The notes beneath the pieces are model-generated. The model searched no databases. It had not been told where the DNA came from and saw nothing but the letters and a program-made list of their open reading frames with translations. Shown piece after piece: positions 1 to 64,000 of a stretch of DNA of 64,000 bases. This stretch comes from Nitrosopumilus sp. (GTDB lineage Archaea; Thermoproteota; Nitrososphaeria; Nitrososphaerales; Nitrosopumilaceae), in assembly GCA_965238275.1 (NCBI GenBank), contig OZ250186.1:1312001-1376000 (forward strand). The letters run 5' to 3'. The translations under genes and the position numbers were made by a program. Each line of letters starts with the position of its first letter. Position 1 is the stretch's first letter.

Positions 1-62
1 GATTACACGGAATGTCAACAACATTTTAAAAATCCTTTTTAGATGATTAGTTACACGTTCAA

Positions 63-260
63 ATGATGGACTGTAAAAGGTGCCATGATGAAGCCAAATG
101 CGTGTGTGACAGCTGCAACGTGGATCTCTGCCACCATTGCCACGAGACTTGCGCAATCTGCGAGAAGCCCGTGTGTGGTAAATGCTGGTTCTCCAAACAC
201 AGGCATACGGCAGCTGAGATATCGGTAGCGCCGCCATACATGGCCGTACCGTACAAATAA
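63..260 (+). CDS. Small Cys/His-rich zinc-finger protein
   Basis: 65 aa with repeated CxxC/CxxCH motifs; AT-rich upstream region. Confidence 0.65.
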   Translation: MMDCKRCHDEAKCVCDSCNVDLCHHCHETCAICEKPVCGKCWFSKHRHTAAEISVAPPYMAVPYK

Positions 261-392
261 GATCAATTCGGGTGGGTCCCCCAAGAAAGGGTTGTTGGAG
301 AGCGAACGCTCACCGGAGCACTGTGGGCTGGTAAGCGCCTCCTGGAAAATACAGCCATAAAGACTCTTTTTACCCAGTACACGTGATGCACC

Positions 393-473
393 ATGGATAA
401 CCCAAAGGTTGCCCTGATAGGGGGGTTTGTCATAGTGGTTGTGCTGTCTGTGGCAGTTATCCTGATTCGATAA
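393..473 (+). CDS. Putative 26-aa single-TM micropeptide
   Basis: Own translation MDNPKVALIGGFVIVVVLSVAVILIR; T-rich element about 20-25 bp upstream. Confidence 0.4.
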   Translation: MDNPKVALIGGFVIVVVLSVAVILIR

Positions 474-474
474 A

Positions 475-1140
475 TCAGTTCTCGTCAAGAAGCCTCTGAA
501 TCATTCCGTCGATGTGCCCTGACTGGCCAAACGACACGTCCCTGAGAATTCCCCTTCTGTCGACTAGGATTGTCGAAGGCGTGCCCCGCAACGCAAACTT
601 CTCAAAGGTCTCTGCCGAATACTCCTTTGATCTCATGTAGTCCCTTACCCTTTCAATGACCTGGTTTCTGTAATCCTCCGGATGCGAGTCAAACTCCGGA
701 ATCTGCGGATAGATAAACTCCATGATCTTCTCCATGCTGACCTCCCCTCCGGTCTTTGTAAGGCTGTCCATCCCGAGCGGAAACGGAATGCTGTATGCAA
801 GCTTGTCGCCATCCTTGAGCTGCCCGTACGTGGCAAGCGCCTTTTTTGTCTCTCCTACCACCGTGCCTTTCTCTGCAAGCAGCCTTAGGTTCTCCAGCGT
901 ATTCTTGTCAAAATCCTCAAAGGCAGTGGCCATGCCCAGTACGCGTACCCCCTCATCCTTGTATTTGTTGTAGACGCTGATTGCCTCGGGAATCGCATGC
1001 ATAAAGCAGCCCGGGCAGTTGACCTGAAACACCTCCAACATCACGATGTGATCCTTTTCCCGGTCAAAATTTGTAGGAGCCCCCTGTACCCATTCTGAGA
1101 CCTTAAAGTTTGGCACCATGCTGCCTATCACTGCGCTCAT
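475..1140 (-). CDS. TlpA/redoxin-family thioredoxin-fold protein
   Basis: FQVNCPGC CxxC motif and GTPSTILVDRRG motif. Confidence 0.8.
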   Translation of the reverse strand: MSAVIGSMVPNFKVSEWVQGAPTNFDREKDHIVMLEVFQVNCPGCFMHAIPEAISVYNKYKDEGVRVLGMATAFEDFDKNTLENLRLLAEKGTVVGETKKALATYGQLKDGDKLAYSIPFPLGMDSLTKTGGEVSMEKIMEFIYPQIPEFDSHPEDYRNQVIERVRDYMRSKEYSAETFEKFALRGTPSTILVDRRGILRDVSFGQSGHIDGMIQRLLDEN

Positions 1141-1299
1141 AGATCTGCTGTATAGTTTTTACATTAAATATATACCTCCTCTCTATGGGGGCATGACCTG
1201 CATGTCTGGTAGGGTGCTATCCTGAGTGGCATCCGGAACGGCGTATCCCTACCTGCCTTCAAGTAGCCTAATATATGCCACTGAAAATCTCAAAATAAA

Positions 1300-1788
1300 T
1301 TGCAGGTTGTAACTGACGAGCGGATGAAGGTATTTGCCGAGATGGAGTCAAGGTACGAGCAAAAGGACACCCAGTATTTTGTAAACCTCCTGAACCATTC
1401 TGACTATGTGGTCAGGACGCGGGCAACATGCATTCTGGTGGATTTTGGCGGGGAGGACAAGATTCCGTATATCGCGCAGGTTCTCAAGCATGATGAAAAC
1501 GAACTTGTCCGGCACGAGGCCGCGTTCTCGCTGGGCCAGATGTGCTATTCCGGTTCCATACCCCCGTTGAGTGATGCAACCCTCAACGATCCAAGCATGT
1601 TTGTACGGCACGAGGCTGCAATTGCCTTGGGCGTGGTAGGCTCAAGGGAGGCAAAGGATACTCTTGAAAAGGCCCTTGGTGATTCTGATGCGCCGGTGGT
1701 AGAGTCGGCAGTGGTTGCCTTGTCCAACATACGGTTCATGGAAACGTTAAGTAAGAACGAAAAGTTTGCAAAACTAACAGGTGGTTAA
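1300..1788 (+). CDS. HEAT-repeat (PBS lyase-like) protein
   Basis: Repeated VRHEAAxxLG motifs. Confidence 0.85.
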   Translation: MQVVTDERMKVFAEMESRYEQKDTQYFVNLLNHSDYVVRTRATCILVDFGGEDKIPYIAQVLKHDENELVRHEAAFSLGQMCYSGSIPPLSDATLNDPSMFVRHEAAIALGVVGSREAKDTLEKALGDSDAPVVESAVVALSNIRFMETLSKNEKFAKLTGG

Positions 1789-1789
1789 G

Positions 1790-2311
1790 ATGAATTTCTC
1801 CTATGGTATAATTGCTGCAGTCGGAATTCTTGTTGCCATCTCTCTGGGGTTCATTGCCATCTCGCCAGACGATGTCATTGAACCGCGCATAGTCAGCGAA
1901 CCCACATTCTGCCCTGCAGAACTGGATCCCGTATGCGGCCTTGATGACCAGACCTATGACAACATGTGCATGATGGGTGAGGCCGGCGCCAGGCTGGATC
2001 ATAAGGGCCGGTGCGTTCCCATCGTGATCATCCCGGCAGGGACATCTCTACCCGGATGTGAAGCAACCGACGAGTGCTTTGTGCCTTCTGCCATTACCAT
2101 CTCTGCCGGCGAGGCTCTTGTATGGGAGAGCGAGGACAACGCTGCACATACTGTAACGTACGGTGATCCGCAGACGTTTCCCGAGCCAATATTTGACTCC
2201 GGACTGCTCCCACCAGGTGGCTCGTACGAATTTACATTTGCCGATGCAGGAACCTATGACTACTTTTGCATAGTTCATCCATGGATGCTTGGAGTGGTCA
2301 CCGTAGAGTGA
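1790..2311 (+). CDS. Membrane-anchored Kazal-like + cupredoxin fusion protein
   Basis: N-terminal TM; CPAELDPVCG..TYDNMC Kazal-like motif; HTVT and YFCIVHPWM type-1 copper ligands. Confidence 0.8.
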   Translation: MNFSYGIIAAVGILVAISLGFIAISPDDVIEPRIVSEPTFCPAELDPVCGLDDQTYDNMCMMGEAGARLDHKGRCVPIVIIPAGTSLPGCEATDECFVPSAITISAGEALVWESEDNAAHTVTYGDPQTFPEPIFDSGLLPPGGSYEFTFADAGTYDYFCIVHPWMLGVVTVE

Positions 2312-2445
2312 GATCCGGCCTCGACGGAATTGGCCTTGTCCTCCCGTAGTACTGCTGCCGCCGCATTCTGAACTGCGACAGCCGGACGTTCGGTTCATCA
2401 GTTATCCAAAGATTCATAAACTGAAATTTAGGAAAACAGCACACA

Positions 2446-3033
2446 GTGTTTTCAATATCCACCCTAGTTGATGTTGTACGAATTCCGCCCAACCTCTTTG
2501 AGACTACACTCAAGAAGGCGGCAATGAACATACTGAAGGAAAAGTACGAGAGCATGATTAATGCAGAGCTTGGATACATCATCATGATTCTGGATGCCAA
2601 GGTGGATGACATGGGCAAGATGATTGCAGGGGATGGCGGAACATTCCACAAGGTCCAGTTCGAAGCGCTTACGTTTTATCCAAAACTGCAGGAGATCGTC
2701 CAGGGCGAGATCGTCGACATTACCGACTTTGGCGCGTTTGTCCGAATCGGCCCAACAGATGCACTGCTCCATCTCTCACAGGTAATGGACGACTACCTGA
2801 AGAGCGACGTAAAGTCCGGAATGATTCTGGCCAACCAGAGCGGAAGAACACTCAAGGTGGGCTCAACAATCCGCGCAAGAATAACTGCCGTATCGCTAGG
2901 CAAGGCTGCAACGATGGGCAAGATTGGCATCACGTGCAGGCAGCCGTTCCTGGGGGCGGACAGCTGGATTGCAGAAGAGATCCAAAAGTCGGATGCAGAG
3001 GCGGACAGGTCTGCAAATGCCGAGGTAAGCTGA
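2446..3033 (+). CDS. rpoE1: DNA-directed RNA polymerase subunit E' (Rpo7)
   Basis: VVRIPP N-terminus, S1 domain FGAFVRIGPTDALLHLSQ, adjacent to spt4. Confidence 0.95.
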   Translation: MFSISTLVDVVRIPPNLFETTLKKAAMNILKEKYESMINAELGYIIMILDAKVDDMGKMIAGDGGTFHKVQFEALTFYPKLQEIVQGEIVDITDFGAFVRIGPTDALLHLSQVMDDYLKSDVKSGMILANQSGRTLKVGSTIRARITAVSLGKAATMGKIGITCRQPFLGADSWIAEEIQKSDAEADRSANAEVS

Positions 3034-3034
3034 G

Positions 3035-3223
3035 ATGGCACGTGAAATGGCATGCAGAAAGTGCAAGTTTGTCACAATCGGAAGGGTATGCCCTGTCTGC
3101 AAGTCCTCTGATCTGACGCCTGACTGGAACGGGATAGTCTTCGTAGTGGATCCTACAAACTCTGAGATTTCAAAGACCCTTGGCATTACCAAGAAGGGCA
3201 AGTACGCCATAAAGGTGACATAG
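3035..3223 (+). CDS. spt4: Transcription elongation factor Spt4 (RpoE'')
   Basis: ACRKC..CPVC zinc finger, WNG, GKYAIKV. Confidence 0.95.
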   Translation: MAREMACRKCKFVTIGRVCPVCKSSDLTPDWNGIVFVVDPTNSEISKTLGITKKGKYAIKVT

Positions 3224-3261
3224 CGGGAACTCAAATATTTAAAATCCTCCAAGAACTCATA

Positions 3262-4083
3262 ATGACATTGTCGTCTGATACCAAAAGACAGCTGGCGCAG
3301 TTTCTTGCAGAGGATGTCGGAACCGGTGACATTACAGGTGCGCTTCTGCCCAAAAAGCAGATTCGTGCCAGAATAATATCCCGGGAGGATGCAGTGCTTG
3401 CAGGCACGGTGCATGCAAGGGACCTGTTTGGGATGGCAGGGTGCAGGGCAAGAATCCTTGTAAAGGACGGCTCGCCAATCCGGACCAATCAGACTGTGAT
3501 GACTGTTGCCGGTGATGCTGCAGACGTTTTGGCATGCGAGAGGACCGCCCTGAACCTGCTTGCAAGAATGAGCGGGATTGCAACCCAGACTGACCAGATG
3601 GTTCGGAGGATTCCAGACGGGACGCTTTTGTATGCAACAAGAAAGACTGCTCCCGGGCTGCGATACTTTGACAAGGAGGCAGTCCAGGCAGGCGGCGGCC
3701 GGCCGCACCGGCTCCGGCTTGACGAGATGGTCATGATAAAGGACAACCACATCGCTGCCGGCGGCTCCCTTTTGTCACTGATCAGGGAGGCAAGAAAGAC
3801 GCATGATACATTCGAAGTCGAGGTGGAAAATGCCGATGATGCCGTTCTTGCCGCAAGGGAGGGGGCCGCAATCGTAATGCTGGACAACTTTACCCCGGCG
3901 CAGATCAAAAGAACCATCCGGATTCTCAAGGATCAGGGACTCCGGGACGGCGTACGGCTGGAGGCGTCCGGCGGAATCACGCCGGGCAACATCTCAAGGT
4001 ATGCCGGTACCGGAGTCGATATCATCTCTGCCGGTTCCATTACAAACTCTGTCAGGTGCATCGACATGAGTCTAGAGATCTGA
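3262..4083 (+). CDS. nadC: Nicotinate-nucleotide pyrophosphorylase (quinolinate phosphoribosyltransferase)
   Basis: EDVGTGDIT, TRKTAPGLR, IKDNH, EASGGI motifs. Confidence 0.95.
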   Translation: MTLSSDTKRQLAQFLAEDVGTGDITGALLPKKQIRARIISREDAVLAGTVHARDLFGMAGCRARILVKDGSPIRTNQTVMTVAGDAADVLACERTALNLLARMSGIATQTDQMVRRIPDGTLLYATRKTAPGLRYFDKEAVQAGGGRPHRLRLDEMVMIKDNHIAAGGSLLSLIREARKTHDTFEVEVENADDAVLAAREGAAIVMLDNFTPAQIKRTIRILKDQGLRDGVRLEASGGITPGNISRYAGTGVDIISAGSITNSVRCIDMSLEI

Positions 4084-4479
4084 TTCTGCCTGTCGCAGCA
4101 GTTCTGCCACTGCCTTGTTCTTTGGATCAACCTCCTGAATCTTCTTACAACACAGGACTGCCTGCTTCATCTGGCCCAGCCTGTGGTGGGAGTGCGCCTT
4201 GAGCAGCAGCGCCTCTGTGTCATACGAGCCAATCTCAAGGGCCCTGTCAAGATACGTTATGGCCGTCTTGTACCTCTTTTTCATGTAGTATATTCCGCCG
4301 ATGGTAAACAGGACGTCCTGGTTTCCCGGCACCCTTTTTAGATATTCCGTGCCTGACCTGACTGCCTCGTCGTATTTTTCATCCCTGACAAGCTTTTTGA
4401 ACTCCTTTATCCTCCTTATATTCTCCTTCCTGTGGGGATCTGCAGGCCTGCCAAACAATCCTGTCATGGCCACATACAC
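4072..4479 (-). CDS. TPR-repeat protein
   Basis: TPR-like helical repeats. Confidence 0.75.
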   Translation of the reverse strand: MYVAMTGLFGRPADPHRKENIRRIKEFKKLVRDEKYDEAVRSGTEYLKRVPGNQDVLFTIGGIYYMKKRYKTAITYLDRALEIGSYDTEALLLKAHSHHRLGQMKQAVLCCKKIQEVDPKNKAVAELLRQAESDL

Positions 4480-4483
4480 GGTC

Positions 4484-5440
4484 CTAGCTTATCTCAAGCA
4501 TCCTGTTGATTGCCCGGCGTGCCTTCCTGGCAATGTCTGCAGGTACGGTAACGGCATATCTTTCGTTGACCAGTGCATCGTGCACCTTTTCAAGCGTGAT
4601 CATCTTCATGTACTGGCATTCGGCCTTTTCTGATGCGGGAACAAAGGTCTTGCCAGGATTCTGCTGTCTCATCCTGTACAGTATGCCTGTCTCGGTGGCG
4701 ACTACGAACCTGCTTGCCTTTGATCTGCTGACATGATTAAGCATGCCCTCTGTGGACAGGATGGACACGTTCCTGTCCCCGAAGCCGCCTGTTGCCGCAT
4801 CATACATCATGGGCGTGGTGCAGCTGCATTCTGGATGTATGACAAACTCTGCATCCCTCATCGAGTCCAGCTTTCTGGTGATGTCCTGCGGGGTGATTCC
4901 GGCGTGGACGTGGCACTCCCCTGCCCATATCTTCATGTTCTTCCTGCCCGTCATCCTTGCAACGTAGGAGCCAAGGAACATGTCTGGCAGGAACAGGATC
5001 TCCCTGTCCTCTGGAATAGCCCTGATAACGTTTACCGCGTTTGACGAGGTACAGCAGTAGTCAAGCTCTGCCTTGATCTCCGCAGTAGTGTTGACATACC
5101 CTACAGATATGGCTCCGGGATGCTGCCTCTTCCAGTCCCTCAACTCCTTGACTGTGATGGAGTCTGACAGGGAACACCCTGCCTCCGGATCCGGAATCAG
5201 CACCCGCTTTTCGGGGCTGATGATTGCCGCAGTCTCTGCCATAAAGTTCACGCCGCAGAACAGGATGGTCTTTTGTGGAACGGTTGCAGCCTGCCTTGAG
5301 AGGCCAAGCGAATCGCCTGTAAAGTCTGCCACATCCTGGACATCGGGAATCTGGTAGTTGTGTGCAAGGATCACGACGTCCTTTTCCCTCTTGAGTCTTT
5401 GAATTTCGTCTTTCAATTGTGAAGACTGCTGTACGAGCAT
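4484..5440 (-). CDS. nadA: Quinolinate synthase
   Basis: LAHNYQ, FCGVNFMAE, AGCSL, YVNTTA, HPEC, CQYMK motifs. Confidence 0.96.
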   Translation of the reverse strand: MLVQQSSQLKDEIQRLKREKDVVILAHNYQIPDVQDVADFTGDSLGLSRQAATVPQKTILFCGVNFMAETAAIISPEKRVLIPDPEAGCSLSDSITVKELRDWKRQHPGAISVGYVNTTAEIKAELDYCCTSSNAVNVIRAIPEDREILFLPDMFLGSYVARMTGRKNMKIWAGECHVHAGITPQDITRKLDSMRDAEFVIHPECSCTTPMMYDAATGGFGDRNVSILSTEGMLNHVSRSKASRFVVATETGILYRMRQQNPGKTFVPASEKAECQYMKMITLEKVHDALVNERYAVTVPADIARKARRAINRMLEIS

Positions 5441-5531
5441 GCCTTATCCATTTGAATCCGAGGGGATTTAAAGAGTGGGAAATAGTCAATTATTCTCAAA
5501 AAACCCCTCCAGTGTGGCAATAATTGCCATA

Positions 5532-6350
5532 TCATGTGCCTATCCGGATTTCGTCTGAGCAGTACTCCCTCAGGGTCTCGATTGCAGACAGGGTTGCCAG
5601 CCTGCTTGTCTTGGGGTTCTGCGGATCCGGAACGTTGCGTATCGTAAATGACATGCTCCCGAATTTTCCGACGGCCTCTATGTGGTGGGTGTTCCTGTCA
5701 GTGTTGGGGTCTGCAATTATTCTTACCGTGGTCCTGTCGCTGCCTATCCCTGACAGCGACAGCAGGGCTGCAACGTTGATGTTTGCAGGAAACATGCGTA
5801 CTGCCTGTCCTGCGGTTCCCTCAAATATCGCAGTTGCAGAGTCGATACCGTCAGGATCAATCCCGGACTCCTCAAAGAACCTTGCCCCCTTCAAAGATGA
5901 CGGGTGCTTTGTGGTGGTAATGCAAACGCTGTCCAGCTCGTCCCGGACCGCCCTTATTGCGTCCAGCCCCGCAATCGCGCCTGACGGCAGAAGGATGGTC
6001 CGCGAAAAGTCCCCGCATGCCTCTGAGAGCACCTCGTGGATCGACTCGTCAAGCAGCGCACCCACGCTCATTACCATCAGGTCCCTCCTGTTCTGCAGGA
6101 CGCTCAGGGCCACATCCCTGACTGCATCCTGGGATGCAGCCTCCACCACGATGTCTACCGGATGCGATGAGAGGAGGTGGGGGTTTTCAACTATTACGGG
6201 CCTGCTCTTGAGTCGTCCTGCCAGCCGGGCAGAAGCCTCCCTTGATTCATCATACACGTGTGTAAGGGTCGCAGGAATCCTTCCCGAATCTATTGCCAGC
6301 GCGATTCGGGTTCCTATTGCACCGCAGCCCAGCAGGCCGATTCTCTTCAA
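5532..6350 (-). CDS. nadX: L-aspartate dehydrogenase
   Basis: GCGAIG Rossmann motif, VEAAS, FPANINVA, NPKTS; next to nadA. Confidence 0.92.
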   Translation of the reverse strand: MKRIGLLGCGAIGTRIALAIDSGRIPATLTHVYDESREASARLAGRLKSRPVIVENPHLLSSHPVDIVVEAASQDAVRDVALSVLQNRRDLMVMSVGALLDESIHEVLSEACGDFSRTILLPSGAIAGLDAIRAVRDELDSVCITTTKHPSSLKGARFFEESGIDPDGIDSATAIFEGTAGQAVRMFPANINVAALLSLSGIGSDRTTVRIIADPNTDRNTHHIEAVGKFGSMSFTIRNVPDPQNPKTSRLATLSAIETLREYCSDEIRIGT

Positions 6351-6499
6351 ACACCGGGATTGGGGACTGCTGTCTAATTAACCCTAGCTGGGATGCGGCA
6401 CCCGTTGATGGCGAATGCCTGGCCCAATCTCTGTTCAGTCCCTCCTGGCGGTGACATCCTTGGGCAAATGTTATACAACCTGAACACGGCTGACTCGTT

Positions 6500-7588
6500 A
6501 TGAGTGAAAACCCCCTGGAAAACTTGGTTGCAGATCTTGGCACCTGCCTGTCAGGTAGGAAGCATTCGGACGTCATACTGGGCAAGGATGATGCCGGACA
6601 GACCTATCCACTCATACCATCAGAATTCTCAGAGATAAGACCCGCTGAGACATCACGCAAGATGGCATTTGTCGACGGCGGCAACGGACTGCTGGCAGAG
6701 TCGGCAAACCATCTGATTACGGTTAACCGTGTGTATTTTTCCCTGTTTCAGGGAAGTAGGAGAGTCGCGCCGGTCTGTGGCCCGCGCATCCAGTTCTTCT
6801 CCTATGTGGTGTTGGATACGCCTGATACGGGCATCACATACAGCACAAGGCTGTTTCCGTACACAGACAACGACAGGAGGTTTCTTCCTGACGAGTCTGC
6901 CCTGTCCTCAAAGATCGAAGGAAACTCCGTACTTGACAGTTCAAGGTTCAGCTCCCTGAGCAGGAGGTTTGCCGAATGGCAGATGGCAATCCGCGTAGTA
7001 GAGTCCGAGCTGGAGGCAGGAGACATGCTGGTCATGGACGGCTCCCTGCAGACCAGTTTTGAAAACGAGGCGCAATACGCAGACAGGCTGTACCGGGCGG
7101 CGCAGGACAAGGGCGTAATAGTGTGCGGACTGGCAAAGACAAGCCGGCTGGTTACCAAGTCCGGCCACCCGCTCCTTGCAAGGGTTGCAGAGATTGCAAG
7201 GGACGTTCCGTATGGCAGCTGGTACGTGAAGGTGGCCGACAGGATCTCGCCTGACGGCAAAGAGTTCATGCTTGCAGTTAAATTCCACAATGAATCCAGA
7301 TTCGTCTTCAGGTTTGAGATACTCCGGGATCAATTCCACAGCATGACCCCTGATGATCTGGACTCGGTACTTGGCAGCCTGGCTGAAAACTCCCGGGATG
7401 TCTCCATGATTGGCTATCCATACGGCGCACTGGATGCAGACAGGTTTGCCCAGATACGCACAAACGAATTAAGCATGTACCGCAGACATGCCAAGATAGA
7501 GATGCTCAAGCGGCCCGAGTGGAAAATGATGCAAATGTATGATACCAGCCTGATGGCACATGACGTTTTGAATGGTGCAACCGTATGA
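6500..7588 (+). CDS. nurA: NurA nuclease (double-strand break resection)
   Basis: FVDGG, MDGSL, GLAKTS, GYPY motifs; operon with herA-mre11-rad50. Confidence 0.88.
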
Positions 7589-9150
7589 ATGACGAAATAG
7601 TAGGGCAGGTGGTAGGCGGGGATTTTGGACGCATAATACTCCGGGAAAAGGACGGGGCAGGCATTGAGATTGGCAGCCTGCTGGTATCCCAGGAAGAGGA
7701 CTCGTTTCTAATCATGCAGGTATTTGACATGGAGTACGGCTCGCAGATACAGGAGGGGATGCGCCAGATGATGTCCGGCGTGAGCATGGAGCAGATAATT
7801 GATGCCAAGTTTTATGAGCCGGAATTTGTCAACTACGTCCTGGCCAAACTCAAGCCGCTTGCCCGGGTGGACAGGAATGACAAGGTCAGGATTCCAAAAT
7901 CACTTCCCACGTTCTTTAGCAGGCTGCGCCTGATCTCCTCTGACGACCTGAAGTTCCTGCAAAGGAACCGCGATTCAATCTTTGTAGGCAATATCCGGAG
8001 CGGAAGCACGTCCCTGGATGCCAAGGTCTGGCTGCCTGCACAGGATGTATTTTCACACCATGTGCTGATTCCTGCGGCCACGGGCAGGGGGAAGTCAAAC
8101 CTGATAAAGTGCATCCTGTGGAACGTACTTGACACAAACAATGTCGGCGTGCTGGTTCTTGATGCACACGATGAATATTATGGGCGGGGAAGGAAAGGCC
8201 TGAAGGATCATCTGAGGGCCACAGAAAATCTTGCATACTATACGCCGTCTGATCCGCCGCCGGGCGCCAGGCAGCTGACGATCAACTTGCAGTCAGTCGA
8301 ACCCGAACACTTTGAGGGGATTGTTGATTTTTCAGACGCGCAGCTTCAGGCAATCCGGACCGCATTTAGAAAGCACAAAAGGGACTGGATCAAGAAACTG
8401 ATGCAGGCGGATCCGTCCTCTGGCAGCATTGACGGGTCAGACTCCAGCCAGGGCGAGTTCAAGTCATCGACCCTGATGGTGGTTCAGAGGCGGCTACGCA
8501 TGCTTTTAAACCTGCACGTGGATGAGTCTGACACAGTCTCCTCCAGACATGAGGTGTTTGACGCTGACACGAGGGGCATGACGACTGTCAATGATATCGT
8601 AGACGAGATAGAGCAGGGCAGGGTGGTGGTTCTGGACACCTCTAGACTGGGAGACGAGGCAGAACTGATCGTCGGGAACATCATTGCAGACAGGCTGCTA
8701 CACCGGTACAAGGATGCAAAGGCAAGAGGCCAGCTGGACCACAAGCCGGTCGCCACCATAGTCATTGAGGAGGCGCCACGCGTCATAGGCAGCGACGTGC
8801 TGGCATCAAACGACAATGTCTATTCCACGATCGCCAAGGAGGGGCGCAAGTTCAAGGTGGGGCTTACGGCCATCACGCAGCTCTCCAGCGTAATACCCAA
8901 GACCATCCTTGCAAACATGAACACAAAGATAATTCTGGGCAACGAGATGAAGCAGGAGAGGGATGCGATAATCGCCTCTGCCTCGCAGGATCTGTCCGGC
9001 GATGACAAGAATATCGCAAGCCTGGACAAGGGGGAGGCAATAATTACAAGCATCTTTGTGCCGTTTGCCATGCCGATCAAGATTCCGCTCTTTGATGATC
9101 TGGTAAAAAGCCAGCAGCGCCCAAAACCTGAAAAGATTAAGGTGTTCTAG
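7585..9150 (+). CDS. herA: HerA helicase/ATPase
   Basis: HAS barrel N-terminus, Walker [24 protein letters not shown]. Confidence 0.92.
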
Positions 9151-9151
9151 T

Positions 9152-10411
9152 TTGAGATTTGCACACATGTCTGACATTCATCTGGGATTTCAAAAAGAGT
9201 CCGCACTGCAGGACGTGGAACGGCGTGTCTTTGAGGACGCGCTTGACAGATGCATGTCCATGAATGTCGACTTTATCCTGATGCCCGGCGACATATTCCA
9301 TGTAAACATTCCCGAGATGCGCGTTCAAAAATACGCATTCACAAAGTTCCGGGAGGTATACGAGGCCGGAATCCCCGTCTATGTCGTGTATGGGAGCCAC
9401 GACTTTTCCCCGGTGTCAAACTCGGTAATCGACCTGCTGGCTGCTGCAGGCTACATAATCAAGGTTGCAAATGCCACGAGTAATGATGACGGGACGATAT
9501 CCCTTGGCTTCATATCCGATGAAAAGACAGGCGCCAGGATCACCGGCCTGTCCGGGCTCAAGGCCGGAAACGACAGGGAACACTACCAAAAACTTGACAG
9601 GGTTCCCCTAGAGTCGGAACCCGGATTCAAGATATTTCTGTTTCATGCAGGGATTGCAGAGATGAAGGGAGACAATACCAACGAGGGAGACCAGATGCCA
9701 CTGTCGCTGCTTCCAAGGGGATTCTCCTACTATGCCGGAGGCCACATGCACAAGAGCAGCCATCAGACATTTGAGAGATACCCGCATGTCGTCTACTCTG
9801 GAACCCCGTTTGCAGGCTACCACTCGGATCTGGAGCATAATGCCCGGGGGACGGAACGGGGATTTTACACAGTCGAGTTTGAAGACGATGTAAAGTCAGT
9901 CGAGTTTGTCACCCTGGAAAACACCCGGTGTGAACTGATAGAAATCGACGCAGATGACAAGCCCGTAGAGTCAGTAAACCAGAAATTGCGCCGGAGCATA
10001 GATGAAATTGATCCCACAGACAAGGTCGTGATAGTCAAGATTGCAGGCGAGATGACCAGTGGAAAGACTGCCGATGTGGACATCTCTGCTGCAAGAAGCA
10101 GCCTTGCACAAAGGGGATCGCTTGTATCACTGGTCAACAAGAACCAGCTAAAATCAAAGGAGTACGCCATCACGCAGGCAAACGGTACTGACCGCACGGA
10201 GATCGAGACCAACATATTTTCTGAAAACATAGGACAGCTCCGTCTTGATCAAAAGGATCTGCTAGGAGAGCAGGGCGTCGATCTTGCGCGAAGACTGCTT
10301 CGAAAGCTGGGAGAAGAACCGCTGGCCAATGAAAAGAAAAACACATACGCTGCAAGGATCCAAAACGACGCACTGGCGATTCTGGGACTGGACGGGAATG
10401 ATGATTCTTAA
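9152..10411 (+). CDS. mre11: Mre11 nuclease
   Basis: SDIHLG, GDIF, GSHD, GHMH metallophosphoesterase motifs. Confidence 0.93.
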   Translation: MRFAHMSDIHLGFQKESALQDVERRVFEDALDRCMSMNVDFILMPGDIFHVNIPEMRVQKYAFTKFREVYEAGIPVYVVYGSHDFSPVSNSVIDLLAAAGYIIKVANATSNDDGTISLGFISDEKTGARITGLSGLKAGNDREHYQKLDRVPLESEPGFKIFLFHAGIAEMKGDNTNEGDQMPLSLLPRGFSYYAGGHMHKSSHQTFERYPHVVYSGTPFAGYHSDLEHNARGTERGFYTVEFEDDVKSVEFVTLENTRCELIEIDADDKPVESVNQKLRRSIDEIDPTDKVVIVKIAGEMTSGKTADVDISAARSSLAQRGSLVSLVNKNQLKSKEYAITQANGTDRTEIETNIFSENIGQLRLDQKDLLGEQGVDLARRLLRKLGEEPLANEKKNTYAARIQNDALAILGLDGNDDS

Positions 10412-12821
10412 CTCCCTTGTAATCGAGAACATTCGAAGCTATGTCCATCAGGAGATAGAATTCCAACACGGGGTGTCCCTGTTTGAAGGCGATATCGGTT
10501 CGGGAAAATCCACCATACTGATGGCAATCGAGTTTGCGCTGTTTGGTCTGGGCTCCCAAAAGCCTGAAGCACTGCTGGCCAAAAAAGAAAGTACAGGCTA
10601 TGCCATATTGGAGTTTTCAGTGGACGGATGCAGATACGAGATTAAAAGGACGCTGAAAAGAACAGACCAGGGCATAAACCAGAACCCCAAGGAGACCTGG
10701 ATAAAGACTGAAGGAACAAAGGAGCCTCTCTCCCCATCGGACCTAAAGCAGCGAATTCTGCAGATTCTCAGGTTCAACGAATCCCCGAATCCCAGGGCAG
10801 AGAGCAGAATATTCCGATATGCCATCTTTACACCGCAGGAAGCAATGAAGAACGTGCTTGATGATGCCGGCAGGCGTCTTGAGACCATAAGAAAGGCATT
10901 TCAAATAGAAGAGTACAGCACTGCCGAATCCAATGCCCGGGTTCTGCTGTCCTACATCAGAACCGAGGCTAGGGTAATGCAAGACCGGTTTGGTAATATT
11001 CCCGAGATGGAGTCGCAGATGGAAAAATCCAAAACCCTGATTGATACTATCTGTGACCAGGTTTCAAAGGAAGAGGCGCAGATGAGGGCTCTTGCAGACA
11101 ATATTGAATCCGCCCAAGCAGCTTTACGTAAACTGCAGAATAAAAAAAATGACAAGATACGCCTAGAGTCTGACATTGACAGTCTGAAGGACAAAATTAG
11201 TCACAACACGGTGCGAATCGGACAGCTGAGGCAGGAAGTTGCCAGATCCAATACCGATCTGGACAGTGCCACCCGGGAATATGAGACTCTCTCCAAGACT
11301 GAAAGGCCAGATACTACAAAGAGCGTGACTGAACTTGCGTCTGAGATAAAAAAATTCCAAAGGATTCGCGAGGATCGCATACGGCTGGAGTCTGAAAAAG
11401 ACATCATTACCGGTGAAATATCCAAAATACAAGACGGGCTTGGAAGTATGGATTCGAGTCTTGAATCCAGTAACAGTCTGCTAGATTCCCTGCAAAAGAA
11501 GAAACGATCATGTGATGATGCCGAGCAGGAGATCAGAGGCAGTCTTGATGATGTGCGCAGCCAGAAAACCCGGACACAGACTGGCAAAAATGCGTTGAAG
11601 GTCGAGATTGGCAAGTTTGTCAAGCTGGGGAACAAGTGCCCTACATGTGATCAGACCATTGACGAGCAGCACAGCCATCAGATGATCGATGACAAGCAAA
11701 AAAAAGTACTGGAACTGGATGGAGAACTTGCATCCATTACAGATGTGTTGTCCGAACTAAACTCCAGACTGAATAACACTCTGGAAATGCGGAGTTCGTA
11801 TGAACAGGAGATCATCCGGATTCAGGATGTGATCCGAATGATCAAGATTCGTGATGAAAAGATGGCAAAAATACCGTCGATTGATGCCGGCATCCGGATG
11901 TTTAATCTGCAGTATTCTGAATTTCAAGGTGGGAATCCCGTTGATGTTCTGACTGACCTCAAGGATGCACTGATTCGGCATTATAACGCAACAGAGACAA
12001 TCCAACGCATTGATACTGCAAGACAAAAGACAGAGATGTTCATCACAAGATGCCGCGAGGAGATCGAGTCTGCAACGTCACAGAACTTGGACTGGGAGTC
12101 AGAACTAAATCAGAAGAGATCAGATCTTGAATCCTTTGAGGATGTGGATGATGCCATATTACAAAAAGAGACAGATCTGGACAAGCTCCGAAGAAACTAC
12201 AACACAGTCTCTAACGACATTACGGCAGGACAGACAAGGATACAAAATGAAAAAGCAAAACTGGAACAGGATACAACCCGTCTTGCAGAGTCCAAAATGT
12301 GGAAATCAAAACACCAAAAATTCTCACAGTTTCAGGAATGGTTAGAAGAGTTCTTCATTCCAACAACTGCGTATATTGAAAAACAGGTAATGCTGTCCAT
12401 CCTGCAGCGATTCAACGAGACATACCATGACTGGTACTCTGTTCTGGTGGATGATCCTACTAAGGAATCCCGGATTGACGAGAATTTTACACCCATTATA
12501 GACCAGGATGGAATAGACCAGGATGTTGCATTCCTGTCGGGAGGAGAAAAGACCAGCATCGCACTGGCATACCGGCTTACCCTGAACTCCCTGGTACGGG
12601 AGGAAGGCTCGATAAAGTCCAACCTGCTGATTCTAGATGAGCCCACAGACGGCTTTTCCAAGAATCAACTGTACAAGGTCCGTCAGATACTCGATGATCT
12701 CGAATCCGAACAGATCATCCTTGTCTCTCATGACCCGGAGCTTGAGACTTGCGCCGACCACGTATTCCGGATCTCAAAACAAGACGGAATATCACGTGTC
12801 CAAAGCATGAACCCTGGATAG
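10398..12821 (+). CDS. rad50: Rad50 SMC-family ATPase
   Basis: GDIGSGKST Walker A, coiled coil, CPTC zinc hook, LSGGE, LILDEPT. Confidence 0.93.
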   Translation: MMILNSLVIENIRSYVHQEIEFQHGVSLFEGDIGSGKSTILMAIEFALFGLGSQKPEALLAKKESTGYAILEFSVDGCRYEIKRTLKRTDQGINQNPKETWIKTEGTKEPLSPSDLKQRILQILRFNESPNPRAESRIFRYAIFTPQEAMKNVLDDAGRRLETIRKAFQIEEYSTAESNARVLLSYIRTEARVMQDRFGNIPEMESQMEKSKTLIDTICDQVSKEEAQMRALADNIESAQAALRKLQNKKNDKIRLESDIDSLKDKISHNTVRIGQLRQEVARSNTDLDSATREYETLSKTERPDTTKSVTELASEIKKFQRIREDRIRLESEKDIITGEISKIQDGLGSMDSSLESSNSLLDSLQKKKRSCDDAEQEIRGSLDDVRSQKTRTQTGKNALKVEIGKFVKLGNKCPTCDQTIDEQHSHQMIDDKQKKVLELDGELASITDVLSELNSRLNNTLEMRSSYEQEIIRIQDVIRMIKIRDEKMAKIPSIDAGIRMFNLQYSEFQGGNPVDVLTDLKDALIRHYNATETIQRIDTARQKTEMFITRCREEIESATSQNLDWESELNQKRSDLESFEDVDDAILQKETDLDKLRRNYNTVSNDITAGQTRIQNEKAKLEQDTTRLAESKMWKSKHQKFSQFQEWLEEFFIPTTAYIEKQVMLSILQRFNETYHDWYSVLVDDPTKESRIDENFTPIIDQDGIDQDVAFLSGGEKTSIALAYRLTLNSLVREEGSIKSNLLILDEPTDGFSKNQLYKVRQILDDLESEQIILVSHDPELETCADHVFRISKQDGISRVQSMNPG

Positions 12822-12858
12822 GAATTGGGAATACGCGCAGGAAGCCGGCCTGAACTCA

Positions 12859-12903
12859 CTCCTCCTCCTCCTCCTCCTCCTCCTCCTCCTCCTCCTCCTC
12901 CTC
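12859..12903. repeat. (CTC)15 microsatellite
   Basis: Perfect trinucleotide run downstream of rad50. Confidence 0.95.
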
Positions 12904-13067
12904 CCACTCCTCCTCATGGCATGCTTGTCCAGATTATGCCATCTGGTTGGATACAGGCCAGCATCACAACCTGATTCCAACATGCTTCTGGAATGTGGCA
13001 TACCCGAAACATTCCTGCTGCAGCGTCCGACTTATGTTTAAATAATGTCGGCAAACTTTTTGACGCA

Positions 13068-14165
13068 ATGGTTGGAATCGATCAGGTACTTGAGAAGCTC
13101 AGCACCGTAATTGATCCCGACCTGAAGAAGGATATCGTCTCCATGGGCATGATAAAGGATCTGGAGCTTGCAGACGGCAACCTAAAGTTCACGCTTGAAC
13201 TGACTACTCCTGCATGTCCCTTCAATGTTGAGATTGAAGATGACGTCAGGCGCGTGGTAGGCGAGCTTTCCGAGTTGAAGAATTTTGATCTGAACGTGAC
13301 TGCAAAGGTGATGGAGGGACGCTCCCTTGATGCTGACACCGGAATGGCAACTGTCAAGAACATCATCGGCGTTGCAAGCGGAAAGGGCGGCGTAGGAAAA
13401 TCCACAGTCTCCCTGAACCTGGCACTTGCGCTGTTCCAGACGGGGGCCAAGGTGGGGCTGCTTGATGCAGACATCTACGGCCCCAGCATCCCGCTCATGC
13501 TTGGAATGAAGGACGGCTGCATGGAAGTCGAGGACAACAAGCTTCAGCCTGCAGACTCCAACGGGCTCAAGGTGGTATCCTTTGGATTCTTTGCCGAGCA
13601 GTCGCACCAGGCTGCAATATACCGCGGCCCGATAATATCCGGAATACTCAAGCAGTTTCTTGTTGACACCAACTGGTCTGATCTGGACTACCTGATAGTG
13701 GATCTTCCGCCGGGCACCGGCGACATACCGCTGACCCTTGCACAGACTATCCCCATTACGGGCATTCTGGTGGTAACCACGCCGCAGGATGTTGCCAGCA
13801 ATGTCGCAGTAAAGGCAATCGGCATGTTTGAAAAGCTCAACGTTCCGATAATCGGCGTCGTTGAGAATATGAGCCACTTTATCTGCCCAAACTGTGACGA
13901 GAGGCACTACATCTTTGGCGAAGGCGGCGCCAGGAAGATAAGCGAACAGTTCAATATGCCGTTTCTGGGAGAGGTTCCGCTAAACTCCGGCATCATGTCC
14001 GGATCCGATCTGGGAAAGCCCATCATGATTACAAACACCGATTCTCCAAGCGCCGTAGCCTTCAGGGTGGCTGCCAAGAATATTGCCGCCCAGTGCAGCA
14101 TTCTTGCAGCAAAACTGCGGCAGGAGATGGAGTCTGAGGGATCAGAGGCAAGCGCTTCAAACTAG
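13068..14165 (+). CDS. mrp: Mrp/ApbC/NBP35 Fe-S cluster carrier ATPase
   Basis: DUF59-like N-terminus (TTPACP), SGKGGVGKST, DLPPGTGD, CPNC. Confidence 0.93.
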   Translation: MVGIDQVLEKLSTVIDPDLKKDIVSMGMIKDLELADGNLKFTLELTTPACPFNVEIEDDVRRVVGELSELKNFDLNVTAKVMEGRSLDADTGMATVKNIIGVASGKGGVGKSTVSLNLALALFQTGAKVGLLDADIYGPSIPLMLGMKDGCMEVEDNKLQPADSNGLKVVSFGFFAEQSHQAAIYRGPIISGILKQFLVDTNWSDLDYLIVDLPPGTGDIPLTLAQTIPITGILVVTTPQDVASNVAVKAIGMFEKLNVPIIGVVENMSHFICPNCDERHYIFGEGGARKISEQFNMPFLGEVPLNSGIMSGSDLGKPIMITNTDSPSAVAFRVAAKNIAAQCSILAAKLRQEMESEGSEASASN

Positions 14166-14675
14166 ATGCGAACCCCCGTGAAACTGCCAGATTCCCTAAG
14201 AGATCACATGAAGGCCCCGCTGGGCGTGTTGCTTCCGGAAGGCAGTACCGGCACGGATGAGATTCAAAGCCATCTGCCAAAGGACGCCTACGTCATAACC
14301 GTGGGCGACAGGACCACTGAGAGGATGATCGGCCTTGGCATTGTTCCGTCCCTCCAGATAGTCGACGGCCTGGAGAAGCGAAAGAAGCGAAGGCCTCCCG
14401 CACTGTGTGGCGCAACCGAGATTACCACTGACAATCCTGCAGCAGAGATCACCACCCAGAGCATTCGGGCAATCCAAACCGCCCTTGCAATGCCGCCTCC
14501 CGTGAGGCTGCACGTCAACGGCGAAGAAGACCTGCTGGTGATTCCTGCCTGCATTCACGCACCTGCCAATGCCGTAGTCCTGTATGGCCAGCCAGACGAG
14601 GGACTTGTGGTGGTACGCGTCTCGCCTGAGATTAAAAACCGGATGCAGGCGCTGCTTGACATGATGATGGAATAG
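14166..14675 (+). CDS. GTP-dependent dephospho-CoA kinase (DUF359 family)
   Basis: TVGD, IVDG, NPA, GEEDLL, YGQPDEG motifs. Confidence 0.85.
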   Translation: MRTPVKLPDSLRDHMKAPLGVLLPEGSTGTDEIQSHLPKDAYVITVGDRTTERMIGLGIVPSLQIVDGLEKRKKRRPPALCGATEITTDNPAAEITTQSIRAIQTALAMPPPVRLHVNGEEDLLVIPACIHAPANAVVLYGQPDEGLVVVRVSPEIKNRMQALLDMMME

Positions 14676-14725
14676 GCATGCAGAACAGCCTGTACCCCCG
14701 ACAGAACCAGAATAGACCAAATCTT

Positions 14726-16174
14726 TTATAGCGGCGAGCGAAAGTTCGTACAAACAGATTTCTCTGTAGCATGTCCTGGTGCTCTTTCCGGCGCTCTGTT
14801 AGACCTTCCAATATTGTCGTCGTCGTCGTCATCGGGTCCAAGCCGACCTGTCGAATTGTTCATTCCAGAACTATCCGATCCGTGATCCTCGCGCCTTGTG
14901 ACGACCTCGACACCTGCAATGGTGTCTCCACAATTCCCGTGGGCTTGGCCGCCAGTCTCCTCCGTATGGGGACAGTCATTATCCAAAATGTTTTTTGCCG
15001 CGTTCTTGTCGGCATGGTGGCACCATCCGCATGAGGTGCAGACAAATGATTCGCCGTTCCTGGACTTCTTGTCCACTACCCCGCAGGCAGCGCATCTCTG
15101 ACTTGTATATGCGTGTTCCACGCGTTTTGTAATTCCGCCTTTCTTTTTCATCTGCCATTCAACTTGGCTCCGAAACTCGCCCATTCTGGAATAGGCCATC
15201 TCGCGGTTCAACCCCGTCTTTGAAGCCGTCCCGCAGGATCGCCTCATCTTGGTCAAATCCAGGTCTTCCAAGAACAATACGGACAGTCCTTTTGTTATCC
15301 GCCTGGCAATGTCGGCCTCGTTGTGTTTTTGCATGTTTGATGTCTTTTTCAACTCACGCGTTATCCTGCGGCCGATCTCTTTCCATCTTCTGGAGCCTGC
15401 CTGGCATCTTGATCTAAATGATTTCAGCTGATCAATCCTGTCGCCGTCATGCCTCTTGCAGCATCCGGGGACATTGTACAGTTTTTCGTTCCCATGCTCG
15501 TCTGCGACTGCCGCAAGGTGCCTGACTCCAAGATCCAGCCCTGCCTTGCATTTGTCGCCGCTGCCTGTCGCGTGTTCGGGGTCTGGGACTTCTATCTGCA
15601 AATGCAGTTTGAATTCGCGATCACCATCCCCGGTCTTACGCGTGACCTTGCCTGTGATATCAACCATCTGGAACGACACGAGCCTGCCTTCTGGAACCTT
15701 CGTGCGTGGCCTTGCTTCCCCGAGTCCTGGCAGAAATACGTCTCCGTCGTCGCGCAGTTTTGGTTTTCCGCGTGAATTCAGCGAGCGCAGCCTGGTTGTT
15801 TTCCTGCCGCGCCTCATCAGGCTGGACGGCTCGGTCCACCTGTTGTGCTTGTACGTTTTCTTTTTCCCCAGCTTGATCTGCTTCTTGCGCCAGATGCGCT
15901 TGTTGTGCTTGAGCCGGTTTGCCTTGCGGAATTTGACTGCCGCCTGGAAAGCCTGTTTTGAGGCGGCCTCACGCATGCGGACGCTGCAGGTCAGGCCGAA
16001 TTCCCTGCGCCATCCTGTTGTCAGGTTGTTGATGTCAAACTGCGTGATTCTGGGATGTGCAAGTTTCATCATGATTGTTATGTCGTAAATGATGTCAGTT
16101 TCCCGGGAGCATTTCACGATCTTGCGTGATAGTTCCCGAGATTGTGTTATTTTGATGATTTTGCTGACAATCAT
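14726..16174 (-). CDS. tnpB: RNA-guided endonuclease TnpB
   Basis: RuvC-I GLDLG, RuvC-II LEDL, YTSQRCAAC..CTSC zinc finger, RuvC-III ADKNAAKNI; D-E-D intact. Confidence 0.93.
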   Translation of the reverse strand: MIVSKIIKITQSRELSRKIVKCSRETDIIYDITIMMKLAHPRITQFDINNLTTGWRREFGLTCSVRMREAASKQAFQAAVKFRKANRLKHNKRIWRKKQIKLGKKKTYKHNRWTEPSSLMRRGRKTTRLRSLNSRGKPKLRDDGDVFLPGLGEARPRTKVPEGRLVSFQMVDITGKVTRKTGDGDREFKLHLQIEVPDPEHATGSGDKCKAGLDLGVRHLAAVADEHGNEKLYNVPGCCKRHDGDRIDQLKSFRSRCQAGSRRWKEIGRRITRELKKTSNMQKHNEADIARRITKGLSVLFLEDLDLTKMRRSCGTASKTGLNREMAYSRMGEFRSQVEWQMKKKGGITKRVEHAYTSQRCAACGVVDKKSRNGESFVCTSCGWCHHADKNAAKNILDNDCPHTEETGGQAHGNCGDTIAGVEVVTRREDHGSDSSGMNNSTGRLGPDDDDDDNIGRSNRAPERAPGHATEKSVCTNFRSPL

Positions 16175-16258
16175 GGGAGGGTTAACATAGATGCCTGTAA
16201 TTGGGATTTATTTTCTTAAAAAGGATCTCAAAATTGTACGAACTTTCGCTTTTCACTA
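14729..16258 (-). mobile_element. TIR-bounded non-autonomous element carrying only tnpB, flanked by TA
   Basis: Perfect 17-bp inverted repeat AGCGAAAGTTCGTACAA (14737-14753 vs 16234-16250); both ends read TATAG inward; TA at 14727-28 and 16259-60. Confidence 0.8.
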
Positions 16259-16307
16259 TAGAACAATTGACACGGCATGATAAACGCAAATTGCATTACA
16301 CCATGTT

Positions 16308-16670
16308 GTGAAGCTTGACAGTGATCTCAGGCTGGCAATACTTGAAAAAGTCGGAATCTACTCTGACAGGTTCTCCATTGCCGAGCCCAGGGTGCTTCTG
16401 ACCACCAGGGAGGTGTTTGAGGCTCCCCGGGAGATGACCCATGGCCGAAGGACGTCTGCATACAAGTATTACGGAGTCTCCTATCTTCGATATGGCACCA
16501 TATTCGTCAACGTCCGAAAGATCCCAAACGAGAAGATCCTTGAAAACACGATAGTCCACGAACTAATCCACATGAGATTCCCGTATCTTGCACACGGAAA
16601 GAGATTCAACGGGCTGGTAAGGCAGGGACTCTTGGGCGGAACATTTGGCCCGTACCAGAAGAGAAAGTAG
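16308..16670 (+). CDS. Small HExxH metallopeptidase-like protein (YgjP/SprT-like)
   Basis: IVHELIH...HGKRF motif. Confidence 0.7.
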   Translation: MKLDSDLRLAILEKVGIYSDRFSIAEPRVLLTTREVFEAPREMTHGRRTSAYKYYGVSYLRYGTIFVNVRKIPNEKILENTIVHELIHMRFPYLAHGKRFNGLVRQGLLGGTFGPYQKRK

Positions 16671-16793
16671 CCATTCGGCTGCGGCGGCTGCGGCGGCTGC
16701 TCGTGCCTGATCCATATCGTGCCGGGCCGGCACCGCCGCCACCTGTACTCTATTTGATTTATATTTCCAAAGATAAGGCAAGCAGGGTATAGC

Positions 16794-18833
16794 ATGGCTG
16801 TCCAGGAGATTCTGCCGTTTGGGGCGGGAATTGCATCATTTATCGTTGCCGGGCTGCTTGTGGCATGGATAACAAAACAACCCGCCGGAACAAAGGAGAT
16901 GATGGAGATCTCAGATGCCGTGCGCGTAGGTGCCACGGCATTCCTCAAGCGTGAGATGAAGATAATCATTCCAGTCGCCATCGCGCTGTCTGTCATTATA
17001 GGGGCGTTCCTGCAACCCTCCAACGGAATTGCCTTTGCAGTGGGCGCAACGCTGTCTGCCGTCGCAGGACTGATATCCCTCAAGATAACTGTCAAGGCCG
17101 CAGTGAGGGCCGCGCATCTAAGCAGCAGCGGCCTGGGAAAGACGTTTGCCATGGCGTTCCGGGGCGGGGCCACAGTCGGGCTTGCAGTTCCTGCAATGGC
17201 CCTTATGGCAATTACCGGACTTTACCTCATCTACCCTGATCCAATCACAATTGCCGGCGTCGGAATCGGCGCCAGCCTCATCGCACTGTTCATACGAATC
17301 GGGGGCGGCATATTTACCAAGGCTGCCGACATGGGCGCCGACCTGGTTGGAAAGATCGAGGCAAACATTCCCGAGGATGACCCAAGAAACCCTGCCACGA
17401 TTGCAGACAATGTGGGGGACAACGTAGGGGACGCGGCCGGAATGGGCTCTGATGTCTATGAATCCTACATCGTCACAATACTTGCAGCGCTCCTCATTGC
17501 AGCGCTGATTGGCGCACCTGACCTGTTTCTGTATCCTATCCTGATTGGCGCATCCGGCATGATTGCGTCCATTATTGGCGTTGTAATAGTCGGCTCCAAG
17601 GGCGTCACAGATGTGATGAAACCCCTCAACCGCTCCTTTTACGTCTCGGCTGCAATTGCCATAGCACTGAACTTTGTATTCACCACGCAGTTTATCGGAG
17701 ATTCTGCAATCGCATACGCCCTGTTTGGAACCACCGTAATCGGCGTAATCCTGGTACCCGTGATCCAAAAGATCACCGACCATTACACCAACTACAAGTA
17801 CGGCCCCGTACAGGAGATTGCAGAATCTGCAAAATGGGGCTATGCCTCCCTGATATTAATGGGAATCATCAAGGGACTCCAGTCCACCGGCCCGTTCATG
17901 ATAGCCCTGGTTGTTGCAATCATCGTATCCTTTAGCATCGCATCCAATGCGGCACCCCCGGGAACCGATCCTGTCCTGTACGGCATCTATGGAACGTCCC
18001 TGACTGCCATGGCGATGCTGAGCCTTGCAGGAATCGTCCTGAGCATTGATGCCTTTGGCCCAATCGCCGACAATGCGGGGGGAATCGTGGAGATGACCGG
18101 AATGGGCGAGGAGAACCGCAAGGTCACAGACGAGATTGATGCCGTTGGAAACACAACCAAGGCAGTCACCAAGGGCTTTGCGATTGCAAGTGCCGCTCTT
18201 GCCGCGCTGGCCATGATCCAGGCGTTCCAGTTTGAGGCAGCCCATGTCTTTGAGGGAATACTGGACCTCAACTACAGCCTGACCAACCCTGCAGTGATTG
18301 TGGGGCTGCTGGTGGGCGGACTGATTCCATTTATCATCACAGGACAGCTCATCAGCGGGGTCTCAAGGGCTGCAATGAAGATGGTAGACGAGGTTCGAAG
18401 GCAGTTCAAGGCTGATCCGAAGATTCTTACCGGGGAGTCCAAGCCCGACTATGCCAGGTGTGTCGACATTGCCACTGTTGCATCCATCAGGGAGCTGTGG
18501 AAGCCCGCACTCATTGCAATCATTTCCCCGATAATTCTGGGAATCCTGCTCGGACCCACCGCAGTGGCAGGACTGCTGATGGGCTCTGTCGTGACCGGAA
18601 TATTCCTGGCATACCATCTGACAAACACCGGCGGCGCGTGGGACAATGCAAAAAAGCTAGTCGAGATGAGGGGAGAAAAAGGCACAGAAGTGCACAAGGT
18701 TGCAGTCGTCGGCGACATCATCGGCGATCCCTACAAGGACACTGCCGGACCCGCACTGAACACTGTAATCAAGCTGCTCAACACCATTGCCATAGTCTTT
18801 GTGTCTGCCTTTGTGGCAGTAATTGCAATCTAG
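16794..18833 (+). CDS. hppA: Membrane-bound pyrophosphatase, probably K+-independent H+-pumping
   Basis: GGIFTKAADMGADLVGKIE, DNVGDNVGD, GNTTKA (Lys at the K+-dependence position), GDPYKDT. Confidence 0.95.
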   Translation: MAVQEILPFGAGIASFIVAGLLVAWITKQPAGTKEMMEISDAVRVGATAFLKREMKIIIPVAIALSVIIGAFLQPSNGIAFAVGATLSAVAGLISLKITVKAAVRAAHLSSSGLGKTFAMAFRGGATVGLAVPAMALMAITGLYLIYPDPITIAGVGIGASLIALFIRIGGGIFTKAADMGADLVGKIEANIPEDDPRNPATIADNVGDNVGDAAGMGSDVYESYIVTILAALLIAALIGAPDLFLYPILIGASGMIASIIGVVIVGSKGVTDVMKPLNRSFYVSAAIAIALNFVFTTQFIGDSAIAYALFGTTVIGVILVPVIQKITDHYTNYKYGPVQEIAESAKWGYASLILMGIIKGLQSTGPFMIALVVAIIVSFSIASNAAPPGTDPVLYGIYGTSLTAMAMLSLAGIVLSIDAFGPIADNAGGIVEMTGMGEENRKVTDEIDAVGNTTKAVTKGFAIASAALAALAMIQAFQFEAAHVFEGILDLNYSLTNPAVIVGLLVGGLIPFIITGQLISGVSRAAMKMVDEVRRQFKADPKILTGESKPDYARCVDIATVASIRELWKPALIAIISPIILGILLGPTAVAGLLMGSVVTGIFLAYHLTNTGGAWDNAKKLVEMRGEKGTEVHKVAVVGDIIGDPYKDTAGPALNTVIKLLNTIAIVFVSAFVAVIAI

Positions 18834-18934
18834 TCCAGAATCCAGCTGTCCTTGGGATTCGAAAAAACACGTGCCTGAATCTTCCATGATGCAGGCCATT
18901 GCAGATTATCCCCGCCGGCCATGTATCTGCATTG

Positions 18935-18984
18935 CCTGGCAGGAGACTGTGCATCCTGGCAGGAGACTGTGCATCCTGGCAGGA
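18935..18984. repeat. 20-bp tandem repeat x2.5 (CCTGGCAGGAGACTGTGCAT)
   Basis: Read directly in the intergenic region. Confidence 0.9.
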
Positions 18985-19013
18985 TCCCAGTTTGACAAAA
19001 AAGGAAAAAATGT

Positions 19014-19271
19014 TTAGGAGCAGCCTTCCATCTTTTGGATGAAGTAGCCTCTCTCCCTGATTGACTGTTCTACAGGCGCCGGGGCACCCTGGGAATGGCA
19101 GAATTGGCACTCGTTTTGAGTCATTACTGCGTTCCCCTCGCCGACGGATTCAAGCCACTCCTTGCCATACGTGATGGCCTTGGTGTGATCCTTCTCGCCG
19201 GTGATTACGTCAAAGTGCATGGTGTGACCGTCTGCAGCCTTGACGTAGGTGTCGTATACGTGAATCTCCAT
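19014..19271 (-). CDS. DUF2024-family protein
   Basis: VYDTYV..MHFDV..ECQFCH..GYFI..MEGC pattern. Confidence 0.75.
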   Translation of the reverse strand: MEIHVYDTYVKAADGHTMHFDVITGEKDHTKAITYGKEWLESVGEGNAVMTQNECQFCHSQGAPAPVEQSIRERGYFIQKMEGCS

Positions 19272-19411
19272 GATACCGATGAAAAAAAGCCATATTTAAT
19301 TTAGAATGAATACTCTATGGGGATAGAATGGATTTGATGCCTGCAGTCATCCTGTACCGGAACGACGCTCATGCAGTCTTCTGCATGTGGGGGCACGAGG
19401 CCCATAGCAGC

Positions 19412-19861
19412 CTAGGGCTCTGAATCCTGGCAGACTATCCGGATCTCCCTTGCACTGCCGTCCTGCTCCAGCACGTACCCCCTGAGATCCCTGTTTGCCC
19501 CTGAATAGATGATCCATGCCACCGGATTGACCTGCATGAACCTCCTGTCGGTTTCTGACGGGTATGCCTCCGAGACAGGATGGGAGTGGAATATTCCTAC
19601 CACCTCAAGTCCCGCAGCATCTGCTGCCATGTATGCCTCAAGGAGCTGCTCTGGCGATACTGTAAACCTTGCAGACGGCGACATGTCTGTATTTTCAGTC
19701 AGAAACAGCCGCCTGACACAGTCATCCCTCCCAAGCAGCATTGCGCATGCCTCGTTGGGCATCCGGTCCTCTGCATGCCTAGTAAGCGTATCAATATCTG
19801 GGCGTGACAGGATTATCCTGTTCAAGTCTGCTATCCGACGGTGACTGTGCCGACCATCCAT
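19412..19861 (-). CDS. JAB/MPN+ (M67) metalloprotease
   Basis: PNEAC...HSHP...PS.TD JAMM motif; true start may be downstream. Confidence 0.88.
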   Translation of the reverse strand: MDGRHSHRRIADLNRIILSRPDIDTLTRHAEDRMPNEACAMLLGRDDCVRRLFLTENTDMSPSARFTVSPEQLLEAYMAADAAGLEVVGIFHSHPVSEAYPSETDRRFMQVNPVAWIIYSGANRDLRGYVLEQDGSAREIRIVCQDSEP

Positions 19862-20919
19862 GGGTGGACCAGGCAGTAATAGTCATAGGTTCCTGCTTCG
19901 GTAAATCTAAACTCGTATGCAACCCCTCCATCAAACAGTCCAGAGTCAAACAGGTCTGTGAAGCCGCCATCCGGCGTACCTGAATTTACAGTATGCGCCA
20001 CATCGTCCTGGTTGTCCCATGATACGGTGGTGCCTACAGGCACATCGATGTTCTCCGGATCGTAGTAGATCTCATCGTCCTTGACGAATCCTGAACCTGG
20101 CGGAATCACAACCGTGACCGGCTCTTTTGGCTCCTCAATTATCAATACCGAGTCCATCCACGGATGCACCAGACAAAAGTAATCGTACTCTCCTATCTCC
20201 AGATCCGCCGTGTCCAGCGTGTACACCAGACCCGCACCCAGCAGGCTTGAGTCAAAGGTCTCGCCCACGTCATCTGTGGAAGTTACAGTGTGGATGACTG
20301 CGTCTGCGTTTGTCCATTCTATCAGGTAGCCCTGCGGCACTACTGCAACATCCGGAGCATAGTCCGGATTCCCGTCAACGTCTGAGCCCTCCAGAATCTC
20401 GATTGCAAAGACCGGGGCATTGGAGGCCTCCTCTTCAGGCTCCTCGATTAATATCTCCTGGGGAATCAGATATGTGTCCGGACTGACAAACCCGAAGGCA
20501 ACCCATACGATGATTCCCGTGGCTGCGGCAAGCCCCATTATCGTGCCCACCGGCTTTAGATACACCGGATACTTTGCTGCAATGTATGCTATGGCAATTG
20601 CCGGAAACGCGACTCCCATGAGGACTCCTGCCAACGTGGCAGTGTATACAGAGGTATTGAAGGTAAATGCGAATGTTCCAAACCCAAACATGATCGACAG
20701 GACTACCAGGGTAGTTGCCTTGGCCTTGTTGCTAGTCGATATTCCCCCGTCCAGGATCCCCACTGCAAGGAAGATCAGCCCCACAAACATGGTAAGGCCG
20801 GTAAGCGCATGCATGCCGTCGATGAACGTATGTGCTATGCCTGCATATGATATGGTAAGGCCTGCAATGCCTATGGCAGTCAGACCCATTCCTGGCATCA
20901 TCAGATCCCAATTACTCAT
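19831..20919 (-). CDS. Membrane protein with two C-terminal cupredoxin domains
   Basis: About 5 TM helices, then two HTV / YxCLVHPWM copper sites. Confidence 0.88.
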   Translation of the reverse strand: MSNWDLMMPGMGLTAIGIAGLTISYAGIAHTFIDGMHALTGLTMFVGLIFLAVGILDGGISTSNKAKATTLVVLSIMFGFGTFAFTFNTSVYTATLAGVLMGVAFPAIAIAYIAAKYPVYLKPVGTIMGLAAATGIIVWVAFGFVSPDTYLIPQEILIEEPEEEASNAPVFAIEILEGSDVDGNPDYAPDVAVVPQGYLIEWTNADAVIHTVTSTDDVGETFDSSLLGAGLVYTLDTADLEIGEYDYFCLVHPWMDSVLIIEEPKEPVTVVIPPGSGFVKDDEIYYDPENIDVPVGTTVSWDNQDDVAHTVNSGTPDGGFTDLFDSGLFDGGVAYEFRFTEAGTYDYYCLVHPWMVGTVTVG

Positions 20920-20975
20920 TTAGAATAGCTGGAATGGCTGATATACTTATTCGTTTTGAAATATAGGCGCTGCTA

Positions 20976-21813
20976 AGACACAGGTACCTAATTCTCGGTG
21001 TTAAACCGGGTACATGGGGGGGGAAAGTTATAACATCTTTGGCCCGAAATCGAGCGCATCGGCGTCCGTCAGTACAAGCCACGAGACGAGCACTGGAAAC
21101 GACACGATCGGCGCCAGTGGCGTGGTTTCCAATTCACGCGATCCAGGACGTGATGTGGGAGAACTCCCCCTCGTATTCGAGGTAGAGGGACGGTTTCAGG
21201 TTGTCATAGATCCATTCGCCGTACTTTTCCGCTTCCAATGGGGGCAAGTCAATCCGGACGTGAAGGTCGCCGCTTGTCGAGTCGCTATACAGCCAATAGC
21301 GGTTCAGCGCACCGTCCCAGACTGCAAAGCCGCTCTCACGCAGAGGAAAGTCCTGTTCCAGTGCCACGTCGATCATCTGCCTGATTTTCGGAACATCTGC
21401 CAGGTCCGTGTCGGTGACGCGCGTCACGGAACCTACAACGGATTCGGCTGCCGCGTCGGGGTCGATGAAGCGCGTCAGGACGATGCCCTCGGGGTTGGCA
21501 AAGAGCCCTCCTGAAACAGGAAAAACAAATACCAATACCGCCACGAAGGCAGTTGTTGCCAGGACGGCCAGTTTAACCTTCATGGTACCGTCCATTTCGC
21601 ACGGGGCGCGTGTGAAGTCGGAACGTGACTGCCTGTTGATGGCATGAAAAGCGGAAGATCCCTGAGATACAAATACTTGCCGCCCCTGATGCCGGCAAAT
21701 CTGCAAGTTCTGTCCAATCAAGTAACCAATAATGCAATCAGTTTTTGGTTATGGGGGACGTCATAACCTCCTCTGGTACCAGGTTTAACGCCGAGAATTA
21801 GGTACCTGTGTCT
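20976..21813. mobile_element. 838-bp non-autonomous TIR element with a cargo gene
   Basis: 38-bp TIRs (36/38 identical) at 20976-21013 and 21776-21813; TA on both flanks; no transposase. Confidence 0.85.
21134..21583 (-). CDS. Secreted/membrane-anchored hypothetical protein (cargo of the TIR element)
   Basis: MKVKLAVLATTAFVAVLVFVFP signal-like N-terminus; acidic mature part; alternative start at 21595. Confidence 0.65.
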   Translation of the reverse strand: MKVKLAVLATTAFVAVLVFVFPVSGGLFANPEGIVLTRFIDPDAAAESVVGSVTRVTDTDLADVPKIRQMIDVALEQDFPLRESGFAVWDGALNRYWLYSDSTSGDLHVRIDLPPLEAEKYGEWIYDNLKPSLYLEYEGEFSHITSWIA

Positions 21814-21995
21814 TAACAGAGCCGAAATATGCACAGCAGCAGCATTGCCGGCAGGGAACCACAGTTTCGTATGCCGTGCCGCCGGCCAGGCCCCTCGCGA
21901 ACTGGCACATGCATGTGTCATATGGCCGGAATGGTTCCCAAAACCCCCTGCACCCGACGAATAAATTAAATGGCTAGGAGTGGGACAGAGTAGGA

Positions 21996-22883
21996 TTGGG
22001 CCTTAATGAGATAGTGGAGATCTCCAAACCTCGAATTGTCGTTCTTTTGGTTATTACCGCCGTTACATCGATGTATGCTGCAAGCAGGCTGGTTGACGGC
22101 GTCCCTGAACTTGGCCCCTGGATGTACCTGCATATCATACTTGCAGGCGCCCTTGCATCTGCAGGCTCCAGCGCCCTGAACCACTACTATGACCGGGACA
22201 TTGATCCCATGATGAAGAGAACCAGCACAAGGCCCATCCCGTCAGGCCGGATGGCCCCGTCGCACGTACTGGCGTACGGCCTGGCCGTGAGCTGCGTGTC
22301 TGTGGTGTACGGGTATTTTGCACTGAATCCCGTGTCTGCATTCTTTATTGCAGTTGGGATATTCTCGTACGTGGTAGTGTACACGGTGTGGCTCAAGCGG
22401 CTAAACACGTCAAACATTGTAATCGGGGGCATTGCCGGCAGCGCCGCCTCCTGGGCCGGTTGGTCTGCAGCCACCGGAAGCCTGGATCTGCTGGGATTCC
22501 TGATCGGGTTCCTGGTGTTTGTCTGGACTCCGTCCCACTTTTGGTGCCTTGCAATGAAGATCAAAGACGAGTATGCCCAGGCAAACGTTCCGATGCTGCC
22601 TGTAGTGATTGGAATGCAAAAGACGTCCAAGTACATCCTGGGAAACACCATGATACTGCTGCCATTCTCCATGATACCCTCGCTCATTCCCGACGGGATG
22701 GGCCTGGTCTACACCGTAATTGCAGCAGTCTCAGGCGGCCTGATGCTTGCATACCACTACAAACTTACAAAAACCCCCACATCCGAGTTTGCATGGAAGG
22801 CATACAAGGTGACTGCCCCGTACCTTACGGTGATATTTGCAGCAGTCGCCCTTGATGCGGCGTTTCACATTCCGCTGATATAG
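21996..22883 (+). CDS. cyoE: Protoheme IX farnesyltransferase
   Basis: KPRIV, NHYYDRDID..M.RT..RPIPSG, WTPSHFW. Confidence 0.95.
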   Translation: MGLNEIVEISKPRIVVLLVITAVTSMYAASRLVDGVPELGPWMYLHIILAGALASAGSSALNHYYDRDIDPMMKRTSTRPIPSGRMAPSHVLAYGLAVSCVSVVYGYFALNPVSAFFIAVGIFSYVVVYTVWLKRLNTSNIVIGGIAGSAASWAGWSAATGSLDLLGFLIGFLVFVWTPSHFWCLAMKIKDEYAQANVPMLPVVIGMQKTSKYILGNTMILLPFSMIPSLIPDGMGLVYTVIAAVSGGLMLAYHYKLTKTPTSEFAWKAYKVTAPYLTVIFAAVALDAAFHIPLI

Positions 22884-22959
22884 TAGCCCTCTTGCAGGAA
22901 CTGCATGCCTTTGGCAGACAGGCAGGAATCACGCCATCTGATGCTGTTGCGTGTGTTGG

Positions 22960-23259
22960 CTACTTTTTAAAACCTGGAAAGCTGGCCTCGTAGTCCTTCT
23001 CTACTGCGATCCTGTTCTGCTCTGCAACCTCATCGACTTCGGCTTCTGCTGCTGCGTACCTTTCTATCCTGCGCTCGCCCTTTGTAATCCACGAGACCTT
23101 GATCAGCCCCATAATCTCAAGATCCAAAAGCAGCTTGTTGAATCTGTCTTCTGCCACCGCGTGGCCCCCCTTTGCCAGACTCTTGTAGAGTTCAGCATCG
23201 GTCATGGAGCCTGCCTCTACTATCTTGTCATTTACTATGTTTCGGAGCGGAATTGTCAT
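22960..23259 (-). CDS. Conserved hypothetical protein (wHTH-like)
   Basis: FNKLLLDLEIMGLIKV pattern; directly downstream of cdc48. Confidence 0.65.
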   Translation of the reverse strand: MTIPLRNIVNDKIVEAGSMTDAELYKSLAKGGHAVAEDRFNKLLLDLEIMGLIKVSWITKGERRIERYAAAEAEVDEVAEQNRIAVEKDYEASFPGFKK

Positions 23260-23261
23260 TT

Positions 23262-25430
23262 TTATCCATAAAATGCCTTATCCCCTGACTTGGGAACCAC
23301 ATTAGATATACCTTCCTTTACCGTGTTGTACCACCGGTCTACCTCCTTGGTGATTGACGGCCTGATGCGCTTGAGGCTGTTTGCAAAGTCCTGGCTGGTA
23401 ATCCTTGCAGAGTTGTTCTTCATTGCAGTGACTGCCGCCTCCCTGCACAGTGCTGCAAGATCCGCGCCCGTATAGTTCTGCGTGGCCACTGCTATCTCTG
23501 TGAGCTTTACGTCTGCTGCAAGCGGCATCTTTCCAGTGAGGATTTTGATGATCTCAAGCCGCCCCTTCTCGTCGGGCGGGGCCACGTACAGGGCAAGATC
23601 CAGCCTTCCGGTTCTCAGCAGCGAGTTGTCCAGCACGTCTGGCCTGTTTGTGATGCCAATCACGATCACCCTTGAGGTGACTCCCTCCTCGATCTCCGTG
23701 AGCAGCTGGCTTAAAACGGTCTCGCCTACCCCGCCCTCGCCTGATTTGTAGCGCGCCAGGGAGTCAAGCTCGTCAAACACCACAACGCACGGCGAGGACA
23801 TCCTTGCCTTTCTGAATATTCCCCTTATGGCCTTCTCAGACTCTCCTATCCATTTTGAGAGTATCTCAGGACCCCTTACCAGGATCATGTTTGCCCCGCT
23901 TTCAGTGGCAAACGCCCTTGCAATGAGCGTCTTTCCGCACCCGGGCGGTCCGTAGATCAGGGCGCCTCTTGGAGGCCTGATGCCGATTCTTGTAAACTTG
24001 CCCGGATCCTTCATGGCCACTGCCAGGTTGTCTGTCAGGGAGTCCTTGATGGCATCAAGCCCCCCGATATCCTGCCACATGACCTTTGATCTCTCGACGT
24101 AAAACTCCCTCATTGCAGTGGGAATGACCTCCTGCATTGCGTCATAAAAGTCGGCAATCTGTATCTGCATAGACTGGAGCACCTCTGATGAGATCCTGTC
24201 CGTCTCCAAGTCGATCTCCGGCAGATACCTCCTGATGGACTTCATTGCAGCCTCCCTGCACAGCGACTTGATGTCTGCGCCCGTGTACCCGTGCAGCTCT
24301 GCTGCCAGATTCTTCAAGTCGACATCCTCGCCTATGGGCATCCCCCTCGTGTGAATCAGGATGATCTCAAGCCTGCCGTCCTCGTTTGGTACGGATATCT
24401 CAAACTCCCTGTCAAACCTGCCGGGCCTTCTCAGGGCCGGATCCACGCTGTCGGGCCTGTTTGTGGCGCCAAGCACGATTACATTGCCCCTGTCGTTGAG
24501 GCCGTCCATCAGGGCAAGCAGCTGGGCCACAACCCGCTTTTCTACATCCCCGTAGGCCTCCTCCCTCTTTGGCGCAATCGCGTCTATCTCATCGATAAAG
24601 ATGATGCTCGGAGAGCCGTCCTTGGCCTCCTTGAAGATGTCCCGCAGCCTGGCTTCTGTCTCCCCGTAGTACTTGTTCATTATCTCCGGGCCGTTTATCA
24701 GGAACATGTTGGCCTCTGACTCGCTTGCAAGAACCTTTGCAAGAAGGGTCTTTCCGCATCCGGGGGGTCCGTACAGAAGAATCCCGCTGTGCGGCTCGAC
24801 TCCAAGCCTCGAGAACAGCTCCGGATGCCTCAGGGGCAGCTCCACTATCTCCCTCATTGCCTTGACCTTGTGCCGCAGTCCTCCCACCTCCTCGTATGTC
24901 ACCCTGACCTTCCTGTCGACTGCCGACTCTGTTGAGATGGACAGGCCGGTGGCGCGGTCTATCCTTACAACCCCCTTCGGGGTGGTCTTGGCAATCTTAA
25001 AGTCCATGGAGTTGCCCAGAATCATAACCGATATCTCATCCCCCTGTGTTATGGGAAGTCCCTTGAGCCTGTTCTTTACAAAGTCTGTAAACTCCTTGTC
25101 CACCGTAACTGTATCGTTTACCGGCGTCAGGGATACTGTCTTTGCAGTCTTTGCCACAGACTTTTTAATCCCTACAAAATCGTTTAGCGCGGCCCCCACG
25201 TTCTTTCTTGTCTGGCCGTCCATCCTGATGATGTCCTGAAACTTTTCATCCTCGTCGACAGGCCAGACCACCACGCAGCTGGACTTTGAGCCTATAATCT
25301 CCATGATGTCTCCCGGTGTAACGTGGAGATGATCCATTGCCTGCGGGCCTATCCTTGCCCGTTTCTTGCCCACGTCCCTCTGCTTGGCCTCTCCGACTCT
25401 CATCTGCAAAGGTTCATCCTCGCGCACCAA
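23262..25430 (-). CDS. cdc48: CDC48/VCP-family AAA ATPase
   Basis: N domain plus two AAA modules (GPPGCGKT x2, RRPGRFD). Confidence 0.95.
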   Translation of the reverse strand: MVREDEPLQMRVGEAKQRDVGKKRARIGPQAMDHLHVTPGDIMEIIGSKSSCVVVWPVDEDEKFQDIIRMDGQTRKNVGAALNDFVGIKKSVAKTAKTVSLTPVNDTVTVDKEFTDFVKNRLKGLPITQGDEISVMILGNSMDFKIAKTTPKGVVRIDRATGLSISTESAVDRKVRVTYEEVGGLRHKVKAMREIVELPLRHPELFSRLGVEPHSGILLYGPPGCGKTLLAKVLASESEANMFLINGPEIMNKYYGETEARLRDIFKEAKDGSPSIIFIDEIDAIAPKREEAYGDVEKRVVAQLLALMDGLNDRGNVIVLGATNRPDSVDPALRRPGRFDREFEISVPNEDGRLEIILIHTRGMPIGEDVDLKNLAAELHGYTGADIKSLCREAAMKSIRRYLPEIDLETDRISSEVLQSMQIQIADFYDAMQEVIPTAMREFYVERSKVMWQDIGGLDAIKDSLTDNLAVAMKDPGKFTRIGIRPPRGALIYGPPGCGKTLIARAFATESGANMILVRGPEILSKWIGESEKAIRGIFRKARMSSPCVVVFDELDSLARYKSGEGGVGETVLSQLLTEIEEGVTSRVIVIGITNRPDVLDNSLLRTGRLDLALYVAPPDEKGRLEIIKILTGKMPLAADVKLTEIAVATQNYTGADLAALCREAAVTAMKNNSARITSQDFANSLKRIRPSITKEVDRWYNTVKEGISNVVPKSGDKAFYG

Positions 25431-25438
25431 GAAATCAC

Positions 25439-25720
25439 CTATTTCATGTCGACTGACATCCGACTCATGTTGAGCACCTCAAACTCGCTCACACCCTCAG
25501 ACGCCCTCACTGCATTCTCCAACAAGTCCATCTGACCTTCGCTGTCATCTAGGATAAATTCTGCCTTAAGAAACTCCAGCCCGAATGCCAAGGGCTCCTT
25601 TTGATACCTCCTCATGGTAATCTTTTCGCTGAGCGAGGACTTGATTGACTCTGCCATCCTGTCAAGATCTACGTCCGTTCCGGTGGGAAGAACCTTTGTA
25701 ACAAGCAGCAGACTTGCCAT
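25439..25720 (-). CDS. ef1b: Elongation factor 1-beta
   Basis: KVLP..VDLD, EPLAFGL motif; follows the DUF1610 gene. Confidence 0.9.
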
Positions 25721-25724
25721 GTCT

Positions 25725-25907
25725 TCACGGCCCCTGGAAGCTGCACGCGGTACAAGAGTACCCCCTTGCAGCATCTCTGCAGCTTTGGCACCTCCAAATT
25801 AGATCCGACCCGCAGTCCGGGCAGTTGAACTTGACGCACTTGTCATTGGGCATGATGTGCCTCAGACAACAACTGCATCTTGGAAGGGATATGGTAGACG
25901 ACGACAT
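25725..25907 (-). CDS. DUF1610 (HVO_2753-like) zinc-finger protein
   Basis: Four CxxC motifs, F.CPDCG, C-terminal F.GP. Confidence 0.88.
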
Positions 25908-25929
25908 GTTATGAAAAAATCCCCAAACT

Positions 25930-27087
25930 TCATTTATACCTTCCTTGCATCTCCCGAATGCCGCTTCTGAACCTGCTGCCGGCTATGGCACCGACTGCCT
26001 TGGCAGTGCCCCTTGCACCAAGCAGCCTTGCAATCGAGACTGCATGAAAGTCAAAGCCGTCGCTGCCTGAGATCTCGCTGATGACTTTTGGCGTGACTGC
26101 CTCGAAGAGTTTGTTGATGGTCTTGTTGTCAAGTCCCTCCAGCATGTTTCTTGCAAGAACCTGCCTTTGAAACTCGTCTCCAAACCTCCCGGTCCACTCC
26201 TTCTGGTACCGGGCAAGCTTGTCCCTCTGGCCCGTGGCCAGAAACCCTGACACGGCCCTGCCTGCAAGAATTCCTCCCATTCCCCCGGTAAATATTCCGC
26301 CTGCAGTCGTGGGCTTTGCCTGCCCTGCAGCATCCCCGACAATCACAGTATTGCCCTCTACAAAGTTGCCGATGGGGCCCCTTACCCATATCGGGGCAAA
26401 GATCTTCCTGACAGTCGAGGAGCATCCGCCCTTCTCACTGACGAGATCGTCTAGTACCCTGCCTGCATTGATGCCCCTTCCTGCAACGCCAATCTTTCCC
26501 CTTCCGTTCTCGGATGGAATCACCCATGAAAAGAATCCCGGGAACCTCATCTGGTCAAAGAACACCTGAACCTCCCCCTTTCTTATCCAGTCTGCGTACA
26601 CCTCGTACTGTGCAGATGCAAGCACCCCTGTCTTGTCCCTGTGGATTGCCGAGGATATTCCCCTGGCATCCACCAGAATCCTGCACCCTATCTCCTCTTC
26701 CTTGGTCCTCACCCCGGCCTCTGTAACCTCCTGGAGGCTCGTCCTGACGCGGATCTCGGCCCCGCTTCTCCGGGCCTGCAGCGCTACCTGCTTGTCAAGT
26801 TCCCTCCTGCTTATCTCAAGCACGTTCTGCCTGCCAGAATCCACCGTGAAGCTCCGGCCGTTTGGAGCCGTGAATTTTGCCGTCGTTATGGCATGACCCA
26901 GTACCCTCCTAAACGGAATTATTCCCAGCTCCTCCAGTCCTGCACTGCTCACCAGGCCGCCACAGTGCTCCGGCGTTCCAACCTCGTAGTCCTCCTCTAT
27001 TACAAGCACGTCGAATCCTGCAGAGGCTATCTCCCTTGCGCACAGCAGTCCTGCAATGCTTCCGCCTGCCACCACTACATCATACAT
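25930..27087 (-). CDS. Geranylgeranyl reductase-family FAD oxidoreductase
   Basis: YDVVVAGG..AG, CGG, VGDAAGQ.KP..AGGI. Confidence 0.85.
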   Translation of the reverse strand: MYDVVVAGGSIAGLLCAREIASAGFDVLVIEEDYEVGTPEHCGGLVSSAGLEELGIIPFRRVLGHAITTAKFTAPNGRSFTVDSGRQNVLEISRRELDKQVALQARRSGAEIRVRTSLQEVTEAGVRTKEEEIGCRILVDARGISSAIHRDKTGVLASAQYEVYADWIRKGEVQVFFDQMRFPGFFSWVIPSENGRGKIGVAGRGINAGRVLDDLVSEKGGCSSTVRKIFAPIWVRGPIGNFVEGNTVIVGDAAGQAKPTTAGGIFTGGMGGILAGRAVSGFLATGQRDKLARYQKEWTGRFGDEFQRQVLARNMLEGLDNKTINKLFEAVTPKVISEISGSDGFDFHAVSIARLLGARGTAKAVGAIAGSRFRSGIREMQGRYK

Positions 27088-27154
27088 GGGTCTGCTATAC
27101 CTGCCAATTATTTAATTCAAAAGTTTTTCAACAGGCGCAATGTCTCATTACCGT

Positions 27155-27508
27155 ATGGGGGAAGTCAAACAGGTAATAGTGGTGCGGACTGATCTTGACA
27201 TGGGGCGCGGAAAGATAGCAGCACAGGTGGGACATGCGTGCGTCATGGGCGCAGAGCACGTCAGGCGGTCGCACCCCGACTGGCATGCCGCCTGGTGGGG
27301 GTCGCAGGCAAAGGTGGTCCTCAAGGTGTCAAGCCTCAAGGAACTGCACCAGATAAGGATGCATGCAGTTGATGCGAATCTGCCCTGGTCCGAGGTGAGC
27401 GATGCCGGACACACCCAGCTGGCACCTGGCACGACTACCTGCATCTCGATAGGGCCCGCCCCCGAGGACATGATAGACAGGGTTACTGGGAATCTCAAAC
27501 TCCTCTGA
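27155..27508 (+). CDS. pth2: Peptidyl-tRNA hydrolase 2
   Basis: KQVIVVRTDL.MGRGKIAAQVGHA, DAGHTQ, IGPAP. Confidence 0.95.
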   Translation: MGEVKQVIVVRTDLDMGRGKIAAQVGHACVMGAEHVRRSHPDWHAAWWGSQAKVVLKVSSLKELHQIRMHAVDANLPWSEVSDAGHTQLAPGTTTCISIGPAPEDMIDRVTGNLKLL

Positions 27509-27619
27509 CCACACCCTCTCATGCAGTACGAATCCCTCCGTGGCGTGCCCGGGCAAATCCCGAATCTGGGTGCCCTGCTGCTGCTGTCGTCGTCGTCCTC
27601 TTGAAGAAATATTAACAGT

Positions 27620-29458
27620 ATGAACCCAGTTGGTTCTGTGAAGAGAAGAACCAAGGGAATACTTGCATTTCTATTTTTGGGCGGGCTCATGGTGACCTCC
27701 GGTGTGACAATTGCCATACAGGGAATCGATCCGCTAGACGAGAAGCGGACATTTATCCAGAGCCTCACCCCTTGGGAGATAGAAAAATACCTGTACCGCG
27801 TCTGGCTCCAGGAACAGGCAGATATCGAAAGCCTTACCACCTCGGACAGATATACCGAGTACGGCATCTGGCGGAGTTCGGAAAGTATTGAGGACTCCCT
27901 CCCCTGCACACCTGACTCCCCGGAGGATATCTGCGACCTGAAACAAATAACCCCCGATGATCTTACCCCCGCATACTATTACACAAATGAGCAGCGTCCG
28001 CAGTTTTGCGGATCCTCGATTGCAAGATCGACAGACTATGTCCAAGAGTTCTCCATTCCGACTGCCTGCACGAATCCCCTGGGAATCGTCACCGACTATG
28101 ATGGAAACGTCTGGTTTGCCCAGACCAACACGGGCCGCATGGCAATGTTTGATCCCATTACAGAGACGTTTACCGAGTATGACAACCCGGTGTGGCCGCC
28201 GGGCACGCGCTCCATGATGTGGGGGGCAGACTATTCCCCTGACGGCTATGTCTGGTATACCGATGATGCCTCTGACTCCATATGGAGGTTCTCGCCTGCA
28301 AGCGGGCAGTATGAGAGGCTGGGATATCCGTCCGAGACAGACTCCCTTCCGCAGCGGCTCGTCGTTGACGGCTCCCAGATAATAATAAACGACTTTACAG
28401 GCAACAAGCTCACGCTGCTGACCACGTCTCCGGACATTGGGGAGATAAGATACGTCAACGTCCCGTCACCCTTCGACAACTCCCAGACTGCAGACTTTGC
28501 AGTTGCTCCGGACAACAGCGTGTGGTTTACAACCTGGTCCCTGCAGTCAGGCGGGGTGCTGACAAAGTTTGATCAGGACAGCTATGCCGAGTCCACTGCA
28601 AACCCTGACAACATACCACTCCCGACGTCCTACTTTATGGAGATATTTGCATTTCCAGAAAACATGCTTACGCCAAACGGGGCTGCCTTTACCGCCGATG
28701 GAACCCTGTGGCTTGCAGACACCACGTCCTCGTCATTTTACAGCTTTGATCCCTCCACGGAACGGTTCACCCAGTATGTCACTGCCGACCCGCTTCCCGG
28801 CACATACGGGAACCACACCGGCATTGTCAAGTCCCCGATATCCCGCCCGTACTGGATCCAAGCCGACGAGACGGGAAACCTCGTCTTCAACTCCCAAAAC
28901 TCAAACAACCTCTCGGTGATGAATCCCGCACTCCAGACGCTTGTGGAGTACCACGTCCCCTCAAAGAATCCCCACTGGGCCGACTGTTCCCCTGGGAACG
29001 GCACCCTGATAGCCGACTGCGGACTTGCACAGATCTTTGATTTTACCGTACACGGCAAGAATATCTGGTTTACAGAATGGGTGGAAAACAACATCGGAGT
29101 GGTGGACACCTCCGTCCCGCTGCCGTTTGACATACAGACAGACAAGCAGACAGTGATTCTCCCCCCGGGAGAGGCTGCCACTGTTAACTTGCAGGTGACC
29201 ACCAGCAGCAGCAGCAGCAGCAGCATGTCAGAGGATGCCGTCGACGGTTCCCTGGTCCTGTCAGGCACGCACGACTTTATCACCGTCGGGCATGAGGCAG
29301 GCTCCGATACACTCAAACTCTTCCCCGGGGGAGAGGTCTCAATTGTTGTCGATATCACCGCCTCTGATGATGCCGTACCGGGCACATACAAGGTGCTGCT
29401 TGGAGTGCAGTCCCCTGATGTTGCCGTGGGCAAGTTTGTTACAGTGACTGTCCAGTGA
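27620..29458 (+). CDS. Membrane-anchored Vgb-like (virginiamycin B lyase) beta-propeller protein
   Basis: Repeated DG.VWF/Y blades, N-terminal TM, Ig-like C-terminus; poly-Ser from (AGC)7 at 29204-29224. Confidence 0.75.
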   Translation: MNPVGSVKRRTKGILAFLFLGGLMVTSGVTIAIQGIDPLDEKRTFIQSLTPWEIEKYLYRVWLQEQADIESLTTSDRYTEYGIWRSSESIEDSLPCTPDSPEDICDLKQITPDDLTPAYYYTNEQRPQFCGSSIARSTDYVQEFSIPTACTNPLGIVTDYDGNVWFAQTNTGRMAMFDPITETFTEYDNPVWPPGTRSMMWGADYSPDGYVWYTDDASDSIWRFSPASGQYERLGYPSETDSLPQRLVVDGSQIIINDFTGNKLTLLTTSPDIGEIRYVNVPSPFDNSQTADFAVAPDNSVWFTTWSLQSGGVLTKFDQDSYAESTANPDNIPLPTSYFMEIFAFPENMLTPNGAAFTADGTLWLADTTSSSFYSFDPSTERFTQYVTADPLPGTYGNHTGIVKSPISRPYWIQADETGNLVFNSQNSNNLSVMNPALQTLVEYHVPSKNPHWADCSPGNGTLIADCGLAQIFDFTVHGKNIWFTEWVENNIGVVDTSVPLPFDIQTDKQTVILPPGEAATVNLQVTTSSSSSSSMSEDAVDGSLVLSGTHDFITVGHEAGSDTLKLFPGGEVSIVVDITASDDAVPGTYKVLLGVQSPDVAVGKFVTVTVQ

Positions 29459-30654
29459 TTCCGGCCATCGACTCTGATATAGGAATATCCGTCTACAGCA
29501 CCGGGTTTGGCGGAATCGGGGGAAGAATTCGTGCCAAACCCGAGGATTTTGCAGTCTCCGAGGTGATATCTGCAAGGGCGCAGGAATCAATCCTGGATAC
29601 AGGAGCCTATGCCGTATACCTGCTGAAAAAGAGCAGGATGGATACCCGCCATGCCCTCTCTGACATCCTCAGGAGAAAGGGGATCCGTCTAAAGTCGCTG
29701 GGACTCAAGGACGCGTCTGCGGTGACTGAGCAGACAGTATGCTCCACGAGAAGGGGAACGGCAATTGCAGACTTTGCAACTGACAGATACTCCCTCAAGG
29801 CGGCAGGCTACTCCCCAAGGCCGCTTTCAAGCAGGGACATGACATCAAACCGCTTTACGATAAGGATCACCGGTTGTGCAGACGGGCTGCCCATGTTTGA
29901 CGGGCATGACCGGGTTCTGAATTTTTACGGGTACCAGCGCTTTGGCTCCAGCCGGCCGGTGACCCATCTGATAGGAAAGGCGATCCTGCAGAGGGACTTT
30001 GGCAAGGCCGTCAGGCTGGTACTGGCATTTGTATCCCCGTACGAGTCCAAGAAGGATGATGCCAGGATCCGATGCGAGCTTGCAGACGAGGCAAACTACG
30101 AGAGGATGCTCAGGGAGATTCCGTCCTGGATGGATGTGGAGGGGGCGGTCCTTCGGGAGATGATCCGGCACGGGGATGCCCGCCGCGCAGTACGGGCCAT
30201 TCCGCTGTCCCTGCGCAGGCTCTACGTCCGGGCATACCAGTCATTCATCTTCAACAAGTCCCTGAGCATGGCATGTCTGGACGGGCAGGACCTCTTTGAG
30301 GCGCGGGACGGCGACATATGCTATGATGCAGGCGGAACGATACGGAGGCATGACGGGGGGCAGGGCATGCGCCTGGCCATGCCGTTTGTGGGATATTCCT
30401 ACTACAAAAAGACGAGGTTCGACCCCCAGATATTCATGGTGCTTGACTCCGAGGGGGTTGCCCCCAAGGACTTCTTCATAAAAGAGATGCAGGAGGTAAG
30501 CGACCAGGGAGGGTTCAGGCAGGCGGCCATATGCTGCTCGGACTATCATGCAGATGCCTCCACGGTGGGCTTTTCGCTCTCGCGTGGATCCTTTGCCACG
30601 ATACTGCTGCGCGAGATAATGAAGCCCGAGGATCCGATTGCAGCCGGGTTCTAG
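29455..30654 (+). CDS. truD: tRNA pseudouridine(13) synthase
   Basis: PEDF.VSE, GLKD..AVT.Q, NFYGYQRFG, GSFATILLRE. Confidence 0.93.
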   Translation: MIPAIDSDIGISVYSTGFGGIGGRIRAKPEDFAVSEVISARAQESILDTGAYAVYLLKKSRMDTRHALSDILRRKGIRLKSLGLKDASAVTEQTVCSTRRGTAIADFATDRYSLKAAGYSPRPLSSRDMTSNRFTIRITGCADGLPMFDGHDRVLNFYGYQRFGSSRPVTHLIGKAILQRDFGKAVRLVLAFVSPYESKKDDARIRCELADEANYERMLREIPSWMDVEGAVLREMIRHGDARRAVRAIPLSLRRLYVRAYQSFIFNKSLSMACLDGQDLFEARDGDICYDAGGTIRRHDGGQGMRLAMPFVGYSYYKKTRFDPQIFMVLDSEGVAPKDFFIKEMQEVSDQGGFRQAAICCSDYHADASTVGFSLSRGSFATILLREIMKPEDPIAAGF

Positions 30655-30660
30655 GCAAGC

Positions 30661-30684
30661 CAACACCAACACCAACACCAACAC
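30661..30684. repeat. (CAACAC)4 repeat
   Basis: Immediately after the truD stop. Confidence 0.85.
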
Positions 30685-30763
30685 CATCTCCTGCATGTGC
30701 AACCTGCCTGCACATGTCTGCCATCCTTTAAGTTACCGTACCGTCCTATTAGTAATGATTCCA

Positions 30764-30994
30764 ATGGAAAAGGCATACGTGCTTATCAGCTGTGAGGCAG
30801 GCGAGGAGCATTCCCTGTCATCCCATCTCAGTGAGATTCCGGAGATCCAAAAATGCCTGATAACGTATGGAAGCTACGACCTGGTGGCCGAGATTGTGGC
30901 ACCTGATGCGCTGCAGATGAACTCTGTCATATCCTCGCAGATTCGAATACTCCAGAACATCAAAAGCACCATCACGCTGCGCGTTACAATCTAG
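30764..30994 (+). CDS. Lrp/AsnC ligand-binding domain protein
   Basis: AYVLISCE.G, TYGSYDLVAEI, IKSTITL. Confidence 0.85.
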   Translation: MEKAYVLISCEAGEEHSLSSHLSEIPEIQKCLITYGSYDLVAEIVAPDALQMNSVISSQIRILQNIKSTITLRVTI

Positions 30995-31190
30995 GATCTG
31001 CCCAAAGGTATCCTGCACCTGCCATGACCGCCCCTGCTATCATGATTCCGATCCCATACCCCACCCACTCCGAACTTGCATACATGAACGACGTCTCCGG
31101 GCCTACAACGGCCATGCCCTGAAGGTGAAAGAGCAGTCCGAATACGACTCCTGCGGCACCTGCAGCCATCAGCATACTTTTCGCACGCAT
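30984..31190 (-). CDS. Small two-TM membrane protein
   Basis: Hydrophobic segments flanking QG..VVGPETSFMY..W. Confidence 0.6.
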   Translation of the reverse strand: MRAKSMLMAAGAAGVVFGLLFHLQGMAVVGPETSFMYASSEWVGYGIGIMIAGAVMAGAGYLWADPRL

Positions 31191-31286
31191 AATGCACCGT
31201 TGCACGGCATCCGCTAAAAAGAATTGATAAACTGGGCAAATGATTTTTCGGTTCCCTGTTTAATGACTTTCCTGCAAACATATGAA

Positions 31287-31982
31287 ATGTACAACTGGGA
31301 GAGCCAATCCAGTCACGGCGGCGGCGGCAGTTCTGTGTTTGTGGGACCTGTTCTGTTTGTATCTGCTGCATCCATTGCCATACTGTCGTTTCTGGTATTC
31401 TACCCCCAGATAGAGGCCATCAGCAGGGAGTCCCCGATACTGATCAATCTCATGTTTGTCCCTGCCGTTGCAGTGGGGTTCCTTTACGGGTACAGGATTA
31501 CCGCCCGGGCAGTCAGGCCTTCCGAGTTCCGCAGCCCCCTGAGAAGATCATTTACAAAAATATTCCTGTTCTTTTTTGTAATTGGGGGAATGTTCAGTTC
31601 GGTAAGCTTTGCAATCAACGGGGGCAGCATACTGCCTAACTTTTCAATACTGGAGGAAGGACTCCTGCCGTGGATAAACGAGTTTATCATGGCAAACGGC
31701 GGGGCAACCTTTCTGATTGTCAGCAGCGTTGCCCTGATGGCAGCTGCCAGCAGGCGCATAGTCGGGATGAACCACGGCGTGATGAACAGGTTGGCCACCT
31801 TTGGCGGGACGTTTGTATTCTTTACGATGCTTGCGCTGAGCTTTACAAAGTCTGATCCCACGGCATCTGGCGTATTCCTGTACACGTTTTATCAGGCCGG
31901 AATAGTGGGCGGGGCCCTGTATGAGATGAACAAGCTTACCAAGAACCAGAACATGTTTGAGGACTATTCAAACGGGTTCTGA
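31287..31982 (+). CDS. Multi-pass membrane hypothetical protein
   Basis: About 6 hydrophobic segments; start uncertain. Confidence 0.7.
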   Translation: MYNWESQSSHGGGGSSVFVGPVLFVSAASIAILSFLVFYPQIEAISRESPILINLMFVPAVAVGFLYGYRITARAVRPSEFRSPLRRSFTKIFLFFFVIGGMFSSVSFAINGGSILPNFSILEEGLLPWINEFIMANGGATFLIVSSVALMAAASRRIVGMNHGVMNRLATFGGTFVFFTMLALSFTKSDPTASGVFLYTFYQAGIVGGALYEMNKLTKNQNMFEDYSNGF

Positions 31983-31989
31983 GGCATCA

Positions 31990-32238
31990 TCATCTGTCAA
32001 GATCCACGTAAATTCCGGATATCTTGCTGTTGATCCTGTCCCAGTACTTTTCACAGCCGTCTGTCTGAAAGTCGTTTGCCTTGCACTCCTCAAAGTGTGC
32101 GGTACTGTCCCTTGCGATGTTGTCTGAATAGAGCACGTCTGAGCCGATTGCAAGCGCCAGGATGCCTATTGCCACAAGGCTTACAGACACCACAATCATC
32201 GACTGGCCAACCTTGGCATGATTGTGCGGCTCTTTCAT
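31990..32238 (-). CDS. Small membrane-anchored hypothetical protein
   Basis: TM segment followed by a C-x8-C motif. Confidence 0.6.
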   Translation of the reverse strand: MKEPHNHAKVGQSMIVVSVSLVAIGILALAIGSDVLYSDNIARDSTAHFEECKANDFQTDGCEKYWDRINSKISGIYVDLDR

Positions 32239-32459
32239 TTATGGAAAACCCGTCACGCTTGAATTTAATCCTTTCAGACCGGAATGCCGCAGGTGTCTTC
32301 AGAACCGCATGTCGGATTCGGCATGCTGCTGCCAGAATCGTCTGCGGCATGCCCGCACTCGGGATTGGGCCTGGCCGGCTGCGTTGTACCCGTAGAGGGT
32401 GTGCCTGTTTCATGCAGTCACACCAATGAGAAAGGCTGAAAAGCCAGTATCGCCTTATC

Positions 32460-32954
32460 ATGTTGTTGGGGATACAGATTTTACAGTACGAGTTTCTAGG
32501 ACCGGTCCCGCTGAACCAGTGGGGCCCGCCCATGGAGAAACTGCTGTACCTTGTCATGTCGCGGGACAAGGACCGTTTCAGCATACTGTATGGCGGCAAC
32601 TGTGAAAAGACCGATGAAAAGTCGTTCTTTGTCCAGCATGACCGGTTCAAGTGCTGGATGCAGCATGCAGGATCCGAGGAATCGCTGTACCTGGCAATAC
32701 TGCCGATGTTTGACTCTGATGCCAAACACCGCCGGAGCACCCTGGCAAGGATAACTGCTCACTACAAGCCGCCGTGCAACGCAGGTGACGCGCCTGCCCC
32801 GTCTCCGGAATACGCGGTGCGAAGGGACACGCCCCCGGCAAGCCATTCATGTCCGTGCTGCGGCTCTGCAATGAAGCCTGAAAAGGCCCTCAAGGAATCC
32901 ACCCTGTTCCGGTGCGCCGGCTGTGGAATGAGCGACACCCGGCTTAGCTCCTGA
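32460..32954 (+). CDS. Hypothetical protein with C-terminal zinc ribbon
   Basis: CPCCG...CAGCG. Confidence 0.65.
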   Translation: MLLGIQILQYEFLGPVPLNQWGPPMEKLLYLVMSRDKDRFSILYGGNCEKTDEKSFFVQHDRFKCWMQHAGSEESLYLAILPMFDSDAKHRRSTLARITAHYKPPCNAGDAPAPSPEYAVRRDTPPASHSCPCCGSAMKPEKALKESTLFRCAGCGMSDTRLSS

Positions 32955-33177
32955 CCTTGTTTTGAACCTCAAAGAGCTGCATGGTCAGAAGGTCTATTGC
33001 CTTTTTGAGGTGGTCAAACTCCCTGATCGAGTGCATCTGCCCCTGTACGAGGGCCCTCATAATCTTGACTGCGTTCTTTTCAAATCCCTCCGATGCGACA
33101 ATCTCCATTGCGTTAATCTTTGAGAGTATGTTGTCAAGATCCGCTATCATCTCGTCTGAGGGCTTGTGCTTGTCCAT
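32944..33177 (-). CDS. Conserved helical hypothetical protein
   Basis: 77-aa ORF with coiled-coil character. Confidence 0.6.
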   Translation of the reverse strand: MDKHKPSDEMIADLDNILSKINAMEIVASEGFEKNAVKIMRALVQGQMHSIREFDHLKKAIDLLTMQLFEVQNKVRS

Positions 33178-33295
33178 GCTGGCATGGTGCGCGTCTTGAT
33201 ATATGAATTGATATCATGGACGACCAGACCGACCATCCCGTGGGCAGCTCCCATGCGCAACCGGAAAAAAGCCGGGACTGCAGACTCTTGGAGTC

Positions 33296-33448
33296 TCACA
33301 ACGCGTCCTCGTCTATCTCCCTGATTGGGTCCACATACTGCCTGCACGTGCAGAATGGAATCCTGCACCTTCCCATCCTGATGATTGATCTGCTGTTGTC
33401 ATCCCTTGCGTGCACCTCGTCTGTGTGGTGGCATCTCTTGCAGTTCAT
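33296..33448 (-). CDS. 50-aa zinc-binding microprotein (not in the ORF track)
   Basis: Own translation MNCKRCHHTDEVHARDDNSRSIIRMGRCRIPFCTCRQYVDPIREIDEDAL; starts 10 bp after the ADH stop. Confidence 0.65.
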   Translation of the reverse strand: MNCKRCHHTDEVHARDDNSRSIIRMGRCRIPFCTCRQYVDPIREIDEDAL

Positions 33449-33457
33449 GCCCCGATG

Positions 33458-34492
33458 TCAGGGAATCAGGACTGCCCTTGCGTCAATCTCGGAGTCCTTG
33501 AGCCTCTTGAGCACCTTGTTTGCGTCCCTGAGCGGGAACTTTTCTGATACCACCTCGATGTTCTCCTCGCTGCATACCCTGATGACGTCCTCCATGTCCT
33601 TTGTGGACCCGATCAGGGTTCCCCTTATCGTCTTCTCCTCAAATGCCATGAATGGCGGGTTCTCTCCTACGGTTGCAATGACTACCATCCCGCCCTTCTT
33701 GATTGATTTTACAGCCGTGTCAGTTACAATGTCTGCAGGGGCAAAGACGATGGCCGCATCAAGCAGCCCGTGCCTCTCCTGCAGCCTCCTGAGAAATTCC
33801 GGCTGGTCATCCGAAAACGCCATGGCATCTGCAGCACCTAGCCTCCTTGCCACATCCAGATGCCTCTGTGCTCTGGAGAATGCAATCACCTCGCAGCCTT
33901 CCACCCTGGCAAACTGGACTGCCATGTGGCCGACCCCGCCTATCCCGAATATTCCAATCTTTTTGTGGGATCCAGGCTCTGCTGCCTTGACTGCCTTGTA
34001 TGCCGTGATTCCGGCACAGAACAGCGGCGCTGCATACTCTGGGCTCATATCTGCCGGAATCTTCGTTGCAAAGTCTTCTGCAACCGTAATGTACTGGGTG
34101 TATCCTCCCTTGAAGGACTCGCCTGTTATCTCCGATGACTCGCAAAGGTACTCCTTGCCCTCCTTGCAGTATGCGCAGCTTCTGCATGCCTCAAGAAGCG
34201 GGGTGATCCCTGCCCTGTCGCCCACCTTGAACTTTGTCACGCCCGTGCCTGTCTGGACCACCGTTCCGACGACCTCGTGGCCTGGAACCGTGGGAAGGAC
34301 GGGCGGAATTCCGATGTCCTTCCAGTCCCCCTCTATCCCGTGCAGCTGGGAGTGGCAGACGCCGCAGGCCTCGATCCTTATCAGTACCTCCTCTGGCCTC
34401 TGGATCTCATGCCTGTCAATCTCCACAAGCTTTAGCGGCTCTGTCTCGACGGGGGCGCACTCGTAGAGCACCATTGCCTGCATCTTTTCCAT
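33458..34492 (-). CDS. Zinc-dependent alcohol dehydrogenase
   Basis: CGVCHS, PGHEVVG, CxxCxxC, GIGGVG. Confidence 0.92.
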   Translation of the reverse strand: MEKMQAMVLYECAPVETEPLKLVEIDRHEIQRPEEVLIRIEACGVCHSQLHGIEGDWKDIGIPPVLPTVPGHEVVGTVVQTGTGVTKFKVGDRAGITPLLEACRSCAYCKEGKEYLCESSEITGESFKGGYTQYITVAEDFATKIPADMSPEYAAPLFCAGITAYKAVKAAEPGSHKKIGIFGIGGVGHMAVQFARVEGCEVIAFSRAQRHLDVARRLGAADAMAFSDDQPEFLRRLQERHGLLDAAIVFAPADIVTDTAVKSIKKGGMVVIATVGENPPFMAFEEKTIRGTLIGSTKDMEDVIRVCSEENIEVVSEKFPLRDANKVLKRLKDSEIDARAVLIP

Positions 34493-34570
34493 GGCAAATT
34501 TTGTACGGCGCGGGATTTTAAGATTCGTATGTGCCGTGGCCTGGACAGAACTCCGGGATCCCCCCCCGCT

Positions 34571-34837
34571 ATGAAGATAAAGGACAGGATGCCAACTGCA
34601 CTCATGCCCGAGATTACCGACGCGGATCGCGAGAGGGTCAGGCTGCTGCGCCTCATCTCAAGCTCCAAGGGCGGCTTTAACAGGCTGTCCGTAGAACAGC
34701 TCAAGCGGCTGCAGGCAATCCTTGAAAAGAAGGATTACAGCCACGACAAAAAGGCGAACAAATCCAAAAAGAAGCTGCTCAAGAGGATCAACGTCAGAAT
34801 CTACGAGCTTGAAGAGGGAAGGGGAATCTGGGGATGA
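34571..34837 (+). CDS. Basic hypothetical protein
   Basis: Lys/Arg-rich ORF; start uncertain. Confidence 0.55.
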   Translation: MKIKDRMPTALMPEITDADRERVRLLRLISSSKGGFNRLSVEQLKRLQAILEKKDYSHDKKANKSKKKLLKRINVRIYELEEGRGIWG

Positions 34838-34915
34838 ACTGTGTCTGCAGGGTGCTGCTGCTGCATTGCAGCCGGCTCAATTAGGTACAAATATCATGGA
34901 GCATCCGAGTTAGTT

Positions 34916-36949
34916 GTGACGCAAAACAGCCTCATCAACGAGACCAGCCCCTACCTGCTCCAGCATGCCCACAATCCCGTGGACTGGTATGCATGGAATG
35001 ACGAGGCGCTCCGGAAGGCAAGAGAAGAGAACAAGCCGATCTTTTTGAGCATAGGGTACAGCTCGTGCCACTGGTGCCACGTGATGGCCCACGAGTCCTT
35101 TGAAAACGACGATGTCGCAGGATACATGAATGAGAATTTCGTAAACATCAAAGTCGACAGGGAGGAGAGGCCAGACATCGATGACATATACCAGAAGGCA
35201 TGCCAGATGGCAACAGGCCAGGGCGGATGGCCCCTGAGCGTCTTTCTTACCCCCGATCAAAAGCCCTTCTACGTCGGAACATACTTTCCGGTACTGGACT
35301 CCTACGGCCGCCCGGGCTTTGGAAGCATCTGCAGGCAGCTCTCGCAGGCATGGAAGGAGAAACCTGCCGACATCAAAAAGAGGGCCGATGAGTTTGTCGG
35401 CGCAATGCAGGGGAAGGAGGATACGGCAGGCCCCGGGCCCGACGACCTGGACAGGATAATACTTGACGAGGCTGCAATGAACCTGCTTGGAATGGGCGAT
35501 ACAATTTATGGGGGCTTTGGCTCTGCCCCCAAGTTTCCAAACGCCGCCTGCGTCTCGTTCCTGTTTGCCTACTCTGAATTCTCAAAACTGCCCAGATTCC
35601 GGGAGTTTGCACTCAAGACCCTCACCAAGATGGCAAAGGGCGGGATATTTGATCAGATAGGGGGCGGCTTTCACCGCTACTCTACTGACGCGCGGTGGTT
35701 TGCGCCGCATTTTGAAAAGATGCTCTATGACAACGCCCTGATTCCGGTAAACTATGCAGAGGCATACCAGATAACCGGGGACCGGTTCTACCTTGATGTC
35801 ATGCAAAAGACGCTGGACTTTGTACTGCGCGAGATGACTGCGCCTGAGGGTGGATTCTACTCTGCGTATGACGCAGACTCTGAAGGGACGGAGGGAAGGT
35901 TCTACGTCTGGTCAAAGAGCGAGATACGACAGATTCTTGGGGACGATGCGGATCTCTTCTGCCTGTTCTATGACGTGACTGACGGGGGCACCTGGGAGGG
36001 AAACAGCATCCTGTGCAACAACATCAACATCTCTGCTGTCGCATTCAAGTTTGGAGTCACCGAGCAGAGAGTTGGCCAGATACTGGCAGGGTGCTCCAAA
36101 AAACTGCTGGATGTCCGCTCCAGACGGACGCCTCCCGGGCTTGATGGCAAGGTGCTGGTCTCGTGGAACGCACTGATGGTCACCGCGCTTGCCCGAGGGT
36201 ACAGGGTCACAGGCAACGCAAGATACCTTGACGCTGCCAAGGCGTGCCTCTCGTTTATCGAAGAGAATCTCATTAATGGCGATGCGCTTTTGCACACCTA
36301 CAAGGACCGCACGGCAAAGATTGACGGATACCTTGAGGATTATGCGTGCCTGATAAACGCGCTATTGGACGTCTTTGAGATCGAGCCTGATGCCCGGTAC
36401 CTGAAACTCTCCGTAAGGCTTGGCCGCCGCTTGGCAGGACACTTTTGGGATCCTGACAGTAACAGCTTTCTGATGACTTCTGACACCCACGAGGCCCTGA
36501 TAGTCCGGCCAAAGAACAGGTACGATCTCTCGCTGCCGTCAGGAAACTCCGTCGCCGCGCGAGTCATGCTCAGGCTGTACCACCTGTCCCAGGAGACAGA
36601 GTTCCTTGAGATCTGCACCAGGGTGATAAAATCCAACGCAGAGGAGGCTGCGCGGAACCCGTTCGCGTTCGGCTACCTGCTCAACGTCATATCGACATAC
36701 CTGCAAAAACCAGTCGAGATAACCCTCATCAACCCCGAGAACCAGGAACTGTGCAGGTCCCTTCTTTCACGCTACATGCCAAACGCGTTTCTAGTCACCG
36801 TCCAGAATCCCGGCCAGCTGGCAGGGCTGTCCGAATATCCGTTCTTTGCAGGAAAGGAGTTTGAATCCCGAACGTCAGTATTTGTCTGCAGGGACCTTTC
36901 ATGCATGCCGCCGATGTACACCATTGACGACATAGAAAAGCACCTGTGA
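34916..36949 (+). CDS. YyaL/SSP411-family thioredoxin + alpha/alpha-barrel protein
   Basis: [40 protein letters not shown]. Confidence 0.92.
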
Positions 36950-37064
36950 AACCTCACGCCGGCCAGGCACTGTTGGTTTTTTGCAGGCATGCTGCGGTTC
37001 CCTTTGATTTGTGCGCATCCGGGATATGCATGAGTCATGTAAATAATGCCTGATTTTGCAGACG

Positions 37065-38080
37065 TGTATTGTAACGAAATTATGTCCACCTATTCTTCGA
37101 CGCACCCTGCGACTTCATTAACCGATAATGCCGACCAAACTTGATGATGCCAAAATCAAGTACGTCATCCGCGAGAAGAAGAAAGGGACATCCAACACAA
37201 AGATACGGTGTGGGGATAAGCACCCGTCATGTGCGCCGCCTCTGGTCCCTGTACGAGGCGACAGGATCATTACCTGTCATCAAGAGCGCAGGCAGACCAG
37301 CTGCCAAGATATCCGATGAGGATGTCAGGCGGGTGCTGGATGCGTATGGGACGAGGGTGCTGATGTGGGACGTGTTGCCAAGGCACTGAGGCATCAAAAC
37401 ATAAGCGGGCGGACCGTATACAAGGTGATGAAGGAACACGGGTTGGTGGAACCGTGCCCCACCAAATCAAAGAAACGCAAGTGGGTAAGGTACGAACGCC
37501 TTCACTCAAACTCCATGTGGCACACGGACTGGCACGTGATGAAAGACTACCGCATGAAGGATCTCTGATCACGTACTTGGACGACGCCTCAAGATGCGTT
37601 TTGGCCTGTTTGATGAGGCTACCGGCCAGAACGCCGTGCAGGTGCTCAGGCAGGCCGTCCAAGCATTTGGCGTCCCGTCATCCATCCTGTCCGATAACGG
37701 TTCGTGTTTTGTGGGAGTTCGAAGGGGCACGCCAAAGGGATCCTGGAGACCCACCATCTTTGAAAACGAGCTGTTGGATCTTGACATACACCTAATCAAC
37801 TCCAGGCCATACCACCCCCAGACCAACGGCAAGCTAGAGCGGTTCCACCGAACCATTGAGGACGAGGTAGGACGGCACGACAGCTTGGAAGATTTCATCA
37901 CATTCTACAACGAGAGACGATTGCACTGGTCACTTGACATAGATAATTGCCAGACGCCTCTCAAGGCGTTCCATGACAAGGCAGCAGACGAATCCACAAG
38001 AGCTACCAACCCAAACTGGATGGAATGTCCATGGATAAACAGCCACCAAAGGGGGGCGGACATAATTTCGTTACAATACA
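37065..38080 (+). mobile_element. IS481-family element, 15-bp target duplication
   Basis: Perfect 23-bp TIR TGTATTGTAACGAAATTATGTCC; direct repeat CTGATTTTGCAGACG at 37050-64 and 38081-95. Confidence 0.92.
37128..38080 (+). pseudogene. IS481 transposase, multiply frameshifted
   Basis: Fragments in several frames (WHTDWH, LDDASR, SDNGS, HPQTNGKLERF), paralogous to 58744-59703. Confidence 0.88.
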
Positions 38081-38112
38081 CTGATTTTGCAGACGCTAAG
38101 TAATGCCTATTA

Positions 38113-41100
38113 ATGGTATTTGCAGTAATATCTGTCGTGACAAGGATATCTTTTAGAATTAATCCCAAAATTATTGCCCTGTTTGCAGCCGCCGCCCTTC
38201 TGGCAGGCCTCTACCCTGCAAGTTTTGCATATGCCGGCGATTCCTCCGGCATTGATGGGAAATACCCGTCCCCGTTACAGCAGCAACGCGACGGCGTCCC
38301 GATTGATGCCATCATGTGCAACATGCCAAACGAGCTGTACATAAAAAACACCGATACCCCTGTGTGCCTTACCCCGTCCACATATGAGCGCCTGCTGGAG
38401 TACGGCCTGGATCTGGCCCCACACGATGAACACTCTGCAGACTCTGTCCTTGACACCATTACCATAGGGGCAATCACACCCCTGACCGGCGGCGCTGCCG
38501 GATACGGGCAAACCATCCTGGCAGGCTCGGAGCTGGCAGTGTCTGACTTTAACGAACTTCTTGAGGAGATGGGGGAGACGTGGCGCCTTGAGATGGATTC
38601 CCATGACAGCATGACTAGCGGCGATGAGCAGATGAACAGCCTGATGCTGCTCAACGAGAAGGGAATAAAGATTGTCAACGGCCCGTCAATTGACATATTC
38701 AACCAGGAGGCGCTGGACTATGCCAACGACAACGGCATGCTGCTCTTTAGCTGCTGTTCTGTCGTCCTCGCCCACAGCATAGCAGATGATGCGCTGCTTC
38801 GCATAGGCGCGGATCAGGCAAACCACGGGCGTGCGCTTGCAGGGGTGATGCACGACGAGGGAGTCGCGGCCATGGTGACTGTCGGCAGGGATGCCCCGTG
38901 GATTACCGACATACTTGATTCTGCAGATGCAAGATTTCTTGAGCTGGGAGGACAGGCTGCAGGCTCACACGTGCTGTATGACGTGTCCGGAGAGTTTGAT
39001 GATGCCACCGTACAGATGCTGGCAGACAGCGTAGCAGAACATCTTGAATCCTATGACCCTTCCGAAGTTGGGGTTTTGTTTGTCGGGTTTGAGGAGAGTT
39101 ATGACTTTTTGGAACGGGCATCCTTACATGATGTTCTTGGGGATGTGCAATGGTTCGGGGCTGACATAAACACAATCATTCATGACAACCAGGACGGCCT
39201 GGACTTTGCAGAGGATGTGGAGTTTATGTCGGTTCAGCCCACGGTGCCTGAAAGCGAGATCGGTACCACGGTGTCAGGACATGTCGCCGCTGCCATCGGC
39301 AGGACTCCCAGCGTATATGCCCTGCTGGCATACGATGTCGTACAGCTAATCGGGCATGCAATCCTTGAGGTGCAGGGGGACTCTGCAGCTGACGTGGCAG
39401 GGGCCATCCCGCGCGTGGCGCAGGGTTACACGGGAGCAAGCGGCCCCATATCGTTTAATGAGGCAGGAGACCGGGACAACATGACATATGCCGTATGGGC
39501 AGTTGAAGACGGCGTCTGGATGGTCGAAGGCATCCTGACACCCGGTGCCGCAATGCCCGAATCAGCAGAGCCCGGACCTGACACCTGGATCGACCAGGAC
39601 TCTGGACCGGTGAATGACTCAGCTCCGTCAGCCCCATCCCCCGGCCATGGAACGCCCTATCTCGGCCAATCCCCCAGTGCACCTTTGGATAGCCTGAGTG
39701 AGAGCGTGGGGGCAAGTTCCGCGCCGTCCTTGGGATTTGCAGTCGGGGGCGCCAAGGACATAGACAACTTTAGGGCAAACATAGACGCCGGCTTCCTTCC
39801 CCTCCACACCGACGTCACCCACGAGGGACTGTTCTACGACTACTACTTTGACACCGGAGCCGCGCAGGAATGCCAGGACCTGTTCTGCCCGTCCTACCTG
39901 ACTGCCGTGTCTGCGGACCCGTTCTCGGGTCAGAACCAGTACTATCTGTCCGTGGGGCTCAACTCCGGCCTGAAGGAGGCCGACTTTGAGCGCAAGAACC
40001 TCAACCTGGTCATCGTCATGGACGTCTCCGGTTCCATGAGCTCCCCGTTTAACCAGTACCACTACGACTCGCAGGGAAACCCGACACTCCGGGGCAATGC
40101 CGGGGATGATTTTAGCAGATCAAAGATGGATGTCGCAAACGAGTCAGTGGCGGGGCTGTTGGACCACCTGACCGACGATGACCGGCTGGGAGTGGTGCTC
40201 TTTGATAGTACCGCCCATGTGGCAAAGCCCCTTGAAAGCATGGGCGACACAGACCGGGAGAGGCTGGCAAGGAACATCCTTGACATCTATGCCGACGGGG
40301 GGACGAACATGGAATCCGGAATCACGTTGGGCACATCCCTGTTTGACGACGTGCTGGAGTCGGACCAGACCGGGTATGAAAACAGGATCATCTTTCTGAC
40401 CGACGCCATGCCCAACACGGGCAGCACCGGGCGGGACCAGCTGTTCAACCTGATAGAGTGGAACGCAGAAAAGAAGATCTACACCACCGTAATCGGCATC
40501 GGAGTCGACTTTAACACCGAGCTCATAGAGTACGTCACAGACGTCCGGGGGGCAAACTACTACTCGGTGCACTCCCCGTCAGAGTTTCTCGAGCGCATGA
40601 GCGACGAGTTTGAATTCATGGTCACGCCGCTGGTCTTTGACTTGTCGCTGCGCCTCGATGCAGACGGGTACGAGGTGCTTGACGTGTACGGCGTGCCAGA
40701 GTCTGACTCCTTTACCGGCGACTTGATACACGTCAACACGCTGTTTCCATCCCGCGTCCAAGACGGCGAGACCCGGGGAGGGATCATCCTGGTAAAGCTG
40801 GCCAAGGAGTCTGACGCGGGACGGCTTGAGCTGCGCGCAAGCTATCTTGACCGCGACGGCCAGGCAGACAGCAGCACGGCAGTCGTGAGCGTCAACGACG
40901 AGGCCCACTACCAGAACTCGGGGATACAAAAAGGCATACTGCTTTCTAGGTACGCTGACCTGATGAAGACCTGGGCGTACGACGAGCGCAGCCGCCATGC
41001 AGGCACCGTATACGACTCTGACTATCTGTACTCTGACGGACTTTACGTGCCCGGACGCGTGAGTGTCTCGCTAGGCCAGTGGGAGAGGCAGTCCATACCG

Positions 41101-41274
41101 CTGACAGTATCGTCTGACTATGCTGCAGCGATTGCAGAGTTCTCTGCGTACTTTTCCCAAGAGGCCGACCTGATTGGGGATGTGACCCTGCTTCAGGAGG
41201 CCGACGTGATGTCTGCCCTCCTTTCAGAATACGGGCATGGGACTACTGGCGATACGTGGAACCCACAACCCTGA
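38113..41274 (+). CDS. Secreted fusion: LivJ/K-type substrate-binding domain + YfbK-like vWA domain
   Basis: Signal peptide, IGAITPLTG, GASGPISFNEAGDR, Pro/Ser linker, MIDAS DVSGSM, GGTN, LTD. Confidence 0.8.
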   Translation: MVFAVISVVTRISFRINPKIIALFAAAALLAGLYPASFAYAGDSSGIDGKYPSPLQQQRDGVPIDAIMCNMPNELYIKNTDTPVCLTPSTYERLLEYGLDLAPHDEHSADSVLDTITIGAITPLTGGAAGYGQTILAGSELAVSDFNELLEEMGETWRLEMDSHDSMTSGDEQMNSLMLLNEKGIKIVNGPSIDIFNQEALDYANDNGMLLFSCCSVVLAHSIADDALLRIGADQANHGRALAGVMHDEGVAAMVTVGRDAPWITDILDSADARFLELGGQAAGSHVLYDVSGEFDDATVQMLADSVAEHLESYDPSEVGVLFVGFEESYDFLERASLHDVLGDVQWFGADINTIIHDNQDGLDFAEDVEFMSVQPTVPESEIGTTVSGHVAAAIGRTPSVYALLAYDVVQLIGHAILEVQGDSAADVAGAIPRVAQGYTGASGPISFNEAGDRDNMTYAVWAVEDGVWMVEGILTPGAAMPESAEPGPDTWIDQDSGPVNDSAPSAPSPGHGTPYLGQSPSAPLDSLSESVGASSAPSLGFAVGGAKDIDNFRANIDAGFLPLHTDVTHEGLFYDYYFDTGAAQECQDLFCPSYLTAVSADPFSGQNQYYLSVGLNSGLKEADFERKNLNLVIVMDVSGSMSSPFNQYHYDSQGNPTLRGNAGDDFSRSKMDVANESVAGLLDHLTDDDRLGVVLFDSTAHVAKPLESMGDTDRERLARNILDIYADGGTNMESGITLGTSLFDDVLESDQTGYENRIIFLTDAMPNTGSTGRDQLFNLIEWNAEKKIYTTVIGIGVDFNTELIEYVTDVRGANYYSVHSPSEFLERMSDEFEFMVTPLVFDLSLRLDADGYEVLDVYGVPESDSFTGDLIHVNTLFPSRVQDGETRGGIILVKLAKESDAGRLELRASYLDRDGQADSSTAVVSVNDEAHYQNSGIQKGILLSRYADLMKTWAYDERSRHAGTVYDSDYLYSDGLYVPGRVSVSLGQWERQSIPLTVSSDYAAAIAEFSAYFSQEADLIGDVTLLQEADVMSALLSEYGHGTTGDTWNPQP

Positions 41275-41365
41275 TCTCTGCCCGAATCCATGGAATGTAC
41301 GGGATTCATCTGCAAGTCACATCCCTGGGCAATGTGGCCTGACAAAACCCATAAAGCCTACACCG

Positions 41366-42751
41366 TCACTCGGCCTTGATCTTTTCTTTTTTTATCCAGG
41401 ACGTTCCTGATTTGTGATCCAGCAGCTCGATGCCCATCTCCGATATCTGGTCCCTGATCCTGTCTGCCTCGTCGTACCGCCCGGACTCCCTCAAATCCTT
41501 TCTCCTCTGAATCATCCTGTTGACTGATGCAATGTACTCTTCTGTCATCTCAGGTATGTCCAGACCCAGAATATCCATACAGTACCTCATCTCCGGCATC
41601 ATGACCTCTGATGCGCCCTGCGTCATCTGCCCGTCTGATGCCAGCCTGTTTACCTCCTTGATCATCTTGAAGAATGCAGATAATGCCTCATGCGTATTGA
41701 AATCCCCCTCCAGCGCGCGCGCAAACTCCCTCTTGCACTCCTGCGCCACCTGTCCTGCATCCCCGGCACCTCCTGCACGTGCCTGAACCAATTCATGCCA
41801 TGCCGCCTCCACCTGTCTCCACCTGGTCAGGCTCTCCTCAAGTAGCGCGCCGGTGTAGTCGATCGGCTTTGAATAGTGGCCTGACAGGCAGAACAGGCGT
41901 ATGGTGTTTGGGCCCCAGTCTTCCAGGACATGCCGGACCGTCTTTATGTTGTCCATGGACTTTGACATCTTGTCCCCGTTTATCGTAACCATTCCGACGT
42001 GCATCCACGCCCTTGCAAACCTGCCCTCTGAATACCCCTCCGACTGGGCTATCTCGTTTTCATGATGGGGAAATATCAGGTCCCTTCCGCCCCCGTGTAT
42101 GTCAAAGTCGGCGCCCAGGTACTTGGCGCTCATGGCAGAACACTCTATGTGCCATCCAGGACGGCCGCGCCCCCACGGGCTGTCCCATGCCGGCCCGTCG
42201 TCTGCAAACTTCCACAGTGCAAAATCCAGCGGATCGCGCTTGTCCTCGTCAATTCCCACCCTTGCCCCTGCCTGCAGGTCCTCTGTCCTCTTCTTGGAGA
42301 GCTTGCCATACCCTGCAAACCTGGAGACTGCAAAATAGACGCCGTTCCTGCTGGCGTACGCCATGCCCTTCTGGACCAGACCCCCGATAAGCTGAATCAT
42401 GTCTTCAATGTGCTCTGTGGCCTTTGGATACGCACGTGCCCTTTTGACGTTGAGTGCGTCAAAGTCCCTGTGGTAGTTTTGTATGTACCTCTCGGTAATC
42501 TCTGCTGCGGGCCTCTTCTCCATTCTGGCCCTGTCTATTATCTTGTCATCGACGTCTGTAAAGTTCTGCACCATGTCGACTGCATGGCCCACACTCTCCA
42601 GATACCTGCGCAGCACGTCAAAGACGATTATGGTCCTTGCATGCCCCACATGCGCCTCATCGTACACTGTCACCCCGCACAGGTATATCCTGATGCAGTC
42701 TCCAAATTCCATCTCCATGTCCTGCGCGGTGAGCGTATCTGATATTCTCAT
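41366..42751 (-). CDS. cysS: Cysteine--tRNA ligase
   Basis: CGVTVYD..HVGH, GRPGWHIECS, FPHHENE, KMSKS. Confidence 0.96.
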   Translation of the reverse strand: MRISDTLTAQDMEMEFGDCIRIYLCGVTVYDEAHVGHARTIIVFDVLRRYLESVGHAVDMVQNFTDVDDKIIDRARMEKRPAAEITERYIQNYHRDFDALNVKRARAYPKATEHIEDMIQLIGGLVQKGMAYASRNGVYFAVSRFAGYGKLSKKRTEDLQAGARVGIDEDKRDPLDFALWKFADDGPAWDSPWGRGRPGWHIECSAMSAKYLGADFDIHGGGRDLIFPHHENEIAQSEGYSEGRFARAWMHVGMVTINGDKMSKSMDNIKTVRHVLEDWGPNTIRLFCLSGHYSKPIDYTGALLEESLTRWRQVEAAWHELVQARAGGAGDAGQVAQECKREFARALEGDFNTHEALSAFFKMIKEVNRLASDGQMTQGASEVMMPEMRYCMDILGLDIPEMTEEYIASVNRMIQRRKDLRESGRYDEADRIRDQISEMGIELLDHKSGTSWIKKEKIKAE

Positions 42752-43128
42752 GACACCTATCGTGTCTGTTGCCTGAATAATTATTCCTTTTTGTCAAGGT
42801 TTTCCTGAAGGCTTTTCAAGAAAATACCATCGCAGGACGATGACTGCGTGGAAAAAGCCCGAGAGCAGACTACATGTTCTCGTTTTCCACCGTGAGGTAC
42901 TGGCAGGCAGTTCAAGACGGCAGACGAGACTGCAGACCTAGTCAGGGAAATGATCGAGACGGGCGAGATGGGGCCCGTCAAGCTCATGAAGTATCTTACC
43001 CCGTTGGGATTTTTACGGGAATTTTTGCGACAGGACCATTTGCCATGAGCCTCTTTGGCATGATTTCAGATGGGCTGCAGTGTCTGCGTCTGACCCCGAT
43101 TGGAAAATGAGCGAAACATTGTCCAGCA

Positions 43129-44437
43129 CTACACATAGGTATTCGGGATTATGATTATGCCGGTGTGAAGCAGGGCGACGACTTCACCCGACACGACTGT
43201 GGCGGCAGCTACAATTCCAAGCGCCTTTGCCGTTCCGAACACGTTTATCCTCTTTACTGCCCTTGTGGTCACAATCAGGATCCATATTCCAAGCAAGGCT
43301 GCGACTATATTGTGCAGAACGACGGGGGCATTGGAAAAGAATGATTGCATGGATGGTTCGTGGATGATTGTGTGATGCGACTCGAATGCCAGTATGGGGT
43401 CAGGCAGTAAAGGGCCGGGCAGTATGGGACCAATCAGCACCGGGATGTACAGCATGTGTGTGAAAGATTGCGACAAACGTCCTTTTCCAGTACCGGTTGC
43501 CGCCTAGCCTCCTTCCGACAACGTAAATTATCAAGGGCATGGCCGCGCTGCGCGCTAGGATTGTCACTACATGCCTCCGCAAATAGTCCGTGCCTGATAA
43601 ATCCAATTGCACGAAGGTAACGCCCGCCGATATGAAGATGATGCTCAAGATTGTCGCGAACAAGGACATGGCAACGACCCGCCCTACCTCGCCGGCAGAA
43701 TCATAGAGTGACTGGTGCCATGACCCCGCCGGCACAGTGCAGAACTCCTCATGGTCAAGGCTTGCTACCGTGTCATCGTAACCCTGTGAATAAAAAAAGT
43801 AATCCCGCGATTTATCGAGGCAGCCAATACCGTAGTGGTCCAGATCGGTTATTTCGCCGGTACACGCGTCGGCGCGAAAGTGAACCGTTGCCCTCTTTCC
43901 GTCCCAGGACGAGGCAGAAAATGTATAGGGAAACAAGGACGAATCCTCCTCCCGCCCGTCTTGCAGGGCTATCTTGATTGGGTAGCCAGAGTATTTCTCG
44001 ACAAACATCCCAAACAGCCCTGCCTGGCGTATTCCCTGAAGGTGGGCCGGAATGTTTTCTGCCAGGCCGCAGCCCTGAAATTTCCCATCAGCACTCTCCG
44101 CATTCCTGTCGAACGGGAAAAAACCCAAGGAGACCTCAGACGCTCTTATTCCAAGAGTGTCGCGTGTGGCATTGGCGATCCTATGCTGAAACAGCTCAGT
44201 CTGCTCGCCAAGCTTCTCCTGCTCGCCAAGCTTCTCCTGTTCGCCGTTTTGCCGGTAAATGACGGCCTGCTCGTTCATCCTTGAGAGTGCCTCACCGTGT
44301 GCCTCCGGTCTGGATTCCGATATGGCCAGATCCGCGGTCCTCTCCAAGGGCGTAACGTCTCCAACGGTGGCAGCGTATGCTGCAATGATGCACAAGCTCA
44401 AAGCCGCCATGATTCCCAAGACGGTGGGAATCTTCAC
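43129..44437 (-). pseudogene. Secreted domain + Yip1-like membrane domain, apparently frameshifted near 43450
   Basis: Overlapping ORFs 43400-44437 and 43129-43476; VGRRLGG and AVKRIN..GTAKA Yip1-like patterns; 18-bp tandem duplication 44201-44236. Confidence 0.55.
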
Positions 44438-44680
44438 CCGTTTGGATCACTGGCATTTGGTTCGTGGCGTCCTGAGACCGACACGTGGGTAAATCCGCGG
44501 ATAACCGGGTACTGCTGGCTTGCCGGGGGCTGCAATGCGCCGCCGCGATTGCGGCGCGCCGCAGGCCAATTCGTCAAAAGGCAGCCTTTGAATTGTAGTT
44601 CAGGCGCCCAAAAAAAGGGGCCCGAGCATCAGGCATGCAGAAACTGTAAACTATTAGAGGCAAAAATTCTAGATTCATTC

Positions 44681-44830
44681 TCATACATCTACCAAAATGT
44701 CTTCCACGATAATTCGGATCTGCTTGCCATCAAGATCATCCACGTTCTTGTGGAATCGTTTTGGGATAACGATCACTCTCATTTTTCCCTGGTGGGACAC
44801 CACGGATACAAAATCCAACACTTTATTCAT
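44681..44830 (-). CDS. 49-aa AbrB/MazE-like swapped-hairpin DNA-binding protein (not in the ORF track)
   Basis: Own translation MNKVLDFVSVVSHQGKMRVIVIPKRFHKNVDDLDGKQIRIIVEDILVDV. Confidence 0.6.
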   Translation of the reverse strand: MNKVLDFVSVVSHQGKMRVIVIPKRFHKNVDDLDGKQIRIIVEDILVDV

Positions 44831-44874
44831 GCTAGATATACACATTTACCTTTGATAAACATAGTTATATGGAT

Positions 44875-44924
44875 ATATGTATATATATAAATATCGATAT
44901 ATATACATATGAATATATACATAT
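44875..44924. promoter_or_regulatory. AT-rich inverted/direct repeats, candidate operator
   Basis: ATATGTATATATAT-8nt-ATATATATACATAT perfect 14-bp inverted repeat, plus another ATATATACATAT at 44913-24. Confidence 0.5.
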
Positions 44925-46060
44925 CAATTATATGGTTTAAGGATCATCCGTATAGACGCACGCTGCGAGGCTGCCACAAGCTGCATGGATCGAGGGATGC
45001 AGTAAAGCCATGTCTGACCGGCAGGCGTGCGCGGGCGGATCTGGCATGACTATGGAGCGATTGCTTGTTTTTCATGTGGTAATGCAAGACCCACACGCTC
45101 CATTTTTAACACCCAGAGTCTAATGATGACGAACACTTGGCGATCATAAGGAACGCGGCAAGATTAGGCGGTCCTGAAAAAACACATTTCCATCTACTGA
45201 CTGTCACCCAACGTTCAAGAGTCGCGGGGCCGTTGCTGTTGTTGCACGCAATGACCATTTTCAGACCGGATCCGGCCGTCTTTCTTGTAAAACATGGCAG
45301 GAAAAAACATTCCTTTGTTCATGAGCAGTCAGGGATATGGTGTTGGGCGTATCCCTGATGCATTCAAAACAGTTTCGAACCTAGTCCTCATCGTATGATG
45401 ATTCCCTTACCTTCTTGAGAATACAGTATCTCTTCAGCATGTCTCTTAGAGCCATCATGTTATATTCGTGGCTCTGATATATTTGAATTACGGGAGAATG
45501 CAGTCTGCAGACCGAAATGGACGCAGATTCTATCTGGCACACAATCTATAAAACCTCCATGCCCGCCCAATTTTTAATTGAAGGTCAAAAACATCTCCTC
45601 GACTTCTGCCCTGATAAACATGATGGCCGACGGGCAGGTGCATACAAGTGGTATTGCAAGAAGGTTTCTTGGTATGCTGGATCTGGATCCGGGAAGGGAA
45701 CTTTTTGAAAAATGCGTCAGTTACTGGCCCCATTACCACCATGTGGTAAAAAACAGAAAGTCATGCATCCTGAACCTGGCCTGCAGTGCAATTGCAAACG
45801 ACGGGATTGAACAGGTAGTCGTGCTGGGGGCAGGGCTTGATCCCCTCTCGCTGGAGATCCATGCACGCCATGCCGGCTGCAAAATATTCGAGATTGATGT
45901 TGCAAACATGGACACAAAAACTGCCATGCTGCAGTCCATCAGCCCATCAATCACCGACTTTATCAAGTGCAACACCCTTGACCTGTCCAATACCGATGCC
46001 ATCATGCCAAGCCTCCTGAAGTCCGGATGGAATCCTGACGCACCATCGCTTATGATCCTT

Positions 46061-47231
46061 AGACATAATCCGTAATTGGGTATAACCACACGATTGGACG
46101 CATTGCAGGACAAATCCGGTTGATTGCACGGAATTGCATGTCAATTCGAACTTACCCGATGATCAAAACTATACGTCAGCCGTGTTTTATTCTGATTGCC
46201 CATGTCAAAGCATGTCATTATACGACAAATTAGCAAAAAAGCCCAAACTGTTCATCCGGTGCACTGGACTGACAGTCTCCGAATTTAATTTGGTGGCAGG
46301 GCGGCTGGCAAAAAAATACCCCAGGGCAGAGCAAAAGCGACTCTCCAAAAGAAGCAGGGTGCGCGGCATTGGTGCCGGACGCAGGTGGAAACTGGATCTG
46401 AAAAACAGGTTTCTTCTGGTCCTGTTTTATTACAGGACATACGCCACACAGGATCTTCTTGCCATGGTGTTTCAGGTGGGCCAGGCTAGCGTGTCCCGCA
46501 GCATGGGGGCACTGGAGCCGTCGATCCGGCAGTGCGTTCCGCTTCCGTCAAAGATCTACGCCAGCATCAAGGCCACCAAGACGCTTGACGATCTTGAGGA
46601 GATCATTCCGGGCCTGACTGCCCTGATTGATGCCTCCGAGCAGCAGATACAACGTCCCGGGCGCAAGGACATGGAACGGTCCCACTACTCGGGCAAGGCA
46701 CACAGGCACACGTCCAAGGTCCAGTACACATCGGCCACGGACGGCCTCATCCTTCACAAGACCCGGCATTCCCCGGGCAGGATCCACGACTTTGCAGTAT
46801 TCAAAAAGAAACACCCGACATTCCCTGACAACCTTCCACGCAAGGACGGGAGCAAGGACAAGAAAAGGATCAAGGTCAGAGAGATCCTGGATGGCGGATA
46901 CCAGGGGATCAACAAGGAGTTTCCTGACCGGGATGCCGTAGTGCCGTACAAGAAGCAAAAAGGTGCAGAATTGTCCCCCGAGCAGAAGGAATTCAACAAA
47001 AAACACTCAAAGGTACGGGTGTATGTGGAGCACGCCATCCGCAGGGTCAAACGGTTTCGCATAATGGGCGGTGTCTACCGAAACCGCCTGAAAAAATATG
47101 ACACCATCAATGACATCGTTTGCGGATTTGCCAACCTCAGGGTTCTCCTAGTCCGGGAAGCAATCGGGTAGGAGTCAAAAACCTACACAATATAGGAAAA
47201 TATGCACAATTTCTAATTACGGATTATGTCT
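46061..47231 (+). mobile_element. IS5-family (ISL2-group-like) element
   Basis: Perfect 17-bp TIR AGACATAATCCGTAATT; 3-bp duplication CTT. Confidence 0.92.
46212..47171 (+). CDS. Transposase (HTH + DDE, IS5/ISL2-like)
   Basis: IDASEQ.IQRP, YSGK, HD, DGGYQG, RVYVEHAIRRVK. Confidence 0.9.
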   Translation: MSLYDKLAKKPKLFIRCTGLTVSEFNLVAGRLAKKYPRAEQKRLSKRSRVRGIGAGRRWKLDLKNRFLLVLFYYRTYATQDLLAMVFQVGQASVSRSMGALEPSIRQCVPLPSKIYASIKATKTLDDLEEIIPGLTALIDASEQQIQRPGRKDMERSHYSGKAHRHTSKVQYTSATDGLILHKTRHSPGRIHDFAVFKKKHPTFPDNLPRKDGSKDKKRIKVREILDGGYQGINKEFPDRDAVVPYKKQKGAELSPEQKEFNKKHSKVRVYVEHAIRRVKRFRIMGGVYRNRLKKYDTINDIVCGFANLRVLLVREAIG

Positions 47232-47892
47232 CTTGAAGGCATATCATACTATCTGGCAGCCGATGCCCTCTGGAAGACGATCGGCATACTAAAGAGCGCA
47301 TCCGGGGCAAACCGAATCATTCTGGAATATTTTGTCCCGTCAGAGAAGATCTCCAAGGACCGGCTGCCCATAGCACGGTATCCGTTTGATCTGATTGCCA
47401 GCGATGCTGGTATTGCACATATTACAAGATATGATGTCGATGACATCGCCGCCCGCGCAGAACGCCTTGGTGGTAAACTGCTCCAGCATTACGACATGGG
47501 TCGGATGGAACAGGAAAGAATGCCCGAATGTACACTGTTTAAAGCCCCCCAAAGCGGATGGATCGAGGTGTGCATGTTTTCCGTCTGATCCCGGACGGTT
47601 TCTGGAAACCCTGACGGATTATTCCGATACGGTGTATGCAGATATCCAATTTTTGTGGCGTCGTCATGAACGAGGCTACAAGAGAACTGCAGTGCATGGC
47701 CGGCATGCAAAAGACGGCAGACGGTTCTTTAGAGTATGTGATTGACTCAACACATCCGCATTTATCAGCAATTCCCAAGATATACAGAAGTATCTTGAAA
47801 ATGCGGTATTGAATTTTGAGACAAGAATTCCCTTTTCGCGCATGGCAGTTGAGACGGTATTGCTTTTTATTTGTCCCTTACAATTGTGCCGT

Positions 47893-48000
47893 ATGGAAGA
47901 TTTATTGGATGCGTCTTCAACCTTTATGACGCTAAATATAATACTTGGAGTTGTTGGAGGCGGTGCCCTGCTGGGAATCTATTTCTGGTTCAAGAGATGA
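47893..48000 (+). CDS. Putative 35-aa single-TM micropeptide
   Basis: MEDLLDASSTFMTLNIILGVVGGGALLGIYFWFKR; TTTTTATT about 25 bp upstream. Confidence 0.45.
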   Translation: MEDLLDASSTFMTLNIILGVVGGGALLGIYFWFKR

Positions 48001-48188
48001 CACGACAGATCGTATCCGGTCGGGGCTCCACAATTGATTCCAAAATTCAGTTAATAAAATCCATTTTTAGCGGAAGTATATTCGACTGAATATGTCCTTG
48101 ATTGACCATCTCATAGGGATTATGAAAAACATGGAAGAAAATCCCATGTGCGGGCAGTTAAAATTAAGTTTTCCTCAAGGGGAATAAT

Positions 48189-49694
48189 AGAAAATATGCG
48201 TAATCCGGAACTTTTTCAAACTTCGTTGACATGTTAGCCCTGCTGTCAAAAATTTATGATCCATTCAATTAAAACCAAAATATGCCGGTTCATACTGTTG
48301 TCGAATCAGGAAACAAGTGACCTGCAAAAAGAGAATAGGGTTCTCAGAGACATGATCAAGCGCCAGGACGCAGCTGCCAGGCACGAGCAAAGCCTGTGGA
48401 GCACGCGGGACGGCTCCGAGTCCGGAGCCGCAGGAGAGCCCGCCCTGCTGCATCGCGTGGAGGTCCTTGATGAGATCATCAGAGTCGGGAAAAATCTTCA
48501 TGACGCGGCGCTGAAGTGCAGGGAACAGTTCCAATACATGCTTGACAGGGCCGAGGCGTGGATAAGGCAAAGCGGCAAATCCCCGCTCTTCAGGAGTGAC
48601 GAGACGGGGGCGTCGGATCCCGGGAACCGCTGCAAGCTGTACCCAAGGCACGCGCTGCTCATGTCACTGATGTACAAAAAGGGCAACCCCACGCAGGGCG
48701 TGCTTGCGGCATTCTTTGGAATAGACCAGGCGACCGTGTCCCGGTATATCGATGTGCTAGACGGGGTGCTTGAGGCGGTGCTTGAGGCGGTGCTTGAGGC
48801 GGTGCTGCCCACCGCTACCAACATCTCAAAGGAGATAGCAGGCACGGAGACAAAAGAGGATCTCAAAAAAATAATTTCCGGGCCTGACGGGGGCATCATG
48901 ATGATCGACGGCACGCACTGCCCCATACAGAGGCCGGACGAAAAACAGATGAGGAGCATGATGTATTCTGGCAAGAAGAAGAAATTCACGCTCAACACCA
49001 CCGTGTGCATAAACGAAAACGGGGCGATAGTCGCCATATCCGGCAGCACCGTGGGATCCGTCCACGACATCACGCTGCTCAGGGAGAGCCCGCCGCCGTT
49101 TGGAAGATGGTGGGACCGCATGTGCGACGAGAACACCCCCGAAGAGGACAGGATCCACACCCTTACTGACCGCGGCTACAAGGGAATCGCAAAGGATCTG
49201 CCCGGCACAAGCACCCTGCAGCCGCACAAGAAGACCAAGAACCACAAGCGCTTTACAAAGGAGGAAAAGGAGCACAACCATAAAATCAACTCTGCCCGGG
49301 TAAAGGTGGAGCACTCCATCGGCAGGCTGAAGCGGTACGGCCGGCTTACCGCGCCATACAAAGGAAAGATTGGCGACTTTAACAGGGAATTTAACATAAT
49401 AGCCGGGCTTGTAAACCTGGACCTCGTGTGGAACTACCTGGAGAAGGGACCTCCTTCAGGCGGCACGCTGGGGCCGGTAATAAACTGGGAACAGGCAAAC
49501 GCCCCCGGCAGCGCCGTTTCAAACAATTAATCCCGTGCACGTCGTGGTGCTGCAAGGCTGCGCACGTTATTTCGTATTTCGGGCAGGACGGGTTCCCACA
49601 CGCTTGACATGACGGGAATTAAATCAGAATTTTTAATATTTTCCGGAATTTTCCGGTTTAATCCAGCGAAATGGGGGGATTACGCATAGCTTCT
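48189..49694 (+). mobile_element. Second IS5-family (ISL2-group-like) element
   Basis: TIR AGAAAATATGCGTAATCC / AGAAGCTATGCGTAATCC (16/18); 3-bp duplication AAT. Confidence 0.88.
48256..49530 (+). CDS. Transposase (IS5/ISL2-like) with N-terminal extension
   Basis: IDGTH.PIQRP, YSGKKK, HD, DRGYKG, RVKVEHSIGRLK; in-frame 12-bp repeat (VLEA)3 at 48765-48806. Confidence 0.88.
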   Translation: MIHSIKTKICRFILLSNQETSDLQKENRVLRDMIKRQDAAARHEQSLWSTRDGSESGAAGEPALLHRVEVLDEIIRVGKNLHDAALKCREQFQYMLDRAEAWIRQSGKSPLFRSDETGASDPGNRCKLYPRHALLMSLMYKKGNPTQGVLAAFFGIDQATVSRYIDVLDGVLEAVLEAVLEAVLPTATNISKEIAGTETKEDLKKIISGPDGGIMMIDGTHCPIQRPDEKQMRSMMYSGKKKKFTLNTTVCINENGAIVAISGSTVGSVHDITLLRESPPPFGRWWDRMCDENTPEEDRIHTLTDRGYKGIAKDLPGTSTLQPHKKTKNHKRFTKEEKEHNHKINSARVKVEHSIGRLKRYGRLTAPYKGKIGDFNREFNIIAGLVNLDLVWNYLEKGPPSGGTLGPVINWEQANAPGSAVSNN

Positions 49695-50221
49695 AATGTA
49701 AAACGGGGCTGGCTAACCGCGGAAAAGAACATCTAAAAGAGACAAAGCAAAAACTGGAAAAGGCAACAACACAGTCACAGGCAGGCATTTTTTATGCTGT
49801 AAAACGTATATATCTTAATGATCAAAAGAAATTATGGCATATGATTCTTATAAAGATGAAATAAAAAAAGCTAAAAATAAAATAGATTGTCTTAAAAAAT
49901 AATTATAGATCTTGAACAACATGAATTATATTCACTTGCCTCTGCTGCAAGAGATGAGTTGGAACGCGTAGAACAGGAACTTGATGATTTGGAATCATTA
50001 CGATAAAATATGATTGCCTCCGTGCTTTGGCAAGTTTGCGGGAGGTGGAAGGCATTAATATTTTTGTGATTTAATATCCAGTATGGCAGGCATGAAATTC
50101 CGGATCGGCTGGCCCTTCTCCCCCGAAACAACACATCCTGTGGGCATGTCCATTTTCTCCCAACTCGGAAGAAAATTCACGAGTCTGTGTACGAGCCAAC
50201 AGAACCGGCGCGGTACACCAA

Positions 50222-50359
50222 TCACATACTCTTTAGTATGTCATTGATGGCATCCGAGTAGCTGTAAGTCTTGTTGCTGCTCAGCATTACCTTTGCCTGG
50301 TGTTGTCGTACCTTCCGATCCAGATCATCATGGATCATGAATGTAACTCTTCTCCTCAT
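50222..50359 (-). CDS. 45-aa ribbon-helix-helix-like protein (not in the ORF track)
   Basis: Own translation MRRRVTFMIHDDLDRKVRQHQAKVMLSSNKTYSYSDAINDILKSM: beta strand, helix, S.S..IN..L helix. Confidence 0.65.
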   Translation of the reverse strand: MRRRVTFMIHDDLDRKVRQHQAKVMLSSNKTYSYSDAINDILKSM

Positions 50360-50552
50360 GCTATACATACGCTGTTTCATTATTTATACCGCAACATCCA
50401 TCTTTGATTATAACACTCATCCTGTGGGCTGCATAACGTCATTCATCACACTATTCATTATGGAGCGGGTTATGTTCGTGGTACCTAATGGGCATCCCAT
50501 GCGGCAGATTGTGTTACTCGGGTTTTGCCATACCATGAGTATGAGCCGGCAT

Positions 50553-53500
50553 CTACCCGTCTATGATACTTGACTCGCATATGCTGGCGTACGGGCACCT
50601 GCTACAGACATGACCTGGCGTCGCCTTGAAGTTTTCCTTGAGAATCTCCCCAACCATGTCTTTGATTGAGTTCATGGACTCCTCTACTGACTCCCTTTTA
50701 ATGTCGTACTCGACCATTTTGTCCTTTTCAAGATAAAACAGTGATGCCTTTACCGGAAGCACCCCGTGCATCTTTTTTACTGCCTTTGCATAGATGTTTA
50801 GCTGCGGATCAATTCGTGCCTTTGGCCTGCTTAGGAGGCTTTTTCCCGACTTAAAGTCCACAACCTCATATCCGCCCTCGGGATTCTTCTCTAGCCTGTC
50901 AATTTTTCCATTAAACCTGACTCCTCCAATCTCCAGACTAAAGGGAATCTCGGTTCCCACCAGCTCGTTTTTGGACCTGCTGTCCCATCCCAGATATGTC
51001 CCCGTCATCTGTCTTATCCTGTCCTTTGCAGACTTTTCGTCAATTTTGCTCCGGTATGGCTTGGACCTCCATTCCTTTTCAAACATCTTCAGTCCGTCAT
51101 CAAGTGTGGGCTCTTGGCCGTCTTTCTTCCTCCTTGAAAACTCCTCGGCTATCTTGTGTATGGCGTTTCCAAGATCCAATGCACTGCTTGTGTGCTGGGG
51201 AATCCGCATGATCTTGCCGAATTCAAACTGTTGCGGACATGTGATGTATGACTTGATGCTGGATGCAGAAAGGGTCAGGTTCTTGTGGTTGAATGCAGGC
51301 TGCCTGGCCTTTACAGGCGGAGCAACCTCTTCCATATCAACATCCAGTATACTTTTGGGATCAAAGCCATCGGACGTTCCAAATTTCTCACAATGCTCTA
51401 TCCATGCAAGCTCGACTATCCTCAGGATGGCAGCCTTTGGATGCATGCCATATATTGCCTCTGATGCCTGCCTTTGTTTTTCTGCCTTTGCGTGCTCTTT
51501 GGGATCCGGACCTTGTATGTCTGACTGTCCGGATTCGGCAAATCTTATGAAATCTATCCGAGGGTTGGTCTCATAGTTTAGGGCAGTCAGAAACCGGGAC
51601 GGTTTTGACTCGGTGACATTCTGTTCATATCTCCCCGGATACATTATGTACAGTCTGTTCATGGCTCTAGTTGCCGATACATAAAACAGTCTCCTCTCTT
51701 CGTCATCATGGGCCTCTTTGGAATCGCCTGTCTTGTTGACTCTCCCTGACAATCCCTCTGGCATCCCAAACAGTCTCTCACTGTACCGCACCGGAAACCT
51801 TCGATCTGCCACATCCGGAATAAAGACCACCGGAAATTCTTTTCCCTTGCTTTTGTGCATGGTCATTACATTGACTGCATCGTCCGGACCGTCATCCTCT
51901 GCCTCAATTCCGTTATGACCCAGAACCGGCAGATACTGCAAAAAGTCACCAATCCCATGATCCGGAAATACATCCTGATACTCCTTGGCCATCTTGTAAA
52001 ATTTATTTAGCACCCGGATGCTTTTTCTGTCCTGCAAGCCCTCCCCGTCTACAAGTTTTTTGTAGACGCCTGATTCTTCCATCATTATCCCGCGTACCGT
52101 TTCGCTTATGGCAGTACCTGAATACTTTTTGATTATGTTGTCCAGACGTTCTGCAATTTCCAAAACCGCCTGTTTCTGGGTAATGTCAAGTCCGGAATAC
52201 TCCCTCATAGTCTTCAAAACGCAGTCATCGCGTCTGTTGTCCGGCTCCCCTGCCGTTCTACGCGCCGCACCATTAACCACTATGATGTTCTGTTCTGATA
52301 TTCCGTGTTTTTTTAGCAGCCTGAATATCTCCATCCCTGAAGTGGCAGGAGAATGTATGACTTTGAGGTACGCTACAATCTCAAGAATGATCTGGTTGGC
52401 ACGGATGTCAGTATTCCCGATGAACGTGGCCGGTATTCCAAGGGATTTTAGCGCATGGGCAAATTTGTAGCCGTCCCTCTTACGTCTTGACAGAACGGCA
52501 ATGTCCCTGTATGATATCTGACGCTCATCGCTGCCACAACGCCTGACCGGCTTGCCTATCAAATCCCGTACGGTCCTTGCAATGTATTCTGCCTCCCCCC
52601 CGTCAGTATCCGTGCAGACCACCGCGATCTTCTCCCCTGCCTCATTTTCCGTATGCTCCTCTTCTGTCCTGCCCAGAATCTGGTTTGCAACTGCTATGAT
52701 GTTTTTAGTGCTGCGATAGTTTGTTGCAAGCTCAATCCTTTGATGATTGGGATAATCCCTCTCAAAATCCTCAAATGCCCCCTGATGTGCTCCCTGGAAT
52801 CCCATGATTGCCTGATCGCCATCTCCGACCACCGTGACGTTTTGGTGTTCTCCAAGAATCTTGACTAGCTCCAGTTGGGTGTAGTTGTTGTCCTGAAACT
52901 CGTCAATCATAATATGCTGAAATTTTTTCTGGTATCTATTTCGCAGAACCTCATTGTCCGTAAGCAGCTTGGCTGCCCTGTATACCATGTCCTCAAAATC
53001 TATAAAGTTCTGTTCATCCTTGTACTCCTCATACTGCCGGTACACCTTGTTAAGCTCGTTGAGCCTGTAAACCAACTCTATCTGGCCGTCATCATCCTGC
53101 TTGGCATCTGCGGATTTCAAATCACCTGGGGGCTCGAATGCGGACATCTTCAGGTCAATTAACTCCTGCAAGCCATTGTGGCTGATCATCTCCTGCTTGA
53201 ACCTGCTTATTGCCTCAAGTACTGCACTGTACAGCTCATTCCAGCCCCTTCCAACGTTGATGTATCTGGGATCAAGCTTGAACCTGTCGGTGTTTCTAAG
53301 ACACCATGCTATCTGTAGCGGTCTGTCAAACACCCTGGCCCCATGCCCGATTCCGGACTCGATCAAGTTCTCCTCTATGAGCTCCTTTGAAAATGCATGA
53401 AACGTGGATACCTTGACATCTGCAACCCCTTTATTTTCCAATCTCTGTTTCATCTCGCCTGTAGCCTTCTCGGTAAAGGTCATACACAGAATGGATGATT

Positions 53501-53639
53501 CCGGGACTCCTGACCTTATCAGGTTGAGCACCTTGTTGACAAGGACAAAAGTCTTTCCGCTTCCGGGGCCTGCAACAACCATCAGGGGCCCCTCCCTATG
53601 ATCTGCTACCTGTTTCTGCCTTTCATTTAATGTAACCAA
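50553..53639 (-). CDS. UvrD/PcrA helicase fused to a RecB-like PD-(D/E)XK nuclease with 4-Cys cluster
   Basis: AGPGSGKT, DEFQD, VGDGDQAI, HKSKGKEF, EERRLFYVSATRA; C-terminal CP..F, GKIDR, DFKSG, QLNIY, CSRCPYASIC. Confidence 0.92.
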   Translation of the reverse strand: MVTLNERQKQVADHREGPLMVVAGPGSGKTFVLVNKVLNLIRSGVPESSILCMTFTEKATGEMKQRLENKGVADVKVSTFHAFSKELIEENLIESGIGHGARVFDRPLQIAWCLRNTDRFKLDPRYINVGRGWNELYSAVLEAISRFKQEMISHNGLQELIDLKMSAFEPPGDLKSADAKQDDDGQIELVYRLNELNKVYRQYEEYKDEQNFIDFEDMVYRAAKLLTDNEVLRNRYQKKFQHIMIDEFQDNNYTQLELVKILGEHQNVTVVGDGDQAIMGFQGAHQGAFEDFERDYPNHQRIELATNYRSTKNIIAVANQILGRTEEEHTENEAGEKIAVVCTDTDGGEAEYIARTVRDLIGKPVRRCGSDERQISYRDIAVLSRRKRDGYKFAHALKSLGIPATFIGNTDIRANQIILEIVAYLKVIHSPATSGMEIFRLLKKHGISEQNIIVVNGAARRTAGEPDNRRDDCVLKTMREYSGLDITQKQAVLEIAERLDNIIKKYSGTAISETVRGIMMEESGVYKKLVDGEGLQDRKSIRVLNKFYKMAKEYQDVFPDHGIGDFLQYLPVLGHNGIEAEDDGPDDAVNVMTMHKSKGKEFPVVFIPDVADRRFPVRYSERLFGMPEGLSGRVNKTGDSKEAHDDEERRLFYVSATRAMNRLYIMYPGRYEQNVTESKPSRFLTALNYETNPRIDFIRFAESGQSDIQGPDPKEHAKAEKQRQASEAIYGMHPKAAILRIVELAWIEHCEKFGTSDGFDPKSILDVDMEEVAPPVKARQPAFNHKNLTLSASSIKSYITCPQQFEFGKIMRIPQHTSSALDLGNAIHKIAEEFSRRKKDGQEPTLDDGLKMFEKEWRSKPYRSKIDEKSAKDRIRQMTGTYLGWDSRSKNELVGTEIPFSLEIGGVRFNGKIDRLEKNPEGGYEVVDFKSGKSLLSRPKARIDPQLNIYAKAVKKMHGVLPVKASLFYLEKDKMVEYDIKRESVEESMNSIKDMVGEILKENFKATPGHVCSRCPYASICESSIIDG

Positions 53640-53877
53640 ACCGCTAATTCACAATCCCACACACAAAAATTGTTGCTGCTAGATATTTGAATGTGTTTTT
53701 CAGATCCGCCGCCACCCTCCTCATTCGGATTCCCTGCTGTCTGCATGCTGCTCGTCGTCGTAAAACCATCATGACTCCTGCTGTTGCACCCTCTAGCCGC
53801 GCTTGCCGTAAATCATGGGCTCGTCGTCATCGTCTTCAAACTCCCGGATGATCCTGGGGTATGACGCCTCTGCCATT

Positions 53878-54291
53878 CTAGATTCCCCCCACCCTTGAAG
53901 GATGGAACACTGCTATGCCGACCCAGCCTGAAACCTTCAAAAGCATCCTGTCAAAGGTTACCAGCACGTAGTCGTTTGCCCTGCAGATTGACAGAATCTG
54001 GTTGTCCCCCTCGTGGCACCCCCGGTACTGCTCAGTTACCATCCTTGCAGACCTGTCCTGCTCTGCTGTAAGATTCGATACCTGGACTGGCCTTCCAAGA
54101 AGCCTTGAGACCTTTTCAATTACGGCCCTGGCTGACAATCCCCTGACGCGCCTCACCTCTCCGAGCACCACATCGCACAGCACTATCCTGATTGACTTTC
54201 CCCGGAATCCCGCACGCAGCCTCCGTGGCAGGCCGGGATCCTCCATAAGGCCAATCACCACACACGAGTCGAGGGCTACTGTCTGTTCCAT
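53878..54291 (-). CDS. PIN-domain protein
   Basis: VALDSCVVI, VLGEV, GDNQIL, LVTFD acidic tetrad. Confidence 0.8.
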   Translation of the reverse strand: MEQTVALDSCVVIGLMEDPGLPRRLRAGFRGKSIRIVLCDVVLGEVRRVRGLSARAVIEKVSRLLGRPVQVSNLTAEQDRSARMVTEQYRGCHEGDNQILSICRANDYVLVTFDRMLLKVSGWVGIAVFHPSRVGGI

Positions 54292-54329
54292 GGGTTATAT
54301 TGACTAGAAGCATTATTATGTATAATAGA

Positions 54330-54364
54330 CATACTATCAATAGTATGGCAAGTATCAATAGTAT
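54330..54364. promoter_or_regulatory. Palindromic operator candidate in the divergent promoter
   Basis: CATACTAT-CA-ATAGTATG (54330-47) overlapping the ATG; TATCAATAGTAT repeated at 54335 and 54353. Confidence 0.55.
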
Positions 54365-55109
54365 TGACAATCTTGATGTGCTCAGGGTACACATTGCACC
54401 AGTGGGCTTTGAGGTGGACAGGATCGTCATACCCCTGAGACAAAAAAAGGCAGACAGGCTCTGGCTTTTGGTCCATGAGAATCCGTCACTGGACCAGTCC
54501 GGGCCGTATGTGGAAAAGATAGAAGAGGAGTGCCGGAGACTCGGTGTCGATCTGAAAAAACAGTCCGCAGACCGGATGGACATGTTTGGCATGATAAGGA
54601 ATATCAGCAACATCATCAAGGCCGAGAAGCGCAACCTTGTCTATGTCAATGTTGCATCCGGCTCGAAGATTCAGGCAATCGCGTGCATGATGGCATGCAT
54701 GATCCTAAAAAAGTATGAGAACCTAAAGCCGTTTTATGCCATTCCAGAAAAGTATGCCGCCCTTGACGGCAAGCCGCAGTCCTTTGGGGTAAAAGACATG
54801 GTGCCGCTGCCCGTTTATGGGATGCAGATTCCAAAACCAAAACTGCTTCAGGCCCTAAAGATAGTGGCAGAACACAAGGATCAAAGGATTACCAAAAAGG
54901 AGATGGCGCAGGTAGCCGACGACAAAAAACTGATCACTGTCAGTGCCGGGGAATCAAACTACTCCCAGGTAAGGTATGCCAGCCTTCAGAACAACATCAT
55001 AGACCCCCTGGAGAACCAGTGGAAGTTCGTCAGGGTTGAAAAGATAGGGCGCAACCGCTGGATAATGCTTACTGACGAGGGAAGACACGCCGTGGGCTTT
55101 ATGGCGTGA
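54345..55109 (+). CDS. CARF-like + winged-HTH regulator (DUF6293/Csa3-like)
   Basis: HIAPVGFE.DRI, YVNVASGSKI CARF-type motifs; C-terminal wHTH ending LTDEG. Confidence 0.75.
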   Translation: MASINSIDNLDVLRVHIAPVGFEVDRIVIPLRQKKADRLWLLVHENPSLDQSGPYVEKIEEECRRLGVDLKKQSADRMDMFGMIRNISNIIKAEKRNLVYVNVASGSKIQAIACMMACMILKKYENLKPFYAIPEKYAALDGKPQSFGVKDMVPLPVYGMQIPKPKLLQALKIVAEHKDQRITKKEMAQVADDKKLITVSAGESNYSQVRYASLQNNIIDPLENQWKFVRVEKIGRNRWIMLTDEGRHAVGFMA

Positions 55110-55143
55110 GCCGCGCGGGCTTGTACCGCGTCCTGGACTGAAC

Positions 55144-55467
55144 CTATGTCCTTAGGTTGATCTCGATCGTATCTCCGACCTGGGGCCGTTTGATGCTGTT
55201 GTATCTTGACTTGGGCATCGCGATTGTGATCTGAGTCTGCTGGTATGTCTTGATGTTTACTGTGGGCTGGGCCTGCAGTATGGCCTCTAGGAGCGGCATT
55301 ACGTGCTCCTTGGTCTCCGAATCAAGCCTTTTTGAGACGTTTTCTATTATCATCTGCTTTTGCGATATTGGCTCGGTGGACACGTTCTCGATCAGTGTCA
55401 TCTGGACGGTCTGGCCATTGTCTACTATCTGTGTAATCCTAAACTCGTTTGTCGCTGACAATGCCAT
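55144..55467 (-). CDS. Hypothetical protein (possible OB-fold/arcadin-1-like)
   Basis: Beta-rich, C-terminal RPQVGDTIEI. Confidence 0.55.
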   Translation of the reverse strand: MALSATNEFRITQIVDNGQTVQMTLIENVSTEPISQKQMIIENVSKRLDSETKEHVMPLLEAILQAQPTVNIKTYQQTQITIAMPKSRYNSIKRPQVGDTIEINLRT

Positions 55468-55493
55468 GGTGGGGAATTTATCGTGATTTATCT

Positions 55494-55586
55494 CTAGCGA
55501 ATCGAAAAGTAGAGTGCAACAGCAGCCGTTGTTACTGCGCCTGCCACGCCCAGGACAAAGATAATCTTGCCCCCCTCAACCTTCAT
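55494..55586 (-). CDS. Putative 30-aa single-TM micropeptide
   Basis: Own translation MKVEGGKIIFVLGVAGAVTTAAVALYFSIR; AT-rich box upstream. Confidence 0.45.
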   Translation of the reverse strand: MKVEGGKIIFVLGVAGAVTTAAVALYFSIR

Positions 55587-55625
55587 GATCCGGTGTATCG
55601 CAGTCTGAATTAAAATTGTATTGTT

Positions 55626-55660
55626 TTGCTTTGCTTTGCTTTGCTTTGCTTTGCTTTGCT
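55626..55660. repeat. (TTGCT)7 microsatellite
   Basis: Perfect pentanucleotide run. Confidence 0.95.
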
Positions 55661-55667
55661 TGCCTAA

Positions 55668-56021
55668 TCAGTCCTGCGTGGCTATGTCGGGAGTTTCCTG
55701 CGCCGTCTCTGCATGGGGTTTCTCCCCGGGAATCCCTGCACTCATCGACTCCATTATGGATTTCTTGATTAATGCGGACCTGCCTTTGAGTATATGGTTG
55801 AACTCCCTGATGTCATCCAGGCTTGGCGTCTGCTGCTGGGTCTGGTATGCCTGCAGGAATCCGGAATACACGCATCCTGCAATAACGCCAAATGCCGTGT
55901 CTGAAACCGACTCTACCTCCGGCACGAACTTCTCTGCTATCTGCCTGTATGACTCTGACTCGCTTATGTAGTAGTCTATGAGGTTGTCGATGAAGACCCT
56001 GTTCTCCTTGGAAATTGCCAT
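55668..56021 (-). CDS. Conserved hypothetical protein
   Basis: 117-aa ORF with plausible composition. Confidence 0.65.
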   Translation of the reverse strand: MAISKENRVFIDNLIDYYISESESYRQIAEKFVPEVESVSDTAFGVIAGCVYSGFLQAYQTQQQTPSLDDIREFNHILKGRSALIKKSIMESMSAGIPGEKPHAETAQETPDIATQD

Positions 56022-56071
56022 ACCATTCCTTGACCTCCTTGGTTATTTATCAATAGTTGACCGTTTATTAA

Positions 56072-56551
56072 TTGACAAATCAATCCATTATAGCATTGTG
56101 GAAGCTGGATTTTGATGAGGGCTACTTTCGTATATACGACTCAAAGAAGATGATCGCAGGATACTTTGATCCCGACTATGGCGACATTAATTCGGACCAG
56201 GACTTTGAAGAGGTTGCCGCTACCATGATAAAGGATCGCGTGCCGGTTCCGGGGGGCGTCATAATGGTCCCGCTTGTAAAGTTTCGACTGTTTGATACCG
56301 ACCTGAACGTCCTGCTGTCTAACGTGGAGCAGAACGTGCTCCGGGTGGCCGGGCACCTGCAGAAGTGGAGGCGTTTTCTCAGCGAGGCCGGCTGCAGGAC
56401 CCATTCGGTAAGGATCTCCCACACGGATCAGGACATGCTGACAGTAACGTTTCCGGTAACCTTCTCGGGGCCCACCCCGCTGGATGCAACCCGGCTGATC
56501 TCCGAGATAAGCCCTACCCTGGACAGGCTGCAAAATTCCGGCCTTTTATGA
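56072..56551 (+). CDS. Hypothetical protein
   Basis: 159-aa ORF, divergent from the previous gene. Confidence 0.6.
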   Translation: MTNQSIIALWKLDFDEGYFRIYDSKKMIAGYFDPDYGDINSDQDFEEVAATMIKDRVPVPGGVIMVPLVKFRLFDTDLNVLLSNVEQNVLRVAGHLQKWRRFLSEAGCRTHSVRISHTDQDMLTVTFPVTFSGPTPLDATRLISEISPTLDRLQNSGLL

Positions 56552-57272
56552 TTCTGCCTGAATACCTTGTCGCTATGATGCAGGCAGACAGCGCTGTCAC
56601 AAGCAGTACCGTGACGCCCACTGGAAACTCGGGAACTGCTGCATACTCTTCTGATTCTGCGACCAGGGCGTATCTGCTGACGTCGCTGGTCTGGATCTTG
56701 TCTGGCACCGATACCAGAAAGAACACATCCCCGTCTGCCCTCAGGTAGTCCGGCTCCGGGTTGACCCTTGAGACGGCAGCCACGTCCCCGTTGTCATCAT
56801 ACAAAGTCGCAATCACTGTTACCGTATTTGCCGTAATCTCCCCCCTGTTGGTGACGATTCCCGTTATCATCAGGTTGTCGTGGATGTCCCTTGAAATCTC
56901 AGATCTGGTGATGTCTATCACCTGATTCCTTGGGGGCGCGACCCTGTAGTCAAGGTCCAGCAGGTATGACTGGGCCTCCCCTGCGATGCTGCCTGTCAGT
57001 ATGAGATCAAACGGGCTCATCATGCCGGGCATCACGATGTTTACAAGCGAGCCTGTCTCCTCTGTCGCGATGGGGCTGCCTGATTCGTCAAGAAGCGTTA
57101 TGTGCACTGTCATCTGGTTCAGCGGAAACTGCAGGTCGTTTCTGATCTCCCCGACTATGTGGAGCGAGCCGTCGTCGCCTATGTACTGCCGGTCGTTTTG
57201 GATGTACACCTCGCCAAATGCCAGCGGCATTCCCCCGGCAAGAATCATGGCCATTACAAGAAGCACCCTCAT
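56514..57272 (-). CDS. Surface protein with FxLYD-type domains and a PEF-like C-terminal anchor
   Basis: Signal peptide, IVGEIRN..TLLD and ITG.VTN..TLYD repeats, VPEFP + TM. Confidence 0.75.
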   Translation of the reverse strand: MRVLLVMAMILAGGMPLAFGEVYIQNDRQYIGDDGSLHIVGEIRNDLQFPLNQMTVHITLLDESGSPIATEETGSLVNIVMPGMMSPFDLILTGSIAGEAQSYLLDLDYRVAPPRNQVIDITRSEISRDIHDNLMITGIVTNRGEITANTVTVIATLYDDNGDVAAVSRVNPEPDYLRADGDVFFLVSVPDKIQTSDVSRYALVAESEEYAAVPEFPVGVTVLLVTALSACIIATRYSGRIIKGRNFAACPG

Positions 57273-57318
57273 ACCTGATCTTCCCCACACTTTGTCTAAA
57301 GTAGTTTTTGCCGGCATC

Positions 57319-58008
57319 CTATGGCAGGTGCTCTGTCTTCCATGCCTCTGCATCGCCGATGCATTCGGACCAGCCGGCCTCTGCTGCATCTGAGGCAAAT
57401 CCTTCTGACCCGTCCCCAAACGCCTCGTCGCACTGGTTCTTCATGTGCTCGTACACGTCAATGACCACCTGCGTCAGCCCGCTCTGCGGCGCCTCGAATT
57501 TTTCTGGTTCGTCATAACTCTTGACGCCTGTCTTGGCCGAATAAAACTCGACTAGCCCAAACAGCTCATACTCCAATGATTCCTGAAGATGTGCATCCGA
57601 CCTTATCCTGGCAGACTCGTCGCCCGTCTTGATCCACTCGATGAGCTGCCTGTCGCTTTCCATCTGCGTCTCTGAGGAGAGTTTGAGCAGCTCCACCGAG
57701 CCCCTGAACAGCTCAGGCGGATCCAGCCGGTCATACCCTGCAATCACGCCCAAAAAGTCAGCCAGGTGCCCGTCATAAAACTCCAGCAGCTGCTCCTTTG
57801 TAATGTCCCCTTCCTCCCATTTTGTCTTCTCCGAGTAGAACCCTGCCTGCAGCTGCCTTACGTCCTCCTGGATAATCTCCAGCTCTATTCCAAACTGCAG
57901 TCCCTTCTGTTTGGTCTGCTCGGCCGTGTAGCTGTATGCAATGACTGCCGATACCATTACCACTGCGATGATGCCGATCGTGATGTTTTGGATCTTTTTC
58001 TTCTTCAA
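57319..58008 (-). CDS. Membrane-anchored hypothetical protein
   Basis: Basic N-terminus + TM + acidic helical domain. Confidence 0.7.
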   Translation of the reverse strand: MKKKKIQNITIGIIAVVMVSAVIAYSYTAEQTKQKGLQFGIELEIIQEDVRQLQAGFYSEKTKWEEGDITKEQLLEFYDGHLADFLGVIAGYDRLDPPELFRGSVELLKLSSETQMESDRQLIEWIKTGDESARIRSDAHLQESLEYELFGLVEFYSAKTGVKSYDEPEKFEAPQSGLTQVVIDVYEHMKNQCDEAFGDGSEGFASDAAEAGWSECIGDAEAWKTEHLP

Positions 58009-58301
58009 AGGTAGTCGATATAGTTTCCGTTCTCGTCTAATTTTAATTCGATTGTAAACTCTGTTCCGCTGATAAACGACTCGTTCCTAGTTGACCTGAC
58101 CCTTCCCACTACCAGCTCGTATGGCCATATCTCCACCACGATGGAGCCGATTGACACTGTGGGGGTTTCTGTAATCTCCATGTCCTCCCGTTTCACCCCG
58201 TGCCTTTCCAGCATGTGTATTGCGTGATCCAAAAGCGGTTCGGGGTTGTTGTAGTTTAGAACCCAGACCGGTCGCTCATAGTCAATCTTGCGCAATCTCA
58301 A
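58005..58301 (-). CDS. Hypothetical protein
   Basis: 98-aa ORF overlapping the next gene by 4 bp. Confidence 0.6.
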   Translation of the reverse strand: MRLRKIDYERPVWVLNYNNPEPLLDHAIHMLERHGVKREDMEITETPTVSIGSIVVEIWPYELVVGRVRSTRNESFISGTEFTIELKLDENGNYIDYL

Positions 58302-58369
58302 ATAATCCCGGGCACAGTCCTTATAACAATTATCATGTTTGCCCCGTGCCGCTTGGACATGGGATGACC

Positions 58370-58603
58370 CTACTCCGGAACAATCACATTCAGCGTCATC
58401 GTGCTCAGCACCCTGGAGAGCCGCCTGATCCCTGCAATCGTCTTTTCAAACTCGTCCTGGTCATCTGTCTGGATCTCTGCAATGGTGTCATACGCGCCAA
58501 ATGTGATGTATGCGTTGTTCACATGATCCATCTGCCTTAGCTCGTCTACTATGTGCTCCTCTGCGCCAAGATCGCAGTTTAACAGAATGAATCCCCTGTA
58601 CAT
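58370..58603 (-). CDS. Lrp/AsnC ligand-binding domain protein
   Basis: FILLNCDLGAE, TFGAYD, VLSTMTL. Confidence 0.85.
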   Translation of the reverse strand: MYRGFILLNCDLGAEEHIVDELRQMDHVNNAYITFGAYDTIAEIQTDDQDEFEKTIAGIRRLSRVLSTMTLNVIVPE

Positions 58604-58662
58604 TACTTAACATTAGTAGGCGCGATTCAAGTCTTTAAGTCTTGTAGATGTCTCTCACCATC

Positions 58663-59727
58663 TCTGTTGTACGAAAATTAGGTCCGCCTAAGATCAAGCG
58701 TTACGTAAAGGATTACTTTGTCCTTTACCGATCAAGAAAAACGATGGCAAAACGACTGACGGCAAAGTCCATCAGATACGCGATGGCACAGCTCGGCAAG
58801 GGCAGGGGCACGACGGAAGTGGCAACAGAGATCGGCGTGACGCCAAGACATGTCCGCAGGCTGCGGGCCGTGTTCCGTACTGCCGGCACTCCGCAGCGTC
58901 CCGGCCGGCCTGCACGGCCACCATCCCCAGAGGAAGTACGACTTGTGCTGGATGAATGCAGACGGGAACCGCAAGGCGTGCTGCGCACTGCCATGAACCT
59001 GCAGGTAAATCATGATATAGGTTACCAGAGGGTATACCGGATAATGAAGGAGAACGGCCTGGTGGTTTCGTCTGCGGCAAAGTCCAAAAAACGAAAGTGG
59101 GTTCGCTACGAACGAAGGCATTCCAACTCCATGTGGCACACAGACTGGCATGTCATGAAGGATCCGCGCATGAAAGGGCTCAATCTGGTGACCTTTCTGG
59201 ACGACGCGTCAAGATGCGTGACCGGGGTGGGTCTGTTTACTGAGGCCACGTCCGAGAACGTTGTGAAGGTTCTCCGGGATGCAGTCAGGCAGTTCGGCGT
59301 TCCTGCCACCATCCTGTCAGACAACGGCTCATGCTTTGTGGGCGCTACAGGCAGGTACGTGAAGGGGAAGGACGGCAAGAGAATGAAGGCGCCTTCCGGA
59401 TCATGGCAGCCCACCACCTTTGAGGCAGAGCTGCTGGACCTGAGCATAGGGCTGATAAACTCCAGGCCGTACCACCCCCAGACCAACGGCAAGCTTGAGC
59501 GGTTTCACAGGACGCTTGAAGATGAAATATGTCACCGCAGGAGCCTGGCAGAGTACGTCGAATACTATAACGAGAGACGCCTGCACTTTTCGCTGGACAT
59601 TGCCAACCGCGAGACCCCACTCATGGCATTCCATGCCAAGAAAGCGACCGAGGAGATCAGGAATGAGAACTCAAATTGGATGGAGGAGGATACCAATGAC
59701 TAGCGGACATAATTTCCGTATAATACA
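58663..59727 (+). mobile_element. IS481-family element, 16-bp target duplication
   Basis: Imperfect 25-bp TIR (20/25); direct repeat GATGTCTCTCACCATC at 58647-62 and 59728-43. Confidence 0.9.
58744..59703 (+). CDS. IS481-family transposase (intact ORF)
   Basis: HTH, WHTD, LDDASR, LSDNGS, HPQTNGKLERFH, YNERR.H. Confidence 0.92.
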   Translation: MAKRLTAKSIRYAMAQLGKGRGTTEVATEIGVTPRHVRRLRAVFRTAGTPQRPGRPARPPSPEEVRLVLDECRREPQGVLRTAMNLQVNHDIGYQRVYRIMKENGLVVSSAAKSKKRKWVRYERRHSNSMWHTDWHVMKDPRMKGLNLVTFLDDASRCVTGVGLFTEATSENVVKVLRDAVRQFGVPATILSDNGSCFVGATGRYVKGKDGKRMKAPSGSWQPTTFEAELLDLSIGLINSRPYHPQTNGKLERFHRTLEDEICHRRSLAEYVEYYNERRLHFSLDIANRETPLMAFHAKKATEEIRNENSNWMEEDTND

Positions 59728-59735
59728 GATGTCTC

Positions 59736-61073
59736 TCACCATCTGCTGCGGCCGCCGTAGCTGTTCCGGTATCCCTTGTCGCTGGATCTTCTTCCTCCTC
59801 CATGCTGGTCGTCCCTTGAGTCGTGCCGTTTATCTGATCTGCCGTATCCGCCACCTCCTCCACCTGAGCGGCCTCCTCCCCTTGAATAGCCTCCCCTTGA
59901 CTGGCTTCCGAATCTTCTTGGAGATGATGTCTGTCTCTTCAGGGGATCCGGAATCGATACCTTGATTCCCATCTCCTCGTTCAAGTCCTTGATGGGTACC
60001 TTGATCTGGCGCTTGATGATGTTCCAGTCGCCGACTGAGGAGTATGAGACAAATGTTATGGCCTTTCCCTTTGCACCCGCCCTGGCTGTCCTTCCAATTC
60101 GGTGAAAGTATACCAGTTCCTGGTTTGGAATGTCATAGTTGATCACCAGCCCCACCCTTGGAACGTCTATTCCCCTGGATGCGACGTCTGTTGCAACCAG
60201 AATGTGTGCCTTGTTGCTGCGAAACTTTGACATGGACTGCTCCCTTCTGTGCTGGGACATGTCACCTTCGATTACAACCGCATCAAATCTCTCCCTGTGG
60301 AGAAACCTGCCCACGTCCCTAGTTCTGTACTTTGTTGAACAAAACACGATGCACTGGCCCTTGCCTTGCTTGATAAAGTCAACCAGGTACTTGGACTTGT
60401 CCCTGTCCTTGATGACCAGGAATGACTGGTCTATTCCCTCTCCGCTCAGATTATCTGCATCCAGAAGAAACTGTTTCGCGTTGGACAGATACTCTTCTGA
60501 GAGCCTTAGAATCTCAGTCGGCATGGTGGCCGAAAAGAGCGACATCACCCTCTCCTCCGGGGCCAGATCAAGGATGAACTGGATGTCGTCGATAAATCCC
60601 ATGTCAAGCATCGTGTCTGCCTCGTCAAGAACGATGTGGGTCACATCCCTGAGGTCTATGGAGCCCCTTTTGAGGTGGTCAATCATCCTTCCGGGAGTCG
60701 CCACGACGATCTCCACGCCTCTCTCAAGTGCGTCCAGCTGGAGTCCCATTCCCTGTCCGCCGTAGATTGTGGCCACCCTGATGTCCGTGTATTTGCCGAA
60801 TTTCTTTATCTCGCCTGTTATCTGCATTGCAAGCTCCCTTGTGGGTGCCATTATCAGCCCCTGGATTCCGTTCTTTGGCTTTATCTCCTGCAGCATGGAT
60901 AGTGCAAATGCGGCAGTCTTGCCGGATCCCGTGTGTGCCTGTCCGACGACATCCCTGCCTGTAAGCAGGACCGGAATCACTGCCTCTTGGATGGGAAATA
61001 CATCCTCATACCCGAGATCCTCGATTCCCTTCAGTATTTCCTTTCTTAATCCCAATTCTTCAAACTTTATCAT
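59736..61073 (-). CDS. DEAD-box RNA helicase
   Basis: AHTGSGKT, PTRELA, DEAD, SAT, HRIGRTAR; Gly/Arg-rich tail. Confidence 0.95.
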   Translation of the reverse strand: MIKFEELGLRKEILKGIEDLGYEDVFPIQEAVIPVLLTGRDVVGQAHTGSGKTAAFALSMLQEIKPKNGIQGLIMAPTRELAMQITGEIKKFGKYTDIRVATIYGGQGMGLQLDALERGVEIVVATPGRMIDHLKRGSIDLRDVTHIVLDEADTMLDMGFIDDIQFILDLAPEERVMSLFSATMPTEILRLSEEYLSNAKQFLLDADNLSGEGIDQSFLVIKDRDKSKYLVDFIKQGKGQCIVFCSTKYRTRDVGRFLHRERFDAVVIEGDMSQHRREQSMSKFRSNKAHILVATDVASRGIDVPRVGLVINYDIPNQELVYFHRIGRTARAGAKGKAITFVSYSSVGDWNIIKRQIKVPIKDLNEEMGIKVSIPDPLKRQTSSPRRFGSQSRGGYSRGGGRSGGGGGGYGRSDKRHDSRDDQHGGGRRSSDKGYRNSYGGRSRW

Positions 61074-61286
61074 TTCATCTTCTACTCTTAGGCAATGGCG
61101 AAAAGGTGTATTGCGTCTCCGTCATCATTTTAACACATACATTCGGAAAATAGGTCTAATAAACCCTTGTTAGGGATCCGCAACATGGCAGTTGAGACGG
61201 CACTGCATGTATGTGCCCGGACCGAGCCCGGACGTGTGCCGTCCCGCACTTCCAAGAATTAAATATCTACGTGCCGGTACGGTACC

Positions 61287-62171
61287 ATGACAGGCATCCG
61301 AATCGATGGAAAGATCATAGCGCAGTCGCTCAGGGACAAGATTGGCATGCAGGTTGCGGCATTAAAACGCCAGGGAATAGACCCGTGCCTGGCAACTGTC
61401 CTTGTGGGTGATGATCCGGCGTCTGCCACATACGTCAGAAACAAGCACAAGGCCTGCATGGATGTGGGAATTGCGACAAGGGATTACAAGCTTGATGCCG
61501 ATGCCGCCCAGTCCCAACTGAACCAGACGATAGACGATCTGAATTCTGACGACTCTATTCATGGCATACTCGTCCAGCTTCCCCTGCCCGATCACCTGGA
61601 CGAGTTCATGACAACCTCAAGAATCTCCCCTGAAAAGGACGTCGACGGGCTGACTCCGCACAACGCAGGACTGCTTGCCGTGGGAAAGGCGGATCTTGTG
61701 GCATGCACGCCGTCCGGAGTCATGGAGATGTTCAGGTATCACGGGATTGATCTGGACGGAAGACGCGTCGTGCTGATTAATAGGAGCAATCTGGTCGGAA
61801 AGCCGCTGTACCACCTGCTGCTGAATCAAAACGCCACTGTCACGACGTGCCATTCCAGGACAAAAGGGATACAGGGGATATGCCAGAATGCAGACATCAT
61901 AATCACTGCCGTTGGCGACAGGGACAGGTTTGTGCTGACCCCTGGGATGATAAGGGACGGCGCAGTCGTTATTGACGTGGCCATATCCAGGTTTGAGGGC
62001 AGGCTTGCAGGGGATGCAGACTATGATGGAATAATCAAAAAGGCCTCCTTTGCCACGCCCGTACCCGGAGGCGTGGGCCCGATGACAGTTGCAATGCTGC
62101 TAAAAAACACAGTTACTGCAGCTACAGCAGCTACAGCAGCAGCAACAGCATCCCGGAGATCACGGGATTGA
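61287..62171 (+). CDS. folD: Methylenetetrahydrofolate dehydrogenase/cyclohydrolase
   Basis: GILVQLPLP, KDVDG, CTP, TPVPGGVGPMT. Confidence 0.95.
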   Translation: MTGIRIDGKIIAQSLRDKIGMQVAALKRQGIDPCLATVLVGDDPASATYVRNKHKACMDVGIATRDYKLDADAAQSQLNQTIDDLNSDDSIHGILVQLPLPDHLDEFMTTSRISPEKDVDGLTPHNAGLLAVGKADLVACTPSGVMEMFRYHGIDLDGRRVVLINRSNLVGKPLYHLLLNQNATVTTCHSRTKGIQGICQNADIIITAVGDRDRFVLTPGMIRDGAVVIDVAISRFEGRLAGDADYDGIIKKASFATPVPGGVGPMTVAMLLKNTVTAATAATAAATASRRSRD

Positions 62172-62731
62172 GCGACCCTGACCGGAGCTCGCTTCGGAAT
62201 CTCTTACTGGAGCGGAGGGACGGCACCTCGTTTGATCTTCTGAGGATATCAAGCAAAACGATACAAAACAGGCTCGGCAGCATCGCAGCGTACAGGGACG
62301 CAGTCCGAATAGGGGCATACCACCCCATCGGAAGCGAGATCCTGACGCAGGAGATCATCCAGAACCTGATAAGCAGCGGAAAGGAGGTGTTCCTGCCCCG
62401 AATCTCCGGCAGGGACAACATGGAGTTTGGGCGGATTCGTGACTTTTCGGACCTTGAGAAGGGCAGCCTTGGCATCATGGAGCCCAAGGACGGATGCCCC
62501 GTCGGCGACCCCCTTGACGTGGTACTTGTCCCGACAGTCGGAATATCGCCTGACGGGGTGCGCCTGGGATACGGCCACGGATACTATGACAGGTTCCTTG
62601 CAGGCTGCAGTGCCGTGACAGTCTCGCTGACACTTGAAAAGCAGGTCATCAAGAAGATTCCACAGTCCAGCCACGACATCCTGATTGACTGGATTGTGAC
62701 AGAAGAGAGGGTCATACAGACCCAAAAGTAG
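62168..62731 (+). CDS. 5-formyltetrahydrofolate cyclo-ligase
   Basis: GIMEP, RLGYGHGYYDRFL, HD..IVTE. Confidence 0.92.
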   Translation: MSDPDRSSLRNLLLERRDGTSFDLLRISSKTIQNRLGSIAAYRDAVRIGAYHPIGSEILTQEIIQNLISSGKEVFLPRISGRDNMEFGRIRDFSDLEKGSLGIMEPKDGCPVGDPLDVVLVPTVGISPDGVRLGYGHGYYDRFLAGCSAVTVSLTLEKQVIKKIPQSSHDILIDWIVTEERVIQTQK

Positions 62732-62878
62732 GAAAAGGCAACTTCTGCCGTTATCCATCCGGCAGGACCGCCCGTGATGCTATCCTGCTGCATGCGTTCT
62801 GATGGGGAGATTCAGATTATGCCTGCCATACCGTCCATGGTTTTATCTTTATAATGCCACGCCCTCATCTGAACCCTG

Positions 62879-64000
62879 ATGGAATTCTCTGAAAGGTTCG
62901 ATGCAAAGGAGATCGAGTCACAGGTAAAGAAATACATCAAATCCGTGGACCTGCAGAAACTAATCTCCGCATCCGGCCGGTCCGAGAAGGTCCGGTTTAT
63001 CGAGGGGCCCCCGACGATGAACGGAATCCCCCATGCCGGGCACCTGAGGGGAAGGATAATCAAGGATCTCTGGTACCGGTTCAACACGCTGCAGGGCAGG
63101 CATGTCATGTTTGATGGCGGATGGGACACCCAGGGGCTTCCGGTGGAGCTGCAGGCCGAAAAGGAGCTGGGGGTGACAGGCGGAAAGACCGAGGCCATCA
63201 AAAAGTTTGGAATCGAGAGGATAGTCGCAGAGTGCAAGGGCGTGGTTGAAAAATACAACACCGCGTGGGTGGATGCGGACCGATCCCTTGGCATCTCCCT
63301 GGATCACGACAGGGCGTACTGGACGTTTCGGGACGAGTTTATTGAACGGGAGTGGCAGGTTCTAAAAAAGGCCCTTGAGGCCAGGATACTTGACGAGGAT
63401 TACACGGTAATTGCATACTGCCCAAGCTGCCAGACGTCGCTGAGCCACGCAGAAGTCAACCAGGGGTACGAGGAGGTCCGGGATCCGTCCCTGTACTACA
63501 AGGTCAGGCTTGCAGACGAGGAGGATGCGTTTCTGATAGTGTGGACGACCATGCCGTTTACGCTGGTCACCGATGCCATGGTGGGACTGCACCCGGACGA
63601 GGAGTACGTACACGTCCAAGTTGGAAAAGAGACGTGGATAGTGGGAAAGACCCGGCTGGAGGGGTTCATGGCCGAGGCCGGCGTGGAACAGTACACCCCA
63701 GGCAAAACCGTCCTGGGCTCTGCCCTTGAGGGAAGAAGGTACGTGCATCCCCTCCTTGACGTCATTCCGGATCTTGCAGCGTGCGCCGAGGAGGCCGAAA
63801 ACTTTCATGTTACGGTATCTGAGCCGTTTGTCGATGCCAGCACCGGCAGCGGACTGGTGCACCTTTCGCCTGCAAACGGCGAGGAGGACATAAAGATTGC
63901 AAACAGGCGGGGCGTCAAGGTGTTCAGCCCCATCGATGACGAGGTAAGATTCACGTCCGGGGGAGGCAAGTATTCCGGGATGTTTGTCAGGGATGCAGAC
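62879..64000 (+). CDS. ileS: Isoleucine--tRNA ligase (5' part, truncated by the window)
   Basis: Own translation: FIEGPPTMNGIPHAGH, GWDTQGLPVE, WTTMPFTL, GSGLVHLSPANGEED. Confidence 0.92.
   Translation, partial: MEFSERFDAKEIESQVKKYIKSVDLQKLISASGRSEKVRFIEGPPTMNGIPHAGHLRGRIIKDLWYRFNTLQGRHVMFDGGWDTQGLPVELQAEKELGVTGGKTEAIKKFGIERIVAECKGVVEKYNTAWVDADRSLGISLDHDRAYWTFRDEFIEREWQVLKKALEARILDEDYTVIAYCPSCQTSLSHAEVNQGYEEVRDPSLYYKVRLADEEDAFLIVWTTMPFTLVTDAMVGLHPDEEYVHVQVGKETWIVGKTRLEGFMAEAGVEQYTPGKTVLGSALEGRRYVHPLLDVIPDLAACAEEAENFHVTVSEPFVDASTGSGLVHLSPANGEEDIKIANRRGVKVFSPIDDEVRFTSGGGKYSGMFVRDAD

Follow-up and report, generated by a model that had tools for sequence, protein, structure and literature searches.

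A multicopy TnpB-only element with IS630-type ends in Nitrosopumilus, a probable non-autonomous transposon

TnpB is usually accounted for by the scarless excision of IS605 and IS607 elements, and its service to a target-duplicating DDE cut-and-paste transposon is far less worked out in prokaryotes. Elements of the IS200/IS605 type have neither terminal inverted repeats (TIRs) nor target-site duplications (TSDs) and depend on the Y1 transposase TnpA (PMC13565253), and the same review of 2026 calls associations of TnpB with DDE transposons rare. The compared portions of Altae-Tran et al. (2023, PNAS; PMC10691335) report IS630-linked TnpBs (the large branch 'DDE-6') with symmetric ends, and also solo TnpBs with transposase-type ends, for which mobilisation in trans was proposed. 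Similarly, Fanzor1 of eukaryotes is found in several kinds of TIR transposons, Mariner/Tc1 among them (Bao and Jurka 2013; Jiang et al. 2023, PMC10530073; PMC13565253), and the TAM that Fanzors recognise takes in the 5' TSD (review PMC13565253). The IS630-linked arrangement of TnpB is not new, having been described in 2023 (PMC10691335); therefore, the novelty that an earlier note on this DNA had seen in it was set too high.

In this study, the whole stretch of DNA that was analysed, 64 kb of a Nitrosopumilus genome (the window), holds a TnpB-only mobile element of 1.5 kb at 14727-16260, which is one of approximately 25 copies in its own genome. The unit contains a single ORF, and a second, transposase ORF is absent inside these limits. 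The features of the window copy are collected in Table 1.

Table 1. Features of the tnpB element and its flanks, in window coordinates.
Feature	Position	Strand	Basis or remark
tnpB ORF, 482 aa	14726..16174	-	reads through the 3' TIR; stop TAA completed by the first flank base
TA, tnpB-3' target-site duplication	14727..14728	.	flanks exactly 2 nt apart in 5/5 two-flank empty-site comparisons
tnpB-3' TIR, TAGCGGCGAGCGAAAGTTCGTACAA	14729..14753	.	conserved at 24 ends in own genome
Short 5' leader, tnpB start codon to 5' TIR	16175..16233	-	sequence and ORF map
tnpB-5' TIR, read inward TAGTGAAAAGCGAAAGTTCGTACAA	16234..16258	.	inverted-repeat, core and copy comparisons
TA, tnpB-5' target-site duplication	16259..16260	.	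empty-site comparisons
Candidate omega-RNA scaffold, a conserved structured RNA over the tnpB 3' end	14727..14966	-	covariation and lowered dS
Predicted omega-RNA guide segment, the flank that directly follows the element's 3' end as read on the tnpB strand	14707..14726	-	position only
Target base C (G on the + strand) outside the tnpB-5' TA, candidate part of a TAM	16261..16261	-	fixed in all insertions

The limits of the element were read from its copies. Each copy begins with TATAGCGGCGAG and ends with CTTTTCACTATA, and the flanks vary from copy to copy. In its own genome, the common stop is TATAG at 24 tnpB-3' ends and CTATA at the 14 tnpB-5' ends that are intact, and beyond it all flanks are different. 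The TIRs are conserved in all copies, with TA at either end of every intact copy. In the window, two arms of 36 nt (14718-14753 and 16234-16269) are 81% complementary, and there are exactly two occurrences of the 17-nt core AGCGAAAGTTCGTACAA, at 14737-14753 on the + strand and 16234-16250 on the - strand (expected by chance 0.00, 100 shuffles). Compared inward from TATA, the two ends are identical at 23 of 27 positions, and the TIR is the 25 nt that follow TA. The outermost 9 nt of each arm fall outside the element and are target DNA, since the sister species has them in its empty site. Thus the perfect 17-bp core, the 23/27 ends and the TA outside both, which the earlier note had described from the window, were confirmed by the repeat search and the copy comparison. 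Further tnpB copies with the same ends and different flanks, which it had proposed to look for, were found, and their boundaries coincide with the inverted repeats instead of lying off them.

The orthologous site of the window copy in the sister species is empty and reads CCAAATATTT-TG-GAACAATTG, its flanks lying exactly 2 nt apart. Two further orthologous sites, with both flanks well matched, read TG (c426) and TA (c1821), and two comparisons of paralogous empty sites gave AA and CA. A gap of 2 nt was therefore seen in 5/5 two-flank comparisons, which agrees with a TA duplication. At the c196 and c951 sites, where homology to the sister species is found on one flank only, the dinucleotide was TA in both. 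Over all seven comparators, the dinucleotide was TA in 3/7 (one two-flank and two one-flank comparisons) and TG, TG, CA or AA in 4/7; the non-TA comparators each differ from TA by one substitution, and on a rough estimate such sites are more numerous than the local divergence would predict. The sister-genome comparisons of c1558, c1608 and c1008 were left out because the junction was too diverged to read; among others, c1779, c1935 and c316 were left out for want of a usable two-flank match. The empty allele with TA that had been predicted for the window site was thus borne out in its 2-nt spacing and not in its letters, which are TG there and TA at c1821. No empty site kept TATA or the inverted repeat, an outcome the earlier note had set against its own reading. 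Retention of TATA by the empty site was rejected, as a 4-nt gap was never seen; placing both TATA inside the element, with no target-derived TA, was rejected too, as a 0-nt gap was never seen.

The window site was also followed in three public runs from three studies. Their contigs run across the two junctions without ever skipping the element; the site is occupied throughout, and no empty allele was seen. Because of this, there is no sign of ongoing excision at the window site.

By its domains, its modelled fold and its intact triad and zinc finger, the encoded protein appears to be a functional-looking OMEGA RNA-guided nuclease. Pfam models matched PF07282 (Cas12f1-like_TNB, E 1.9e-17) and PF01385 (OrfB_IS605, E 3.2e-12). 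In an alignment of 16 relatives, D214, D389 and the C4 zinc finger C361/C364/C379/C382 are invariant, as E303 nearly is; when solved chains of the TnpB family are aligned, the triad residues fall on their LEDL and HADxNAA motifs, which we take to hold the catalytic residues. The AF2 model (pLDDT 80.7) is confident for residues 1-401 and disordered for 402-482, and its top Foldseek match was the ISDra2 TnpB ternary complex 8h1j (E 5.8e-17, TM 0.65 on target). Cas12f and ISFba1 TnpB were further top matches, Mimivirus Fanzor2 stood at rank 13, and no Fanzor1 title was among the fold matches listed. The RuvC D-E-D triad and zinc finger that had been seen in the letters of the window are thus upheld by Pfam, the alignment and the fold. 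The term "Fanzor-like", used by the earlier note, fits the architecture of the element and does not fit the protein, whose fold is that of a bacterial TnpB/Cas12f. The gene is under purifying selection, with a dN/dS of 0.22 in 78 pairwise comparisons among 13 intact copies.

The last ~230 nt of the element, with the 3' inverted repeat included, form a predicted and conserved RNA fold. It has 54 pairs, 98.8% of cells paired and compensatory changes in 8 pairs, where the structure was predicted and the pairs were counted on one and the same alignment. Its covariation score was matched by 0/500 shuffles, and slid controls were 33-46% paired. The tnpB-3' TIR contributes to predicted helices 9 and 1. 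Synonymous divergence was 0.069 in the region that overlaps the RNA versus 0.313 in the tnpB core. An Rfam scan of 14500-16500 with E up to 1 matched no family. Judged from these sequence patterns, the structured RNA at the 3' end is probably a guide-RNA scaffold. By analogy with TnpB and Fanzor systems, the flank that follows it would serve as the omega-RNA guide; this predicted segment is different in every element copy.

With a nuclease as its only product, the element needs to be considered together with the transposases of the genome. Y1 TnpA (PF01797) and serine recombinase (PF00239) gave 0 matches each in its own genome (99.9% complete, 1 contig) and in the sister genome, so their absence, noted earlier from the window, holds genome-wide. 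DDE_3 gave 34 matches in the own genome. Two intact IS630 elements with HTH and DDE_3 domains are element E (1096 bp, ORF of 354 aa) and element F2 (1104 bp, ORF of 337 aa). The resident IS630 elements begin and end with TATA, and their TIRs belong to the sequence family TATA-S-Y-G...AAAGT...TGCA, as do those of the tnpB element. The tnpB-3' TIR matches the TIR of element E at 23/27 positions, the same as the match between the two ends of the tnpB element itself. This was the best match, and TIRs identical to those of the tnpB element were found in no IS630 copy; the IS630 partners therefore remain candidates. The IS630-type transposase with a shared TIR that had been foreseen was accordingly found at the level of the TIR family and not at that of identity.

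The sister genome presents a similar picture. It carries IS630 transposases (HTH and DDE_3), including two IS630 elements of 1105 bp, and MITE-like pairs of ~150 bp with IS630-type ends. Other TnpB subfamilies (44-57% amino acid identity) are found there, and all of them lie in units of 1483-1500 bp with the same TIR type. In both genomes the units (1483-1534 bp) are too small to hold a transposase, and a transposase and tnpB in one element were found in neither. In a survey of 61 genomes of the genus, the TnpB clade was present in 2 and DDE_3 in 12, and both TnpB holders were among those 12. A metagenome contig scan for a transposase in cis gave distant partial matches only (13 loci), and a scan of viral contigs found no relative.

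The two flanks of the element differ in composition. The base beside the tnpB-5' TA is C in 21/21 unique flanks of the own genome and 19/19 of the sister genome (40/40). The tnpB-3' flank base is C in 10, G in 9, T in 4 and A in 1 of 24 flanks; unlike the fixed C, the flank base at the ends of transposase-bearing IS630 copies of the E/F type is C in 8 of 15 ends (G in 5, A in 1 and T in 1). At position -3, T occurs in 17/21 flanks of the own genome and A in 11/19 of the sister genome. The fixed C is target-derived because it is already there in the empty sites, and a place for it in the element sequence was rejected on the same ground. No mention of it was found in the compared portions of PMC10691335 and related literature.

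We believe, with fair confidence, that the element is a non-autonomous transposon of the IS630 type (TIR-bounded, TA-duplicating, DDE cut-and-paste), whose sole cargo is an intact tnpB with a probable, overlapping omega-RNA scaffold and which would be moved in trans and kept by homing. The nuclease-only unit, the IS630 ends and the TA duplication together imply that the transposase is probably borrowed from neighbouring IS630 copies. An IS630 transposase of the E or F type would bind the TIRs of the tnpB element in trans, cut the element out and paste it into TA. A transcript that crosses the 3' TIR into the flank would become the omega-RNA with the flank as guide; after excision, TnpB with this RNA would cleave the vacated site (...C-TA plus flank), and repair from a sister copy would bring the element back (restorative homing). 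By the invariant C, an empty site (C-TA-flank) would be told apart from the 3' junction of an occupied one (CTA-TA-flank), which has A at that position. The non-autonomous DDE-type element of the earlier note is thus supported by the copies, the TIR family and the 2-nt empty sites, and we infer its movement in trans.

We also considered that the element is a fossil of such a transposon, immobile now, with decaying copies and an autonomous partner (with identical TIRs and perhaps tnpB in cis, as in DDE-6) that was lost or never resident. The 23/27 ceiling on the IS630 TIR match, the fixed window site in the contigs of the three runs, the broken ORFs in 7/21 of the copies examined and the identity of the window copy to any other (at most 94.5%, with no pair at different loci above 98.9%) are in its favour. 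However, ORFs of at least 479 aa are kept in 14/21 copies, dN/dS is low, the E and F2 transposases are intact, and within one subgroup the copies, although at different loci, share 97.5-98.9% identity, a sign of fairly recent spread. We therefore regard a fossil as rather unlikely. Non-autonomous mobility was also weighed against plain segmental duplication or recombination, in which the copies arose with no transposition and the inverted repeat is incidental. Two copy pairs (828589/2148268 and c614/c642) do share flanks or internal insertions, but the unique flanks (21 at the 5' end and 24 at the 3' end), homology that ends at the same base everywhere and empty orthologous sites in the sister species make this origin barely credible.

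Elements of the IS1341 type, in which tnpB stands alone, are common (PMC13565253), and the element could be such an orphan of IS200/IS605, whose "TIRs" are end hairpins for a Y1 TnpA acting in trans and which inserts 3' of a target motif with no duplication. The fixed C adjoins the tnpB-5' end as a TAM or target motif would, and a short imperfect palindrome lies within the TIR core. Against this, no Y1 transposase was found in the own or sister genome, and the two ends form inverted rather than direct repeats, are of the TIR family seen in the resident IS630 elements and are shared by the MITE-like pairs. The 2 nt kept in the empty sites are consistent with TA duplication. The tnpB-5' end has no hairpin (MFE of its DNA -2.4 and -4.1 kcal/mol, with z of +0.81 and -0.17), so IS605-type ends, an alternative the earlier note had raised, do not define the unit. 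We consider an IS1341 orphan very improbable.

Returning to the IS630-type transposon moved in trans, the 40/40 C suggests, from the flank sequences, a TAM in which the TA is embedded. It could alternatively be an asymmetric preference of the transposase on the TIR type of the tnpB element, with no TAM. We tentatively speculated that TnpB is co-adapted to the DDE cut-and-paste transposon, that the TAM is the restored TA plus C (5'-..C-TA), possibly with a subfamily-specific base at -3, and that the 40/40 C is a footprint of restorative homing, in which only insertions with the C-TA motif on the tnpB-5' side would persist; this proposal is possible but doubtful. If C-TA is the TAM, it would show how the nuclease separates a vacated from an occupied site although the duplicated TA is found in each, and it would also offer compact nucleases with a core of roughly 400 aa and a short TAM. 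The own and sister genomes make a clean natural system for such questions, with several subfamilies of solo-tnpB units, dozens in all, candidate transposase donors and MITE-like pairs that have this type of end, dated empty sites and a sharp C-TA flank signature.

Compared with known systems, the element resembles IS1341-type elements in that tnpB is its sole gene and present in many copies. Unlike IS200/IS605, to which the IS1341 group belongs, it has TIRs and a 2-nt duplication in a genome where Y1 was not found, and TIRs, duplication and the lack of PF00239 matches in both genomes separate it from IS607, which has a serine recombinase TnpA and no TIR or TSD. It shares TIRs, TA target duplication and the presence of MITE-like derivatives with IS630 and Tc1-mariner (PMC13565253), whereas it lacks the DDE transposase of the IS630 family. 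As in the IS630-linked TnpBs of Altae-Tran et al. (2023), TnpB lies within symmetric IS630 ends with the tnpB 3' end near the transposon end. In contrast to DDE-6 units, in which TnpB is accompanied by both an IS630 transposase and an HTH protein of its own ORF, the approximately 25 copies and the sister-genome units have neither of the two. The host here is an archaeon, unlike those systems as far as the compared portions describe them; one supplement of PMC10691335 names neither Nitrosopumilus, Cenarchaeum nor DDE-6. The element is similar to Fanzor1 in that DDE transposons with TIRs and a TSD, non-autonomous ones included, carry a nuclease of the TnpB family, and in a structured RNA, a candidate here, that runs from the 3' end of the gene to the transposon end; it differs in its prokaryotic host and TnpB-sized protein. 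If the C-TA proposal is true, the element would be a prokaryotic counterpart, in an archaeon of the TACK lineage, of the TSD-in-TAM logic of Fanzors.

The earlier note had placed tnpB within terminal inverted repeats (TIRs) flanked by TA, and this was confirmed by the repeat arms, the ends and the intact ORF of the unit (Table). Each strand of the window has a single occurrence of the 17-nt core AGCGAAAGTTCGTACAA, two in all, against an expected count of 0 in 100 shuffles even with two mismatches tolerated. Read inward, the ends TATAGCGGCGAGCGAAAGTTCGTACAA and TATAGTGAAAAGCGAAAGTTCGTACAA are identical at 23/27 positions. In the window's own genome, a single contig of 2.217 Mb, the element matched 36 places in a DNA search and 41 segments by BLAST. 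The ends on the tnpB-3' side start at the same base in 24/24 cases, with TATAGCGGCGAG, the exceptions in letters being one CATAG and one TATAGCAG; the 14 intact tnpB-5' ends terminate with CTTTTCACTATA, and the flanks are distinct for each copy. The tnpB element is a multi-copy mobile unit bounded by its inverted repeats. Within one subgroup, copies at different loci are 97.5-98.9% identical; no other copy exceeds 94.6% identity to the one in the window. One copy in the genome is interrupted by a 5.85-kb insertion that includes an IS630 family-A copy, and is nested in another repeated unit beside a different TnpB gene.

Features of the window, its genome (G000) and the sister species (G017)
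Feature	Position	Strand	Size	Description
tnpB element	window 14727-16260
tnpB ORF	window 14726-16174	minus	482 aa	sole ORF, occupies the whole unit
Inverted-repeat arms	window 14718-14753 / 16234-16269		36 nt	81% complementary (repeat search of the window)
Target bases beside the element	window 14718-14726, 16261-16269		9 nt per side	partly inverted, 6/9
Other insertion sequence	window 48188-49695		424-aa ORF	HTH_Tnp_4 + DDE_Tnp_4 (IS5/Harbinger-like), multi-copy
CTC/CCT run	window 12860-12915		~17 triplets	spacer between 845-aa SMC/Rad50-like and Mrp/NBP35-like ORFs
Interrupted tnpB copy	G000:C1:883619-891004
IS630 family-A copy	G000:C1:888673-890104			within the interrupted tnpB copy
Element E			1096 bp	ends TATAGTGGCGATCAAAAGTTCTTGCAA and TATAGTGACGCGCAAAAGTTTTGACAA; ORF 354 aa, HTH + DDE_3
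Family F			1104 bp	one copy with ORF 337 aa, HTH + DDE_3
MITE-like TIR pairs	G017:C1:820977-821130 and 1710257-1710408			IS630/tnpB end family
Copy with the distant group's TIR type	G000:C1, around 1130379-1130573

The insertion site of the window copy is empty in the sister species, a member of the same genus, where the flanks are 80-84% identical to those of the window; it reads CAGAATAGACCAAATATTT-TG-GAACAATTGACACGG against ...ccaaatcttt[TATAG...CTATA]gaacaattg... in the window. The flanks of all tnpB copies of the genome were compared against the whole contig of the sister species. Sites well matched on both flanks showed TG for copy c426 and TA for copy c1821, and those of copies c196 and c951, with homology on one flank only, both showed TA beside the conserved flank; at three sites divergence was too high for a reading, and the remaining copies were without a usable match. 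For two copies in repeated DNA, the junction could be read in uninterrupted paralogs, as AA in two of them and as CA in another two. The gap was exactly 2 nt in 5/5 two-flank comparisons, which fits a target TA that is single before insertion and double afterwards. An empty site retaining TATA and an element carrying in both TATA ends are both ruled out by this gap. One-substitution variants of TA made up 4/7 comparators, which by a rough estimate is above the expectation from local divergence. The partly inverted target bases beside the window copy are also present in the empty site of the sister species, which means that the element inserted at a TA that already lay in a local palindrome.

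Machinery of the IS605 and IS607 types was not found, and that of the IS630 type was. Neither the Y1 transposase (PF01797) nor the serine recombinase (PF00239) had any match in the genome (99.9% complete) or in the sister species, and control genomes responded to both. When the tnpB-5' end was folded as single-stranded DNA, no hairpin appeared (-2.4 and -4.1 kcal/mol; z +0.81 and -0.17), so an IS605-type mechanism finds no handle there. DDE_3 had 34 matches in the genome, several of them within IS630-type units starting and ending with TATA, and elements E and F are resident IS630-type elements encoding transposases. The tnpB 3' repeat matches E at 23/27 positions, equal to the tnpB element's own end-to-end match, and the two ends of E match each other less well (21/27). 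The IS630-type interpretation of the earlier note is supported for the architecture and as the likely mechanism, and its mobilisation in trans is something that we only infer. The window also holds another multi-copy insertion sequence, whose copies elsewhere in the genome are 94-99.9% identical.

In a scan of genome contigs, 32 loci were found: 16 in one 'MAG: Nitrosopumilus sp.' record, 1 in another Nitrosopumilus sp. MAG (72% identity), 14 in 'MAG: Cenarchaeum sp.' and 1 in a Dehalococcoidia MAG. Three subfamilies of TnpB occur in the sister species; they share 44-57% identity with the window protein, and every one lies in 1483-1500-bp units with ends of the type TATA-S-Y-GAC...AAAGT...TGCA. 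The same end motif bounds two 1105-bp IS630 elements there, together with MITE-like pairs about 150 bp apart. Among 61 genomes drawn from the genus, the TnpB clade (E <=1e-30) was present in 2 and DDE_3 in 12; both TnpB holders, two only, were among the 12, a co-occurrence that weakly backs the IS630 link. Outside this group, identity to the window protein falls rapidly to 27-35%, and 26 of 1.84 billion representatives were found at E <=1e-30. A more distant TnpB group (27-31% identity; 'MAG: Cenarchaeum sp.' loci L161-L172) lies in 1.83-1.95-kb units with a different, perfect TIR (GGGAATTATATAC..., up to 24/24) and flanking direct repeats of about 4-8 bp that vary by copy (L163, for instance, has TTTAGCTT). 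A different DDE family seems to have captured these TnpBs, and one copy with this TIR type is present in the window's genome.

The tnpB ORF matched OrfB_IS605 and Cas12f1-like_TNB in Pfam. Aligned with 15 relatives, the protein had an invariant D214 and D389, four invariant zinc-finger cysteines and a nearly invariant E303. The AlphaFold2 model (37 sequences; mean pLDDT 80.7) was confident over residues 1-401 and disordered over 402-482; its top structural match was 8h1j, the ternary complex of ISDra2 TnpB (E 5.8e-17); Cas12f and ISFba1 TnpB came next, and Mimivirus Fanzor2 was at rank 13. An ORF of at least 479 aa is kept in 14/21 copies examined in the genome. Most intact copies have no stop within the element: the ORF crosses the 3' repeat, and the flank supplies the last base of its final codon, TA|N. 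The median dN/dS of the TnpB core was 0.22 (78 pairs from 13 intact copies; one further intact copy, whose ORF start lies outside the element, was left out).

The last 240 nt of 16 copies, 11 from the genome (chosen from 16 aligned tails) and 5/6 from the sister species, were aligned. The consensus fold has 54 pairs in 10 helices, with 98.8% of cells paired against 33-46% in slid controls, a count biased in its favour since that alignment also served to predict the structure. Compensatory changes occurred at 8 pairs, and the covariation score was reached by 0/500 shuffles. The repeat belongs to the fold, as one helix pairs its core CTTTC with GGAAA. Rfam gave no match for this RNA. Over the same 78 pairs, synonymous divergence was 0.313 for the core and dropped to 0.069 for the tail, the region left disordered by AlphaFold, which lends independent support to a conserved RNA. 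We read the conserved 3' structure as a candidate omega-RNA (guide RNA) scaffold, whose guide would be the minus-strand flank past 14727. Between c951 and the window copy, synonymous divergence was 0.87 in the core and only 0.03 in the 3' tail; either the omega-RNA/TIR end was swapped between subfamilies, or it is under far stronger constraint.

The base just outside the tnpB-5' TA was C in 21/21 unique flanks of the genome and 19/19 of the sister species, with T at position -3 in 17/21 of the former and A in 11/19 of the latter. The tnpB-3' outer base was not fixed (C10 G9 T4 A1; n=24), and the ends of transposase-bearing E/F-type IS630 copies showed C8 G5 A1 T1 (n=15). The fixed C was also found in empty sites and is therefore target-derived. 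We speculated that the transposase prefers S-TA-S and that C alone would pass an additional filter, one acting only on units with tnpB and only on the flank where a nuclease target motif (TAM) would be expected. A C-containing TAM would leave the vacated site (C-TA-flank) open to cleavage and the occupied 3' junction ...CTA-TA-flank, with A there, immune. That the C-TA filter reflects TAM reading we infer from the flanks.

According to the review PMC13565253, TIRs and target-site duplications are both absent from IS200/IS605 and IS607, IS630 and Mariner duplicate TA, and TIR-surrounded TnpBs encoded with DDE transposases are known from ISL2, IS630 and IS1031. The original work, Altae-Tran et al. 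2023 (PMC10691335), describes a 'DDE-6' branch, in which IS630 transposases occur together with a separate HTH protein and the ends are symmetric, and solo TnpBs whose ends, nearly identical to those of transposase-containing units, suggest mobilisation in trans; a possible Fanzor link of IS630-encoded TnpBs is also raised there. This kind of system is therefore already in print. In the literature on IS630/TIR, Fanzor/mariner/target-site duplication and Thaumarchaeota/sponge TnpB, we found neither an archaeal form that is exclusively solo, high in copy number and backed by verified empty sites, nor a fixed C-TA flank; further supplements of PMC10691335 may list these genomes. The flank signature is a clue, open to testing, to the way TnpB recognises its target within a transposon that duplicates TA.
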